Shown: piece after piece, positions 1 through 64,000 of the stretch
Numbering within the stretch: the first letter of the stretch is position 1
Layout: each line of letters begins with the position of its first letter
Assembly (NCBI GenBank): GCA_965112735.1
Contig: OZ218956.1
Span: forward strand, 1,116,001-1,180,000
Length of the DNA stretch: 64,000 nt
Direction: 5' to 3'
Origin: Phaeosaccion multiseriatum
Taxonomy: Eukaryota > Protista > Ochrophyta, other classes
Position numbers and translations under genes: made by a program
Notes under the pieces: model-generated
Told to the model about the DNA's origin: nothing
The model's database searches: none
Seen by the model: the letters and a program-made list of their open reading frames with translations, nothing else

Positions 1-199
1 TTTCAACAAGCCGCCGGAGAGTCGTGTACCTTGCTTTTTGAAGCACGTGAATGGTTTGCAACACCAGGATGAAGCCAGTTACTACGCGCCCATTAGTGAG
101 GAGGAGCGAGGAAGATGAAAGGGTCGGCGCGCTTTGACTTGATCACCCTTGTATTGACTGCAGGCAGGCAGGGGGCAAATTATTTTTTGTAGCTAAGAT

Positions 200-945
200 T
201 CGGCTCCAGGAGACTGGCTTATTGCTTAGCAGAAGCCTAGGCCTAGAGACGAAATTCGGCCGGCCTAGGGGGGTTAGCGGCCCCCGGCCTAGGCCTAGCT
301 AGAGGGGACCGCAGGCCCCCGGCCTAGGCCTATTTTTGGCGCAGCCCCCCCGGCCTAGCTAGGCCTAGATCGACCCTGGACAACAAGGTTACGGTGTGCG
401 CCGGCCGTAATCATTAATCAGCCCCCAGCTGGCGCATAATCAGTAATCAGGCCGGCTGGTCACGGGCTGTAAGCAACCAGGCCGGCTGGCGCCGGCCATT
501 TCCTCGGGCTGGCGCCATAATCAGTAATCAGGCGCCAGGCCGGCTGGCGCCGGTCATAATCAGTAATCAGGCTGGCTGCGCCGGCCGTAATCAGGAATCA
601 GATAATCTTGTCCAGGGTCGACTCCCTCCCTCGCTCCCGCCCTTCCTCCCTCCCTCCCTCCCTCCCTCCCTCCCTCCCTCCTTCCCTCCCTCCCTCCCTC
701 CCTCCCTCCCTCCCTCCCTCCCTCCCTCCCTCCCTCCCTCCCTCCCTCCCTCCCTCCCTCCCTCCCTCCCTCCCTCCCTCCCTCCCTCCCTCCCTCCCTC
801 CCTCCCTCCCTCCCTCCCTCCCTCCCTCCCTCCCTCCCTCCCTCCCTCCCTCCCTCCCTCCCTCCCTCCCTCCCTCCCTCCCTCCCTCCCTCCCTCCCTC
901 CCTCCCTCCCCCCTCCCTCCTTCCTTCTATCCCTCCCTCCCTCCC
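200..945 (-). mobile_element. Truncated inverted copy of the nested MITE-like element at 17938-18975 (outer end, inner TIR cassette 370-621, (CCCT)n core)
   Basis: 200-621 aligns, with small indels, to the reverse complement of ~18630-18975 (TCGGCTCCAG..AGACTGGC..AGAAGCCTAGGCCTAGAGACGAAATTCGGCCGGCCTAGG...). The inner cassette is bounded by TCGACCCTGGACAA (370) and TTGTCCAGGGTCGA (621) and carries TAATCAGTAATCAG/CCGGCTGGCGCC repeats. The second outer end is missing. Confidence 0.85.
622..945. repeat. (CCCT)n microsatellite, core of the MITE-like element
   Basis: Long, near-perfect tetranucleotide run. Confidence 0.98.
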
Positions 946-1193
946 TCTCTATAGTTATCCTGCTGCCCCGGGGGGAAGAGAGAGGGGGGGGGATGCTGCT
1001 GCTCTCTTGTTAGAGGTGTGGGGAAGGGGGGAAAGGAGAGGGAATATTGAGGAGCCACAGGTAGGCCCAAATATTGCCCCAACCCCCGCTCCCTTTGCGG
1101 CTTTCTTTTTTTTTGCCCGTGGTCCATTCACTGCCATCTCTCCGTATCCTCTAGGTTACTTTTAGACACACAGAGAAGGCGCCAACCCTTTGA

Positions 1194-4100
1194 ATGGAGC
1201 CTTCCATGGGCCATGCGGGGAGGGAGGGCACTGTGTACACTATCGACGAGCTCCTTTTCTCGCATGTGGGCGTGGGGAAATATCAGGCAAGATAGGCAGA
1301 GGAAGGAAGGTGTGAGAGATCCACCTTTTTCAGTTGTTTTGTTCTTTCTCTCCCCCTCAGCTGTGGCTCCTTGTGGCATGTGGCTTGTCCTTTATGGCCG
1401 ACGCCTTCGAGGTAAAGTATACAGTGCTCGTTCCGCTCCCTCTCTCGTTCTCTCCCCCTCTCACTGCCCTCCTTGCCTGTTCTCTCTAGGTGACCCTGCT
1501 ATCGTACCTTTCTGTGTGCGCGGCCGATGGGTGGGGCCTCAGTAGCTCCGCGGAAAGCTCCATCACTGCCAGCGTCTTTTTCGGCGAGATGTTAGGTATA
1601 AAGTGATGTGCCTTGCGACCCCTTGTTCTGTGGGACGGCCGCCCCCCCCCCCTTACTGTTCCCTCCCTTCTCTTTCCCAACCACTCTTCCTTCTTTCCCC
1701 CCCATTGTGTGCTTCTCAGGGGCTCTGTGCTGGGGACCTTTCTCCGACCACTACGGACGGAAGCCTGCCTTCATCCTGGCGGCGTCCTTCATTCTCGTCT
1801 TTGGTCTCCTTTCAGCCACAGCGCCAAACGTGTAAGGATACGCCTTCTTATTTCTCCACTCCCTCTTCCTCTCCCTCTAGGCCCCTCTCTTTCCGTTAAG
1901 CGTTTTCTCATGGCCCAGGAAGGTCAGGCTACCTGGTCCTGTCCATGAATGTCAAGTAATGGCCTCGCTCAAGGGGCCACTTCTCATGTCTTTTCCCCGA
2001 CTTTACATCTCAGATGGTGCCTTATAGTGGCGCGAATGCTTGTGGGCTTCGGGGTGGGCGGCGTCTTCGTCCCCTTTGACTTACTGGCGGTGAGAGAGGA
2101 GAGGAGGAGGAGGGGCGGGGGGGTAAATGGGCTTTCCTCGGGAGGATTCAAGCACGACAGAGGGTAGTAGAGAGGGGGATGGGAAACAAGCAATGGGCTG
2201 TTGTCTGGAAGTTGCATGCACATTGTATCCTTCTGAGGCTCTCTCTCCTTGTGCTGCTGCCGCTGTATCACCACCTGTTGCTCCTCTTACCAATAATGAT
2301 GAGCAGGAGCTCTCCAGCAGCCAGCAGCGCGGCCGAAACCTGCTCTACATCGAGGTCGGTTCTAGAGAGGAGATGACATTCCTCCCCCGCAGACAGAAGC
2401 GCCGCCACACCACATTCGTCGGTGCTGCTGACCTCGGCGCTGGCTTGGATAGGCTGCTAATTAATTTTCATCCCCCGCCCCCCCGCTCCGTCACCCCTCC
2501 ATCCTTGTACCATGCTGAAGTTCTTCTGGGCTCTGGGGAGCCTCTCTGTCGTGCTCTTTGCGTGGGCCCTGCTCGAGTCCCAGGGGTGGAGGGTGCTGAC
2601 TCTCCTGTGTGCTCTACCCGTGCTGCTGTCGCTGCTCTCAAGCCGCTGGATACCCGAATCTCCGCGGTGGCTTCTCGTCAAAGGCAAACCAGAGGCGGCC
2701 CTACAGGTAGAGGGCGCGTTGTGGGATTCGTATCCTATATAGATATATGCTTACACCCCCCAACCGCACCCCTCGCTCCCCTCCCTGCCTGCCTCGCGTT
2801 ACTCCTCCCCTTGCGTCCTCTCTCTCCCTCCCCGCGTTGTGTCCTCTGTCGTGCAATGAGCATCACATCTTCCCAGACACCCCTTCCCCACCCCATCACC
2901 AAATAATCTCTCCTCCCTTCCCCCGTCTTGAGCAGATTGGGGCTGCGCCCAAACTTTCGATGTGTGTTGTTTTCAACTCGCAGTTCTCTAAGCTTAAAAG
3001 TCTACTGAAAGTTCCCGCCTTTCCGCAGTCTCTATCACATCACTGCCCCCCTTCCTTTTGCTGTCCTCCCCTCTTCGTCCCCACCCAACTCTCTCTCTCT
3101 CTCTCGCTCCCTCTCTGCCAGGTCCTTCGTGTGGCGGCGAGAGTGAATGGCCGCAAGCTGCCATCGGACGCCATCTTGGCAGAGCCCACTAAGACCGAAG
3201 GCGTCCGTGAGCTGGGCTGTGGCAACGTGGGGGAGCTCTGGCTGCCGAGGTTGAGGAAGACTACCACCAAAGTCTGGGTGAGGCAGCACCGGGGGGGGGG
3301 GGGTCAGGGGAGCAAAGTGGTGTGCCTGTGGGTCTTGCTTCTTGCTTTTTCACGAGGGAGGCGAGATACACGTGTTGGTGATCTCTCCCCCCTTCCTCAC
3401 TCTTTCTCTTCACCTGTCCCTCCTTTGGACCCCGTCCTTCGTGCTCCTCTACTTCTGCTCTTTTGGCCCATTTCCTGCAGCTGCTGTGGCTTTGCTATGG
3501 CTTCGCATATTATGGTGTCGTCCGTAAGTCGCCGTGCCCCTCCTCCCTGTCTGCATGCAGGCCTGTGTCTGCCTCTCTTGTGTCTGCTTTCCTCCGCTGG
3601 ACAGTCCCTTCGAGTCAAACAGGAGATTCCTATCCGCCTTCTCGCCCCCGTCAGACTGTGCTACGCTCTCTCCCTTGCTCTTCTCTTGCTCTCTTGCTGC
3701 CATTTGGGGGGTGAAGACATGCGGCATGCCTGTGTGTGTGTGTGTGTGTGCCCACGACGAACAATGTCCCTCCCTCCCTGTATATCCACAGTCCTCAACG
3801 CCAAAGTGTTCGAGGCGGACAGGAGCGGGAGCTCTTGCAGTTTCGGCTACGGGGTGAGTCAGATTCGAGTGGAACGGGCCGGGGCGGGACGACCGAGAAG
3901 GGGGCGGGGGATGGGCGGACGGCCATCCGATGCCTCAGATCGCACACGCGACGCGTAGACACAAGGCACATAGACATATTCCCTCACAGACACAGAGATG
4001 GAGAACGAAAGAAGGAAAGAACGAACGAAAGAAAGGGCTGCTCTAGACATGTGTGTTGTGGCTAATTTGGCGCTCCTTCCCTCGGCGGGTTCCTGCCCCC

Positions 4101-6052
4101 ATCCCCCCCCACCCGTCACTTCCCTCCCCAGAATATGGCCGTTGTGGCTTCTGCCGAGGGCGTGGGTGTACTTCTCGTGCTGTTCCTCATCGACCCGGCG
4201 GGAAGAGTCGTGTCCCAGGCCGCCACCTACCTGCTCGGGGCCGTCTGTGTCTTGCCCATTGCTTATCAGGTGCAGAGAGGCCGATACTTTGTGCTTCCCT
4301 TGCCTCAGAGGCACCCGCCATACTTGTGTGCTGGCCTTCTGTCTCTCTCTCATGCCTGTCTGTCTGCGGTCCTGTGTTGCCCCTCTGTGCCGTTGCTGGT
4401 GTGGCAAGGGGGTTGAGCTGCACTCCCCTCTCCTGTCACCCCCCTTCCCTCCACGCTTTGACTCACTCTGCTCTCGCTGCTTTCTTGCTCTCAGATTTCT
4501 CCCAACAGTGCCCTCGTGTTCTTCTCCTTCATGGCCAGGGCTTTTATGCTCGCGAGCAGCTCCTCCACGTGGGTGCACCTCCCAGGTCAGTCTACCGAAG
4601 GGAAGAGGGTCAGTTTTGTGAGTCAGCCCGTCCGTAGTCTGCGAGCAGTAAGTCGGTCTTACGTGGTGTCAGTGCGTCTATCAGTCAGTCAGTATGTCCA
4701 GCAGTCCTTCGCCGGGGCAGCTCTGTGAAGTGAGGGGCACGTCGGACTAGCGACGCCTTCGCGGGCCAAAGCACGACAAGAGGGCTCATGTCCTGCTCTG
4801 CTTCCTTCTTCTGCTCCATCCGCTCTGCCTCCTCCCTCTGAATAGCGACGCCCCCTCTTACCCTTTCCCCGCCGCCGCCACCGCCGCCGCCCCTCCCACC
4901 TGCTCTGTGCTGCACTGCCGTCCCTCTGTCTCCCGCCCCGTCTCCCTGCTGTGACTGGCGCCTTTGGGCTGGCTGTTCGCTTCGCTCTACCGTGCACAGA
5001 GCTTTACCCAACAGGTGTGCGCGTGCAGGGAATCCCTTCTCCTTCTCTCTGTCGATCACACAGTGCGGTCTTTTTAAGCTTTTCTTGTGTGAGTAAGAGG
5101 TCCATTTCGCATGACGTTCGTGACATCCACTCAAGTCCATCTTCCTCCTTTCGTCCATCCCTCCCCCCCTCCTTCTCTTTCTCCATTGGTCCTTCCTTCC
5201 CCACCCCCGCCCCTCACATCATCCTCCAGAGATTCGCGGCACAGCTCACGCGTGGGCCGGCTTGCAGGTGCGAGGAGGGAAACGTGAATCCAAAGTTCAA
5301 TAAGAAAGGCGGTGGCGCACACTCAGTACATCCTGCACATGTGCTCCTGACCCGAATCCTGCCCCCCCTCTCCCTCTGTCCCTTCCCCCTATCCCCGTCC
5401 GTGACCCTGACTCGGACCTGGCGCCGCCGCGCCGCCCTCCCTCCAGGGAAGAGTGGGGTCCTTTTTGTCACCCTACTGGGTGCAGAGCAGCCTGTCCATC
5501 TTCACCAGCGCCATGGGCGTCGCTGTTGTCCTTTTAGTTGCCGGTGAGTTTGAACGCGTCAGCCAATGAAGCACTGTATGTGAGTGAAGTCCTGAGAGGT
5601 GGAAGCTACAGCGACAGAAAAGGAAGAGTGAGAGAGAGAGACGGAGGAAAGATCGAGAACCGCCTTTCGATGACCGTTCCTGTGGTGATGCAGTTCCGAA
5701 GCGTCGTACAAGCCTTCTCATCGCTTTTGACTCACAATCTCAATACCCCTTCTTATCGCCTGCTCGTGCTGCGGCTGCGGCTCCGTCGTCATCACCGCCA
5801 GGCCTGCTTGCCGCGACGCTGCCTGAGACCTCGGGGAAGGATTTGGATGGGTCCATGGATTTCACCGTGGCAGCTACGCGGCTCCAGGGGGGCGCGGAGG
5901 AGGAGGAGGAGGAGGAGAAGGAAGAGACTCGGAGGATGGAGGGAAGGAGGAGCGGCGCAGTAGCAGCAGCAGAAGCAATGAGGGAGGCCGAGGAAGCCCT
6001 GTCTCCCGGGGACTACGAGGGTAGGATTGGCGTGCACAGACACCTTGTTTAG
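1194..6052 (+). CDS. MFS transporter, SV2-related/organic cation transporter (SVOP/OCT7-like), about 16 exons
   Basis: Spliced exons read TIDELL..VGVGKYQ / LWLLVACGLSFMADAFE / GPFSDHYGRKP (MFS motif A) / ARMLVGFGVGG / IPESPRWLLVKG / ELYPT-EIRGTAH / LPETSGKDL, with a stop at 6052. The ATG at 1194 directly follows an in-frame TGA. The first intron, 1287-1360, is GC-AG. Confidence 0.9.
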
Positions 6053-6714
6053 AGCCCTAGAGAGACTCAGAGGAGAGGCTCAGAGATGGAGTCAGGAAGC
6101 AGAGGAGGAAAGGGGGCAGAGCGTCGAATCGCACACTGGCTCCCGCCGCGTTACTCCGGGCATCGCCAAGGACGTGCCCTGCTCCGTGCTTATCGCCGGC
6201 GCCAGCTGGCATGCCTTCTGCTGGGAGCCAGCGTCAGCCGGCGTGCTATCTGTTATCGGGCCCTCGCAGGGCCCGATAGTATGCTATCGAGAATGTGGTC
6301 GACAGCACGTCAGGGGTCGAGCAGGGGGGAACGACGCAGGAGAAGGAGTCGCAGAAGGGAGCCACAGCAGCAGTGCAACACCAATGAATGAGTCGAAGCC
6401 ACCAGACTCGAGGGCTTACTTGTTCCCCTCTCTTCCTGTCTGTGTGTCGCTCATTCGCCATGAGCATCTCCGGTGGCTGGGCAGTTGGCAGTCTTGTGCC
6501 AACTGCCCAGAATATCAGTTTCAGTTTCAGTTTATTGACATCCATGTTTTCCTCCTCTCCCTCTTTGATGGTAGCGATACTTACGCGATATGACGTTGAC
6601 ATGGCGGGGTGGAGACACGTGGCAGCCTTTCTACTGGGAGATGAATGACCTTCGGCCCCAGACCAGACTCGCTCACTCACTCACGCACGCCGGCGGCCAG
6701 AGAGCTGCCCATCC

Positions 6715-8848
6715 TCAGTTGATGGAGTCGTAGCCCCCTGAAGGATTATTCCTGAGCTTGCCCTCAGTCCACACCCAGGCCTTTGTGAAGCTGTCGACGA
6801 TGACCTTTCGCCACGAAAGAATGTCGTCCTGCAGGGTACCGAGGAGGCCAGGATGATTCGGGGCGGTACAGCGAGGGGAAGGAGGCACGCATGGAGATGT
6901 ATGAGTCACAAGCCGATGGGAAGTTCGACAGATCCCACCCTACTCCACGCGCACGACCACAGAAAGGCTACCATTCCCCTCAACTAGGTGCTTAGGTCCG
7001 TGTTCCCTCACCCACCCTCATCTTTCCTCCCTTCCGCGCCCTCAGCTTGGAAGACGACAAGAGGCGTGTCTCATGGTCGAAGACGGAGAGGCAGCATAGC
7101 CAGAGAGATAGGAGTAAACCTGGCAGTAAGATGAGGCAACCATAACAAGTCAAATAAAGAGCACTGTTTTCAAATCGAGTAGTTGCTCTGCACTTTGCAT
7201 GTGCTCACTCACCGAGGGTGGAGGTGGCGCAAATGAGATACCTGAGACACGTCGAAGGGAGAAAGGTTAAGCTTATCGAGCCCGATTAACGAGAGGCACC
7301 ATTAGGACGCATGCAGTAATCTCAACCCCGTTTACTCCTAGCAGCCAGATAACGCACAGCAAGTAGGCCGAAGTCGCTTGGCAGGTCCCAAGTGAGGGAT
7401 GCTCAGTTCAGTTCAGTTCAGATCACTAATCGATCCCACCATCTAAAACATCGATCCGAGATAACGGAGTGTTATGTAAGGGATGCTCACATGATAATCA
7501 TCTGGTAGCGCGCGGCTTGTTCAGGTGAGTTCCCGCCTAAAATCTGGCCCGTCATCATCCCGGGAATACTTTTGGCGCAGGCAACGAGCAATAAGAGGGG
7601 CATTGACGCAAAGCAGTCGCGCGCGAGACGGGACCATCAGCTAGGCGGCCGCTTCGCTTCCACCGAAGACTGCCTTTAACGGCGATGATGACAAGGACAG
7701 TAGTGCTGCCTAGACCAGGCATAAACGTTAAGTACGTGCCTGCAATACCCCCCTCCCCCTCCCCCCGTCCGTTACCCAGCCAAAGCCATACCTGACAAGC
7801 CCGATGATCAGCATGTTACTTTGGCATCGTAGTGGAGGAGTTAGGTGCCGACCATTCCGAGTAGACCGAGAGCGAAATCAGGCAAACGGGGTAAAATTGG
7901 TTGAAGCGTAAGCGTAAGGAAGGCTTCAGCTCGACAAAAGCGGCATAGTAGGAATACAAGTAGAAGAGCGACCCCCAACTATAACCATACGGTACCTACT
8001 TTAAGGTCGGCATGAGGCCCGTCCTTACGCTCTTAATGACGAGAGGTTGGGTAGCTTCCCACATTGTCGCCCCTCTGGCGAGCCAATCATCGACGACATG
8101 TCGCCCGTCCCCGAGTTCGTTAATGAAGAGCGAGAAACCCACGGAGACGGAATTGAGGCAGTTGTTCAGTAGCATGCCCATCAATGGGATGGCGTAGCTC
8201 GGCTGATACCAAGGCCTCACTGGTATGATTCCGAACAGGCAGAGCCCCAGCAGCAGGGCGGGAGGAAGCGCGACCGCGATCCACAGACACGCAAACATAC
8301 CCTGGAAGTAGTACTTTGACCGCGTGTAGGCCTCTCGCGCTGGATCATGGACCACAGGGTTGGCATTAGAGGGCGGAGGGAGTCGACGGCATTGACTGGC
8401 CTACGAGTACAACTTTCCAAACCCCCCCCCCCTGTATGTACTACTATCCATGCAACGAGTGGAGTGACGCCCTTGCCAACTTGCCAACCGGCAGCCTTGA
8501 CTTGCTTACCCGCCATGGTGGCCATGCCCAGCACGAGCAGCGTAGTGGCCCACCAGCTGCTGTGCTCGAAGACTGGGAGCAGTACGTACCCCAGAAGGGA
8601 AAGCTGTGCATGAGTGGGAAGGTACACGACGGAATGAGAACACGAAGAAAACAAAACAGGGGAAACATTGCCCCAGCCGCGGTAAAAGTCACCTGAACAG
8701 TTGTGCGGAAGCCGCCCAGGATGAAGGCCGACTCCAGCCCCAGACTCAGGGCGTACGAAATGACCACGCTGCTGGACATGACCATGAGGCCCAGCACAAC
8801 AGACTCAAAGCCGAGGTGGAGGGTAGCATTGTCAGCAGACTCTGCCAT
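6715..8848 (-). CDS. fetB: UPF0014 ABC permease (FetB/YbbM, ALS3/STAR2-like), multi-exon
   Basis: Exons read GFRTTVQ|LSLLGYVLLPVF, PWYQPSYAIPLMGMLLNNCLN, LARGATMWEA, RTGLMPTL, NMLIIGLV, SIPGMMTGQILGGNSPEQAARYQMIIM, YLICATS. The last exon is uncertain. Confidence 0.9.
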
Positions 8849-8881
8849 GGTTGGGGGCGTCTTTTACGCAGTGAAAGGGAA

Positions 8882-8922
<41 letters not shown>

Positions 8923-8963
8923 CGAAAGACAGAGAGACTTTGTACGTAGTTCGGCGGCAGTCC

Positions 8964-10592
8964 TCACGGTAGAGAATTCGACAAGAAGTGTCCGTCTTCG
9001 GTGATGCTGAGGAAGAGTGTCCCCAGTCGCTTGGCCTGACGTGAGAGTCGCGAGAGTTCGTTCGCACAGCGAGGGGAAAGCGGGGGCCCGAAAAGCAACA
9101 AAAGGGAAGAGCATGTAAGCCTTGTCAACTTCCAGTTGGGGTAAGGTCAGGGTAAAGCGGTTCGCCAACCTACTCTCATCGAGGAGCGCACCCACCTGCT
9201 CCACGCTGTGCGTGACAATAACGCTGGTAATACCGCTGCGGACTAAGCTCTCCTCCACACTGGGGAGCGTGGGGGGAGGGAGGGGAGGAAGGAAGTTTTA
9301 GAGGAGGCACACGAAAGGACAAGAGACGGGGCCTTGGGGGACTTTCCACCTGTGCGCAGCCTCCCCCCTCCCACTCGTCCACTGGATCTTACCAGAGCGT
9401 AGAGACCGGGTCCAGAGAGGAGGTGGGTTCGTCTAGCAAGAGGACGTCCGGGCACAGAGCGAGGGCAATGATTAGAGCTGCGCGTTGCCGCTCGCCGCCG
9501 CTGAGTGACCCCCAATCGGAGCTGAAGGCCGTTGCGGGCAAGTTCCAGCGAGAAGCAAACTCTGCGGGGTCACGGAAGGGTCGCCCAGCCTGCGCCTGTC
9601 GTGGCAGAGTGTACCAGGAGTGGAGTTGATGCCAAAGATCTCAGCAACCTTCACTGAGTCAACGTCAACAAGAAAAGTCACATACCTTGAAGGCCCTGCA
9701 GCGCTCCAAGTATTCGTCAGGCGTTCCTGGGATAGTAGGGGCCGCCTGGCTGACGTACGATACCCTCGTTCTCCACTGTGGCATGCCCAGGGACCGCCAA
9801 GTGTGGCTGACCGGCCCTACCCCCCCTCCGGAGGCCTCCCCTTCGCCCCGCTCTGTGCTCAGAACCACCCGTCCCTCTGACAGCGGATCCAATCCCGCCA
9901 GAGCTCGCAGCAAAAGACTCTTCCCCACTCCGCTAGGACCGACTATGATGAGTCGAGCGCCAGCAGGCACGCTTGGTGAGGGAGAAGCAGGTTCAAAGCA
10001 AAGTGTGGGGTTTAGAGGGCGAGAAGCAACTGGGAAAGGGTGCTTATGCCTGCACTCAAAGAAGCAATGTGGAACCGGGGAAGCAGCTCAAAGTAAAGTG
10101 TGCGGGTTAGAGCGATGGTGAGGGGGAGCACTTCAAAGTACGCTAGGGTGGGGGGGCTGCCGTAGCTGTGCCTGCATACAAAATGTGTAGGAGACTATGA
10201 CTAAAGGGGCACCCCCCCCCCCAAGCTCTTGTCTGAGCTCTCCTCCCTTTAAAATAAGATAGCTCATACCTGAATGACAAATCCCTCCAGAGCACTTGCT
10301 TTGCCTGCAGCAGGCGTTGTTTTCCCGCTTCCACCTCTGCCTCGAAAGCCTCCTCCCTCTTGACACGATCTGAGCTTCTCCAGGCGATGAGCTGAGGTGG
10401 AGTCCAACACCAAGCTCTTTCGCTTCGATCGAGCGCGCTTGCAGCGCCCACTAACCTCCTCTTGGGCGTACTGCTCACGCTACCATCACCGTGACGTAAC
10501 AATCCTTTCCCTTCCTCTTCTCCCTCTCTTTCTGCTTCTTCCCCGATGAGTATGATGACTTGCTTTACCCCCTCTACTGTAAGCGTGGCCAT
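8964..10592 (-). CDS. fetA: Stand-alone ABC ATPase (FetA/YbbL, STAR1-like), multi-exon
   Basis: Walker [10 protein letters not shown]-loop SYVSQ, signature LSGGERQR, Walker B/D-loop [11 protein letters not shown] and H-loop IVTHSVEQ, spliced to AKRLG...SLP*. Confidence 0.9.
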
Positions 10593-10625
10593 GGAAGGAA
10601 GGAAGTGGAAGGAGGCACACACACA

Positions 10626-10675
<50 letters not shown>

Positions 10676-10807
10676 AGATGAGAGAATGAGATATAGTTTC
10701 AATTGGGTCGAGAGGGAAGAAGTCCGACGGCGGTAGGTAAGTCAGCGATGCGATGCCTTCCCGCGGATCCCCTTCCTCCCTCTAACACAGCACAGCACAG
10801 CAGCGGT

Positions 10808-13800
10808 ATGGTACATGTGCCGCCGCTGCTGCTGGTGGTGGTGGTGTTGCTGGTACTCGCCTTGTGCCGGTCCTGCGCCTGCTGTTATGATCTGAAGTGC
10901 TCGAATGAGGGGAAGATCGACGAGCTGTTGGAGGGACTGCTCGAAGACGTAGATGCGAGGCAGGCCTGGGCCAGCAGCGATACGCCCAAATGGGGTTACG
11001 AGGGAGGTATGGCGTGTCTTCATGCCCACAACTGGGAGTGTGCTGTGCTCGTCTTCCAGCAGGAAGTGAAGACTTGGCTGAGTGGGTATGATCTCGGCAA
11101 GGACAGCCTCACTGGCAATTGGACTGCCTCCCAGGACGGGATCAGCAGGGGAAGCGAAGTGGAGAAGGAGATGCGGAGAGATATGCTTCGACACTTCGCT
11201 CCTCCCGCGTCCGGGGATGGTGTTGACGACGACGAGGAGGAGAAGGTGCTCGCCTTGGTGAACACCGCCATTCGCTTTTTCAACTACGGAACTGCCACAC
11301 GCTGGGCTTTGGACGGTGCTGTGGTCGCGTTTGAGCGAACGCAGTTACTGCAAGTCTCCAGGAGGGCGCTCTGGGTGTGTCTTGACCTCCTGCACGATAT
11401 AGTGTTTAGCGACGCTCCCCACCGGCGAGTGCGAGTTGTAGAGGCAAGCGCTGGACATCGTCGCCAGTCGGGGAGCGCTGGACACCAGAGTGCGGCGGTT
11501 CTGTATGCAGATTGCCTCGGAACGCTGGCAGAAACTTCTCGGTTGCTTTCCACCGAAAGGGACTCTCCTCTTGTCGCGGAGGAGGCTTTGCATCATGTCA
11601 GTCATTTGCCGTCGTCTTCCGACGCTGGCGACTTGGATGCAGCAGGAAGCAGAATCTGCTCGGCCATCGAGGCTTCACTATTTCACGCTCGGTATCAGCG
11701 TCATAACATAGCGCTGGAAAAGCTTGTGCCGTGCTGTGCCGATGAGACGGTCCTTGCTGCAGGTGATGTAGCGGAGGGTGGAGGAGGAAGGACCAATGGA
11801 GCAGTGTCCTGCTGTGGAGCATTGGAGGCTGTAAAGCAACACGCATCCTTGACCATCCACCTCTCGCACGGCGAACTCGACGCTGTTTTACCTCTTGGTG
11901 AGAAGGCGCTGCCGTATCTGGCTGGAAGGTCTGCCGAAGCTTCTGGACCCAAAACGGTTGAGGGCCCTGGCCTCGAGGCTTGCAGCCCGCGTGGAGAGGG
12001 TGAGGGAAGTGCTGTTGGCGAGGGCATAGAGACAGGACTGCTCTCAAACCAGACCACCGACGCAGACGAAACGAGAGCTAGCCTTCAGAGTACAGAAACG
12101 CCTTCTCCTCATCACAGCTCACAGACAGATACCACCATCGGCGTCTTCCTCATCCTGGGGCCGGGGATGATGGACGTGGCCACTGCGAATCCTCTACTCT
12201 GCCGCTCTCTCCTGTACCTGTGGAGATCGCCGCTGCATCGCCCGCACGTGTCGCGGTGTCGTCTGCATGTTATCAGCTGCAGGGGCGTGAGTCAACAAGT
12301 AGGCGGTGGGCCTGCCGTGGGGGGCGAAGAGAGCTTTAGGCTTGCGCTGGGAGAAGCCTTTGCAGAGCTCTGGGGAGGCTATCATGTGGTGGAGGGCGCA
12401 GCAATACCCACACAGCCATGGAGCGGCACGTATATGCGGTAAGGCTGACGGTACAATGAACGTCGAATGTAGGGAGGTCCCACACTCCTTCTGATAATAC
12501 TGCCGCCGCTGCCCGTTTCCTTTGTTTCCTTGCAGCATGATGCACACAGTGCACTGGCTTGGCTCCAGCCTCGGCTACTCGCACGTATTATGCATAGAGG
12601 ACGATGTCATCATCGCTCCTTCCGCACTCTTGCATCTTGTGAGGCAATCGGACTCAGTGGGATACGGCCGTCGCACACTCGATGTGGAGCAAGGCCGTGA
12701 CCAGCTGCAGGACAGAGGGCGCGCAGGCACAGAGCCAAGGGCCCCGCAGGCTGCTGCTGATGATGATGGTGATGATAGTGATGGGGTCGATGGCAAGTTG
12801 AACCAACAGCAGGATCGCCTGCAGCGACGTTCTTGCGACATCCTTTCCCCTGCTCTTTCGACAGGCATTCCATCGACGGAGATGTGGGCAGAGGCACACC
12901 TCTCCTCCGGGGTGAAGACCACAATCCTTGATTGCTTCGCCCGCGCTGTGGCTCCCCGCGACGGGAAGCAACCGGGAGGAGTCGAGGCGTCGGTATGGCA
13001 GCAGTTCCTTCGAGACAGCTCGTACTCCCCAAGTCAAGGCAGGTGGAATGCCTCTTCGCATAACGCCCAGGTGCGCGCCGTGATTACCCAAGTGCAGCAG
13101 GACCCTTCCTCCGACGCGGAAAGGACCCTCCGCATCCTCAGGACAAGAATTGTCCATCCAGTACGGTGGAGCAGAGAGTGTCAACTGCTGATAGCGGAAG
13201 CGGCGTTGCGCAAGCTACCGACGGAGCTTCTGAGAGAGAGAGACCACGAGGTGCGTGTCATCGCACAGGTGGTGGAGGGGGGGGGGGGGGTCGGCATGTG
13301 ACTTGGAGAGAGGTAGCCTGTGGCCTTCGCTGCAGCTCATCTCTCACCTTTCTTCGTTTTGGTTATACCACCCCCGTGCACAGGTGGTTCACGTCTTGTC
13401 CGAAGAGTTTCCTGGTATGGCCACGTCTGTGTGGATGGCCTCCGTGCCGCTCCTATACGACACTCTGGCCGCCTTCGAGTCGATGGGAGGGGGCCTCACG
13501 GGAGCGGTGCTGAACAGCGCCGGTGATGACGATGACGAAGACATCTCTGTTGTGTTCGAGGCGCTGCTGAATAGGCGTATTCTCTTCGACAAGTTGGGTG
13601 TATGCCTCGTGAGGGACGCGTTCGCTCTTCATCCCTCGTATCTGCGAATGAAAGGAAGCCGAGATTTGGACAGGCAGATGCACCAGGTTGCCAATGACGT
13701 GCTGATGGAAGGATTGGGGGGAGGAAGAACGACAAGGGGGAACAACGCCAGTGAACCCGATCCAACCAACGCTCCTGTTCTGCTTCGCCAGCACTCGAAC

Positions 13801-14628
13801 TGCAATGCCATGGAAGCTTCTGCGGCTGGTGGAGGCGCGGAGCAGGAGGGCGAGGGAGCAGTCCCTCAAACGTCCGCAGTTGTCTTTATCCACGTGGCCC
13901 TCTTGGACGGCTGGCGCGAGATTGTGCTTGAGTTTTTCAATGCCATTGTCTCGTCAGGCATGAGCCAGGCCCACTCGATTCGCCTTGCAGAGATTCGCCT
14001 CGTTGTCTCGGGCGAAGAATGCGAAAGCAAGGGTTTCTGGGATGAGATTCTCATGAGCGACAAGGACGGAAGGACCCACCCAATCTACGCCCAAGCGGAG
14101 GTCTCTGTGGAGTGCTTTCCAGATTCGCTTCGTCTCTACGAGATGACGACTCTCCAACGAGTTTGGGAGTTTGCCAACCAGCAGCAAGCCTCAGCGGGCA
14201 GTGCCAGGGACGATGATGAAGCGCTCGTTCTTTACCTCCACACCAAGGGCGTGGGAAAGCAAGGTCAAGCGAGCCCTCGTCAGTGGCGAGAGTACCTGCA
14301 GCATTTCGTGATTGAACGATTCTGCCTTTGCACCAGCCACCTGACGAGGCCCTGCCCACCGCACGAAGGCGACGATGCTTGCCCAGAAACCGCATGCCCA
14401 GTCACATGTGGGGTGGACTTGACGGACCTCAGTCCGGAGGGAGAGCAGCTGTTCACTGATCTGCATTTTTCGGGGAATTTTTGGTGGGCCAAGACCTCGT
14501 ATCTGAGCACTTTGAGGTCTCCGGTGGACACTGCGGACCTTTTCCTCGTCCCCAACAGCCTGGGCAGCTGGAGACACGGCCAGGAGTTTTGGCTTGGCTC
14601 TCAGAAGACCACCACCAACAGCAGCAGC

Positions 14629-14681
<53 letters not shown>

Positions 14682-14847
14682 CAGCAGCAGCAGTAGCAGT
14701 AGCAAAGAGACGAGCTGGCGCCGGGATATTCCCACCCAGCACGTGGAAATCTGGAACTCCCAGGTTGACGTTTTCCGGCAATATGAGGAAGACAGCCATG
14801 TACCTGCAAGATACAGGAACGACTCCATCGGCTGCGCGTGTACATAG
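10808..14847 (+). CDS. Large secreted/Golgi glycosyltransferase-like protein (3 exons) with a C-terminal 'YLHTKG...HFSGNFWW' domain
   Basis: Hydrophobic N-terminus MVHVPPLLLVVVVLLVLAL. Three ORFs join through GT-AG introns (~12439-12537 and 13269-13383). DxD-like VLCIEDDV is present. C-terminal motifs are IHVALLDGW, YEMTTLQRVWEF, VLYLHTKGV, WREYLQHF, HFSGNFWWAKTSY and EFWLG. Confidence 0.7.
14620..14703. repeat. (AGC/AGT)n coding repeat (poly-Ser)
   Basis: In-frame trinucleotide run. Confidence 0.95.
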
Positions 14848-14965
14848 CTTATGAACATAGAACACTTTCATTTTTTATTTATTTATTTATTTTTTTTAAT
14901 TAAAAATAAAGCAAATCGCCTGTCTTGGGTCGATCGTGGATGGATGCAGGTGAAACGATTCATCT

Positions 14966-17594
14966 TCAACTGCCGCTGTGGGGCTTGTGGATGGGCTTGA
15001 CCGCCACCACCACTTGATGGTACGGCTCAAACAGCTCCATCTGTACCACTTGGTAACCCCCCAAGCACTCCAAACACGCCTGCAGCAAGTCGAAATCGAA
15101 GACGTGCCAGTGCATCATATTGCTGCCTCCCTCCTCCTGCGTGGATGGCCCAAGTCGCCGTCGTCCCGCCCGAGGCAGGGGATAGCAGCGTTGGGGGGGG
15201 GGGGGAAGAGTTAAAAAGGTGAAACCGGTACGCCGTAGAGTCATGGCATCTCGACGTTCTCTACCCAGTCGACCGCCCTTACCTCCATCCGCTCTCTGAG
15301 GCGTGCTCTCCTCTGCGCCTCATCGCCCTTCAGACCACCGTCGGCCCACACGTCCCAGGACATTATAATTGATTCCAAGTCGTGCCTCAGGCGCTGCTCA
15401 GACGCCTTATAGTCCTGCAATAAGTGCTGCAGCAGTAGTGACAGACAGACACGCACAGAAAAAGAAAAAGAGAACAAGAGAGAAGGACAAGAAGCAGGTG
15501 AGGTGAGGTGAGGTGAGGCACCTCCATTATGGTAGCGGGACCAGCTGCCAAGCGACGGCCCTTCCAGCAAAAAAGCCTTTGTGACTGCGCTCACAACTTT
15601 TCTCCTCCCACCGAATCTCCACCTACGATCGTACTTGGAAGTTTGTGACGGGTCTATGGCGGTCAAAGGTGGCGTCTTTCCAAGGAAGGACGAGCACCAT
15701 GGATCCCCCCGGCTCCAGCACCCTATCCCACTCCTGCAGAGCAGAGAGAGGGTCTTCGAAGTGCTCCAACGAGTGGGAGGCGATGACGAGGGAGTACGAG
15801 TGGTCCTCCAACCCGTGGAGCCTGGCCCCATGGAGGAGGTGCCGCCGGCCGAGCAAGAGCTCCGGGGTAAAAGGGCTGCGAGGGGAATGCGGTGGGCGGC
15901 GGTAGCAGGGGGAGGGGGCGGAGATGCAGGACATGAGGTTGTTCAGGACGGGGAAGGGGTGACGGGGAGGGACTGACGAAGACTCCCCCCCTTGCACTGC
16001 GGAGGAGACCTCCCACCCATCTCTTGCTCCACACACTCTCCCTCTCTCTCTGATTCTCGCCGCTCTCGCCCCTCCGCCACGTGTGCATACAGACAACCCG
16101 CTTACGAAGGACACTGCGCCTGCGCTTGCGCACACTGTACCTGCGAAATTCGTCTGGACGGCTCTTGTCCATCCTCGCCCACACGCCGTCATGGTCATAC
16201 TCGACGACGTTGTCAGCGCTCTGGAGCATGGTGTACCAGTCCTGAGGGGACAGAAAGCATTGAAACAAACCACGTGACGTTAGGGATTGTCCTCATCTCT
16301 ATGTGACGACTTTGCAAAGGAAATCTGTTGCCTCCATCTCTTTACCTTCCCGGCCCTCTGCCTCTCTCTCCACGCCACGACTGGGCACCACCCGGACACT
16401 CACAATCCACGGAGTGGGTCCTCCGATCTCCAGCGCCCTGAGGCCCGACATCCACGCCCAGAGCCCCGACGTCGCTCTGGGTGATATGGGATACGGGGCG
16501 GATAGCCTAGGAATGTCGCGTTGCGTCACACCGCTGGCCCCCAGGTGGGCGCGGAGGCTCTTCACTCGACACGGAGAGGCGCTTCCCACGCCCTCACTCT
16601 CGCTCTCGTCGGACGCGTCGAACGATATGGAAAAGGGAACGACCCCATAGCTCTCATGGGTGGGTTGTCCTCGCTCCTCTCGGAGCTGCTGCTGTTCCTT
16701 AGTCTCTCGTCCAAGCTCTGTCAGCTGTTGGTCTCTCAGCTGGTGCCTGGCCTGCTGCAAGACACGAGTCACCGTCTCTTCAATGTCCTCCTCACTGTGT
16801 GCCTCCCGCGTGTGTCTTTTCAGAGCCTCTTGCACTCTACGACCAGGGTCTTGCATTCCATCAGGCCCGCAGGACACCTCCACTTGTACAGTCTCGTCCT
16901 CCAGCTGCACAGCCATCACCGTAGGGGCGGGGCATACCTTCGGGAAACATTTGGGCAATGTCAAAGGGCGTGTCAGGCTGTAGAATGATAGCAACAAAAC
17001 ATTTCGCAACAAGTCTTGTTGCTTGTCTGGTATAAGATTCCCGAGGGAGAGCTTCAACGCGCACCCCCCACCGTGTGGACTCACCCTTGGCGCGCTTGTT
17101 ACAGGCCCACCCCTCGCCTCGCCCGCTGCCAGCAACTCCCGTGCCAGCGCCTGCTCCTCTACCTCTCCAAGACCGTGCTTCACGGCGAATCTCCGTGCCA
17201 CTTGCTTCGGAAAGCAGGAAGCGTCCTCTGCGCCTTCCCCCCCGCAGTGGAGTTGGTGAGTCTGTCCGTCGAATCGGAAGTCAACCGTCGCTGCGCCGAC
17301 CCAAAAGTCGATCCGCAAGAAAGAGAAGGTGTTGGGAGCAAATGCAAAGAAGGGTGAGGTCTAATTCTCAGAAGGTGCATCGAGGGGTGGAGAGTGAGAG
17401 AGGAAAACGGCAGAGCTGCGCGTAGCGCAGAAGAGAAGGAGAGGACCGGTGAGGCAAAACAAAGGGACGGCTTCCTCACCTGGCTGAAACGTAGACTCCT
17501 CGGCATGGATAACAGATACGCAGAGCAGCACTGATATCATCAGCAAAAGAAAACATGGCACGAGTGGCGAGCAGGAGAGACAGGAGCGCTCCAT
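14966..17594 (-). CDS. Secreted class I SAM-dependent methyltransferase (Methyltransf_11-like), multi-exon
   Basis: Signal-like N-terminus (FLLLMISVLLCVSVIHA). Motifs ALEIGGPT, YSLVIASHSLEHFEDPLSALQEWDRVLEPGGSMVLVLP, TFDRHRPVT and HWHVFDFDLL. Confidence 0.85.
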
Positions 17595-17937
17595 CAGCCG
17601 GAAAAAATAAAAGCAACCCAGATGGAGAACCAACCCTATTGCCTGTGAGGAGGGCTTTATTGACTTAATCATCTTACTTCTTATAGATGGCACTTAAGGG
17701 CTGGAAATGAGGGCTTATGCGAGGGCTGTTTGCGTCATTCGGCGGCGATTGGCCGTTGCGGTCCAGCGGGCCCGACACGAAAGATCGACTGACATAGGAT
17801 CCTGGATGGTATCAACTTTATGCCGATAGGGAGAACTGACGCATGGGAGGGATACGACCTCGGGGGCAATGAGACATTCCTTTTAAACAATCATAGATGG
17901 TATAATAAGCTCTTCTTCCTTCTTGAAAACTTCCTCT

Positions 17938-18975
17938 TCGGCTTCAGACTGGCCTAGAAGCCTAGCTATGCTCTAGGCCGGCGGCCGTTGGCCCCTCTAG
18001 GCCGGCCATTTCTTCTCCCTAGGCCGGCGGTTCTAGGCCTAGGCCTCGACCCTGGACAAGATTATATGATTACTGATTATGACCGGCGCCAGCCGGCCTG
18101 ATTACTGATTATGCGCCAGCCGGGGGCTGATTACTGATTACGGCCGGCGCATAGCTACCGTAATCTTGTCCAGGGTCGATCAGGGAGGGAGGGAGGGAGG
18201 GAGGGAGGGAGGCAGGGAGGGAGGGAGGGAGGGAGGGAGGGAGGGGGAGGCAGGGAGGGAGGGAGGGAGGGAGGCAGGGAGGGAGGGAGGGAGAGAGGGA
18301 GGGAGGGAGGGAGGGAGGGAGGAAGGGAGGGAGGAAGGGAAGGAGGGAAGGAGGGAGGAAGGGAGGGAGGGAGGGAAGGAGGGAGGGAGGGAGGGAGAGA
18401 GAGAGGGAGGCAGGGAGAGAGGGAGGGAGGCAGGCAGGGAGGGAGGGAGGGAGGGAGGGAGGCAGGCAGGCAGGCAGGGAGGGAGGCAGGGAGGGAGGGA
18501 AGGAGGGAGGGTGGGAGGGAAGGAGGGAGGGAGGGAGGGAGGGAGGGAGGGAGGGAGGGAGGGAAGAAGGGAGGGAGGGAGGAAGGGAGGGAGGGAGGAA
18601 GGGAGGAAGGGAGGGAGGGAGGGAGGGAGTCGACCCTGGACAAGACTACCTGACTACTGATTACGGCCGGCGCAGCCGGCCTGATTACTGATTATGACCG
18701 TCGCCAGCCCGCCTGGCGCCTGATTGCTGATTATGGCGCCAGCCCGAGGAAATGGCCGGCGCCAGCCGGCCTGGTTGCTTACAGCCGGTGACCAGCCGGC
18801 CTGATTACTGATTATGCGCCAGCCGGGGGATGATTACTGATTACGGCCGGCGCACACCGTGATCTTGTCCAGCCAGTGCCAGGGGGGCCTAGGGCGGGGG
18901 GGCTGCGCCAAAAATAGGCCTAGGCCGGCCGAATTTCGTCTCTAGGCCTAGGCTTCTAGGCCAGTCTGGAGCCGA
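17938..18975 (+). mobile_element. Complete nested non-autonomous DNA transposon: 28-bp outer TIRs, 6-bp TSD, two inner TIR cassettes around (GGGA)n
   Basis: TCGGCTTCAGACTGGCCTAGAAGCCTAG (17938-17965) pairs with CTAGGCTTCTAGGCCAGTCTGGAGCCGA (18948-18975), one mismatch. TCCTCT flanks both sides (17932-17937 and 18976-18981). Inner cassettes 18046-18179 and 18630-18872 start with TCGACCCTGGACAAG. Confidence 0.88.
18182..18629. repeat. Degenerate (GGGA)n microsatellite, core of the element
   Basis: GGGA/GGAA/GGCA run. Confidence 0.97.
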
Positions 18976-19280
18976 TCCTCTCCCTCTTCCTTCACTTTTC
19001 CTTTTCACTACAGTACCTTCACGGAAACTAAACATAAAACGGGAGAGTAATAAAGCTATAGGAGCGGCATTGACCTCCTCTCACACCTCGCTAGAGGGAA
19101 AAGCTTTTTACCTCCCTCGATCTGCATGTCCACGGCTTCGCGCGGCTGGTTGCCATGCTATTCAGACGACGTGGTTGACCGGGAATGGAACACCCACCGC
19201 GGCAGCAAGTATTGCGCATGGCGTGGCTGCGATGGCCTGCGATGGCCTGCAATCGCTCCACAAGTGCTGGACCAGGGGCC

Positions 19281-21261
19281 TCAGCTGCTGGACTCGAGCT
19301 TCATGACCTCGAAGTAGTGCCTCATGTCGAGCTGCACCTCCTTGCTCTTCCTCCAGTAGACGCCCATGCCGTCTTTGGTGAGATAGAGAGTGTCTGTTAT
19401 GCCGTGTATCCTGTCGGAGAACACCGGAAACATAACCGAGGATGAGGAGGTAGGAGGAGAGAGCGAATTAGATCGCCGGCGCGAAACGAGCGCGCCTGTT
19501 CAGTGATACAGGAGAGGAGAAGTGCGCTCGTCGCTTGTGCAGCTCACCTGCGAAACTCGGTGACGGCCCTTCGTCCGTCCACTACCACGTAGTCGTCGAC
19601 GAGAACGAACCCATTGATGCTCAAGGCGTCGTACAGGTTGAAGAGGCAGTCGAAGTACGATTCGAACATGTCTCCATCCAACTGATGAGACATGGAATAA
19701 AGGAAATTGGACCGCGTCATTAAGAATCGAACACTACAGGCTTGTGAGGGGCCCTCCTATGGTCGAGGGTCATCGCTTCCCCCGAACCAGCCAGGGCCAA
19801 GACTCACTATGCTCAAACACCCGCCAAGTGGGCCTGCTTATTGGCCTGCCAGCTTCCTCAACGTGACAGTATGTACGTGTGGCTAACGACCTCGCTCCCC
19901 CATCCATTGCTCCGACGTACCCGTAAGATGGAGAACATCACTCCAGGCCAAACTTTCCGTAGCTCGGGCATGGAGTGGCGGAAGAAGCCCTTGACAAACT
20001 GTACGTTCTCCTGGGATACACCCATCCGATCGAAGGCGCCTCTGACTTGCGGCAGGCCTACCCGCAGGTAGTCCATCTCGCTCCATATGAGCAAGTCTTG
20101 CTCAGGATTGGAGGGGAAGGGTAGCCCCTCAAAGGAGTCGCACACGAACACCGTGCGCTGTGACCCTTCCCCGTACCAGTCCAGTAAGGCCTTTGCGAAC
20201 ACGCTTTGGCCTCCGCGCCACACCTTTCGGAGGAACAAACAAGAAGAACTTGAGCAAGAGGGGGGGAAGAGATGATGGCTACGCTTCGCGCCGTTTGAGG
20301 CTTCAAAGAACGAATGACGCACTTAAAATCCTTGGGGATGGGAGGACAAAGCAAAGTCAAACGCCGCACTCACCCCCGCCTCGAGGAAGTCCCCCGGTAT
20401 CCCCTCGCTGATGACGACTTCGAGCATGGTGCGCAGCAGCTGGGTGCGGTGGGTGCCCACCATGGTGTAGCCGAGCTCAGGCCAGTCAAGCCCATTGTCC
20501 CTTTTCAGAGCAGCGGAGGGGAGAGAATCGGGAGCGGCGGCGCCAGTGGCACAGGAGCAGATTTGAGAATTAACGGGGGGTAAAGGATGGGGGGAAAAGT
20601 ACGACGTACCTTTGGTGATCGTTCGACTTGCCCTGGTTGTTGTACTTATTGCGGAGAGTGTCCTCGGGATAAATCTTTCCCGTGATGGCGCCGACCGCGA
20701 GGTTCAGATAGGCGTCTGAATGGACCTTCGAAGGACCGCCCTTCTGCGCATTGGATATAGAGAGAGTCGAGGGGCAGAAAACAAATTCGGTCCAGGGAAG
20801 ATGTGGGGAAACGACAGGAAGAAAGCACAGCTGACCTTCACAGTATCGGGGCGTTGAAGCGCACCCAAGACCAAGGCCTCCTCCGGCTGCAGTGCCGGGT
20901 CGTCTGTACCGTACTTGAGCTCAACCAACTCAAAGCAATGCATCACGCAGTCACCAATATCGTCCGCCTTTATACTGGAACTGGTAAGGTAAGGAGGAGG
21001 AGAGGAAGGGATAAGCATTCGGCAGGCAACTGGGAATAGCATGCAATGGCGAAAAGCCCTTACTCACCAGACTCTGGCAAACAGATTATAAAGAGCCTCT
21101 CCTTTGCCGTCAAAAGCTATGTATCCCTCCCCGTCAGGATGGCCCTCTGTGTTGAGTGACAGAGTTATTGATTTGGAAGCATCAGCCACTTCTTCCAGAG
21201 CCTGAACTCCCAATGCTGCCAGTGACAGCACCAGAAGATTGAGGCCGAAGGCTGCAAGCAT
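19281..21261 (-). CDS. TylF/MycF/NovP-family sugar O-methyltransferase with signal peptide, multi-exon
   Basis: GLDWPELGYTMVG, IPGDFLEAG-VWRGG, VFVCDSFEGLP, FVKGFFRHSMP, LDGDMFES, GFVLVDDY and VYWRK. N-terminus MLAAFGLNLLVLSLAALGVQA. Confidence 0.92.
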
Positions 21262-22068
21262 GGTTCTCAGAAGATTCCCTCTCCTCCTTCGGCCTCTTCT
21301 GCAAAGCAAGCCTAAATCATTTTGGGTGGTTTATCGTGTTGCTGGGCTTTCTTTTAATTATTTTAAGAGGGAAGAAGCAAAGCTTAAAGCTTACCGGCCG
21401 AGGTTTTGGAGCACCAACACGCACAGATGGCACTCAACATCAGTGTTCTTTCTTTTCTCTTTTCAGTCCACTACGTCCTGACACTTAACCTAGTACTACC
21501 CATGCCTTCCCCTCGAGCGCTCTCTCGCTCAGTCAGGCTAATGCTAATAATTGTAATTGTTTATATTGTGTAAGGGGGGGTAAATGAGATTTCCAGGGGG
21601 TGCCAAAGCAGGGCAGGCAGACGCGTCTGCCTCGCCCTTACTCCCATCCACCCCGTTGGATTCCCGATAATCCCACTCGTCCCCCCGGGCCGGGCGGGTG
21701 GGGAAACTTTTGCTGTAGCTGCCGTCTCCTTCGCGCGGTGGACTTCTGGGCTGCTCCGCCCCTTCGCTGTCCTTCTCACCGCGCTGAGCTCTTCGGCACT
21801 TGCTACAACTCTTGCGACGCCGTCCTCGCGTCGCCTCCTCTTTTACAGTAGTGAATGCTAGATTCTTGCTATACCCCGGTGGGGTGGGCGTCTGACGTGT
21901 CGAACGGGCCGCTAGGCCCCTTGCGTCACGCGGCGTACCCTTGCCTTCAACCATATCTTGACTATGACGCTGTAACTGCCAGTCCTCCCCGTTTCCCGAA
22001 AATACGTTTTCGATACTATCGACTCGTAAACTCGCTCTGCTCGAAAACTACTTTTTCACTCTTTCGGC

Positions 22069-25000
22069 TTACAAGTACGGGAGATAACTTGCCCTCAGTA
22101 TGGGAAGCTTTTCTTCCCGGTCCGCCTCGGACAGGACCGCCGCAGGCATGGCCAAGGCCTGCCACAAGTCCCCCGCAAAGGCAGCCTGCACCTGCACCTG
22201 CACCTCCGCGCCGCCCATCCCTTCTACGCCATCTCCGTCCGCGCCTGCCGATGGGCCTGCCAATGGCCGCGACGGCCGCTGAGCCTCCCCGTCAGCCAAG
22301 CTGGATCCCGCGGGCCCGGCCTTCCTGCCCAGTATGAAGCCGTTGGCGATTCCTTCCGTCGCAAAACAGGGTAAATAGGGTAGGGTAGTACATTACGTAA
22401 GGCGCAACGTTCGCTCGTATGGATTTCAGCACGGCCAATTCAGTGTGCAGCCTCAGTGGGTACGAGAGACATGAGGACACGCCCTTGCAAGACTTGGGGC
22501 TGTCCGCTGTCAGGCACGAACCTTTGATGCCCGCTGACGCGAGGGCTTTCCCGTAGTCTCCACTCCTCTCCTTCCCCCCCGGGAACACGAGCTCTGCGTA
22601 CTCACTCGTTTGCCACACCTGTGGGCCAATAGAGGGAGGGGGACAGAGAGAGAGAAAGCACGTGCATTCTCAGTCATTGTGTGGCTTTCGCGGGTACAGA
22701 GCCGCGCACTGCCTTCCGCGCTGATACAGAAAAGATGTTGACAAACAGTACGGAATCGCCTTTCTCACCCGTCCATAGCTGACGAGGAAGCGAGCTCCTT
22801 CATGCCCTTCGGCCCACCACAGGGGAAGCTTCCGCTCGTGAAGCTCGGGGTCTATGACATTGCAGACCTGTAGATAATGAAGCATGTCCGAGGAGAAGAG
22901 GGAACGGAAGTGCTGACCCGTCTGTCATACCCGAGAATAAACCAGGGAGACATGAGAGAAATCAATCGAAGACAATATACATAGAAGCATTCGCTTCCCT
23001 ACCATGCAAGCACATGAGTCTAATACAGCCCCCCCCCCTTTGTTCTCGTGCCCTTCTTATACTTTCCAGTCTCAAGCTTCCTCCCGCGGTGAGCCTCTGG
23101 GCCGCGCCCCGGATGATTCTCTCTGTGACGTGTTCGCCGCTACTGCCTCCGTCGCCGTACAGCTCCAGGTCGGCCGCGCCCTGCGCCCCGGCAGAGGGGG
23201 CAGAAGGGATGTAGGGAGGGTTGCCAAGGATGACGTCGTACACTGCTTCAGCCTCCAAGGGCCCAAACAAGTCACCCTGCAAGACCTACGGTTAGCAACC
23301 GCCGCAGTCAAACAAGTTCGTCAGACATAGTCAGATAGAGCGCAAAGGCAACATATAGAGCAGACATACAAAGACAGAATCAGGGGGGGGGAGAGGAATA
23401 GGAAAGAGACAACATTTCGTGGAAGAAGGCAACGAGCCCATCATTCAAGAGTCGAAACGGAGACTGCGGCGCGTACCCGAGCGGCGTGGCCCATTCCATT
23501 CAGCAGAGCATTGAACTTGGAGAATCGAGTTGCTCGGGGACTCAAGTCGACCAGATCCACCGAGGAGCAGACCCCTCCCTTCAGGGCCGCGATGCCTTGG
23601 ACACCGCTGCAGCGCCAACAGAGGGGGCGGAATAAAGGGGAAGGCAGGCCAGGAAGGAGAGAGGGAGAGAGTGAGGGATGGTACATACACTGTCAATGCA
23701 GAGGAAAAGCGCAAGGTGTCGAAGGTGAGCCGACTTGCCTTCCACAGCAAAGGTCCAAGCCGCGTCCAGGAAGCCGCCCCTCCTCCTCTCCCTCCGACAG
23801 GGCCACAAGGCCGAGACTGTCCACTCCGATATGCATCACGGGCTCGAAGCCGTGCGTCGAGTACGTGACGTGCGCCGGATCGGTCGCGATGATGACGTCA
23901 GCCCCCAGGGGGCACAGCTGTAGAGTTGAGGTCACTGCAACTTCCACCTCCACTTTCGACGGGGGCTTCTGTTGCTGCCCGCTACCGTCCTCCGATACGA
24001 GCACTCCCAATCGAAAGAGCGCTGCAAGGCTTGCGGAGCCAAGCAGGCCATTCACTCGGGAGAGAGGAAGCTTGAGACCGAACATGAACAGTTGAACGAG
24101 TGCAAGGAGCTCAGGGGAGACTTCTCCGCTTTGCGCTGCACTGGAGAGGAGCGCTAGAGCTTTATCACGGAGGCTTCCGGTCACGTTTTGCAATGAAAAC
24201 CCCGCTGCTCCGTCCACCTGCAGCACACAGCACGGCAGCACAAGCAAGGGGCGGAATCTACAGTGTGACGACTATACAGCCCGTGTAGAACGGAGAGGCT
24301 CCCCATGCCGTCCACTGGGTTTCCAAGCCTACCTGCAGACCTAACGCCCTCCCCATGGTTCGCACAGTATAGCCGGCACGCAACAGCGTGTTCCCGAGGC
24401 CTCCCAAGACCTCTGAGAGGGGCAACCCTCCTCCATCCGAGAGAAGGCCCGAGGAGGGAGAAAGAGAGGCTATCGGCTCCAGTGTGCGGCACAAGCTTTC
24501 ATGCGCAAATCTCTGGTTAGGAAGCATGGCGCTGGTCAGAGGCTCGCCCTTCTGGATGTCTCTACAGGGCCAAAAGACGTTGAAGCACTCGCCCGAACCT
24601 GGGTCGAACAATACCCCCATGCTGCTCCCCGCGTTGGCCGTGGAGTACATAAACAAGACGGGGGGGAAGGGCGAAGGAGATAATCCGAAGGAGGATATGA
24701 TCAGGAGAGGGGGCCGATAATGGGAGGGTCAAGGCTCCTGTGCAGTCTAACTCACCCCAAGTTAGGCCCTCTTTCGTGCTCGCCGTCCTGTCGCCCCAGG
24801 TATGGTTGGATCCTCGAACCCACTTCATCCATCACATACATAATCTCCTCACCGTCACTGACAGTGTACGAAGCCGTGACTTGCCACAGTTTGGCCAACA
24901 CCTCCTCTACGACCAAAGCATCCTGCGCCTCAGTTGATATTGCCTTGGGGGGACTCGGAGGCGCTATATCGAGAATGGCCGCGAGTCTGTCGCAGAGGCT

Positions 25001-25312
25001 CGGTTGAGACAGCAATTGTCTTCTCTGCTGTGCACGGAGCACATCAAGTGAGTGCGTCCCCTCCTCCTCATCTACTGAGCCCACTACTGCCGCCACCGCT
25101 TTTGCTGCAGGAGGCACAAACGACCACAGGTGATCAACGAGGAAGACATCGCCGTGCTTGGCGATGTCTCTGGTGGCCACCAAACGAGTCTGTTGCCCTG
25201 GTTCATCAAGCTCAGCGTACGCCACAAAGCTTCCTGCGTCGAATACATCGGATGACTTCTTCTGGATAGCGACGGGGTACAGCTCAGCCGGGACACCGCC
25301 ACGCAGAGACAT
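22069..25312 (-). CDS. Fusion of a TTLL12-like SET-type domain with a HemK/MTS-type (NPPY) methyltransferase, multi-exon
   Basis: N-terminal part: LVATRDI...DVFLVDHLWSF, YVMDEVGSRIQ, FWPCRDIQKGEPLT. C-terminal part: EPVMHIGVDS, GLDLCCG-SGVQG, VDLSPRATRF, QGDLF, YDVILGNPPYIP, YGDGGSSGE. Confidence 0.82.
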
Positions 25313-25466
25313 AAGGACAAAAAGGAGGAGAGGGAGATTACTTTACATAGAGGGAGACATTAGACAGTGTGGGAGAAAAAAAACACACACCATTAAGTGC
25401 CATCTATGGTTGTCTAAAAGTAGCGTCAAAGATCGCACTCGCCAACTGTAATTTTGTTACAACTGT

Positions 25467-25506
<40 letters not shown>

Positions 25507-25663
25507 ATCTCTCTCTCTTTCTCTTATCTTTTTCTCTCTTGCGCCGCTCTTACTCTCTCGCTTTGTTACAATAACTCGCTTTGTTTTCTCGAGAGATGAG
25601 ATGGAGGAAGGGATAGGGGGTCTAAGGAGGAGGAAATAGCGGCCGACTTACGCAGCAGCGAAG

Positions 25664-28542
25664 ATGATCGTCACCGGCGGGTTTCTTCCTCTTCGGCGAT
25701 CACGGTTGGTGCTCCTCCTGTGGCAAGTCGTATGGCTTCATGCTCGAGAACCCACAACACTTGAAGACGTTGAGGTTCACCCTGCCGTGAAGGAGCTGCT
25801 TGGTTCCTCCACTTTGGTGGAACACGTGTACGTAACTAATCTCCAGCGTAGCGTAGATAGGCGAGCCTTCATGGAGGCACAGCTGGACGCGGCTGGAGTG
25901 AGCCCAGATCGCGTGACATGGGTTCCTGCTGTGGACGGCTCCTCATTGCACCAGGTCGCCGAAGCGGAGGGTGCGCAATTATTTGACGGTGGGGCTTCGC
26001 GATGGGCAACAGACATCGATGATGAAGGGCTTCGGATGGAGGTAGTGGCTTGGAACGAGGAGAGTTTCAACTGGATAAAGCCTGCCCAGCTCGGGTGCAC
26101 GCTTTCGCACATGATGGCGGTATACCTCGCCCATCAGGCTGGCTACGAGCGCGTATTGCTGCTCGAAGACGATGTGAGTTTCGCACCCCGAAATGTCTTG
26201 TTGGGAGAAGAGAGTATCGCTGAAGCTGTGCACTCGCTTCCCGAGGACTGGAGCTTGCTGCAGCTGGAGGCGACTATTCTGGCGCCTGGTCAGATGGACA
26301 AGATGAAGAGCCTTTACTTTGACCAAGGCTTACTGGCCACGCCTCGCTGCCCGTGCAATATGGACTCGACGCTTTCCCAGGGCACAGTGGCCATGTTGGT
26401 GCACCGGAGGGGGATGGAGAGTATCCTGGAGCGTCTGTGGCCCGGGGGTACTGATGGGACAGCTGGTGTGCCTTCCCCGGGTGGAATGACGAGCGATTTG
26501 AAGCTGTATGGGGTCTTCGATCTGCGAGCGGCACCCTTGGCAGCTGCAGACTACGCCCTCTACGGCATGCCCGGCGTATACACCATGACTCGACCTGCGT
26601 TTCTACCTCCGGAGGGATTCGACTCACTCGTTGGGAGCAAAGACACGACGCTTACAGAAGCCAGGGCTCTGGCCCTTCGCGCATTTCCAGTGGGCGCTCG
26701 GCGACTTGCAGCAGTACCCACACAGCCTCTTTCGTACGCCTCCAGTGGCTGTACCAGCGCGCGTGTGGCTGTGACATGTGTGGAGAATATCGGGTGTGTG
26801 AGTCCTGTCGAGCATGCCATTCTCGAGCCCCTCGGCGGGTATCGCGTAGCGGTTGCCACTGCGTACATGGCTCTGTGTCACCAGAAGGAGCAGAAGCAGA
26901 GATCCAACGAGGTGAGTCCAAGGACACGTACAGTGACGTCCAAACGGAGCGGAGGGGGTGCTGGTGCCGCCGAAGTTGTCACTTCTTTGGGGACCCGGTC
27001 AGATCAACACGCAGGAAGCTAGTGAGTAAGCGCCTTACTTGTTCTCCCATCTGTGTTTCTCTTGACTCGTGTGCTGTGCTCCTTGAAGAGTCCGCGTATG
27101 TATGGTGTCACCACCGCAGAGGGAAGCTTGGTCCATTTCCCGCTCCTGTCGGACGACGAGACAGACAGGAGAGCTTCTGTCAAGGAGTTTTGCACTGGAG
27201 CCGGAGAATTCTGTCGGGATGTCATTCTTGCATGGCTGGAGCAGACTATTTGGATGCTGGACGTACCAGGTGGGTGTTTGTTTCGCACCTTCCTTCCTCA
27301 CTGCTTTTGACAAGCCTGTCTGACTTAACGACTTAACTACGTAACCCTCGTGGCTGACAGACTTGCAGTCACGGTGGGTGGACCAGGATATTTGGGTTTT
27401 GGGGGAAGATTCCTTCGATCAAGGGCCGGAGTATTTCGTGTTCCGCTTCCCCAGCTCCTTCACGCTGTCGCCACAGCGGACTTTCCTCACGTCTTTGCGT
27501 GCCGAGGTGCTTGCTTTCTGCGAACGACGGCAGCAAGGCTCTGCGCACCGTGACGAGGGGACGGCCTGCACAGAGAAACTTCTCAACGACGTCAAGGCTG
27601 CTATCCTCGAGCGGGCAAAGCTGCCTGGAGACTCTCCCAGTGCTGAAGGAGAAGGAGTGCGGAAGAGCGAAGAAAAGCGAACTTTGCTGTGCCGGAGACC
27701 AAACGCGCTCTTGCCAGATCCCTTGGCAGGGCTGGCGACTGTGGCAGAAGCACAAGCGTACGCCGCTACCGCCTCGTCCGTGGCCTTGGCGAGCTACACG
27801 TCTTCTTACACGCAAGGACAGGGTACGCACGGACCCTGCTTGGGGCCGGAATGACAGATTCTTCTTTATGCTTAGTGAGCTGTCTCTGGAGCAGCCCAGT
27901 CTGCCTCGCGGGTACTTCCACGCCGCCTCTACGCAACGGGCACAGAGGCTCGGGTGGAGCTTCAGCGTGGCGCCAAGCCTGGAGAGTTCCTTCGCCTTCG
28001 AACGTGTCATCTTCCTCTACAGCCGGGATGCTGCAGGTGTCGTGTGGGCCGCGTTACGCTGGCAAATCGAAAAAGGGTTGATCTCGGAGGAGGCTGCGAC
28101 GGACGAATCTAACGTGTTATCTGAGGCTTCCAAGTACGGCGCCTACTTGCAGGACTGGCTCGTGTTCAGCCGGACACGCACAGCGGAGAACGCCATCGCC
28201 TTTGCGCACGAGGACGTTTTGGCAGAGGGAGACTTGCCCGGGACGGAGATGGCGCGCCTCGCTTCCTTCCTGGGCAACAGCTCGCACCGTCGGTCAGTCA
28301 GTCAGCGGGCCACAGTATGCTCAACACACCTTCGCCAGCGAGGAGCATTCCCTCCTGCTGCTCGTAACGAGGACGATGGTGCTGGCCATGCGAGCGGTCT
28401 AGGGCCTTTCGCAGCACAGTTCTCATCTATCATATTGCAGGAAGTCCAGCGGCCGAGGCACGCCCTGGTGACCAGCAACGAGGTACACGCTTTGCTAGTG
28501 AGAGAGGACGTGTGTGACACGAGTGAAGTGTGCCTCTCCTGA
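25664..28542 (+). CDS. GT25 glycosyltransferase plus a degenerate, apparently frameshifted sulfotransferase-like domain (paralogue A)
   Basis: Signal-like N-terminus, VYVTNLQRSVDRRAFMEAQL, VPAVDG, GCTLSH and LLLEDDV. The downstream MLSELSLEQPSL...VIFLYSRD...AFAHEDVL matches paralogue B, but the frame changes near 27790-27860. Confidence 0.82.
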
Positions 28543-28675
28543 GGGCAGAACCAAGAGCCGAGCAGGAGAGCCAAGGCACAAGGAGACTGAGAGCCGAAGG
28601 GCAGAGCAGCAGCACGGGCACTTGGAGACTGAGAGAGGAAGGGGTAGGTTAAGTAGCTGAGGATTAGCACTGCGA

Positions 28676-31600
28676 TTACACCGCGGATGCTGCTTTGAAT
28701 CTCTCCAGCTGCGCGGTGACCACGCTCTTCCTCGCCACGCGAATGCACTCCTCGTGATGGAAGGCGGAGGAAGGAGAGTGCTGCTCGGCTGCATCGAAGT
28801 GAGCGTTGAGCTTCTGACAAAGCACATGAGCTAGGCTCGCACCAGGAATACTAACAAGATCGCCCACCGTCACATGCATAACCACTCCATATCTCTCGAT
28901 ATTGACATACTCGGTACTGTCGTGCTCCTCGTCGCCGCCAGCCTCGCCTGCATTATCTTCGTCCTTCCCCTGTCTCCCGCACCTCGGGTTCGTATCACGA
29001 ATGCGTTGGCACTCTGCTCGGCCAATGCCCAAAAGCTCGCAGACAGCCAAAGTCTCGTCCCCCATTTCCCCCAGCAGCTCAGCGTCGCGCTCCTCCAGTG
29101 AGTCCTGGAAACAGCCCCCCGGGTGCACAATCTCCTGCAGGACCACGCTCCCCCACTCCGCATGAAAGACCTTGGACGGGCTGAGAAAGTCCGGCGGCGG
29201 GGGCACAGCTGCATCGTCCCGACCGTCGATCACTCTCTCCGTCTCCTGCTTGGTCAGATGCGCTCGACAGTTGTCTGCTCGCTCCGCCACCATATCTGGA
29301 TCTGCTTCTCCCAGGAAGACCGCCACCCGCCGCATCTGCTTCCCTGCATTGGCCAACACGTCCTCGTAGGCCATTGTCATGTGGTCAGCAGCGTTATGAT
29401 TCCCCTGATACCGCACCCACTCTCGCAAGTGAGCCCCGTAGGCTTGGGCTTCGACTCTCACTTGAGTGGAGGTCCGAATACTCTGCGGAACCCTTTCCCC
29501 AGCCATGACGCGATACCGAATGGCGGAGAGAACTACCGCCGCCGAATCTCTGCGGTAGAGATAGATTACTCGCCTGTGTACGTACGCTTCTTTGAAGGCA
29601 TGGCTGTGGTAGAAGCTCCACCCCCTCCCTTCCGAGAGGGGGAAGTAAAAGTTTCGGGTCAGGCTGGGCTGCTGCAGTGCCAGCTCAGTCAGCATGCGAG
29701 TGAAGTGACTTCCCGTCCTCCCATGGCTCAGCATGGCGACATCAGGACCGTTGTCCCCCCAATAGGCTATACCGTCCTCTTTCGAGGGTGCGCTGTCCAA
29801 CGCGAGGGGCAGGGAAGGTCGGGGACAGCCCGACCACTGCGGAATGGCTTCAGTGCTCCCCGTTTCTTCAACAACCGCCCTCTCCACTATTGCGGCACGA
29901 AGCTTGGTTCGGATCTCTTCAACGCACTTCGTGGCTTCCTCTGACGAGGTTGTCCTCCGCTGGCAGAACGTCAACACACTTCCTGGCCCAGCAGTGTAGA
30001 GACTATCAAAGAGTCTCTCTCGCAAGGCTCTTTCCGTGCCGCCGCCCCCTTGTTCTCCCAGAGCCGACAGTCGGGGAAACTGATATACAAAGTACCTCGG
30101 GGCCGAGAGGGTCCTGTGCAGCACCCAGACGTCTTGCTCCCAGCGGCGAAGTCTCCATTCTACGCGGAGAAGTGAGAGAAAAAAGAGGCGAAAGGTCGCT
30201 TAGTGTGAGAAACTCGAAGAGTGGGACTGCTACTTGGCCTAGCAGATCTTGCTTACCCTGCATGTCCCTCGCTCGGTGGGGCAGTTGCGTCCGTAAGTCC
30301 TCAATAGAGCCGTCCGTGCCGTGTGGAAACAATGTCGGTACATTGCTCTTCTCCCGCGCTCCAGTTGCATCTGGGGCTTGCGCCTCGTCCCCGGTAGGAA
30401 GGTCGCTTATTGAGAGGGTGTCAGGGACACGAAGAAAAGTGCCCCACGGCGTCTGCACAGCTACACTTGCTGTGGCGTTGGCAAAAGCCAGCGTCGTCTC
30501 CTACGCGAAAGCGAGTGGGGAGCAGCGATGGGAACGAAACGGTTCGAAGTTCTGGTGTTGCAGCCTAGCTAGTTGACAGGGCTTCTGTGCTCCCTTCGCC
30601 CGCTCGCTCGCACCTACCTGCTGGCACCGCGCAAGGAAATGGGCGGCTCTGACGGCGGCATGCTCTGAGGCAGGCTCCAGCAGTGCCCACTCGGCAACTG
30701 TCACAAAGCCCCTCGCCTCCGTACTGTACGTCCACACAGGCGCAGGCACTCTCCCGCAGTCTGCCTCCACGTGGGATGGAGTACGTCTCCACACTTGTCC
30801 CCCACCCTCTTCAGCTGCTGAGCCTCGAGTTATGGAAGTCATGCCCGGCGGTCCAAAGATGGGTCGAGTCAGCATGTACACTCCTTCCAGCCCATGTATG
30901 GCGTCTTGTACGCGAGTGGTAGGCATTTCCCGAAGGTCCAAGACACCGTTAAAGACATCCATATTGTCCGCCGCCCTGTCAAAGGAAGGCCACAGGCGCC
31001 TGACAATCCCCTCAATGCCCCTTCTGTGCACCACCAATGCTGCCGTGTCCAAGGGGAGTAGCGCGTCAGCCGTACAGGGGCAACGCGGCGTGGCCAGGTA
31101 GCCATCCTGGTCTAAGCGCTTCATATGCTGCACCTGCTCTGCTGATGCGCCCGCCACCTGGGCCAGTCCGAGCAAGCTCCAGTCCTCAGGCAGAGAGGAC
31201 ACTGCGCGTCCCACGTGGCCTGCAGCCTGTACAACTGCTCCAGCAGCAGCTGTAAAGTCCTTCAGCTGAGGCGTTTCCATGACGAGCACTGTCTCATGGC
31301 CAGCTTTGAAGGCCGTGCACGCGGCCTTGAGCAGAGTCAGAGTGCGAGCGAGGTGATGCCGCTCCTGGGCCTCGTCAATCTTCGCCCCCGAAGCCTCCTC
31401 GTCACCTCCTGCCCAGTCCTGCTGCGGAAGACCGTCCACTTTCCCCAGTTCCCAAGCAAGAACGCGCATAGTAGTCCCATTCGCGTTCTCCACGGCCCAC
31501 TGGCCCACACCGGCAGAGGTGGTCTCGCGACGAAGCGCAGAGGGTCCAACGCCCTCTACCCATGTCACTTGCGTCTTATTGGTATCAATTCCTGCAGCCA

Positions 31601-31895
31601 CAAGCCCCTTCTCAGTATCTTCTTTGTTCCTTTCATCTGTGCATGTACTACTACTACTACTACTACTACTACACACCAAGATGATGTGCTCCACCAACTC
31701 CACCCGCGTTTCCTGCAGCAGCCTGAGGGATGTACCCCGCCCTTCTGCATAGTCTTCCAGTGCCACCTGCTGAAGCTCCGGCTGTTCTGAAGGTCGTAGC
31801 AGACCACTTTCGCATGTCTCAGCTGATTCTTGCGCAGTGCTCCTCCCAGCGCCACCAAGAAGTAGCAACAACAGCACAAGGCGCACAGAAAACAT
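28676..31895 (-). CDS. Degenerate GT25-like domain plus an intact-looking sulfotransferase domain (paralogue B)
   Basis: Shares LVEH, VTWV, SLPEDWSLL, LATPRCPC, VHRRG(I/M)E, GVY.(L/M)TRP and PxYFV.xFP with paralogue A but lacks GCxxSH and EDD. It has the 5'-PSB-like MLSHGRTGSHFTRML, the 3'-PB-like IYLYRRDSAAVVLS, and MAYEDVLAN. Confidence 0.82.
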
Positions 31896-32261
31896 TTTTC
31901 ACAGCCTTCTCAACTACATCCAAGCCGAGCTGCTTCAGCGGGCTTCCTGTGGGCCCAGGTAGCATGAAGTGGCCCTACGCGCAAGGCTACAGCACTGTAA
32001 GGCTTAAAAGAGGGAAAAAGGGTAATCGAAAAAGGGTGGAGACGTTAAAAACTTTTGTCCGACGACAAAAATGATGATGTGTAGGCCCCAGCCAGCCACC
32101 CGAGAGAAGAAGGAGAGGAGAGAGTGAAGCCCTCGTCATTATGTGTGAATAAAGATTATTCCCCCCCCTTTAAAAAGGGTGAGTCATACTTATCAAGCAA
32201 GAATGGCATCATCACGAAGAGGGAGATGGAGATGACAAACTACGTATATCATGGTCGTGCT

Positions 32262-34256
32262 CTAAACAGGTTGTTGTTCAACCTCCCCTACTGTGTGAAA
32301 GCGAATGGCAAGCGGTGGTGCTGATATAATATCCCCACTTTGCTGAGCGGAACCCTTCGCCCCGCTCCCTTCTTTGGAACCAAGCACGGCGGCCACCACG
32401 GACAGTAGAGACGCTGTGGACTTTTGATCCTCATCGCCGGCCCCTCCACCTCCACTCCAACCTCGCTGCTGAACCTTGCCTAGCTCCAGTACCGGAATAG
32501 ACTGCTGTAGGAGAGCATGTGAAACGAGCTCGTCAAGCCCCTCCTTGCCCTCCCCCTGCCTGGGCCCCGTGAGAAGCACAACGTCTGCTTCTCCAAGAAG
32601 AGCTACGGCAGACTCCACCAGTGGTGATGGTGATGAGGACGACGGCGCTGAAAAAGAGGAGGGGGGCTCCATCTGCTGAGCGCCAGCATGGCCATTGCTG
32701 CCGTCACCTTCGCGGCCGCCTCGCAGGTCCGCGTGGGGAAGCGTAGGCTGCCACGGCGATGGAAGCAAACTCCACAGATTGTACGCTGCAAAGTCCACGG
32801 CCCCGGACCCTTGTCGCTCGAGGAGGACGGCCCACACCGCATCGAGAAGCGCGCTGCGCATGGGCGTTTGCTCGGCATGGCCGGCGGGAGGGGTCACCGG
32901 AGCAAAGACGAGGATGACCTTGAGCGCGGGTGTGGGCTCCGCTCCTTGTCGGGCAGGGCCGGTGGGTTGCGAGGCTCTGCTTGTACCGGATGCTGGTGGT
33001 TCCCGCTGCGAGGACTGACGCAGGAGGAACGCCATGCCCTTGTGCAGCTGGCTTGCGTAGTACCAGTGGTCCCAAACGGGGCTGTGTAAGAGCTCGCGGA
33101 GGTTAGCATTGTCTGGTTCAATCTCAACGGGCACTCCTGTCGCCCTGTGTAAAGACATGGAGCAGCATTGAAGACGAGAGGCAGAATAAGACACGAATCA
33201 AAGGGCAAGAACACGGGACCACGGAACGCAAGTCCATGTTCGGCTCCAGAAGGGCGAAAAAGCGTTCCACGCATCCCAGACGTGATTATTGTCGACTAGC
33301 CCTCTTCCTCGACTGACTGACCTTGCCTCCAGGACCGCTCTTTCTCCTCCGCCTCCCTCCAGACACGGCAGGTAGAGCGTACCGCACTGCAGCATGAGAT
33401 CAATAAGTTGTGTCATAGACACCTGTCCCTCGCGGACCTCCACTCCGCCCTCTCTCAGAGCCTTGACAATGCCTTCCGAAGACCCGTCTTGAGCGACATT
33501 CCCAATGGCTAGGCGACGGCCAGCCTTGTTCAACAACAGGAGGGGTCTTTTGGCGTCAACCATTCGACCCACGAAGATGTAGTCACACGCAGGACGCTCC
33601 TCATCAGCAGTCTCCCGCCGCCGCTCTCGCAGCCCAGAGCTGAGCTTTCTTCTCCTCTCCGGAGAGAACGGGACCGTGATACTGCTTATCCCAAATGCGT
33701 GAAAGAGGGCCGGATGTGACGTCACCAACGGGCGGTGGGCCTTATACCACTCCGTCTCGTAGAAGAGCACGTCGTAAAAGTGCAAGGCCTCTTGCGAGGG
33801 TGGAGGCCGCACGCCCGAAATTGCCAGAGCCTTGGGGACGGGCACATCGGCCAGGTAGGCGCGCACGAACTCGTCCACAGCCCACTCCCAGTCGGATTTG
33901 ACCAAAATCAGGGCGTAGCGGCTGAACCTCTCTTGCAGATTCAGGTCCGTGGGTAACTGCCCTTGCCAGTCCTCCAGATTGATCCAGTCAACCGAGAAGG
34001 AAAGACCGTCCAGCAGAGCCATTGCGGCCACGAAACCCACCTCAAAAGAGTCGATGGACACATCGGGAGGACGGTAGTGGACCACGGCCACTGAAGGCAA
34101 GGAATCCTCTCCTGTGCCTGCTCCTTCTGCCCGACCTGTCACTGTACAAGGAAGATCAAAGCCCTGCCAACAGTTGCTCGTCCGAAGATCATTTGCACCT
34201 GCGGCTCCAGCAAAGACAACAATGAATGCAACCCGTAGAGCAAAGGAGAAGAACAT
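32262..34256 (-). CDS. Secreted GT-B fold (GT4-like) glycosyltransferase, 2 exons
   Basis: Signal peptide, YDVLFYET, HAFGI, YIFVGRMVDAKRP, and LYLPCLEGGGGERAVLEAR|ATGVPVEIEPDN (Ex7E-like region). Confidence 0.75.
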
Positions 34257-34409
34257 TTCGACTACATCATAGGAAGAGGAATGAGGAGGACAGAAAAAGG
34301 GAGAAGGTCATCTCCCCTCAAGTGTTGGTTCTCCGCAGCAGCTTCCACCTGGCAGCGTCCTTCGCTCCTTTTCTTCCTTCCCTCCCTCCTCCTGAATCTT
34401 TCCCATTTA

Positions 34410-34539
34410 ATGGCGTGGACGCCAGCAGCAGCCGCTGCAGCTCGTCGGATACGACACATAGCCTCTTGCCTCAGCGCATCAGGCGGGGGAGCAGCAGGAG
34501 TGCCACTCACTGGCACTGCGACCTTCAACAAGTGCTCAA

Positions 34540-34577
<38 letters not shown>

Positions 34578-36259
34578 GAGGGAGGGAGTATGCCAACAGT
34601 ACTACACGAGAGGCCTTGTCAGGGAGTGTCTGTGGTTGTGTTGAATAGACCCGAGGCTCTCAATGCACTGGACCTGGACATGATTGACCAGCTGCGTGCC
34701 ATCTCCTTGGAGGCGGGCCAGGAGGGAGGCCCGAGGTGCCTCATCATGAAGGTACGGAGGAGGTAAGATGAAGGGGAAAACTCCCGCTGCACGAGCTCAT
34801 TGAACGAGTGCGTTTGTGTCCCGCCCTGCTTACAGGGGGCTGGAGGCAAAGCCTTCTGCGCAGGGGGGGACGTCAAGTCCTTGCGAGAGGTGGGGCTGAA
34901 GGCCTCGGAGCCTTTCGTGCCTGGCCAGGCGGGAGACCCACGGTCCGACTTTTTCCGCAAGGAATACGTTGTGGACCATGCCTTGGCGATGCTTGACACA
35001 TCCCACAACGTGAAGCAGGTGAGGTCAGCCGAGGAGCCACCACTCCACCGACACTCTGTCTCTATACGAGGGAGGTGGGGAGAGGGGGGCTGGGGGGTGA
35101 GGCTGTAAGAGAAGGGGGAAGGGGGGGATATTATGACCTTTCACGCACCGGCAATTTTTATATTTCGTCCTTTTGCGCGTGGTCAGGTGTCTTTGTGGGA
35201 TGGAGTGGTGATGGGCGGCGGGGCGGGCGTGTCTGTCCATGGAGCGTACCGCGTGGCCACGGAGAACTCTCTCTTCGCAATGCCCGAGACAGGGATCGGC
35301 CTCTTCCCGGACGTGGGCAGCTCGGCCTTCTTGTCCAGGCTGGAGGGCGGCGTGGGCCTGTACGTTGCCCTCACCGGGGCGCGCTTGAAGGCGGCGGATC
35401 TGTTGTACAGCGGTCTTGCCACGCACTACGTGCCATCTGCCAAGCTGCCAGCGCTGGAGGAGCAGATTGTGAAGAGCGATGGGAGGGACCTGAGGGCTGT
35501 GCTGGAGCGCCTGGAAGAACCGTGAGTGGACCCCATTCTCTCTTGGGGGTCATGCGTGCAAGCCGTCACTTCTCACTTCCTCGCTTTGTCTGTGTTGACT
35601 TCTTTTTCCAAGCCAGTTTGGAGCTAAACGGATGTCATCTCGCCACCCACCGAAACGCCATTGATGCGCACTTCGCCGCCTCATTCTCAGCCCAGTCATT
35701 GCTTCAAGTGGAAGACATTGTCGCTTCACTAGAGCAAGAGGCGCAGCGAGAGGGGGCCCGAGAGTGGGCCAAGAAGACGCTATCCACTCTGGACCGCATG
35801 TCTCCCTTGAGCCTCAAGGTCACTGCCAGACTGCTGCAGGAGGGGAAGCGCCTACCTCAGCTGCACCAGAACTTTGAGATGGAGTTTAGGCTCGTGCAAA
35901 GGTTAGTCAGAGAGGTTTGCTTGGGCAGGGAAGGGAGGAAGGGGTGGGTGACAATGGATTCTCCAGCAGGACACATGGGCGTATGGGCATGGTGGGCGTA
36001 TGGGCACACTTCTCCACAAGGTTCGTCAGATCAGCGGCCCCAATTCCCCTCCTCCTCCCCTCTTCCCTCTTGCCTCTTGAACGTTTATAGAGCCGTGAGC
36101 AGCACCGACTTCATGGAAGGCGTGCGTGCCGTGCTCGTGGACCGCGACAGCAGGGAGAAGAAGCCCAAGTGGAGCCCTGCCACGCTGCAGGAGGTGTCGC
36201 AAGGGAACGTGCAGGCCTACTTCGAGCGCCTGCCTGCAGAGCACGAGCTCAAGCTGTGA
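34410..36259 (+). CDS. HIBCH: 3-hydroxyisobutyryl-CoA hydrolase, mitochondrial-type (crotonase family)
   Basis: LNRPEALNALDLDM, GAGGKAFCAGGDVK, WDGVVMGGGAGVSVHG, FAMPETGIGLFPDVG, MSPLSLKVT, DFMEGVRAVLVD and PKWSP. Confidence 0.95.
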
Positions 36260-36792
36260 TGGACGATGGGGAGGGGGAGGGCTCAGGAGGGCACGCGGGG
36301 CGGAGGCCTCCGGAGTGGGAACATTGCCCTGTACATAGTATGAACATATCCAGAACGATGTAAATATGAAAGCGGATGTGCTCATTGAATTTGCTTTAGA
36401 CATACGCGTCCCTGGGTTAAAGGCACGTCGTGATTGTTCAAAAAAAGAGGCCTTTTCGATGGGATTGGGAGCAGGGCCCAGGGGGGCAGCGGTGCGGTGG
36501 GGTGCGGTGCTGCTGCCGCGGCAGTCCTCTATCTGTTGTGGTTATCATGGGGGGGCTTTCCTTCCGTCTCATGTCCTTGAAATGCCATCCATTGCCCTTA
36601 GACTCGGGTGTCTGTATACTATTCGTAAACTGACTATATACTTGAGCCCGTGTTCCGACCACGTTCTGTATGTGCTCCAGAGAGGAGGCTGCTTCGCCAC
36701 CGCTGCTGTGCCTCTGGTAAGAGACTTGACCTTCCTTCTCCTTGTCCTTCACAACCTCTCCTCTGCTACATATTGGCGCTTCTGCGCTGTTC

Positions 36793-38658
36793 TCATTGCG
36801 CCATGGACTTTTTGAATTCGGCCACAGTATGGGTCCAGTTATCCCTGGGCATGACTGCGTGTGGCGTAGATAAGGGGGGGGGGGGGGGCAAAAGAGTCCG
36901 AGCATGTGTATGTGAGGGGGCAAGGATGCCGAGAGCAGCGCAGGGGAAGAGGCGCTGCGGGTCTCGATGTTGCCGCCGTTGCCACCTTCGTTTCTACATG
37001 GACTTGCAGCTTCTCAAAAGAGCCCCACACTCCGCATCTTCTCTCCCCTCTCTCATCTACTCTTGGCACGTACAATGGAAGAAGGTATTTGCGTAGTAGT
37101 TGCCCCTCATGGGCTTGGGCCGGCCGTGAAGGACGCTCGCGCTCTCGTAGAGGACGAGGTCTCCAGGCTCCAGCGTCACCTCCCTCGCCACTCCGTCGTG
37201 CCCCTTGACATACAGCGCCCACGGCTCGTCCACATCCTGCGCACGGAACACACGGAAGGAAATACCCACATGCAAGAGGAAGTAAGAACGACTGCCTCCT
37301 GGCTACTCGAGAAAGAGCACAGGGCCGTGGGGGAGGAGGCGCTCCTCTCTTCCGCCCACTGCCCCGCCCAATGTCCCGTACCTGGTCCACATTGATGATG
37401 CCCGAGATGACGTGCGTCTCCACTCTGTCCACGTGGTTAGCCAGGATGGAGTTGTTGTAGTAGAAGCGGATACCGTACCCCGCCGTGTACACCAGAGGGA
37501 CGCCGCTCCACTCCTCGAAGACCGGTTGGAGATCCTTCTGAGTCTTCATCCTGTGGTGGTCAGAGAAAGAAGTTGTTCCATGAGCTCTCTCAGCACACAT
37601 ACGAAACGACACGTATACTCGATTGGTGCAGCTACAGGGTTCAGAAATTGCCCACAATGTCATGTCCTTACGTACGTTAGATCGGCGGGCATGTACTTCA
37701 TAAAGGTCGGGCTTTCCCAGTAGTTGACGTAAGTGTTGGTCCGGTCCCAGCCCTCGTCCCGGGGCTTATCGGGTGTGTTGTAGAACTCCAGCAGGCGGGC
37801 AAACGTCTCCTCGGGCACGCGTGTCTTGAGATAGCCGTAGTCGGTGAACTTGGGCATGTGCCGGGGCTGAGGAGAGGAACACAAAAGCGCACGCACCTCA
37901 TGTTGTGAGGAGCGAACTTGATTGCGCGGAGTCCTCCCCCAGTTTCAGAGGGCACATACCTGTTTGCCATTGTAAAGGAGCCTCTGCTCTTCGTTATGCA
38001 ACCTGTGTTGTCTTATATGGGCGTCGGCCTCCCCCTCCCACAAGTTGTTTAGGGTCTGTCCCTTCTCAAACATTGGGTAGCACGCACTGCCCAACCCGCA
38101 CAGATCAGCCTGCGAGCGAAGGGATGTCAGAGCCAAGCACATTGTCCAGGGTCGTGAGCAGTCACAAAATGCACTCCTCACCAGGGGGGGGGGGGGGGGC
38201 AGGGAGCGGAAACGCGGAACAGAAAAAAAAAAAGAGTGACGGCCCCATTCCGCGTAAATGGAAAGCAGCTAGGGTGTGTGCCCTGGACCTCCAAAGCCAC
38301 GCTTCCAGCCCTGTTCTGTTCCTGCTTGGTTGTCTCTTTATCCCCCCAGTACGGCTCGTACCTCTCCTGGTGCGAGCTGCAAGGCGGGGAAGCTGTGCAC
38401 CACCGTGCCTACCAATTCAGGGGGCACAGGTTGCGCTGCCTCGGATGATCTGGAGCCACCTGTCGCGTCCTGCGCTGCTCCCGACCCAGCCCCGCCTGCC
38501 CCTGCCGCTGTCCCCTCGCCCTGAAAGACTTGGACGACAACCCCGAGCAGAACGACGAAGCCGAGAATGCCCAGCCCGACGAAGTTGCTGGACCCCCAGC
38601 TCTCCTCCTTCTTGCCTCCCTCCTTCTTGACCTTCACCTCGCCTGGTCTTCGCAGCAT
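36793..38658 (-). CDS. Type II membrane 2OG-Fe(II) dioxygenase (prolyl-hydroxylase-like), multi-exon
   Basis: TM segment FVGLGILGFVVLLGVVVQVF. Motifs EEWSGVPL, YGIRFY, HVDR (HxD), HVISGIINVDQ and VLYESASVLHGRP, ending YANTFFH|FMP...AQ*. Confidence 0.85.
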
Positions 38659-38823
38659 ACTTGTCCTTTTTCTCCTCTCGTGTTAGACTTTCTTTAGAAT
38701 TTTCCAAATCCTATCGTTCCTTGAAAGCAATCAATCAAGCCGCCTTCGTCTGATGCGCAACACCATCCCGTGACGTTACAGAATCTCTGTCAGAGAGGTA
38801 AAAGAAGCTCTCGCCCGGTGCTG

Positions 38824-39654
38824 ATGGGAAGGGCAGGAGGAGCAAAGGACGAGGCAGGGGACGAGACCTGCGCGATCAATGGTCTCAGTCGAGTGGAGAA
38901 GTGGTGCAATGTGCGAAGGGCACTCATCAGTCGCCTCAGCAGCCTGCTCGATCCTGCCGCGAATGGAGCCTCCAACTCTGGCGAAGAGGGGAGCGATGGA
39001 GAAGCAAAGAGGAGAAGGAGCGAAGGTGACGTCAACCCACCAAGGCTGCAAGGAGCTGTGTTCCGCCACAGGGAGGCCTTGTTGACGCCAGTGCGTCTCC
39101 ACCTTGTGGAGGCGCTCCGCAAAGCGACTATTGAGGCGGTATTGACAGCTTGCCAAGACGCAGATCGTGCTGCTGCTATGGAGGATGCCAGTTCCGCTGC
39201 TGCTGCTGCGGCGGCGGCAGCGGCTGCCGCCAGGGTGGGGCTTGGCAGTGGGTCCAGCGACTCTTCTTCTTGTCGCCACGCTAGCCCTGGCTACGACCAG
39301 GCCTTTATTCACGGTCAAAGTCAGGGCCATCATATCTATCGAAGGTCGTCTCGAGGTTTGGCTGCTGCTGCTGCCGCTGCAGCCGCTGCTAGGGCCAATA
39401 TTCCGGACGAGACGGCCATTCGAAGCCACCGCCTGCTTGTGGAAATCGCATGTTTCGGCATTGCTGACTTGGGAGACAAGGAGGGCGCACGCTTGGAGCG
39501 TATCCTGGGTGTGCAGCTACTCAACAACCCACTCATGTGCAGTGTGAATGTACTTGGCAAGCCCGCAAAGCTGCACGACAAGATGAGACTCCTGGTGCGT
39601 ATACAGGCCGCCACGCGCCCCCAACAAGGAGTTATATAACTCCCTCCCTCTGCT

Positions 39655-39692
<38 letters not shown>

Positions 39693-42600
39693 ACCCAGCC
39701 GATCGACGGGGGCACTGTAAGCCAAGTCCACTGCGCACTGTTGAGGCACTACCTCCGGCACCTCCTCCGAGGATCAGGTACTAGGTGGGCCGCTCCTCGA
39801 GTGTCGGAGCTGTCCGCGGAGGAGAGGGAGCAGCTAGAGGCGCTGGAAGGGATGGCGCTGAGGGGACTAGGAGAGGAGGGGCAGAGGCAACAAGACAGCG
39901 AGAGGGAGCCAGCCCTGCTTGCCGTGGCCAACGTGGTGCTGCTGGTGCTGCGGGTGAAGCGCAAAGCGATTGAGGCCAAGAATAGGATCCAGGAGCGGAA
40001 GCGCGCCAGACGGAAACGGAAGAGGGTACTGAGTGATTGCTGGGAGACGTGGGTGGATGGGGTGCGTCGAGGAAAGCTGTGGAGAATGAGGATAGAGAGG
40101 GAGGAAGAGGAGGCGACAAGGCGGAAGCTACGGGAACAGGAGCAGGCAGGTCTGCGAGAGCTGCAGGAGAGATTGGAGCAAGAAGAGAGGGGCCGGCTTG
40201 CCCTGCTTCAAAGGAAAGAGGAAGAAGCGAGAGTGGCCACAGAAAAGCGAAAGTCCGAGTGGGAGAACCAATTCTTTCGAGAAAAGGCAGAGATAGAACA
40301 CAAGAGGGAGAAGGCGGACAAGCTGCTCGAGGAGGAGGAGAGGAGGCGGAGAGAGGAGCTGAGAGTGTTGCTGGAGCAGGAGGAGCGGGCGGCGAGGGCA
40401 GCGATGGAAGAGCGACTACGGGCCATGCAGGTAGAGGCCGAGGAAGAGCATGCTAAAGCTCTACGTCAACTCCATCGGGCGGATGCTGACGCGGCAGCCC
40501 AGAGGCGACGCGAGAGCCTCAAGGACGAAGCCGCGAGTGTGGTGGCAGCAGCGGCGACAGCAGCGACAGCAGCCTCGGCAGCGGTAGCAATAGCGGCGGC
40601 CAAAGCGAAGGCCGAGCAGAAGAAACTGAAAGAGGCCGAGGAAGCGGAAGAGGCGAGGCGGAGGGAAGCGCTCAAGGCCCGTCTGGAGCAAGAGGAGAGG
40701 GACGCTAGAGAGGGACTGCAGGGTCGTCTGGCCGAGGAGGAGGCGAGAGAGAGAGAGAACAAGAGGAGAGCAGAGCAAGAGGAAGAAGAGCAGAGGCGGA
40801 GGGGACGAAAAGAGGAAGAGGAAGCGGAGAAGGAGAGGAGGAGGGAAGCGCTCCAGGCCCGCCTGGAGCAAGAGGAGAGGGACGCTAGAGAGGGACTGCT
40901 GCATCGTCTGGCCGAGGAGGAGGCGCGCGAGAGAGAGAGCAAGAGGAGAGCAGAGCAAGAGGAAGAAGAGCAGAGGCGGCGGGCTCTGGCCGCGAGGGAA
41001 GAGGAGATGGAGGAGGAGGAGGAGGCGAATAGAGTGCAACGGGAGAGCCTGATTGAGGAGGCCGAGCAAATGGCGGCGGCGGCAATCGCGGTGGCCAAGG
41101 CAGCCGCAATGGCAGCAGAGGAGGAGGAAGAGAGGCGGAAAAGAGAGGTAGAGGAGCAGCTGCTGGCGGAAGAGAGACTGGCGAGGGAGAGAATCGAGGC
41201 AGCCAAGGAGGAAGAGGCAGCGACGAGGAGACGCCGCCAGAGTGTGAGTGAAGAGGCGGATCACATCGCTGCAGCCCTGGCGGCGGAAGAGCAGAGGAGG
41301 AAGGCGGAGATGGAGGCGGAGGAGAGGGCGAGGAGGGAAGAGCTCCAAGCTCGCATCGAACGAGAGGAGGTGGAGCGAAGGCGTGCGATGGAGGAGCGAC
41401 TGGCGGAGGTGGAGCGGGAGGTGCGGGACAAGCGGGAGAGAGAGGAAGCGGAGGAAGCGAGGCGGAAGGAAGCGCTCCAGGCCCGCCTGGAGCAAGAGGA
41501 GAGGGACGCCAGGGAGGGACTGCAGGGTCGTCTGGCCGAGGAGGAGGCGCGCGAGAGAGAGAGCAAGAGGAGAGCAGAGCAAGAGGAAGAAGAGCAGAGG
41601 CGGCGGGCTCTGGCCGCGAGGGAAGAGGAGATGGAGGAGGAGGAGGAGGCGAATAGAGTGCAACGGGAGAGCCTGATTGAGGAGGCCGAGCAAATGGCGG
41701 CGGCGGCAATCGCGGTGGCCAAGGCAGCCGCAATGGCAGCAGAGGAGGAGGAAGAGAGGCGGAAAAGAGAGGTAGAGGAGCAGCTGCTGGCGGAAGAGAG
41801 ACTGGCGAGGGAGAGAATCGAGGCAGCCAAGGAGGAAGAGGCAGCGACGAGGAGACGCCGCCAGAGTGTGAGTGAAGAGGCGGATCACATCGCTGCAGCC
41901 CTGGCGGCGGAAGAGCAGAGGAGGAAGGCGGAGATGGAGGCGGAGGAGGTGGAGCGAAGGCGTGCGATGGAGGAGCGACTGGCGGAGGTGGAGCGGGACG
42001 TGCGGGACAAGCGGGAGAGAGAGGAGGTGGAGGAAACGAGGCAGAGGGAAGCGCTCCAGGCCCGCCTGGAGCAAGAGGAGAGGGACGCTAGGGAGGGACT
42101 GCTGCATCGTCTGGCCGAGGAGGAGGCGCGCGAGAGAGAGAGCAAGAGGAGAGCAGAGCAAGAGGAAGAAGAGCAGAGGCGGCGGGCTCTGGCCGCGAGG
42201 GAAGAGGAGATGGAGGAGGAGGAGGAGGCGAATAGAGTGCAACGGGAGAGCCTGATTGAGGAGGCCGAGCAAATGGCGGCGGCGGCAATCGCGGTGGCCA
42301 AGGCAGCCGCAATGGCAGCAGAGGAGGAGGAAGAAAGGCGGAAAAGAGAGGTAGAGGAGCAGCTGCTGGCGGAAGAGAGACTGGCGAGGGAGAGAATCGA
42401 GGCAGCCAAGGAGGAAGAGGCAGCGACGAGGAGACGCCGCCAGAGTGTGAGTGAAGAGGCGGATCACATCGCTGCGGCCCTGGCGGCGGAAGAGCAGAGG
42501 AGGAAGGCGGAGATGGAGGCGGAGGAGAGGGCGAGGAGGGAAGAGCTCCAAGCTCGCATCGAACGAGAGGAGGTGGAGCGAAGGCGTGCGATGGAGGAGC

Positions 42601-44714
42601 GACTGGCGGAGGTGGAGCGGGACGTGCGGGACAAGCGGGAGAGAGAAGAGGCGGAGGAGGAGAGGCTCCGAGCCCTTGCGCGCGAGGCCCGAGAGAAGGA
42701 GGAGGCGGATAATGACAAGGCTGTGCGGGTGCGGCGGCAGAGCGTGGCAGACGAGGCCGAGCAAATGGCGGCCGCGGTGGCGGCGACGGCGGAGGCAGCG
42801 GCAGCAGCAGCGGCAGCGGCGGCAGAGGAGGAGGCGTGGAGACAGGAGGAGATACGCGAGAGAGAGCTGCAGATGGCGACTACTCTGGCAGAGGTGGAGA
42901 GGAGGCAGGCCGAGGAGGAGGCGGAGAGGCTTGCGCTGCAGGGAGAGGCGCAGCGTCTGTCCGAGCTCAGTCACAAGCTGAACGAGGTGAGTGGTTTGAT
43001 GCACAGCCAGCCCACTGTGGTGGGCGGCCTCTCCAAGGCAGAGCAAGGCACGTGTAGGATGGGTCAAGCAATGAAAGCCCTCTCTTATGCATGCCTCAGA
43101 ACGAGCGACGGATGAGGGAGGACAAGGAGAAGCTGCAAGACAAGGTCTCCTCTGCCCACGCCAAGACGAAAGAGAGGCAAGCGGCCATTCGAGCGGAGCT
43201 GCAGCGCCAGCGGTGCTTCAACGCTTGGCGGAGTCGCACGGACGTCATGCGGAAAGCGAGGCAGCAGGCCGAGCTCATGTTCCTGGCCAGTCGCAGGGAG
43301 CGTCTCTTGACTTACTACGAGGAGTGGGCCATCGCGTCGGGACTGGTGCGTGACTGGCGGAGTCGAAAGAAGAAAGTCGAATAAGAAGCAAAGAACTTAC
43401 TGCCCTTGATTGCTTGCTGCCTTCCCTTCCCACGCAGGTGCACGCCTTGAAGAATCGCTGCCTCCGCCGAGAGAAGGCCCTCCTCAAGAATGTGATGAAG
43501 GCCTGGATCATCTTTACGGAGTACCGGAGGGAGGTGAGAGTGAAGGATACACATACGTGCATGCACACACGCACATGCCCCCTGGCTGGTCGACACTTTT
43601 ATCAACCGCTCTCTCCCCCCGCCCTCTCCCAGAAACGCATCGCAAAGGCTCTCGCCCTGGAGGAGCAAGGCATCAAGGCCGACGTCATGACGGCCTGGGC
43701 GGGCGCCGTGGCGGCCGACAAGTTCTACCGCATGAAACTCCTCATTACCGTCATGATTCACTGGAAGGGGGCCTCGCGTGCCTCCGCTCTGGGCAAGCGG
43801 GTGCGGCAGCAGTGCTTCCGCGGGTGGAGGCTGCGAACGGAGCGCATGCTGGAAGCTCGAGAAGAGGCGGAGCTCAGGGGCAGAGCCAAGGCCAAAGAGC
43901 GCCTCCTCGCAGTGTACGAGGGCTGGGCAATTGCGGCGGGACTGGTAAGGGCGAGTCCTGTTCAATGGAGGAGAGGAGAGTGGCTGGCTGAAGCCGACAG
44001 CTGGCTTGCCCCGCTGCTGCTTGTTGCCTCGGTGGCTGAAGCGCTGCCGCTGCTGCCGTTGTTGCTTGTCTTGCTTTGTGCTTGACTTGCCGTGCCTCCC
44101 TCAGGTGCACGCCTTGAAGAATCGCTGTCTGCGGAAGGAAAAGGCGCTGCTGCAGAACACGTACAGCGCCTGGAGGCTCTTTGCAGAGTACAGACGGGAG
44201 GTGCGTGAGTTGGCCGAGCGAGGCGAGGGCAGGGGTGCGTCGTCTTTACTTCAGCCGGTGCGAACACACACACACACACACATCCTGCTTGGCTGATCAC
44301 GCGAAGCAAGGACGAGAAGTGAGACAGAAACACCAAAGTCAACCCTCCACTGCCCTACTGACCAGCCACCTGCCGCCCGCCCACCGCCCGGTCGGTCGCT
44401 CGCAGAAACATGAAGCCCGGGAGGAGAGACTGCTCAAGGCCGACGTGATGACGGCCTGGGCAGGCGCAGTGGCGGCCGACAAGTTCTACCGCATGAAGCT
44501 GCTCATCACCGTCATGATTCACTGGAAGGGAACCTCGCGCGCCGCATCCGCTACGCGCGAGGTCACAAGAAGACGGAGCGACGAATCAGGACCCACCGCC
44601 ACTGAGCTTGCCCGTGCTGCAAAGTGGGAGGAGGAGGAGGAGGAGGAGGAGGACCAGCGGAGCACACCACAAACCCCCGCCTTGGCCTTGCCGGGCCAAG
44701 CAGCGGCAGGATAG
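38824..44714 (+). CDS. Sfi1-like centrin-binding protein with a long E/R/A-rich helical repeat spacer
   Basis: C-terminal Trp-anchored repeats match the Sfi1 consensus Ax7LLx3(F/L)x2W(K/R): ADKFYRMKLLITVMIHWK occurs twice, plus RCFNAWR, VMKAW, CFRGWR and TYSAWR. The ~1100-aa central exon is EEERRR-rich. Confidence 0.7.
40848..42660 (+). repeat. Three near-identical in-frame coding repeats (start-to-start spacing 624 and 579 bp)
   Basis: GCGCTCCAGGCCCGCCTGGAGCAAGAGGAGAGGGACGC occurs at 40848, 41472 and 42051, with a partial older copy at 40668. Confidence 0.95.
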
Positions 44715-45087
44715 TATGGCTGGAGCCATAAACGGACATGAATCATGCGCAGCCAGTTGGTTCTTCGCCCTCCCCCCGAGTTGGATAGCAGAGAGTAGCG
44801 CAAGCCCGCCACACACTTTGCGCCTTGCTTGGTTTCTCGGTCAGAAGTAATGTGCCTTTATAACAAAGTATGTGTAGGGCAACCTGGACAAAGCGATGCA
44901 AACGCCGAGGAAGACAATCCATGATTTTTTATAGTCTATACTCTCTCTATGCGCTGTGAGTGCAAGCGCTTTCCCCCCCCTGATTCTTTTTATACCAACA
45001 TGTCCTGAACTGGAGTGGCGTGATCGTGTATCAATAAGTGAGTGAGGAGGGGGGGGGAGGTCGTGAGGGGAGGCTGGTGAGTGAGAG

Positions 45088-45099
45088 AAAAAAAAAAAA
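45088..45099 (-). terminator. Pol III oligo-T terminator of the tRNA gene
   Basis: A-run on + (T-run on -) a few bases 3' of the tRNA. Confidence 0.8.
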
Positions 45100-45106
45100 T
45101 AGTTGG

Positions 45107-45203
45107 GGGTCCCGCCGGGTCTCGATCCCGGTACCTTCTCAGGTTTCAAAGAATGTGAGTTTCAGCTGTTAATGAGATGCGATTCCACGTTCGCCACGGG
45201 ACC
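45107..45203 (-). tRNA. tRNA-Val(AAC) with a 24-nt canonical intron (45143-45166)
   Basis: Cloverleaf: acceptor GGTCCCG/CGGGACC, D stem GCGA/TCGC, anticodon stem TCTCA/TGAGA with TT-AAC-A|intron|C, and T stem CCGGG/CCCGG. Confidence 0.9.
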
Positions 45204-45785
45204 TTGTACTTGTCTCATATTTTCGACCCGATCTGAATATCCTGATTTTCTCCTCCTATTTTTTCATCGTTTTTTTTTTTTTAGACTTACGTTCTGTGTC
45301 GGCCCCTGACAAGGTTCTGGGTTCCAGGTTCTGGCCGGCGCCAGCCGGCCGGGTTCCAGGTTCTGGCCGGCGCCAGCCGGCCAGGTTCCAGGTTCTGGGG
45401 GAACGCCATGTAATAAGGCAATGATAAAGTGAGCCACCTAGGATGTGGGACAGACCACACACCCCAGACAACCAACAGCAAGGGGTTCGTATCCTATGTT
45501 GAGCGTGTATTAGCTTTCTTTATCAATCTCACTTCCCTATCTATCCTTCTCCTGCGACATGCATGCCGTTCATATGAAGCACGTGTTCCCCAACTGGCGA
45601 CAATCCGGATTCGAACATACCAAACACCTTTTGAGACTCCACAAAAGGCTTCTCTCTCTCCCAGCCTTCTTGTATTACTTCGATTACTTATATGAACACC
45701 AACTGCACTTTACGTTCCTCATGCTACCTAACTTCCCCCCTCATGCCTCTGGCAAAACTCGCTGTACTCTGTTCTCGGCATTCTG

Positions 45786-48365
45786 TTGATGGTCAAAGTA
45801 CAGCACGTGCCGGCGACATGCACAGTTGTCCTGCGAGATGCTCGCCTCAAGGATACCGGCGGAGTGGCAGTAGTAGGCGACTGTGTGTACATTTGCAGCA
45901 GCAGAGACAACAAGTTGTACGTTGTTCACGTCAAGGAGTCATTGACAGGGTCTCACGAGACGCGCGATTTTGACGAGGGCCGGGATGGGATTGACACTGT
46001 GGAAGGTGGGGCGGGTGTGCCAGGGAGGAAGAAGAAAGCCGAGCTCAAGATAGTGCAGACACTGCAGTAAAGTCAAGGTGACGCCCCAGGGAAGGTCGTT
46101 GAGCACTTCATGCCGCTTCGGAGTCCCATTGCGGTGTGTGTAGGCTTGGGCTCGGACAAGGACTACGATCTTTTCGTGTCTCAGCAGCTGCCGGGGCGTA
46201 AAGGGGGGCTCGTTCAGCTCTCCTTTCGAGCGCGCGACCCCACCTCTGCCCTTTGCACTGTGGTCGCCTCGCTTCCCGGAGAGCCGGCAGGTGTGACTGC
46301 TCTTTCGGCTTTTTGTATTGCAGTACTCGTGGATAGGTCCTTGTTCGTGTTGGACAGATCTTCCCGACAAGACGAAGAAAAGGAGGGGAGAGAAGAGCAG
46401 AAGGAGGAAGAGGAGGAGGAGAAGGTAGAGGAGGAGGAGAAGGAGGAGGAGGAGGAGGAGGAGGAGGAGGAGGAGGAGGAGGAGGAGGAGGAGGAGGAGG
46501 AGGAGAAGGAGGAGGAGGAGGAGGAGGAGGCGGAGGGGGGGGGAAGGGGACAGGGGGCGGAGGTGGAGGAGGAGAAGGATTCTGCAGAGACGGTCGAAGC
46601 GCGGAATGAGCATCGCACGAGGAGCAGAGCTGGAGGAGAGTCTAGGGGGGTGAGGGGGGGGGGCGGGAGAGGGTGGAGGGCATCTATTGCTCGCAGTGGA
46701 GAGCGTTGGCGAGGCGCCCTGTGGATTGCATGCAGCACCGACTGAGGTGTCCGAAGATGCGGATGCGAGACACGTCATGTACGTGGTTGATCAAGGCGAC
46801 CACTCCGTCAAGATGTTGTGGCAGAGTGCTGCCACAGAGCAATGGACTGTACGTGTGGTGGCAGGCGGCATCGGCAACGACAAAGCGGGCAAGAGCACTG
46901 GGAGCGGCACGGCCAAAATGGTCGCTCTCTTCAAACCTACCTGGGGCTGCTTCCTTGGTGGGAAAAGTTTCCTGTTCTCAGACAGTGGCACACAGTGTAT
47001 CCGGCTTCTTACGGACATGTACCCTCTAGCGGAGCGCCTTCTTCCAATGCTCCGGCGCTTGGCCGAGGCGTACCAGCTCCTCCCTTCCTGCGCTGTTGAC
47101 GGCGTGGACATGCACAGAAATGCCAAGTCATTGACCGAGTCTGCAGCCAAGATGGCCTCTGTGCACCTCCACGTCGAAAAGCTGGCAGAGGACGCCGCAA
47201 AGCGGACCGGGAAGTCGCTCGCATCCGTTCAGGGGCCCGAGAGCGCCATCTCGCCTTCGCTAAGGAAGAGCATCAAGTGCGCCGTCATCGCCTTCTCGAA
47301 GCTGATGAAGAGGCTGAAGGAGGAGGTGAGTCACAAGTGCCACGACACGACGGAGGGGAAGAGCCCACTGCCTGTCTGCCTCGCTATTTTTTATCTTGCG
47401 CTGACATTTCCCCCATCTCCCCCTCCTCCTATACCGATGCTCCCTTGCTCCACTTTGGGTCTCTCTTGTCCTGCAGGGAGTGCCTGCACGTGTGACCGAC
47501 AAGATTATGGCTAAGGCATTGCTCACCTTAAATGTGGAGACCAGCTTCACGCAGTACCGCAATGGGGGTGGGGGGAACACCAACATTGCGGTACTGCGTG
47601 CTCCAAGTGCTTCGACGGCGACAGATTGTCGGGGTTGAGATGGCGAAGCGATGGAGTGGTGGCAGGGGATATGTCTACAACACGGACAGCAGGTCCAGCG
47701 GCCAGCAAACGTTCCGCGGCCACTACCACCACTCTCTCAATTTCAGCAGGCGTGTCGCTGCCCCCGTCTATACATGAGAAGGAAAGTTCCAGCACGCTCT
47801 CTGTCTCCAGCGGAGCAAGCGACGAGAGAGCAGGAGCTGCGTGTACTTCGTCAGGCGGCTCGAATCATGAGGCCATGATGCGTAACGCGGGTCACAGACA
47901 AGGGAAAGGCCCAAGTTGGTTCTCTTCCCCTGTCAATCGCGTACGACAAGATCGAGAGTCTGGGTGATGACACGTCTGGGTATAAGCCAGGTTCGAGCAG
48001 CTTCAGGGGTGGAGGGGGGGGGCAGAGCAGCACGGGCACCCAGATCGTGCACCAAGAGGGAGATCTGGTCTACGTGAAGGCTGCGAATGGCTCGGGCAAT
48101 GAGCTCTTCTTTGTGGTCCAGCTAAGAGAAGACGTAAAGGAGGCGTACAAAAAGGTCCGCAGAGGAGCTGGAAAGACAGTGAAGATGGGAAAGACAGTAG
48201 AGCCTTCACACCCGGGCGTGCGACATTTTTTCAAGGGCAGCGCAGGTGGGGATGAAGCAAAGCGTGGCTCCGGTGATGTGGTATACAACTACACCCATGA
48301 TGCAAGCGTGAACGTGGAGGCGATTTATGGTGCGTTGACTTCGTTCGGCAACGCGGCCTACCAGT
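45786..48365 (+). pseudogene. DDE-type transposase remnant with an NHL/beta-propeller region (Dada- or P-like)
   Basis: NHL-like blades: GGVAVVGDCVYIC, SPIAVCV, MYVVDQGDHSVKML, VRVVAGG, LFKPTWG and FLFSDSGTQCIRLL. These are followed by QGPES and, after intron 47326-47477, LLTLNVETSFTQYR..TPT..Y (catalytic-Glu-like motif). There is an in-frame TAA at 46068 and frameshifts at G-runs. Confidence 0.6.
46405..46530. repeat. (GAG)n expansion inside the transposase remnant
   Basis: Trinucleotide run. Confidence 0.95.
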
Positions 48366-48617
48366 ACTCACTCACTCACTCACTCACTCACTCACTCACT
48401 CACTCGCTCACTCACTGTCACTTACTCACTCACTCACTCACTCACTCACTCACTCACTCACTCACTCACTCACTCACTCACTCACTCACTCCCTCACTCA
48501 CTCACTCACTCTCTCGCTCACTCACTCACTCACTCACTTACTCACTCACTCACTCACTCACCCACTCACTCACTCACTCCCTCACTCAATCACTCACTCA
48601 CTCACTCCCTCACTCAC
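48366..48617. repeat. (TCAC)n microsatellite at the transposase/ATM junction
   Basis: Tetranucleotide run. Confidence 0.97.
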
Positions 48618-48799
48618 TGACTGTCCGCCGCTGGGTGGGGCAGATCCACTTTCGCTTGTGCCTGTGGCGGGCCCCCACCCCTGTTGCCGAGGCCCGCGTC
48701 TTCCACGCCTTCAAGCTCGCCGTGGAGTGCACAAACGTACACGAGAGCCCGAGGTGAGAGAGAGGAGGGAGGGTGTGGCTGCCCTTTCTGCTTCTGAGT

Positions 48800-49400
48800 C
48801 TCTACCTGTCTTTCTAGACTATCTGTGCATCTGCCCATCCATCTATCCATCTATCTCTACCTGTCTTTCTATCTGTGTATCTACCCATCCATCTGTCCAT
48901 CTATCTCTACCTGTCTTTCTATCTGTGTATCTACCCATCCATCTGTCCATCTATCTCTACCTGTCTTTCTATCTGTGTATCTACCCATCCATCTATCCAT
49001 CTATCCCTACCTGTCTTTCTATCTGTATATCTACCCATCCATCTATCCATCTCTACCTTCTTTCTGTGTATCTACCCATCTATCTATCTCTACCTGTCTT
49101 TCTATCTGTGTATCTGCCCATCCATCTATGCATCCATCTATCTCTACCTGTCTTTCTATCTTTCTATCTATCCATCTTTCTCTCTTTCTTTCTCTCTTTC
49201 TATCTACCCATCCATCTATCCATCTATCCACCTATCTCTACCTGTCTTTCTATCTGTGTATCTGCCCATCTACCCATCTGTCCATCTATCTCTACCTGTC
49301 TTTCTATCTGTATATCTACCCATCCATCCATCCATCCATCTCTACCTGTCTTTCTATCTGTGTATCTACCCATCCATCTACCCATCGTTTCATCTATCTC
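48800..49400. repeat. ~50-bp minisatellite in an intron
   Basis: CTATCTCTACCTGTCTTTCTATCTGTGTATCTACCCATCCATCTGTCCAT repeats at 48851, 48901 and 48951, then degenerates. Confidence 0.95.
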
Positions 49401-52400
49401 TAGTGGCCTGAGAGGGGGCTGACATCAGAGGTTGTGTGTGTCACCTCACAGCTGTTTGGGAGCCGCCGTCAACCTCGTCCTATGGGAGCTTGAGCGCAAA
49501 GTGGACACCGTCGTTAGCCTCATCGTCCGCTATATGGTACGTAAGACTCATACATAGCTTACTTGAGCCCAAGCCCGAGCCGAAAGCAACTCTCCATTGA
49601 CTTACGCTCTCCGTTTACTTCCACCCATTCACCACGCTCTCCATTGTCTTTCGACCCCCCCCCTGCCCTGTCGGAACTGTGGACGCCCTCCCCCCACAAC
49701 AGGCATCTATGCATACGCAAGTGGTGCCCACGTCGTTCTGCCATATGCTGTCCAGCCGCGAGCACTCCCTCACCGCCGAGCGGGGGCTGGGCTTGTGACA
49801 GAGGTGCTGCACTTGCTCGCTGAGGTGCTGCAGGCCTGCTTCGGGGAGGTACGTGGGGGGTGGGGGTCGGGGGCGAGGGGCTACTGCTACTAGTGCTACC
49901 GCTGCTGCTACTGCTGCTGCTGCGGCTGCCGCTACTACTACAACTACTACTGCTACTGCTACTGCTACTACTGCTGCTGCCGCTACTACTACAACTACAA
50001 CTACTACTGCTGCTGCAGCTGCTGCTACTACTATTCATCGTCTCTCTCTGATGAACACACACCTCTTCTGGTCTGGCTGGTCTGTGTGGCTGCTGTACTT
50101 CCCTCTGTCGAGCAGAAGGCCGGATGCACGACCCTGCTACGGAGTGGGGTGGTGAGGCGAATGGTCAATGCACTCGCCCTACTCTTCATCAAGCTTCGGA
50201 GTGTGGGGGGGAAGGGACGCTGGTCGCAGCAGCGGCAAGCACAAAAGAAGAACAAGAGGAGGAGGAGGTCGTGTTGATCCCCTGGCGGAGGAGAAAAGGC
50301 TGCGAGAGGCCATCCTTGAGCCAAGGGAGGTCGTGCCTTGGAGGAAGGAGTGCTTCCAGCTCGCAGCAGAAACGTACCAGGTGAGTCAGACTCGTTGCTC
50401 GCTGGTCTGGTCGTTGGTGATTTTGATTGATTTCGTCTCCCCTCCTCACCCAGCCATGATGAATCAGGCGCTGGAGACGGTGGTGGTGCAGTCCCCTGCT
50501 CTGCTTGAGGTGGACCCTCTCCCCACCCATGGTCCCTCGTCAGGCGCAGCCTCACAGACCGTCAGCTCCGAGCTGTCCGACTGAGTAGGTCCGGCACTGG
50601 TGGTAGTGGTGGTAGTGGATCCAAACCTTGGGGGGGGCTGTGCTGGGAGGAGGGGGAGGAGGAGGGAGCGATGAGCAGCCAAGAAGACAAGCTGCTAAGG
50701 ATTCTCTGCGGGCAGGTGTGTGGATGTGTGTGTGTGAGAGACAGAGGAAGAGAGAGAGTTCGAGCGCTCCACGGAAGTGATGCCCATCCGTCTCACTCTT
50801 CTCGGGCCTTTGTTGTCTTCTTCACTCATGCACAACCTTTGGTCGATCGGTCCCATGACCCTACTAGCTAGCCTGTGTGTCTCACCTCCGGGAGGCCATC
50901 AGCAGCGCAGGCTCGCAGTGGATCGGAGTGCTCGCGGAGCACTTGGTGATACAGTAGTTGGTGATACAGGAGCATCAGCAAAAGGAGCAGCGACTCACAG
51001 AGGAGGAAGAAGGATGTATCTCCCGTGGCAACGACTCCGCAAGGGGTGCGTGGACGAGATCTTATCAGCACTGTGACGGAGTTGTGTCGGACGGGGCAGC
51101 CCAGTGCGGTCTTGAGTGAGGTGAGAGGGGAGGGGAGGAGCGGGGGTAAAGGAGGGGAAGGGAGGGAGAGGGGGAGTGGGAGGCAGAGGAGGGGCCCATT
51201 GTTTGTCACCATCGCGTCGATATGCCTGCACCTAGTTGCTCGAAATCCCAACGCAGCCATCTCTCTCTCTTTGTGTGTGTGTGTGTGTGTGTACCTAGGC
51301 GGGTAAGCTGCTAGGCGAGGTTGGGGGCGTGGATCCCAACTTTGTTCAGGTAAAGGAGCGTTGCGGTAAAGCAGGGGTGGGATTATGTGTGTGTCCTTCT
51401 TAGTATCATGAAACTGAACGCACACTGCGTCGCCCCTTCCTCCCGACTCCAACCCCCCAAGTAGGAGCAGGAGGGAGGAGGGGCAGGATACACGAGGCCC
51501 TCAAGGTGTTGGTAGGGTATCTTCATCATTTCCCTCAAGGTAGGAAGTATATTGACTTGCGGGAATCAACCAAAGAAAGTCATGTGTGTGTGAAGGTAGG
51601 AGGGAGGGCGGGAGAGAGAGAGACAGAGAAAGCCCCCGAGAGTTTTGTGTTGTGTTGGCACTCCCTGCCCTACCGCTCTTGCTTGCTCGCGTGGCTGGCA
51701 CTACTTCACTTCCTTATCGTACTGTCTGTCTTGTTTGTCGTCTGCTCGCCTCAATTCTTCTCTATTCTCTCCGCAGTCCTTGTACACGCTCAAGGCTGTC
51801 TGCACGCGGGTGAGTGGGCCTCGTTTCAGTTTGAGCTTCAGTTCGCTGACCTCGTACTAACTCAACCAAGCAATACTTTTGTACGCTATATCACTGACTG
51901 CCGCCCCTCCGCCGTCCACTGCCATCCCCTGCAGGACACAGAGGAGGTGCCGCTGCGCGCATGTCAAGACGAGTCCCTTCTACAGGTGAGTAGTAAGTCA
52001 ATGGGTACCCCACTACTACCACCACCACTGTAATTGTCTTTTTGTAACCGTCTTTCTGTCACCGACATCCAGTCAGCGCGGTCAGTCCCCCACGGAGGCA
52101 GGGAGGGCCAATGTCCTGAGACAGGTGCAGGACGTGGGCTCCATCCAGTGCCGTCCCCACGCACCACACGGCGGTCACGGTCAGAGTAGGGGAGAGGGGG
52201 AGGGGTCTTCCATGTGCCCTCGGCTGTGGAGCCCTCTGGGCAAGAGCTTCTCGATTTGGGTATATGCCGCCTCACGAGTGCGTGCGGCCCAGCCAGAGAG
52301 CCAGGTACACTACTTGACTTGTTTCTTTTGGTATGTTGTTGTCATCATGTATTTTTTATTTGGTATCCCATCTCTTTCATCCATTCCCTGCCCTTCTCGA

Positions 52401-55400
52401 CTGCGCTGTTGCCTGCTGTATCACCAACTGCTGAGCCACAGAGTCAGGCGCCGCGTGACTGGGCACCGCAAGGGCAGGACGATGTGTGGCAGAGTGTGGT
52501 GAGTGAGTGAGTGAGTGAGTGAGTGTGTGTGCGTGCGGAAGTGTGTGAGTAAACGACAGGCCGAGTTCGCGGCGTGCCTGTTTCCCGCCATTGTGTACAC
52601 CATCCTCTGCGGGGGCAAGAGGGGCGGCGAGTTGTGCTCTCGGCTCGATTCAGGGAGCTGCTTTCTTCTTCGACCGTGCAAGAGAAAGGGTGTACCGCCG
52701 GGGCTAGAGGGGGTTGAGGTTCAGCGAGCAGTGCGCCTCGGTATTGAGACGCTGAACTTCCTTCGGGCGCCGCAACTCAAGGCTTTTGTGTACCAAGCGG
52801 AGAGGACCAAGAATATGAACAACTACCCGCTAGGCTACCAGTATAGAGGTGAGAGGCGGTGGGGGGCGGTGGGGATGGGGTCAGGGAGAGAAGAGAGAGA
52901 CTCCATGCTATCTTTTACAAAAGAGCTTGACAATGCGCCTGCTCTCCTCTCCCCTCCTGTGCTCTCCTCTCCTCTCCTCTCCTCTGCTCTGCTCTCTGCC
53001 CTGCGCTGTATCACCAACCCCCCCCCCCATTGTTATGGACAGACGAGAGCGGGTCCAGCCCGTCTTGCTTCGGCCTCCACCTGCGCCTCTCCTTCCTCGA
53101 TGTGCGCCTTTTGCTCAGCGCTGCTCTATACGGAGGTACAGAGAGAGGTGTATGGGTTGGGGCCTTGGGGGGGGGGGGGGGCTACGGGCCGAGAACAGTT
53201 GGCTTGAGGGACGGGGTGGGACGGTCGAGTGGTATGGCGTTTCGAAGTGATCTACATACAGAGACTCACACACGGCCAGCGATTTCATTCTTTCTACACC
53301 AGAGATAAAAAACGACAGAGAGAGAGACATCGCGTGTGAGTGTGTGTGAGAGAGAGGGCGCGTGCGTGTTTGAGGGAGAGCGTGTGTGCGTGTGTGTGAG
53401 AGAGAGAGATAGATATAGAGGTACTAAACCTCGTTTGTTTGCCCATCCCCTCGTGTCTCGGCGCCGTTGACCCTTGACCTCTCCGCTTGGCTTTGGGGAC
53501 TGCCTGACTGTATGCTGAACCACCAACCGCCCTACCACATGTCATGCGTGCGGCTCTACGCTGCTCGGCCTGCTGTGTGTCACCAACTGCTCCAGTTCTG
53601 GTGTGAGAACAAGGCGACTTCGGGCCGTTCAGGAGGAGAAAAGGGCAGCAGCAGCAGCAGCAGCAGGAGAATCGGCAGTAAGGGCCTACTCCTTTCGCCC
53701 AACCAGCCCACTGCAAGTGAGTGGTGTGTGGCTCCAAGAGAAGCTTGCTTTTTGGCTTTTCTCATCAACTGCTACTGCAATTGCTGCTTGCTACTTGCTG
53801 CTGCCCGCCTGCTCCTGCTGCTCGCAATGTAGGAGGGTTGCTTGTTCGCGTGGTCTTGTGAGTGTGTAGTGCATCAGCAAAGCACGCTCCCTCGCCGCTC
53901 TTCTCTCCCCCTCTCTTCTCTTCAAAGGACGGCGCAAAGCCGAGGAGAGGCGCCGCGTACAGCAGCTCCTCATGCACGTCTTCTCCAGGTGAGTGAGGGG
54001 ATGGCAGTGGATGGGGCGGGGTGAGCAAGAAGGGGCAAGCAGGTCGATGTGGTCTTGCTAACCCTCACTGCTCACTGAAGAGTCTTACCGCCATATGCCT
54101 TCTATCCTGATGACCCCCCCCCCCACCCCAAATGGCACGCCTCTTGCAACACCACAGCATTGACGGAGTAACCTCAGGTCAGCCAATCTTACTTCTTACT
54201 CCGTTTCTTTCGTCCCTTCTTTCCAGCGCCTGCTTTCTTTCGAGTCCGTCACAGCCAGCACTACTCACACGGACTCTCTTTTTCTCTTCCCTCTCTCGCC
54301 TTCACCTTCCCGTCCCTTCTCTTATCCTCTCTTCTCTTCTCTTCCCTTCCCATCCCTTCCCTTCATCTTGCAATCCCTTCTCTTCTGTTCCCTTCCCTTC
54401 CCTCCCCTTCCCTCTTCAGTGGTGGGCTGCACGGACCTTGCCATGAATCTCTCTGCTCAGACGCACGAGGCGGACTGGCAACAGGCTCTGCCCTCCTACG
54501 ACGCCGCCCTCCAGAGGCACCACGCACACTCAAACTCCATCTCACAACAGGCCGTTTCAGTGCACCTGCAGACAGGGGTGGCGTCGTCCTTACGGCGCCT
54601 GGGCATGTTACACGTGTTGGATTGTTACCTTAAGGGGGTAAGGCGCGATGTGGGGAGCGGGGCCGGAGCTGGGGGGTGCCAATCTTCAAGGGTATCTGAG
54701 GATGCTTAGGGGAGAACAGTAGGAGGGGAGAGGAGGAGGGGGCAATGGAGAGGGAGATTGAAAGGGCGGGAGAGGAGAGGAGTAGGGGCCTGAAGAGGGA
54801 GAGGGAGACATGGGGCGGTTGCAGGTCTCGCCTCTTTAGTGACAGAGAGCACTTCGAAACCCCCGGGACTCGCAGGTGGTGATGACACCTCACCCCTTAC
54901 CCGCTCCCATCGCACCTTCGAGTGGGACGCAGCCCTCCCCTCTGGCGTATCACCAACTGGTGCCCCTGCCGCTGCCGGTGCTGCCGCTTCGCAAGAGGAG
55001 GTCATGCCCCCGCCTTCGTCAACAGCTGTATCACCTTTTGGAGCCGCAGCACTTGGTAGTACAGCAGTTGGTGATACGGCAACCCTCAGACTCACTCGGA
55101 CGCCCATTGACTTACAGGAATCAACCGAAGAATGACGTATGTGTGTGTGCGTGTGTGTGAGGGGGGGGGTGGTTGACTGGTGGAGAGGCGGGTAGATATT
55201 GCAGGCAGAACTCATGTGGTTGTGTGCTTGTGCGTGATGGATTTCTGTCTCCCTCTCGGGGAGGGGCAATGACGGCGGGGCGGCCCTTTGTGGTCCATCG
55301 TTCATGGTACAGATGGCTTGTCACCACACGACGTCTGAACTGACATTCGCTCATGCTTCTCCTCTCCCTCTTCTTCTGTGCTGGGCGATGTCTTGACCTC

Positions 55401-55944
55401 TACCCCTCTCATATTCCTTCCTTGTCGTACCACCAAATGCCGCAGATGTGCTCTCCACCATGAGCTCGGTGCTCGGACACGAGGGCGGCTCCGCGCTCTA
55501 TCCCTGCCTGGCGCAGGTCAGTCAGTCAGTCAGTCAGCCAGTCAGTCAGTCAGTGAGGCAGTCGGTCAGTCAGTTAGTCACTCAGTCAGGGAGTGCAGAG
55601 CTCTGAGCCTCTCGCTCTTTTCCCCCTCCCTTCTGTCGGATGGGTGCTGTTGCTGCTGTATCACCAGCTGCTGCTGCTGCTGCTTCCCCCACCCCCCCAT
55701 ATTCAGCTGCAGAGGGTTTCAGAGCGCTAAGCTCGCAGCAGCGGCCGCAGAGGGGAGGAGAGACAGGGGTGGCTTCTTCGGCGGCCTCGGAGAGGAGCAG
55801 CGGCTGCAGCATGAGACATTCGCTCGCTTGACGGACAGGTCTGTGCTCGGTACACAGCAGCAGTTGGTGATACAGAGACAGCAGTTGGAAGGCTAGCGCT
55901 GCCCGCGAAAATGGTGTCTCTGTGTGTGCGTGTGTGTGTGTGCG

Positions 55945-55981
<37 letters not shown>

Positions 55982-57970
55982 CGCGAGTATGTAAGTGTGC
56001 GTGTGTGGGTCGTCCCTCACCCCTCTCCGCCTCCTTTGCACCTGGCCACACACACGACTCACCCCTCACCACTCCGTCACTCACTCACTCACCCACTAAC
56101 CACTCTCATTCATTCACTTACTCACTCACTCACTCATCACTATCCCACTCACTCACTCACTCACACACCCCGACAGATGGCGAGGGCGCCTAACCTCCAT
56201 CGAGGAGCACTACGACACCCTGGAGCCCGTGTTGGCGATACGCGAGGCCCTGCTCCGACAACTTCACAGACAGCAGAGCCCTCGCGTCACATCCCCGGCC
56301 CTGACTCTGGCCCTGACCCTGGCCTGGCTCGGACTGTGACCCTGACCCTGACCCTGACCCCAACCCGTCGCCCTGACCCTAGCCCGTCGCCCCTGAACCC
56401 GGAAACAACCCCCCGTCTCGAACACCCCCCCCGACACACACACCCAAAAGGCCCTGACCCGCTCCGAGTCCACGCAGCAGATTCTCGACAAGTTCCTGCG
56501 GTCAGTCAGAAGAAGTGTCACATGCGCTACATTCTCCCCATCTTTTGACAATCGTTCATCATTCATCGAGTATCTTCTCATTCATATACTTGTTCAGTCG
56601 AAGTGCCTACTGAAAGTGAACCTTCTCTGTCCCGACTTGTGAATGACTTCCTGTCACGATGGTCATGCACAACCCACAGGCGGTGGCGTCGGAGAAGTAC
56701 ATGTCGCACTTGACGCTCGCGAGTTACGCAGCCAAACAGCACCTCCTCATGAGGGGACGCATGAACACGCAGGCCTGGAAACAGGCGTTGTAGCTCACCA
56801 CGAGGAAGAAAGGTGAGGGGAGGGAGGGGAGGCTGGGGAGGGGAGGGGAGAGGAGGGCGGGAGGGACGGAGGGACGGAGGGGAGGAAGGGGGGGATGGGG
56901 TGGGAGGATACGGAGCAATGTGGCATGACACCCTTCGCCCGTTGTCTGTTGTAGTCCAAAGAAGTCCATCTCTTTGTTTGGTCTGTTCATTCCTTCGTTG
57001 TCCCCTTTTGGTGGAACTCACCTCTCCCTCTCTCCCGTTCTCTATCCATCTCTCTATCTACCTCCTCCTCCGCCTCCTCCTCCTCCTCGATGCACTCTTC
57101 GATGAAGCTGAGGCCAAGGTGTGCGCTGACCGCATGGAGGAAAAGAGGAGGGAGGTTCAAGCCCTGCAGACAGGAGGAGGAGGAGGAGGAGGAGAAGGGA
57201 CGGGGGGCGGGGCGGGAGGAGGGGGCGGTGCAGGCACCAGCGGCAGTGCCAGCGGCAGCAGTAGGCAGAAGAAAGCGGCTCGGGGGGGGGGGGGAGGAAG
57301 GAGGATGTAAGCTTGGAGTGCAAGAAGCTTCAGCACATGATCACCAGGCTCGAAGGGTTAGTCAGCAGACGGGAGGGGAGGGGAGGGGAGGAAGGGAGGG
57401 AGGGGAGGGAAGTGAGGGAGGGAGGGAGGGAGGGAGGGAGGGAGGGAGGGAGGGAGGGAGGGAGGGAGGGAGGGAGGGAGGGAGGGGAGGGAGGGGAGGG
57501 AAGGAAGGGAGGGAGGGTGGGAGGGAGTGAGGGATGTTGTTTGTTGTTGTTGTTGGTCTTTGCCCTTTCACGGGGAGAAGAGGGAAGCAGGAGGGCCACA
57601 TTTCTTCTCTGTTTGTTGCGGTCGAGTGAGGTCGTGAGCTCTTCATGGAGAGAGAGAGAGCTTCATCCCCATCTCCCCCCATCCACTGCCATCCCCCCTC
57701 TCCCCCAGGCACCAGCGCGTGCTGCGTCGCGAGATCGCCATCGACTCGAACGAACAAGACCTTGTGCAGGCATCTGAGCAGAGCTGCCTGTTGGAGGCCC
57801 TCAAGCACTTCCGCCACGCCCTCAGGTAGGGCCGGGTGGGGGGGGATGGCAGTGGATGAAGGGGTGGTGGGGTGGATGCGTATGGAGGTTCTGTCTCGTG
57901 CTGGACTGTGCTGGGCTGCGCTGCGTTGGCTTTCTTCCATTTTGCTGCTAGTGTCTCTTGTCTTGTCTCG

Positions 57971-58007
<37 letters not shown>

Positions 58008-59029
58008 TTGTGTGTGTCTCGGTTTTGTTGGCACGGCTCCCATCCGCCTTCTCACCATTGGTCACACCCACCCACAAACACGCACACGCACGCACGCACA
58101 CACATACGCTCGTGCTCGTCCTCCGGCCGTTTCAGTCTCGGCGTCGTGCTCGTCCTCCGGCCGTGTCAGTCTCGGTGGTGAGTCTGTGGTTCAACAACTA
58201 TGAGAGGGACAGCGCCAATCAGGTATGTATGTGAGAGGCAGGACGACGGGAGGAACAGATCGACATATGTGCGTACGGCACACACGCAATCTGCCCTGAC
58301 CTGTGTGCGTCTGCCCCTGCCCCGGTACCCCTCTCCCCCTCCCCCCCTGCAGGAGATGCGTAAGATCGTGGCGGACGTCCCCTCCTGGAAGTTCATCCCC
58401 CTCACCAATCAGGTCAGTGCCAGTGTGCCGTGTGTGTGCCGTTTGTGTGCCGTGCGGATGCGTGTACTAAACGATGTGGGTGCGTGGTGCGCTGTGGTGT
58501 GTCTGGCCGTGTGGTGTGTAGGTGACGAGTCGGCTGGACAGCAACTCCATGTGCAGCTTGGGCCCGGGCAAGGGCAGGGACCTCTTCCAGACCACGCTAA
58601 GGTCCCTCATCCTCTTAGGCTGTGCAAGGAGCACCCCCACCACGCACTGCTTAAGGTGAGTGACAGCAGGGTAGTGTAGGGCAGTTGGTGATACAGGGCA
58701 GGGCAGGGTAGAGGCATATAGGTCAGTCGGAAGGGAAGAGGGAAGAGGAGGAGGGGGGGGGAGGAGGAGGGAGAGAGAGAGAGAGGAGTAGCGTGGTCTT
58801 GCCTGCCTTATCAGGCCCTTGCCCTTCCTCGCCCGCCCTCTATGCTTTGCCTTGCCTTGCCTTGCCCTCTCAGCTCATGGCATTGGCCAACGGGGAGGTG
58901 CGTGCCGAAGTGTCCGCCTTCAACACCTTCCGCGTCAACGTGTCCGGGGGGCGCATCGCTGGGGCCAGGCAGGCAAGTGGCTTGGGGCAAGCAGGGGGTG
59001 GATTGTCAGTGAGTAGCTTGTCAGTCGTG

Positions 59030-59109
59030 CGTCTGTCTGTCTGTCTGTTTGTCTTTCTGTCTCTCTCTTTCTGTCTCTGTCTCTCTGTTTGTTTGTTTTG
59101 TCTGTTTGC

Positions 59110-59149
<40 letters not shown>

Positions 59150-59202
59150 CTGTCTGTTTGTCTTTCTGTCTCTCTCTTTCTGTCTCTGTCTCTCTGTTTG
59201 TT

Positions 59203-59241
<39 letters not shown>

Positions 59242-59512
59242 CTGTCTGTCCGTCTGTCTGTCTGTGTGTCTCTGTGTCGGGGTGTCTGTCTTGGGGTTTC
59301 TCCCTTTCACCATCCGCCGCCGCTTGTCTCGGTGCTAAGCCCCTCCCCTCCCTTCCCTCCCCTCCCTTCCCCTCCCCTCCTCTCCCCTTCCCTCCCTTCC
59401 CCTCCCCTCCCCTCCCTTCCCTCCCCTCCCTTCCTCTCCCCTTCCCTCCCTTCCCTCCCCTCCGTTCCCCCTCTTCCCTCTCCCCTTCCCTCCCTTCCCC
59501 TCCCCTCCCCTC
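59030..59512. repeat. (TCTG)n followed by CCCTC/CCCTT low-complexity intron repeats
   Basis: Simple repeats between ATM exons. Confidence 0.9.
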
Positions 59513-61080
59513 CCATTGCCTACAGGTGCTGGAGGAGCTCAAGAAGTCCACCCTCCCTCTTGATTCTCAACCTCGGGAAGCTTGTGCACGCCTACACTGT
59601 CCTTGCCGAGAGGAGCGTGAAGGATCTTGTGGAGAAAAAGAGGGTCAAGAATGTCGGCTTTGGAGAGAGGGTCTAGGTGCGTTACGTTACATTAGTAAGT
59701 TTAGTGGTCACTTTGGCTTCCCCCATTGACTTACTGCACACCTCCCCTCTCAGCTCTGTCGACCTCCTGCACATCTGATGTCCTCCCTTCTCCCTCTCCC
59801 TCCTCTTAAGATCGACTGGAGGCCAGAGCGGCACCTCCTCCTCCTCCAATCTCGAGCACGATACCGATCCCTCCCACGCGCCGTGTGTCGTGGAGGTCTG
59901 GTGAAGGTCATCTCACACTCTACTCGGCTCCGAAGCTCGGCACCAGTACTGCGGCAGCAGCGTCAACCCGGGCCGGCCCCCCGGACTTCAAAGATAATCT
60001 TTCAATAGATACGTATCTTGTTGCCCTTCTTAGCTAAGGCTTGCCCCCCTGGCCTTGTCCTCTTGCCCCTCATCGACCAGGGCTATGACTCGATTGGACG
60101 TCCGTTACCTCGCCCCCCCCCCGGAGCATGGCTATGGGTGGCCTTCGCTTTTTCCATGTACGCTCCAAACGCCTACGCCACATCTTTCCACCACCATGCT
60201 ATTGGACAGCCGTGGAGCTTGCTCATCTTCTGAGCCTGCAATACGTCTGCTGCATTGTGCTTACGCTTTCTGCACTGGTCGCCTCTTGTGTGCCGCCAGA
60301 GGGCAGAATTGGTGCGGGGGCCACTGCATGCTCGACACGCCCTTCGCCAGCACGCTACCGCGTGGGAAAGACATCGCCGTCACATTCCCCTTTGTCTTTC
60401 GACAATGCCTTCCTTCTCCCCTCAAGAGTTTCTTCTTGGTCATTCTGTGTTCCGTGTTGTGCAATCCCAGAGCGAGGACCTATTGGCGGCATTTGAAGAA
60501 CAATCTGGCGTTGTTAGTGAAGTGGAGGATGACATGGAGGGGAATTAGATCGAAAGTCGGTCGATTTAGAGCCAACGGGAGCGCGGGGGTATTATATTTG
60601 ATACGTGCCTGCTTTTGGATGACGTTGACGAGGACCCAGTTGCTGCTGCGGGGGCGAGAAGGGCGGAAGTGGTAGCAACGATCGATATGCTTTGCTTTGC
60701 TTTCCCCACTGCATTCCCTCCAGGATCTCCAGCGACTGTTTGACTTGTAAAGACGGCCCTGGCTGCTGGGATGAGCGAGTCATAGACTAGAGGCATCCTT
60801 CTCTGCTGTTGCTTGCCTGCTCCTCAGCAGGCTTCCTTTACAGCAAGTCGTCTCATCTTTTTTCCTTCCGGGTCGGTTGCAGAAAAAGCAGAAAATTTCC
60901 AATTTGAGATTTTCACCCCTCTGCCCCCTTTCCCCCCTTTTGGTCACTTTCAAACCTCCCTTTCCAACTTACCGCACCGCGTCAAAGCATACCCAGGTCA
61001 GTCCGCGATTGCAAGCAGGGTTCCACTTGGCTTGGCACTTGCTTGTGTCGACCCGCCCCCTCCTCACGCGCTATGCATTC

Positions 61081-61215
61081 TCGGCCGATAGCGGCCGCGC
61101 TATCGGCCGGGTCGCTTCACGCGGGGGGGCCCGATAGCGCGCTATCAGCCGCCGGCCCATAGCGGATAGCGCGCCGGCTGCACCGGCGATAGCGGATAGC
61201 GGATGATAGCGCGGC
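61081..61215. repeat. Palindromic GATAGC/GCTATC repeat cluster; possible transposon terminus or regulatory element
   Basis: CGGCCGATAGC-GGCCGC-GCTATCGGCCG hairpin, GATAGCGCGCTATC palindrome and further GATAGCG copies. It begins TCGGCC, like the other termini in the window. Confidence 0.55.
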
Positions 61216-61345
61216 AGGCAATTGCTTGCTTGCTTGTTCTTCCCGCCCTTTCCCGGGTCCCCCGCCATGGTGTCCTAACGCCCCCCTCCCCTCCTTCCTG
61301 ATCGCTCTACTGTCAGGAAAGAGCGATTGACTTCCACGAGCGAGC

Positions 61346-63971
61346 ATGCTGCACCCCAAAATCACGGACTTCTTCAGGCCCGCCGCCAAGAAGCCTGCTG
61401 CTGCTCTCAGCGGAGCACCCAAGCCCCCCGCCAAGCCGTTGGTGCTCAGCGGAGCACCCAAGCCCACCAAAGACCAACCCACGCGGGAGAAAGCTCTCCT
61501 CTTCACCACGAGCACGCACCACTCCCCAAGGACAAGCGAGTCCAAGCCCGCTGTCGCCACCATCATGGACGGGCACAAGGTAAGCAGCGTTGCGTCGAGA
61601 GGTGTGGGTGTGTGGTGTGTGAGGTGTGGGATGATGGCGGGATAGGCAGTGAGTAGCTAGGCAGTGAGCGACGTCAAGAATCAACGGAAAGATTTTTGAA
61701 CTGAGTCAACTTTGTGTCCGGATGCACTCCTTCTTGTTTGTTTGTCCCCCAGAAACGTTCGTGCGACAGGACGCCGTGTGGATGCGCCTGTCACGAAGTC
61801 GCTCACGCAGCTGGCTTCACGTGCCAAGAGTGTCCGTGTGGTGACGCGGGGCCCGTCGTCATCGACATCAGTGGAGACGCTGGGTCGGGCTCATCGGCAG
61901 CAGCACCAGAGCTTGTCGTGCCGCCGTACTTCTTCACGCCAGGAGGAGAGCACCAGAGCATCTTCGACAGCGTGTTGAGGAACAAGAACAAGAGTCGCGG
62001 GACGCAGGACGCCTTTGGCAAGATCGGACGTGGTCTGGCCGAGTACGTCTGGGGGGAGGACACGACGAGGACGGCAGAAGATGCCATGGCCCTGGCTCTT
62101 TCGCAATGGTCAGAGGACCTCGTCAGCGTCCTACGCAAGCTTGCGGAGGGCCAACAGCCGACCGACGAGGAGCTCCGACTGGCCAACGTGGGCAAGTACG
62201 ACTACAAGGCGCGCTCGTTCCCCAACGCCACCCCCAAGGACGAGAAAATGAACTACATCGTCCACCACTTCCTGCCTCTGCATTGTGCGGACGCCGTCGC
62301 CTCCGAACTTGAACGTGTCGGCGAGTTCCAGGTGGCCGGCAAGGTCAAAGCCCGCGCTGCACAGGCTACTGGAGATGTATTCTGCGTGGGAGTCACTTCG
62401 GGCGAGGGCAGAGACGATTGCCCGCTCAGGTATGACGGTATGACACTTTGCTTTTTACCATTGACTTATTTACAACACCTGTGGCTGTGGGCCGCTTTTC
62501 TCTTATTTTGGATTTGACCAACGCCCGCCCGGTGCACCCTCTCCCCAGGTATCATCCGGAGACCTACAACGACGACCAGTACAAGAAACGCCGCCCCTCG
62601 GGTTCGAAGCCAACGACCTGCTCGTTTTGGGTTCTCCTCTGTGCATGCTTTCACACGGGCTGCCTTGACGAGTACGGCGACCTTCTCCGGGTCTACAAAT
62701 GGAGGTCGGGGGGACCAAAGGAAGAGTCCATCGCCCACGAGACCCTCATGATCTTGGGGCCCTTGGGCGGCATCCTAAACCATAATTGCTTGAACAAGCA
62801 AATTGGGCGTGGATTTACGCACGACCAGTGCTCACGTGGAGGTGAGTTGATGATCGGCGGTGGCAAGCAAGGGAAGCGGGACGTCCTCGGCGTGGGTTGG
62901 TGAGACTCAAACGCAAATGACTCAAGTTTTCTCCCTTTCCTTCCTTCCTTGTTCAGGTGCCAGCGATGCCCATGAAGAGTACAAGAGGGAGCATCAGTGG
63001 CCCGACGGACAGACCAAGTGGATCCTGGGCGGTAAGGTTACAGGGCGTGTGTGAGGGTGTATTTTCTTCCCTTCGTGTGTGGGGTCGAGTCATGACTGTT
63101 ACCCCTCATTCCTCTACAATTCTCTCTTCTCTTTGCTTCTCTTTCCTCCTTCCTTCCTTCCTTGTTCAGGTATCACCGACGCAAAGCCTGCTACCAAACA
63201 GGCAAACGGCTACGGCGAGCAGGACACCAAGTGGAACGTGGCCGGTGAGGATACAAGAGTGGTGTGACGTTTGCGTTTCCTTCGTAGCTAGGGGGGTTTG
63301 AGTCCGTGGAAATCCTTGCCATGTGATGTGACTAACGAATGCACCTTTCCCTTGCCTTCTTGCTTATGCAGGTAGGATAGGAGGTAAGTCAACAACAGTG
63401 GCAGCTATATGACGGTCGATTTCCTTCGTAGGGGGGCGAGGGTGAGGGGTCATTACGTCCACACGTGGCTGTGTGTCCAGTCGTATGCCACCGCCACGTC
63501 CTGCCTTTGAAAACCACGAACCCTTGTGTCTCTTGTGCGTGAAGGTCGCAAGTGCCTGCTTGGCCGCTCCACCAACGAAGCCAACGCCGCGGCCACGGCA
63601 GATCGGGCGGAAGCGGACGAGGAGCTGCGCCAGCTTGGAGACACGGACGATGAGGAGGACGAGGACCACAGACGGAGGCGCTTGGCAGCGAAAGAGAAGA
63701 AGCGGGAGGCAGTGAAGGTCATGGATGACCATGCCCGTGCTGCACCGATCCGGAAGAGAGCAGGTACGTTTTGTGCTTTAGCTAGCTCGATGGATCGCCA
63801 CAGTGCGAAAGGAGGTATGGTTTCCTGATGGTGCATTTCCTTCGCTTTGTATGTCCCACATTTTGCCAGGCAGACTTGCGCCGCATTCCATTCCATTCGA
63901 GTGGAGAAGCATCATGTGACTAACGAATGCATACTTCTCTTGCCTTCTTGCTTGTTCAGGCACGAACGGAG
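61346..63971 (+). CDS. Uncharacterised multi-exon protein: PIP-box-like N-terminus, Cys-rich motif, putative divergent GIY-YIG nuclease domain; continues beyond the window
   Basis: Exons 61346-61579, 61753-62429, 62550-62841, 62957-63031, 63170-63244, 63372-63383, 63545-63763 and 63960-63971 splice in frame. Motifs are PKITDFF, CDRTPCGCACH..C..C.C, VFCVGVT..R.H, HETLMI and CLNKQIGRG. Confidence 0.6.
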
Positions 63972-64000
63972 GTAAGCCAAGTACAGTTCCTTGCTTCGCA

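Follow-up and report, generated by a model that had tools for sequence, protein, structure and literature searches.

We found that positions 45299 to 48364 of the window (the whole 64,000-nucleotide stretch of Phaeosaccion multiseriatum DNA that was analysed, to which all coordinates without a locus name refer) probably hold the decayed, non-autonomous remains of a TIR transposon of the cut-and-paste kind, which belongs to a P-like lineage and landed beside a tRNA gene. This lineage is apparently undescribed. The initial annotation had proposed a Dada-like lineage with TIRs, and part of that picture stands, namely TIRs, TCG ends, related MITEs and the remnant of a DDE transposase that contains an NHL propeller. 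The assignment to Dada fell, both on its motifs and on the best fold match, which is to P. The region is organised as follows:

45104 to 45203, − strand: tRNA-Val(AAC) gene of the host, interrupted by a 24-nt intron at 37/38 and lying outside the element (ARAGORN -i; cloverleaf arms in the fold)
45204 to 45298: 95-bp AT-rich spacer (33% GC), upstream flank of the tRNA gene and site of the head-to-head insertion (sequence, position)
45299 to 45314, + strand: left terminus of the element, a TIR-type end (TCGGCCCCTGACAAGG) that matches MITE ends and the transposase-flanking ends of the homologous loci L004, L010, L011 and L013
45319 to 45398, + strand: subterminal direct repeats, 2.5 x 32 bp with the core GCCGGCGCCAGCCGGCC, common to the inner MITEs and the left end of L011 (TRF)
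45401 to 45786: segment of 47% GC without transposase homology, which spans the internal deletion (HMM, shuffle-tested alignment, hhalign)
45787 to 46403, + strand: NHL propeller blades of the transposase remnant, with an in-frame stop at 46068 (tblastn and HMM, i-E 4e-27)
46696 to 47325, + strand: last propeller blades, helical insertion domain and QGPE motif (47230 to 47241) in an open frame (phmmer, best E 8e-34; HMM, i-E 8e-58; Atlas NHL features)
47326 to 47478, + strand: spliceosomal intron (GTGAGT...CTGCAG), shared in position with the homolog L011 (comparison with L011)
47479 to 48364, + strand: catalytic-Glu exon (TLNVETSF, Glu codon 47537 to 47539) and C-terminal region (alignment, HMM)
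48366 to 48622: (ACTC)n microsatellite where the element breaks off and its right end is lost (TRF, HMM)

The element end, TCGGCCCCTGACAAG, is present in the sequence at 45299, and both this end and its subterminal repeats resemble the MITE cassettes of the window, as had been noticed initially. The alignment with the inner MITE end at 621 (− strand) scores 85 (shuffle mean 20, maximum 33), those with the inner ends at 18046 and 18631 score 68 and 67 (shuffle maxima 32 and 39), and blastn reports 75% over 89 nt for the inner MITE ends (E 6e-9). The 17-mer GCCGGCGCCAGCCGGCC occurs six times, against 0.01 expected. Judged by their sequences, the 45299 end and the inner MITE ends are related families and not copies of one another, because their identity is only about 70-75%. 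Two MITE features of the window are relevant here:

370 to 621: inner TCGACCCTGGACAA MITE cassette with terminus and repeat type as at 45299, without TSD (alignment)
17938 to 18975: outer MITE with TCGGCTYCAGAC TIRs and the 6-bp TSD TCCTCT, which encloses the inner cassettes 18046 to 18179 and 18630 to 18872 (alignment)

The description of the cassettes at 370 to 621 and 18046 to 18872 as MITEs with 6-bp TSDs had to be corrected, as no TSD was found on these inner cassettes, and TCCTCT around the outer MITE is the only TSD pair among the TCG-type ends of the window. Past the first 12 nt, the TIR of this outer MITE aligns with the 45299 end no better than chance. The stretch from 199 to 947 repeats, in truncated and inverted form, the right half (18180 to 18975) of the nested MITE at 17938 to 18975, to which it is 93% complementary over 527 nt. 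Two unpaired TCG-type ends, at 6309 to 6320 (− strand) and 6652 to 6663 (+ strand), face away from each other; one of them carries the GCCGGCGCCAGC motif about 110 bp inside, and both are possibly decayed element ends.

Position 45299 is a transposon end. It aligns with the ends of the inner MITEs, and on metagenome contigs homologous transposase genes are flanked by related ends that start TCG. The homolog L004 is a complete element of 10.7 kb with perfect 23-bp TIRs starting TCGGCCCCGGAC, the left end of L011 and the right end of L010 start TCGACCCCTGACCAGG and are 14/16 identical to 45299, and L013 ends in TCGGCCCCAGAC. No TSD was found around L004, whose metagenome flanks may be chimeric. 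Among the 19 homolog loci, TCGRCYYYNGAC, a motif partly derived from these same loci, has five matches, all of them inward from element ends, with 0.75 expected. A scan of metagenomes with a 22-nt terminus pattern gave 12 matches, none of which was a transposon end or linked to the transposase.

The 385 bp without homology between the end and the ORF could be taken to mean that the 45299 end is a separate MITE fragment, which by chance lies upstream of an unrelated transposase remnant. This is very unlikely in view of L011, one of the two closest homolog loci, in which a 14/16-identical end and the subterminal repeat (score 37 against the window repeats, shuffle maximum 28) stand in the same orientation before the same truncated transposase. 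L011 is itself internally deleted. In this locus from another genome (L011:56-2781), the left end is followed by the DxxH region within about 290 bp, which makes it an independent internally deleted copy, and its decay is of the same kind as that in the window. A partner (right) end for 45299 is absent from the remaining 18.7 kb of the window, and with the right end missing the window contains no TSD of this element.

The ORF at 45787 to 48364 represents the 3' half of a transposase with two stops (46068 and 47876) and three frameshifts. A GAG/Glu-rich tract at 46381 to 46579 follows the first NHL part, one frameshift lies before 46696, and the catalytic-Glu exon contains the other two, near 47600 and 47765, as well as the second stop. 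The NHL blades, the QGPE motif and the LLTLNVETSF stretch recognised initially were all borne out by colinear homologs. The window protein was searched exon by exon: phmmer with the 187-aa piece 46765 to 47325 matched 35 proteins (best E 8e-34), most of them colinear with the window, and the 20 that were looked up are all unnamed or 'hypothetical'. Three stretches of the window, 45774 to 46403, 46696 to 47331 and 47438 to 48382, are colinear with long homologs (tblastn, HMM), and the Glu and Phe of the TLNVETSF motif are nearly invariant in their alignment. Pfam returned nothing for seven window pieces, and the homologous-protein search with family alignments gave only one or two matches.

Towards the 5' side, similarity to L011 at the DNA level starts near 45790 and family homology at about 45787 (HMM); no match to the family DxxH region was found between 45400 and 45774 by HMM, shuffle-tested alignment or hhalign. 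The DMHAVH near 45556, which had been interpreted as a weak DxxH-like remnant, is accordingly not homologous to that motif (hhalign probability 0.1%, E 0.52; HMM and shuffle test also negative). At the 3' side, transposase homology extends to about 48364 and does not reach the PHD finger known from relatives. In the window copy, D1, the Cys cluster, D2 and DxxH are gone, and the propeller, QGPE and catalytic Glu are still present. It cannot encode an active enzyme, nor can it move or be excised as a unit, because only one end is present.

In the intact relatives, D1 and D2 are separated by a Cys cluster, the helical insertion domain between DxxH and Glu houses a six-bladed NHL propeller, and the protein often ends in a C-terminal PHD finger. 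The intronless homolog P0009 shows this order as D226, Cys cluster, D411, D431xxH434, propeller, helices and E963. The RNase H fold with a propeller insertion, for which structure prediction had been suggested as a check, was found in the homolog models. AlphaFold places a six-bladed NHL propeller in the middle of P0009, with Z 30.7 and an rmsd of 2.3 Å to TRIM71. NHL-repeat proteins such as TRIM71, NHLRC2, SOQ1 and PknD likewise have a six-bladed propeller (Z 29-31), but they are not mobile, are without a DDE core and match only model residues of about 340-670. A non-mobile NHL protein was rejected as an identity of the ORF, as the homologs carry a DDE core and TIRs.

Because propeller matches dominated the fold searches with the long model, the N-terminal half of P0009 was folded alone (mean pLDDT 71, on 16 sequences), and its predicted strands put D1, D2 and DxxH at the positions of an RNase H fold. 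With this N-terminal core, Foldseek retrieved the Drosophila P transposase structures 6p5a (E 1.1e-4) and 6pe2 (E 3.4e-4) as its only matches below E 0.001, the next match having E 0.4. VIA also ranked P transposase first, over 194 residues with an rmsd of 11.3 and a Z of 6.4 that integrase cores equalled, and aligned the helices after DxxH, in a domain interrupted by the NHL propeller, to P residues up to 423. The structural match to P, which comes from a homolog model, is modest (TM about 0.2, rmsd 11-16 Å, Z 6.4). ESM Atlas gave no usable match for the catalytic half, Pfam searches showed no P family, and PDB sequence searches remained blank. The models thus show that the homologs have an RNase H DDE fold and point, with modest strength, to P as the nearest solved relative. 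The motifs DEMxL/DGM, SDxxG, DxxHxxKxxRN and LxVExxF also resemble what we take to be the P pattern.

The P superfamily, which includes the Drosophila P element, Galileo, 1360 and THAP9, has been described (PMC7776569, PMC3698922). Like its members, the lineage found here combines an RNase H DDE core, with DxxH after D2 in the homologs and only the Glu kept in the window copy, with a large insertion that separates beta5 from the catalytic Glu. It also shares TIRs with subterminal repeats, a P trait seen in L004, in the ends of L010 and L011 and in the window repeats, as well as internally deleted copies and MITEs. In contrast to P, the insertion domain contains an NHL propeller, a Cys cluster lies between D1 and D2, a PHD finger is found at the C-terminus, and elements carry a second gene and TCG ends. 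The related MITE has a 6-bp TSD, whereas TSDs in described P families measure 7-9 bp (PMC3698922). A THAP domain was not found by Pfam in P0009, P0014 or the N-terminal exons of L001 and L004, whose predicted gene starts may be incomplete. The lineage works like a P element, yet we do not file it as a member of the P superfamily, because no THAP domain was found and because of the propeller in the insertion domain, the TCG ends and the 6 bp of the single TSD seen.

The TCG ends, the THAP search without a match and the 6-bp TSD on a MITE, together with the lack of a sequence-level match to any P model and a weak global structural fit, could instead indicate an independent, unclassified superfamily within the MuDR/P/hAT/Kolobok/Dada (C/DxxH) group, with no special affinity to P. 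We regard this as unlikely, as P transposase outranks ISCth4 (IS256) by over three orders of magnitude in Foldseek and also comes ahead of Transib in VIA, and the motif series named above resembles the presumed P pattern. From Kolobok, which has a TTAA-type 4-bp TSD and RR ends, the lineage differs in its ends starting TCG and in TCCTCT as the sole TSD seen.

Dada transposons are without TIRs, insert inside snRNA, tRNA and 5S genes and create a 6-7-bp TSD (PMC3706591, PMC8869645); their motifs are DSTKK (D1), RLDxxH (DxxH) and CxRG[ST]xxxE (E) (Dataset S1 of PMC3706591). The lineage resembles them in its DDE core with DxxH and, in this copy, in the adjoining tRNA gene, and the 6 bp of the TSD on the outer MITE would fit the Dada range. 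A Dada lineage with TIRs and with insertion sites next to tRNAs is nevertheless scarcely credible: none of the three motifs occurs in the window or in any of 40 long hits, among which are some plain NHL proteins, whereas DxxHxxK is present in 20 of the 40. Dada was tested by motif because no Dada structure turned up as a competitor in the fold searches. In further contrast to Dada, relatives such as L004 have perfect TIRs and no tRNA, and the tRNA gene in the window is intact, 95 bp away from the insertion.

By comparison with P and related DDE enzymes (PMC7776569), the active enzyme of the P-like lineage would bind the subterminal repeats and cut at the TCG ends, and insertion would occur with a 6-7-bp stagger. 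The same enzyme could cross-mobilise TCG-ended MITEs that have the same end and repeat. The lineage is a likely driver of the many TCG-ended MITEs in this genome. Other DDE enzymes also use the insertion domain for additional modules: P binds GTP there, and Hermes, Tn5 and RAG1 carry inserts of their own (PMC7776569). In the literature and in family libraries we found no transposase with a whole NHL propeller in this domain plus a PHD finger, and our searches returned no paper in which a transposase and an NHL propeller are combined. RAG1/RAG2 also joins a DDE enzyme to a six-bladed propeller and to a PHD finger, with a propeller of the kelch type on the separate RAG2 chain; the likeness to the NHL propeller inside the transposase core described here is an analogy and implies no homology. 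The propeller and PHD finger may be protein- or chromatin-binding modules, and their presence suggests a transposase that reads chromatin or a host protein for target choice.

The copy in the window would have landed in the AT-rich upstream flank of the tRNA gene, most likely without tRNA-specific targeting, an open flank of this kind being a site that may favour insertion. Its 5' interior, from D1 to DxxH, and its right end would then have been lost, while stops and frameshifts gathered. Being dead, this copy contributes little more than the link between a further end type and the transposase.

That the element begins 95 bp upstream of an intact tRNA-Val, as initially stated, was verified with ARAGORN -i, and this gene, with fully paired stems and a T-run just downstream, is the only tRNA in the window when introns are allowed. 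The initial annotation had further considered insertion beside rather than inside a tRNA as a targeting mode, for which there is only this one copy and no support in the homolog loci. Ty1/Ty3 and the Dictyostelium TRE5 elements are steered to sites upstream of Pol III genes, and a subfamily of the P-like lineage could likewise be steered about 95 bp upstream of such genes, perhaps via its NHL propeller or PHD finger. The head-to-head insertion upstream of an intact tRNA and the candidate tethering modules in the protein are in line with this idea. It is quite unlikely all the same, as it concerns a single case, none of the other nine TCG-type ends in the window is near a tRNA, and no tRNA gene was found in the 19 homolog loci, where only five element ends with short flanks are visible. 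At 8-10 such ends per 64 kb, chance alone would place an end within 100 bp of about 1-2% of tRNA genes, and thus one such case in the genome is expected. The adjacency to the tRNA is therefore probably incidental, without tRNA-specific targeting.

A more far-reaching idea would join steering to separate rank: a superfamily-level group defined by TCG ends, a 6-7-bp TSD, an NHL propeller in the DDE core and a PHD finger, in which at least the 45299 subfamily uses propeller or PHD finger to insert just upstream of tRNA genes. This is highly improbable; if true, it would represent Pol III gene tethering by a TIR DNA transposon.

Second genes are located inside three of the homologous elements, all on the − strand (L004:1399-2130, L006:1408-2391 and L008:4865-5362). 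The L004 and L006 copies match each other by blastp (E 4e-6), and searches in Pfam and PDB gave no match for these genes. Inspected by eye, this divergent gene of L004, L006 and L008 looks Ulp1/SENP-like in its His-Asp-Gln-Cys pattern.

Downstream of the element, pieces of the exons at 48644 to 59700 remained blank in three PDB searches and in Pfam searches with single pieces; their motifs CSALLYTE, VPSWKFIPL and HPHHAL recall what we take to be the FAT region of ATM. On the other side, a long repetitive coiled-coil-like gene with 180-bp tandem units (39537 to 44700) stops just before the tRNA. The tRNA-Val(AAC) itself has an atypical T-loop, ATCGAGA, with A at position 54. Default ARAGORN and Rfam searches of the window missed this tRNA because of its intron, and tRNA counts for this genome may consequently be low.
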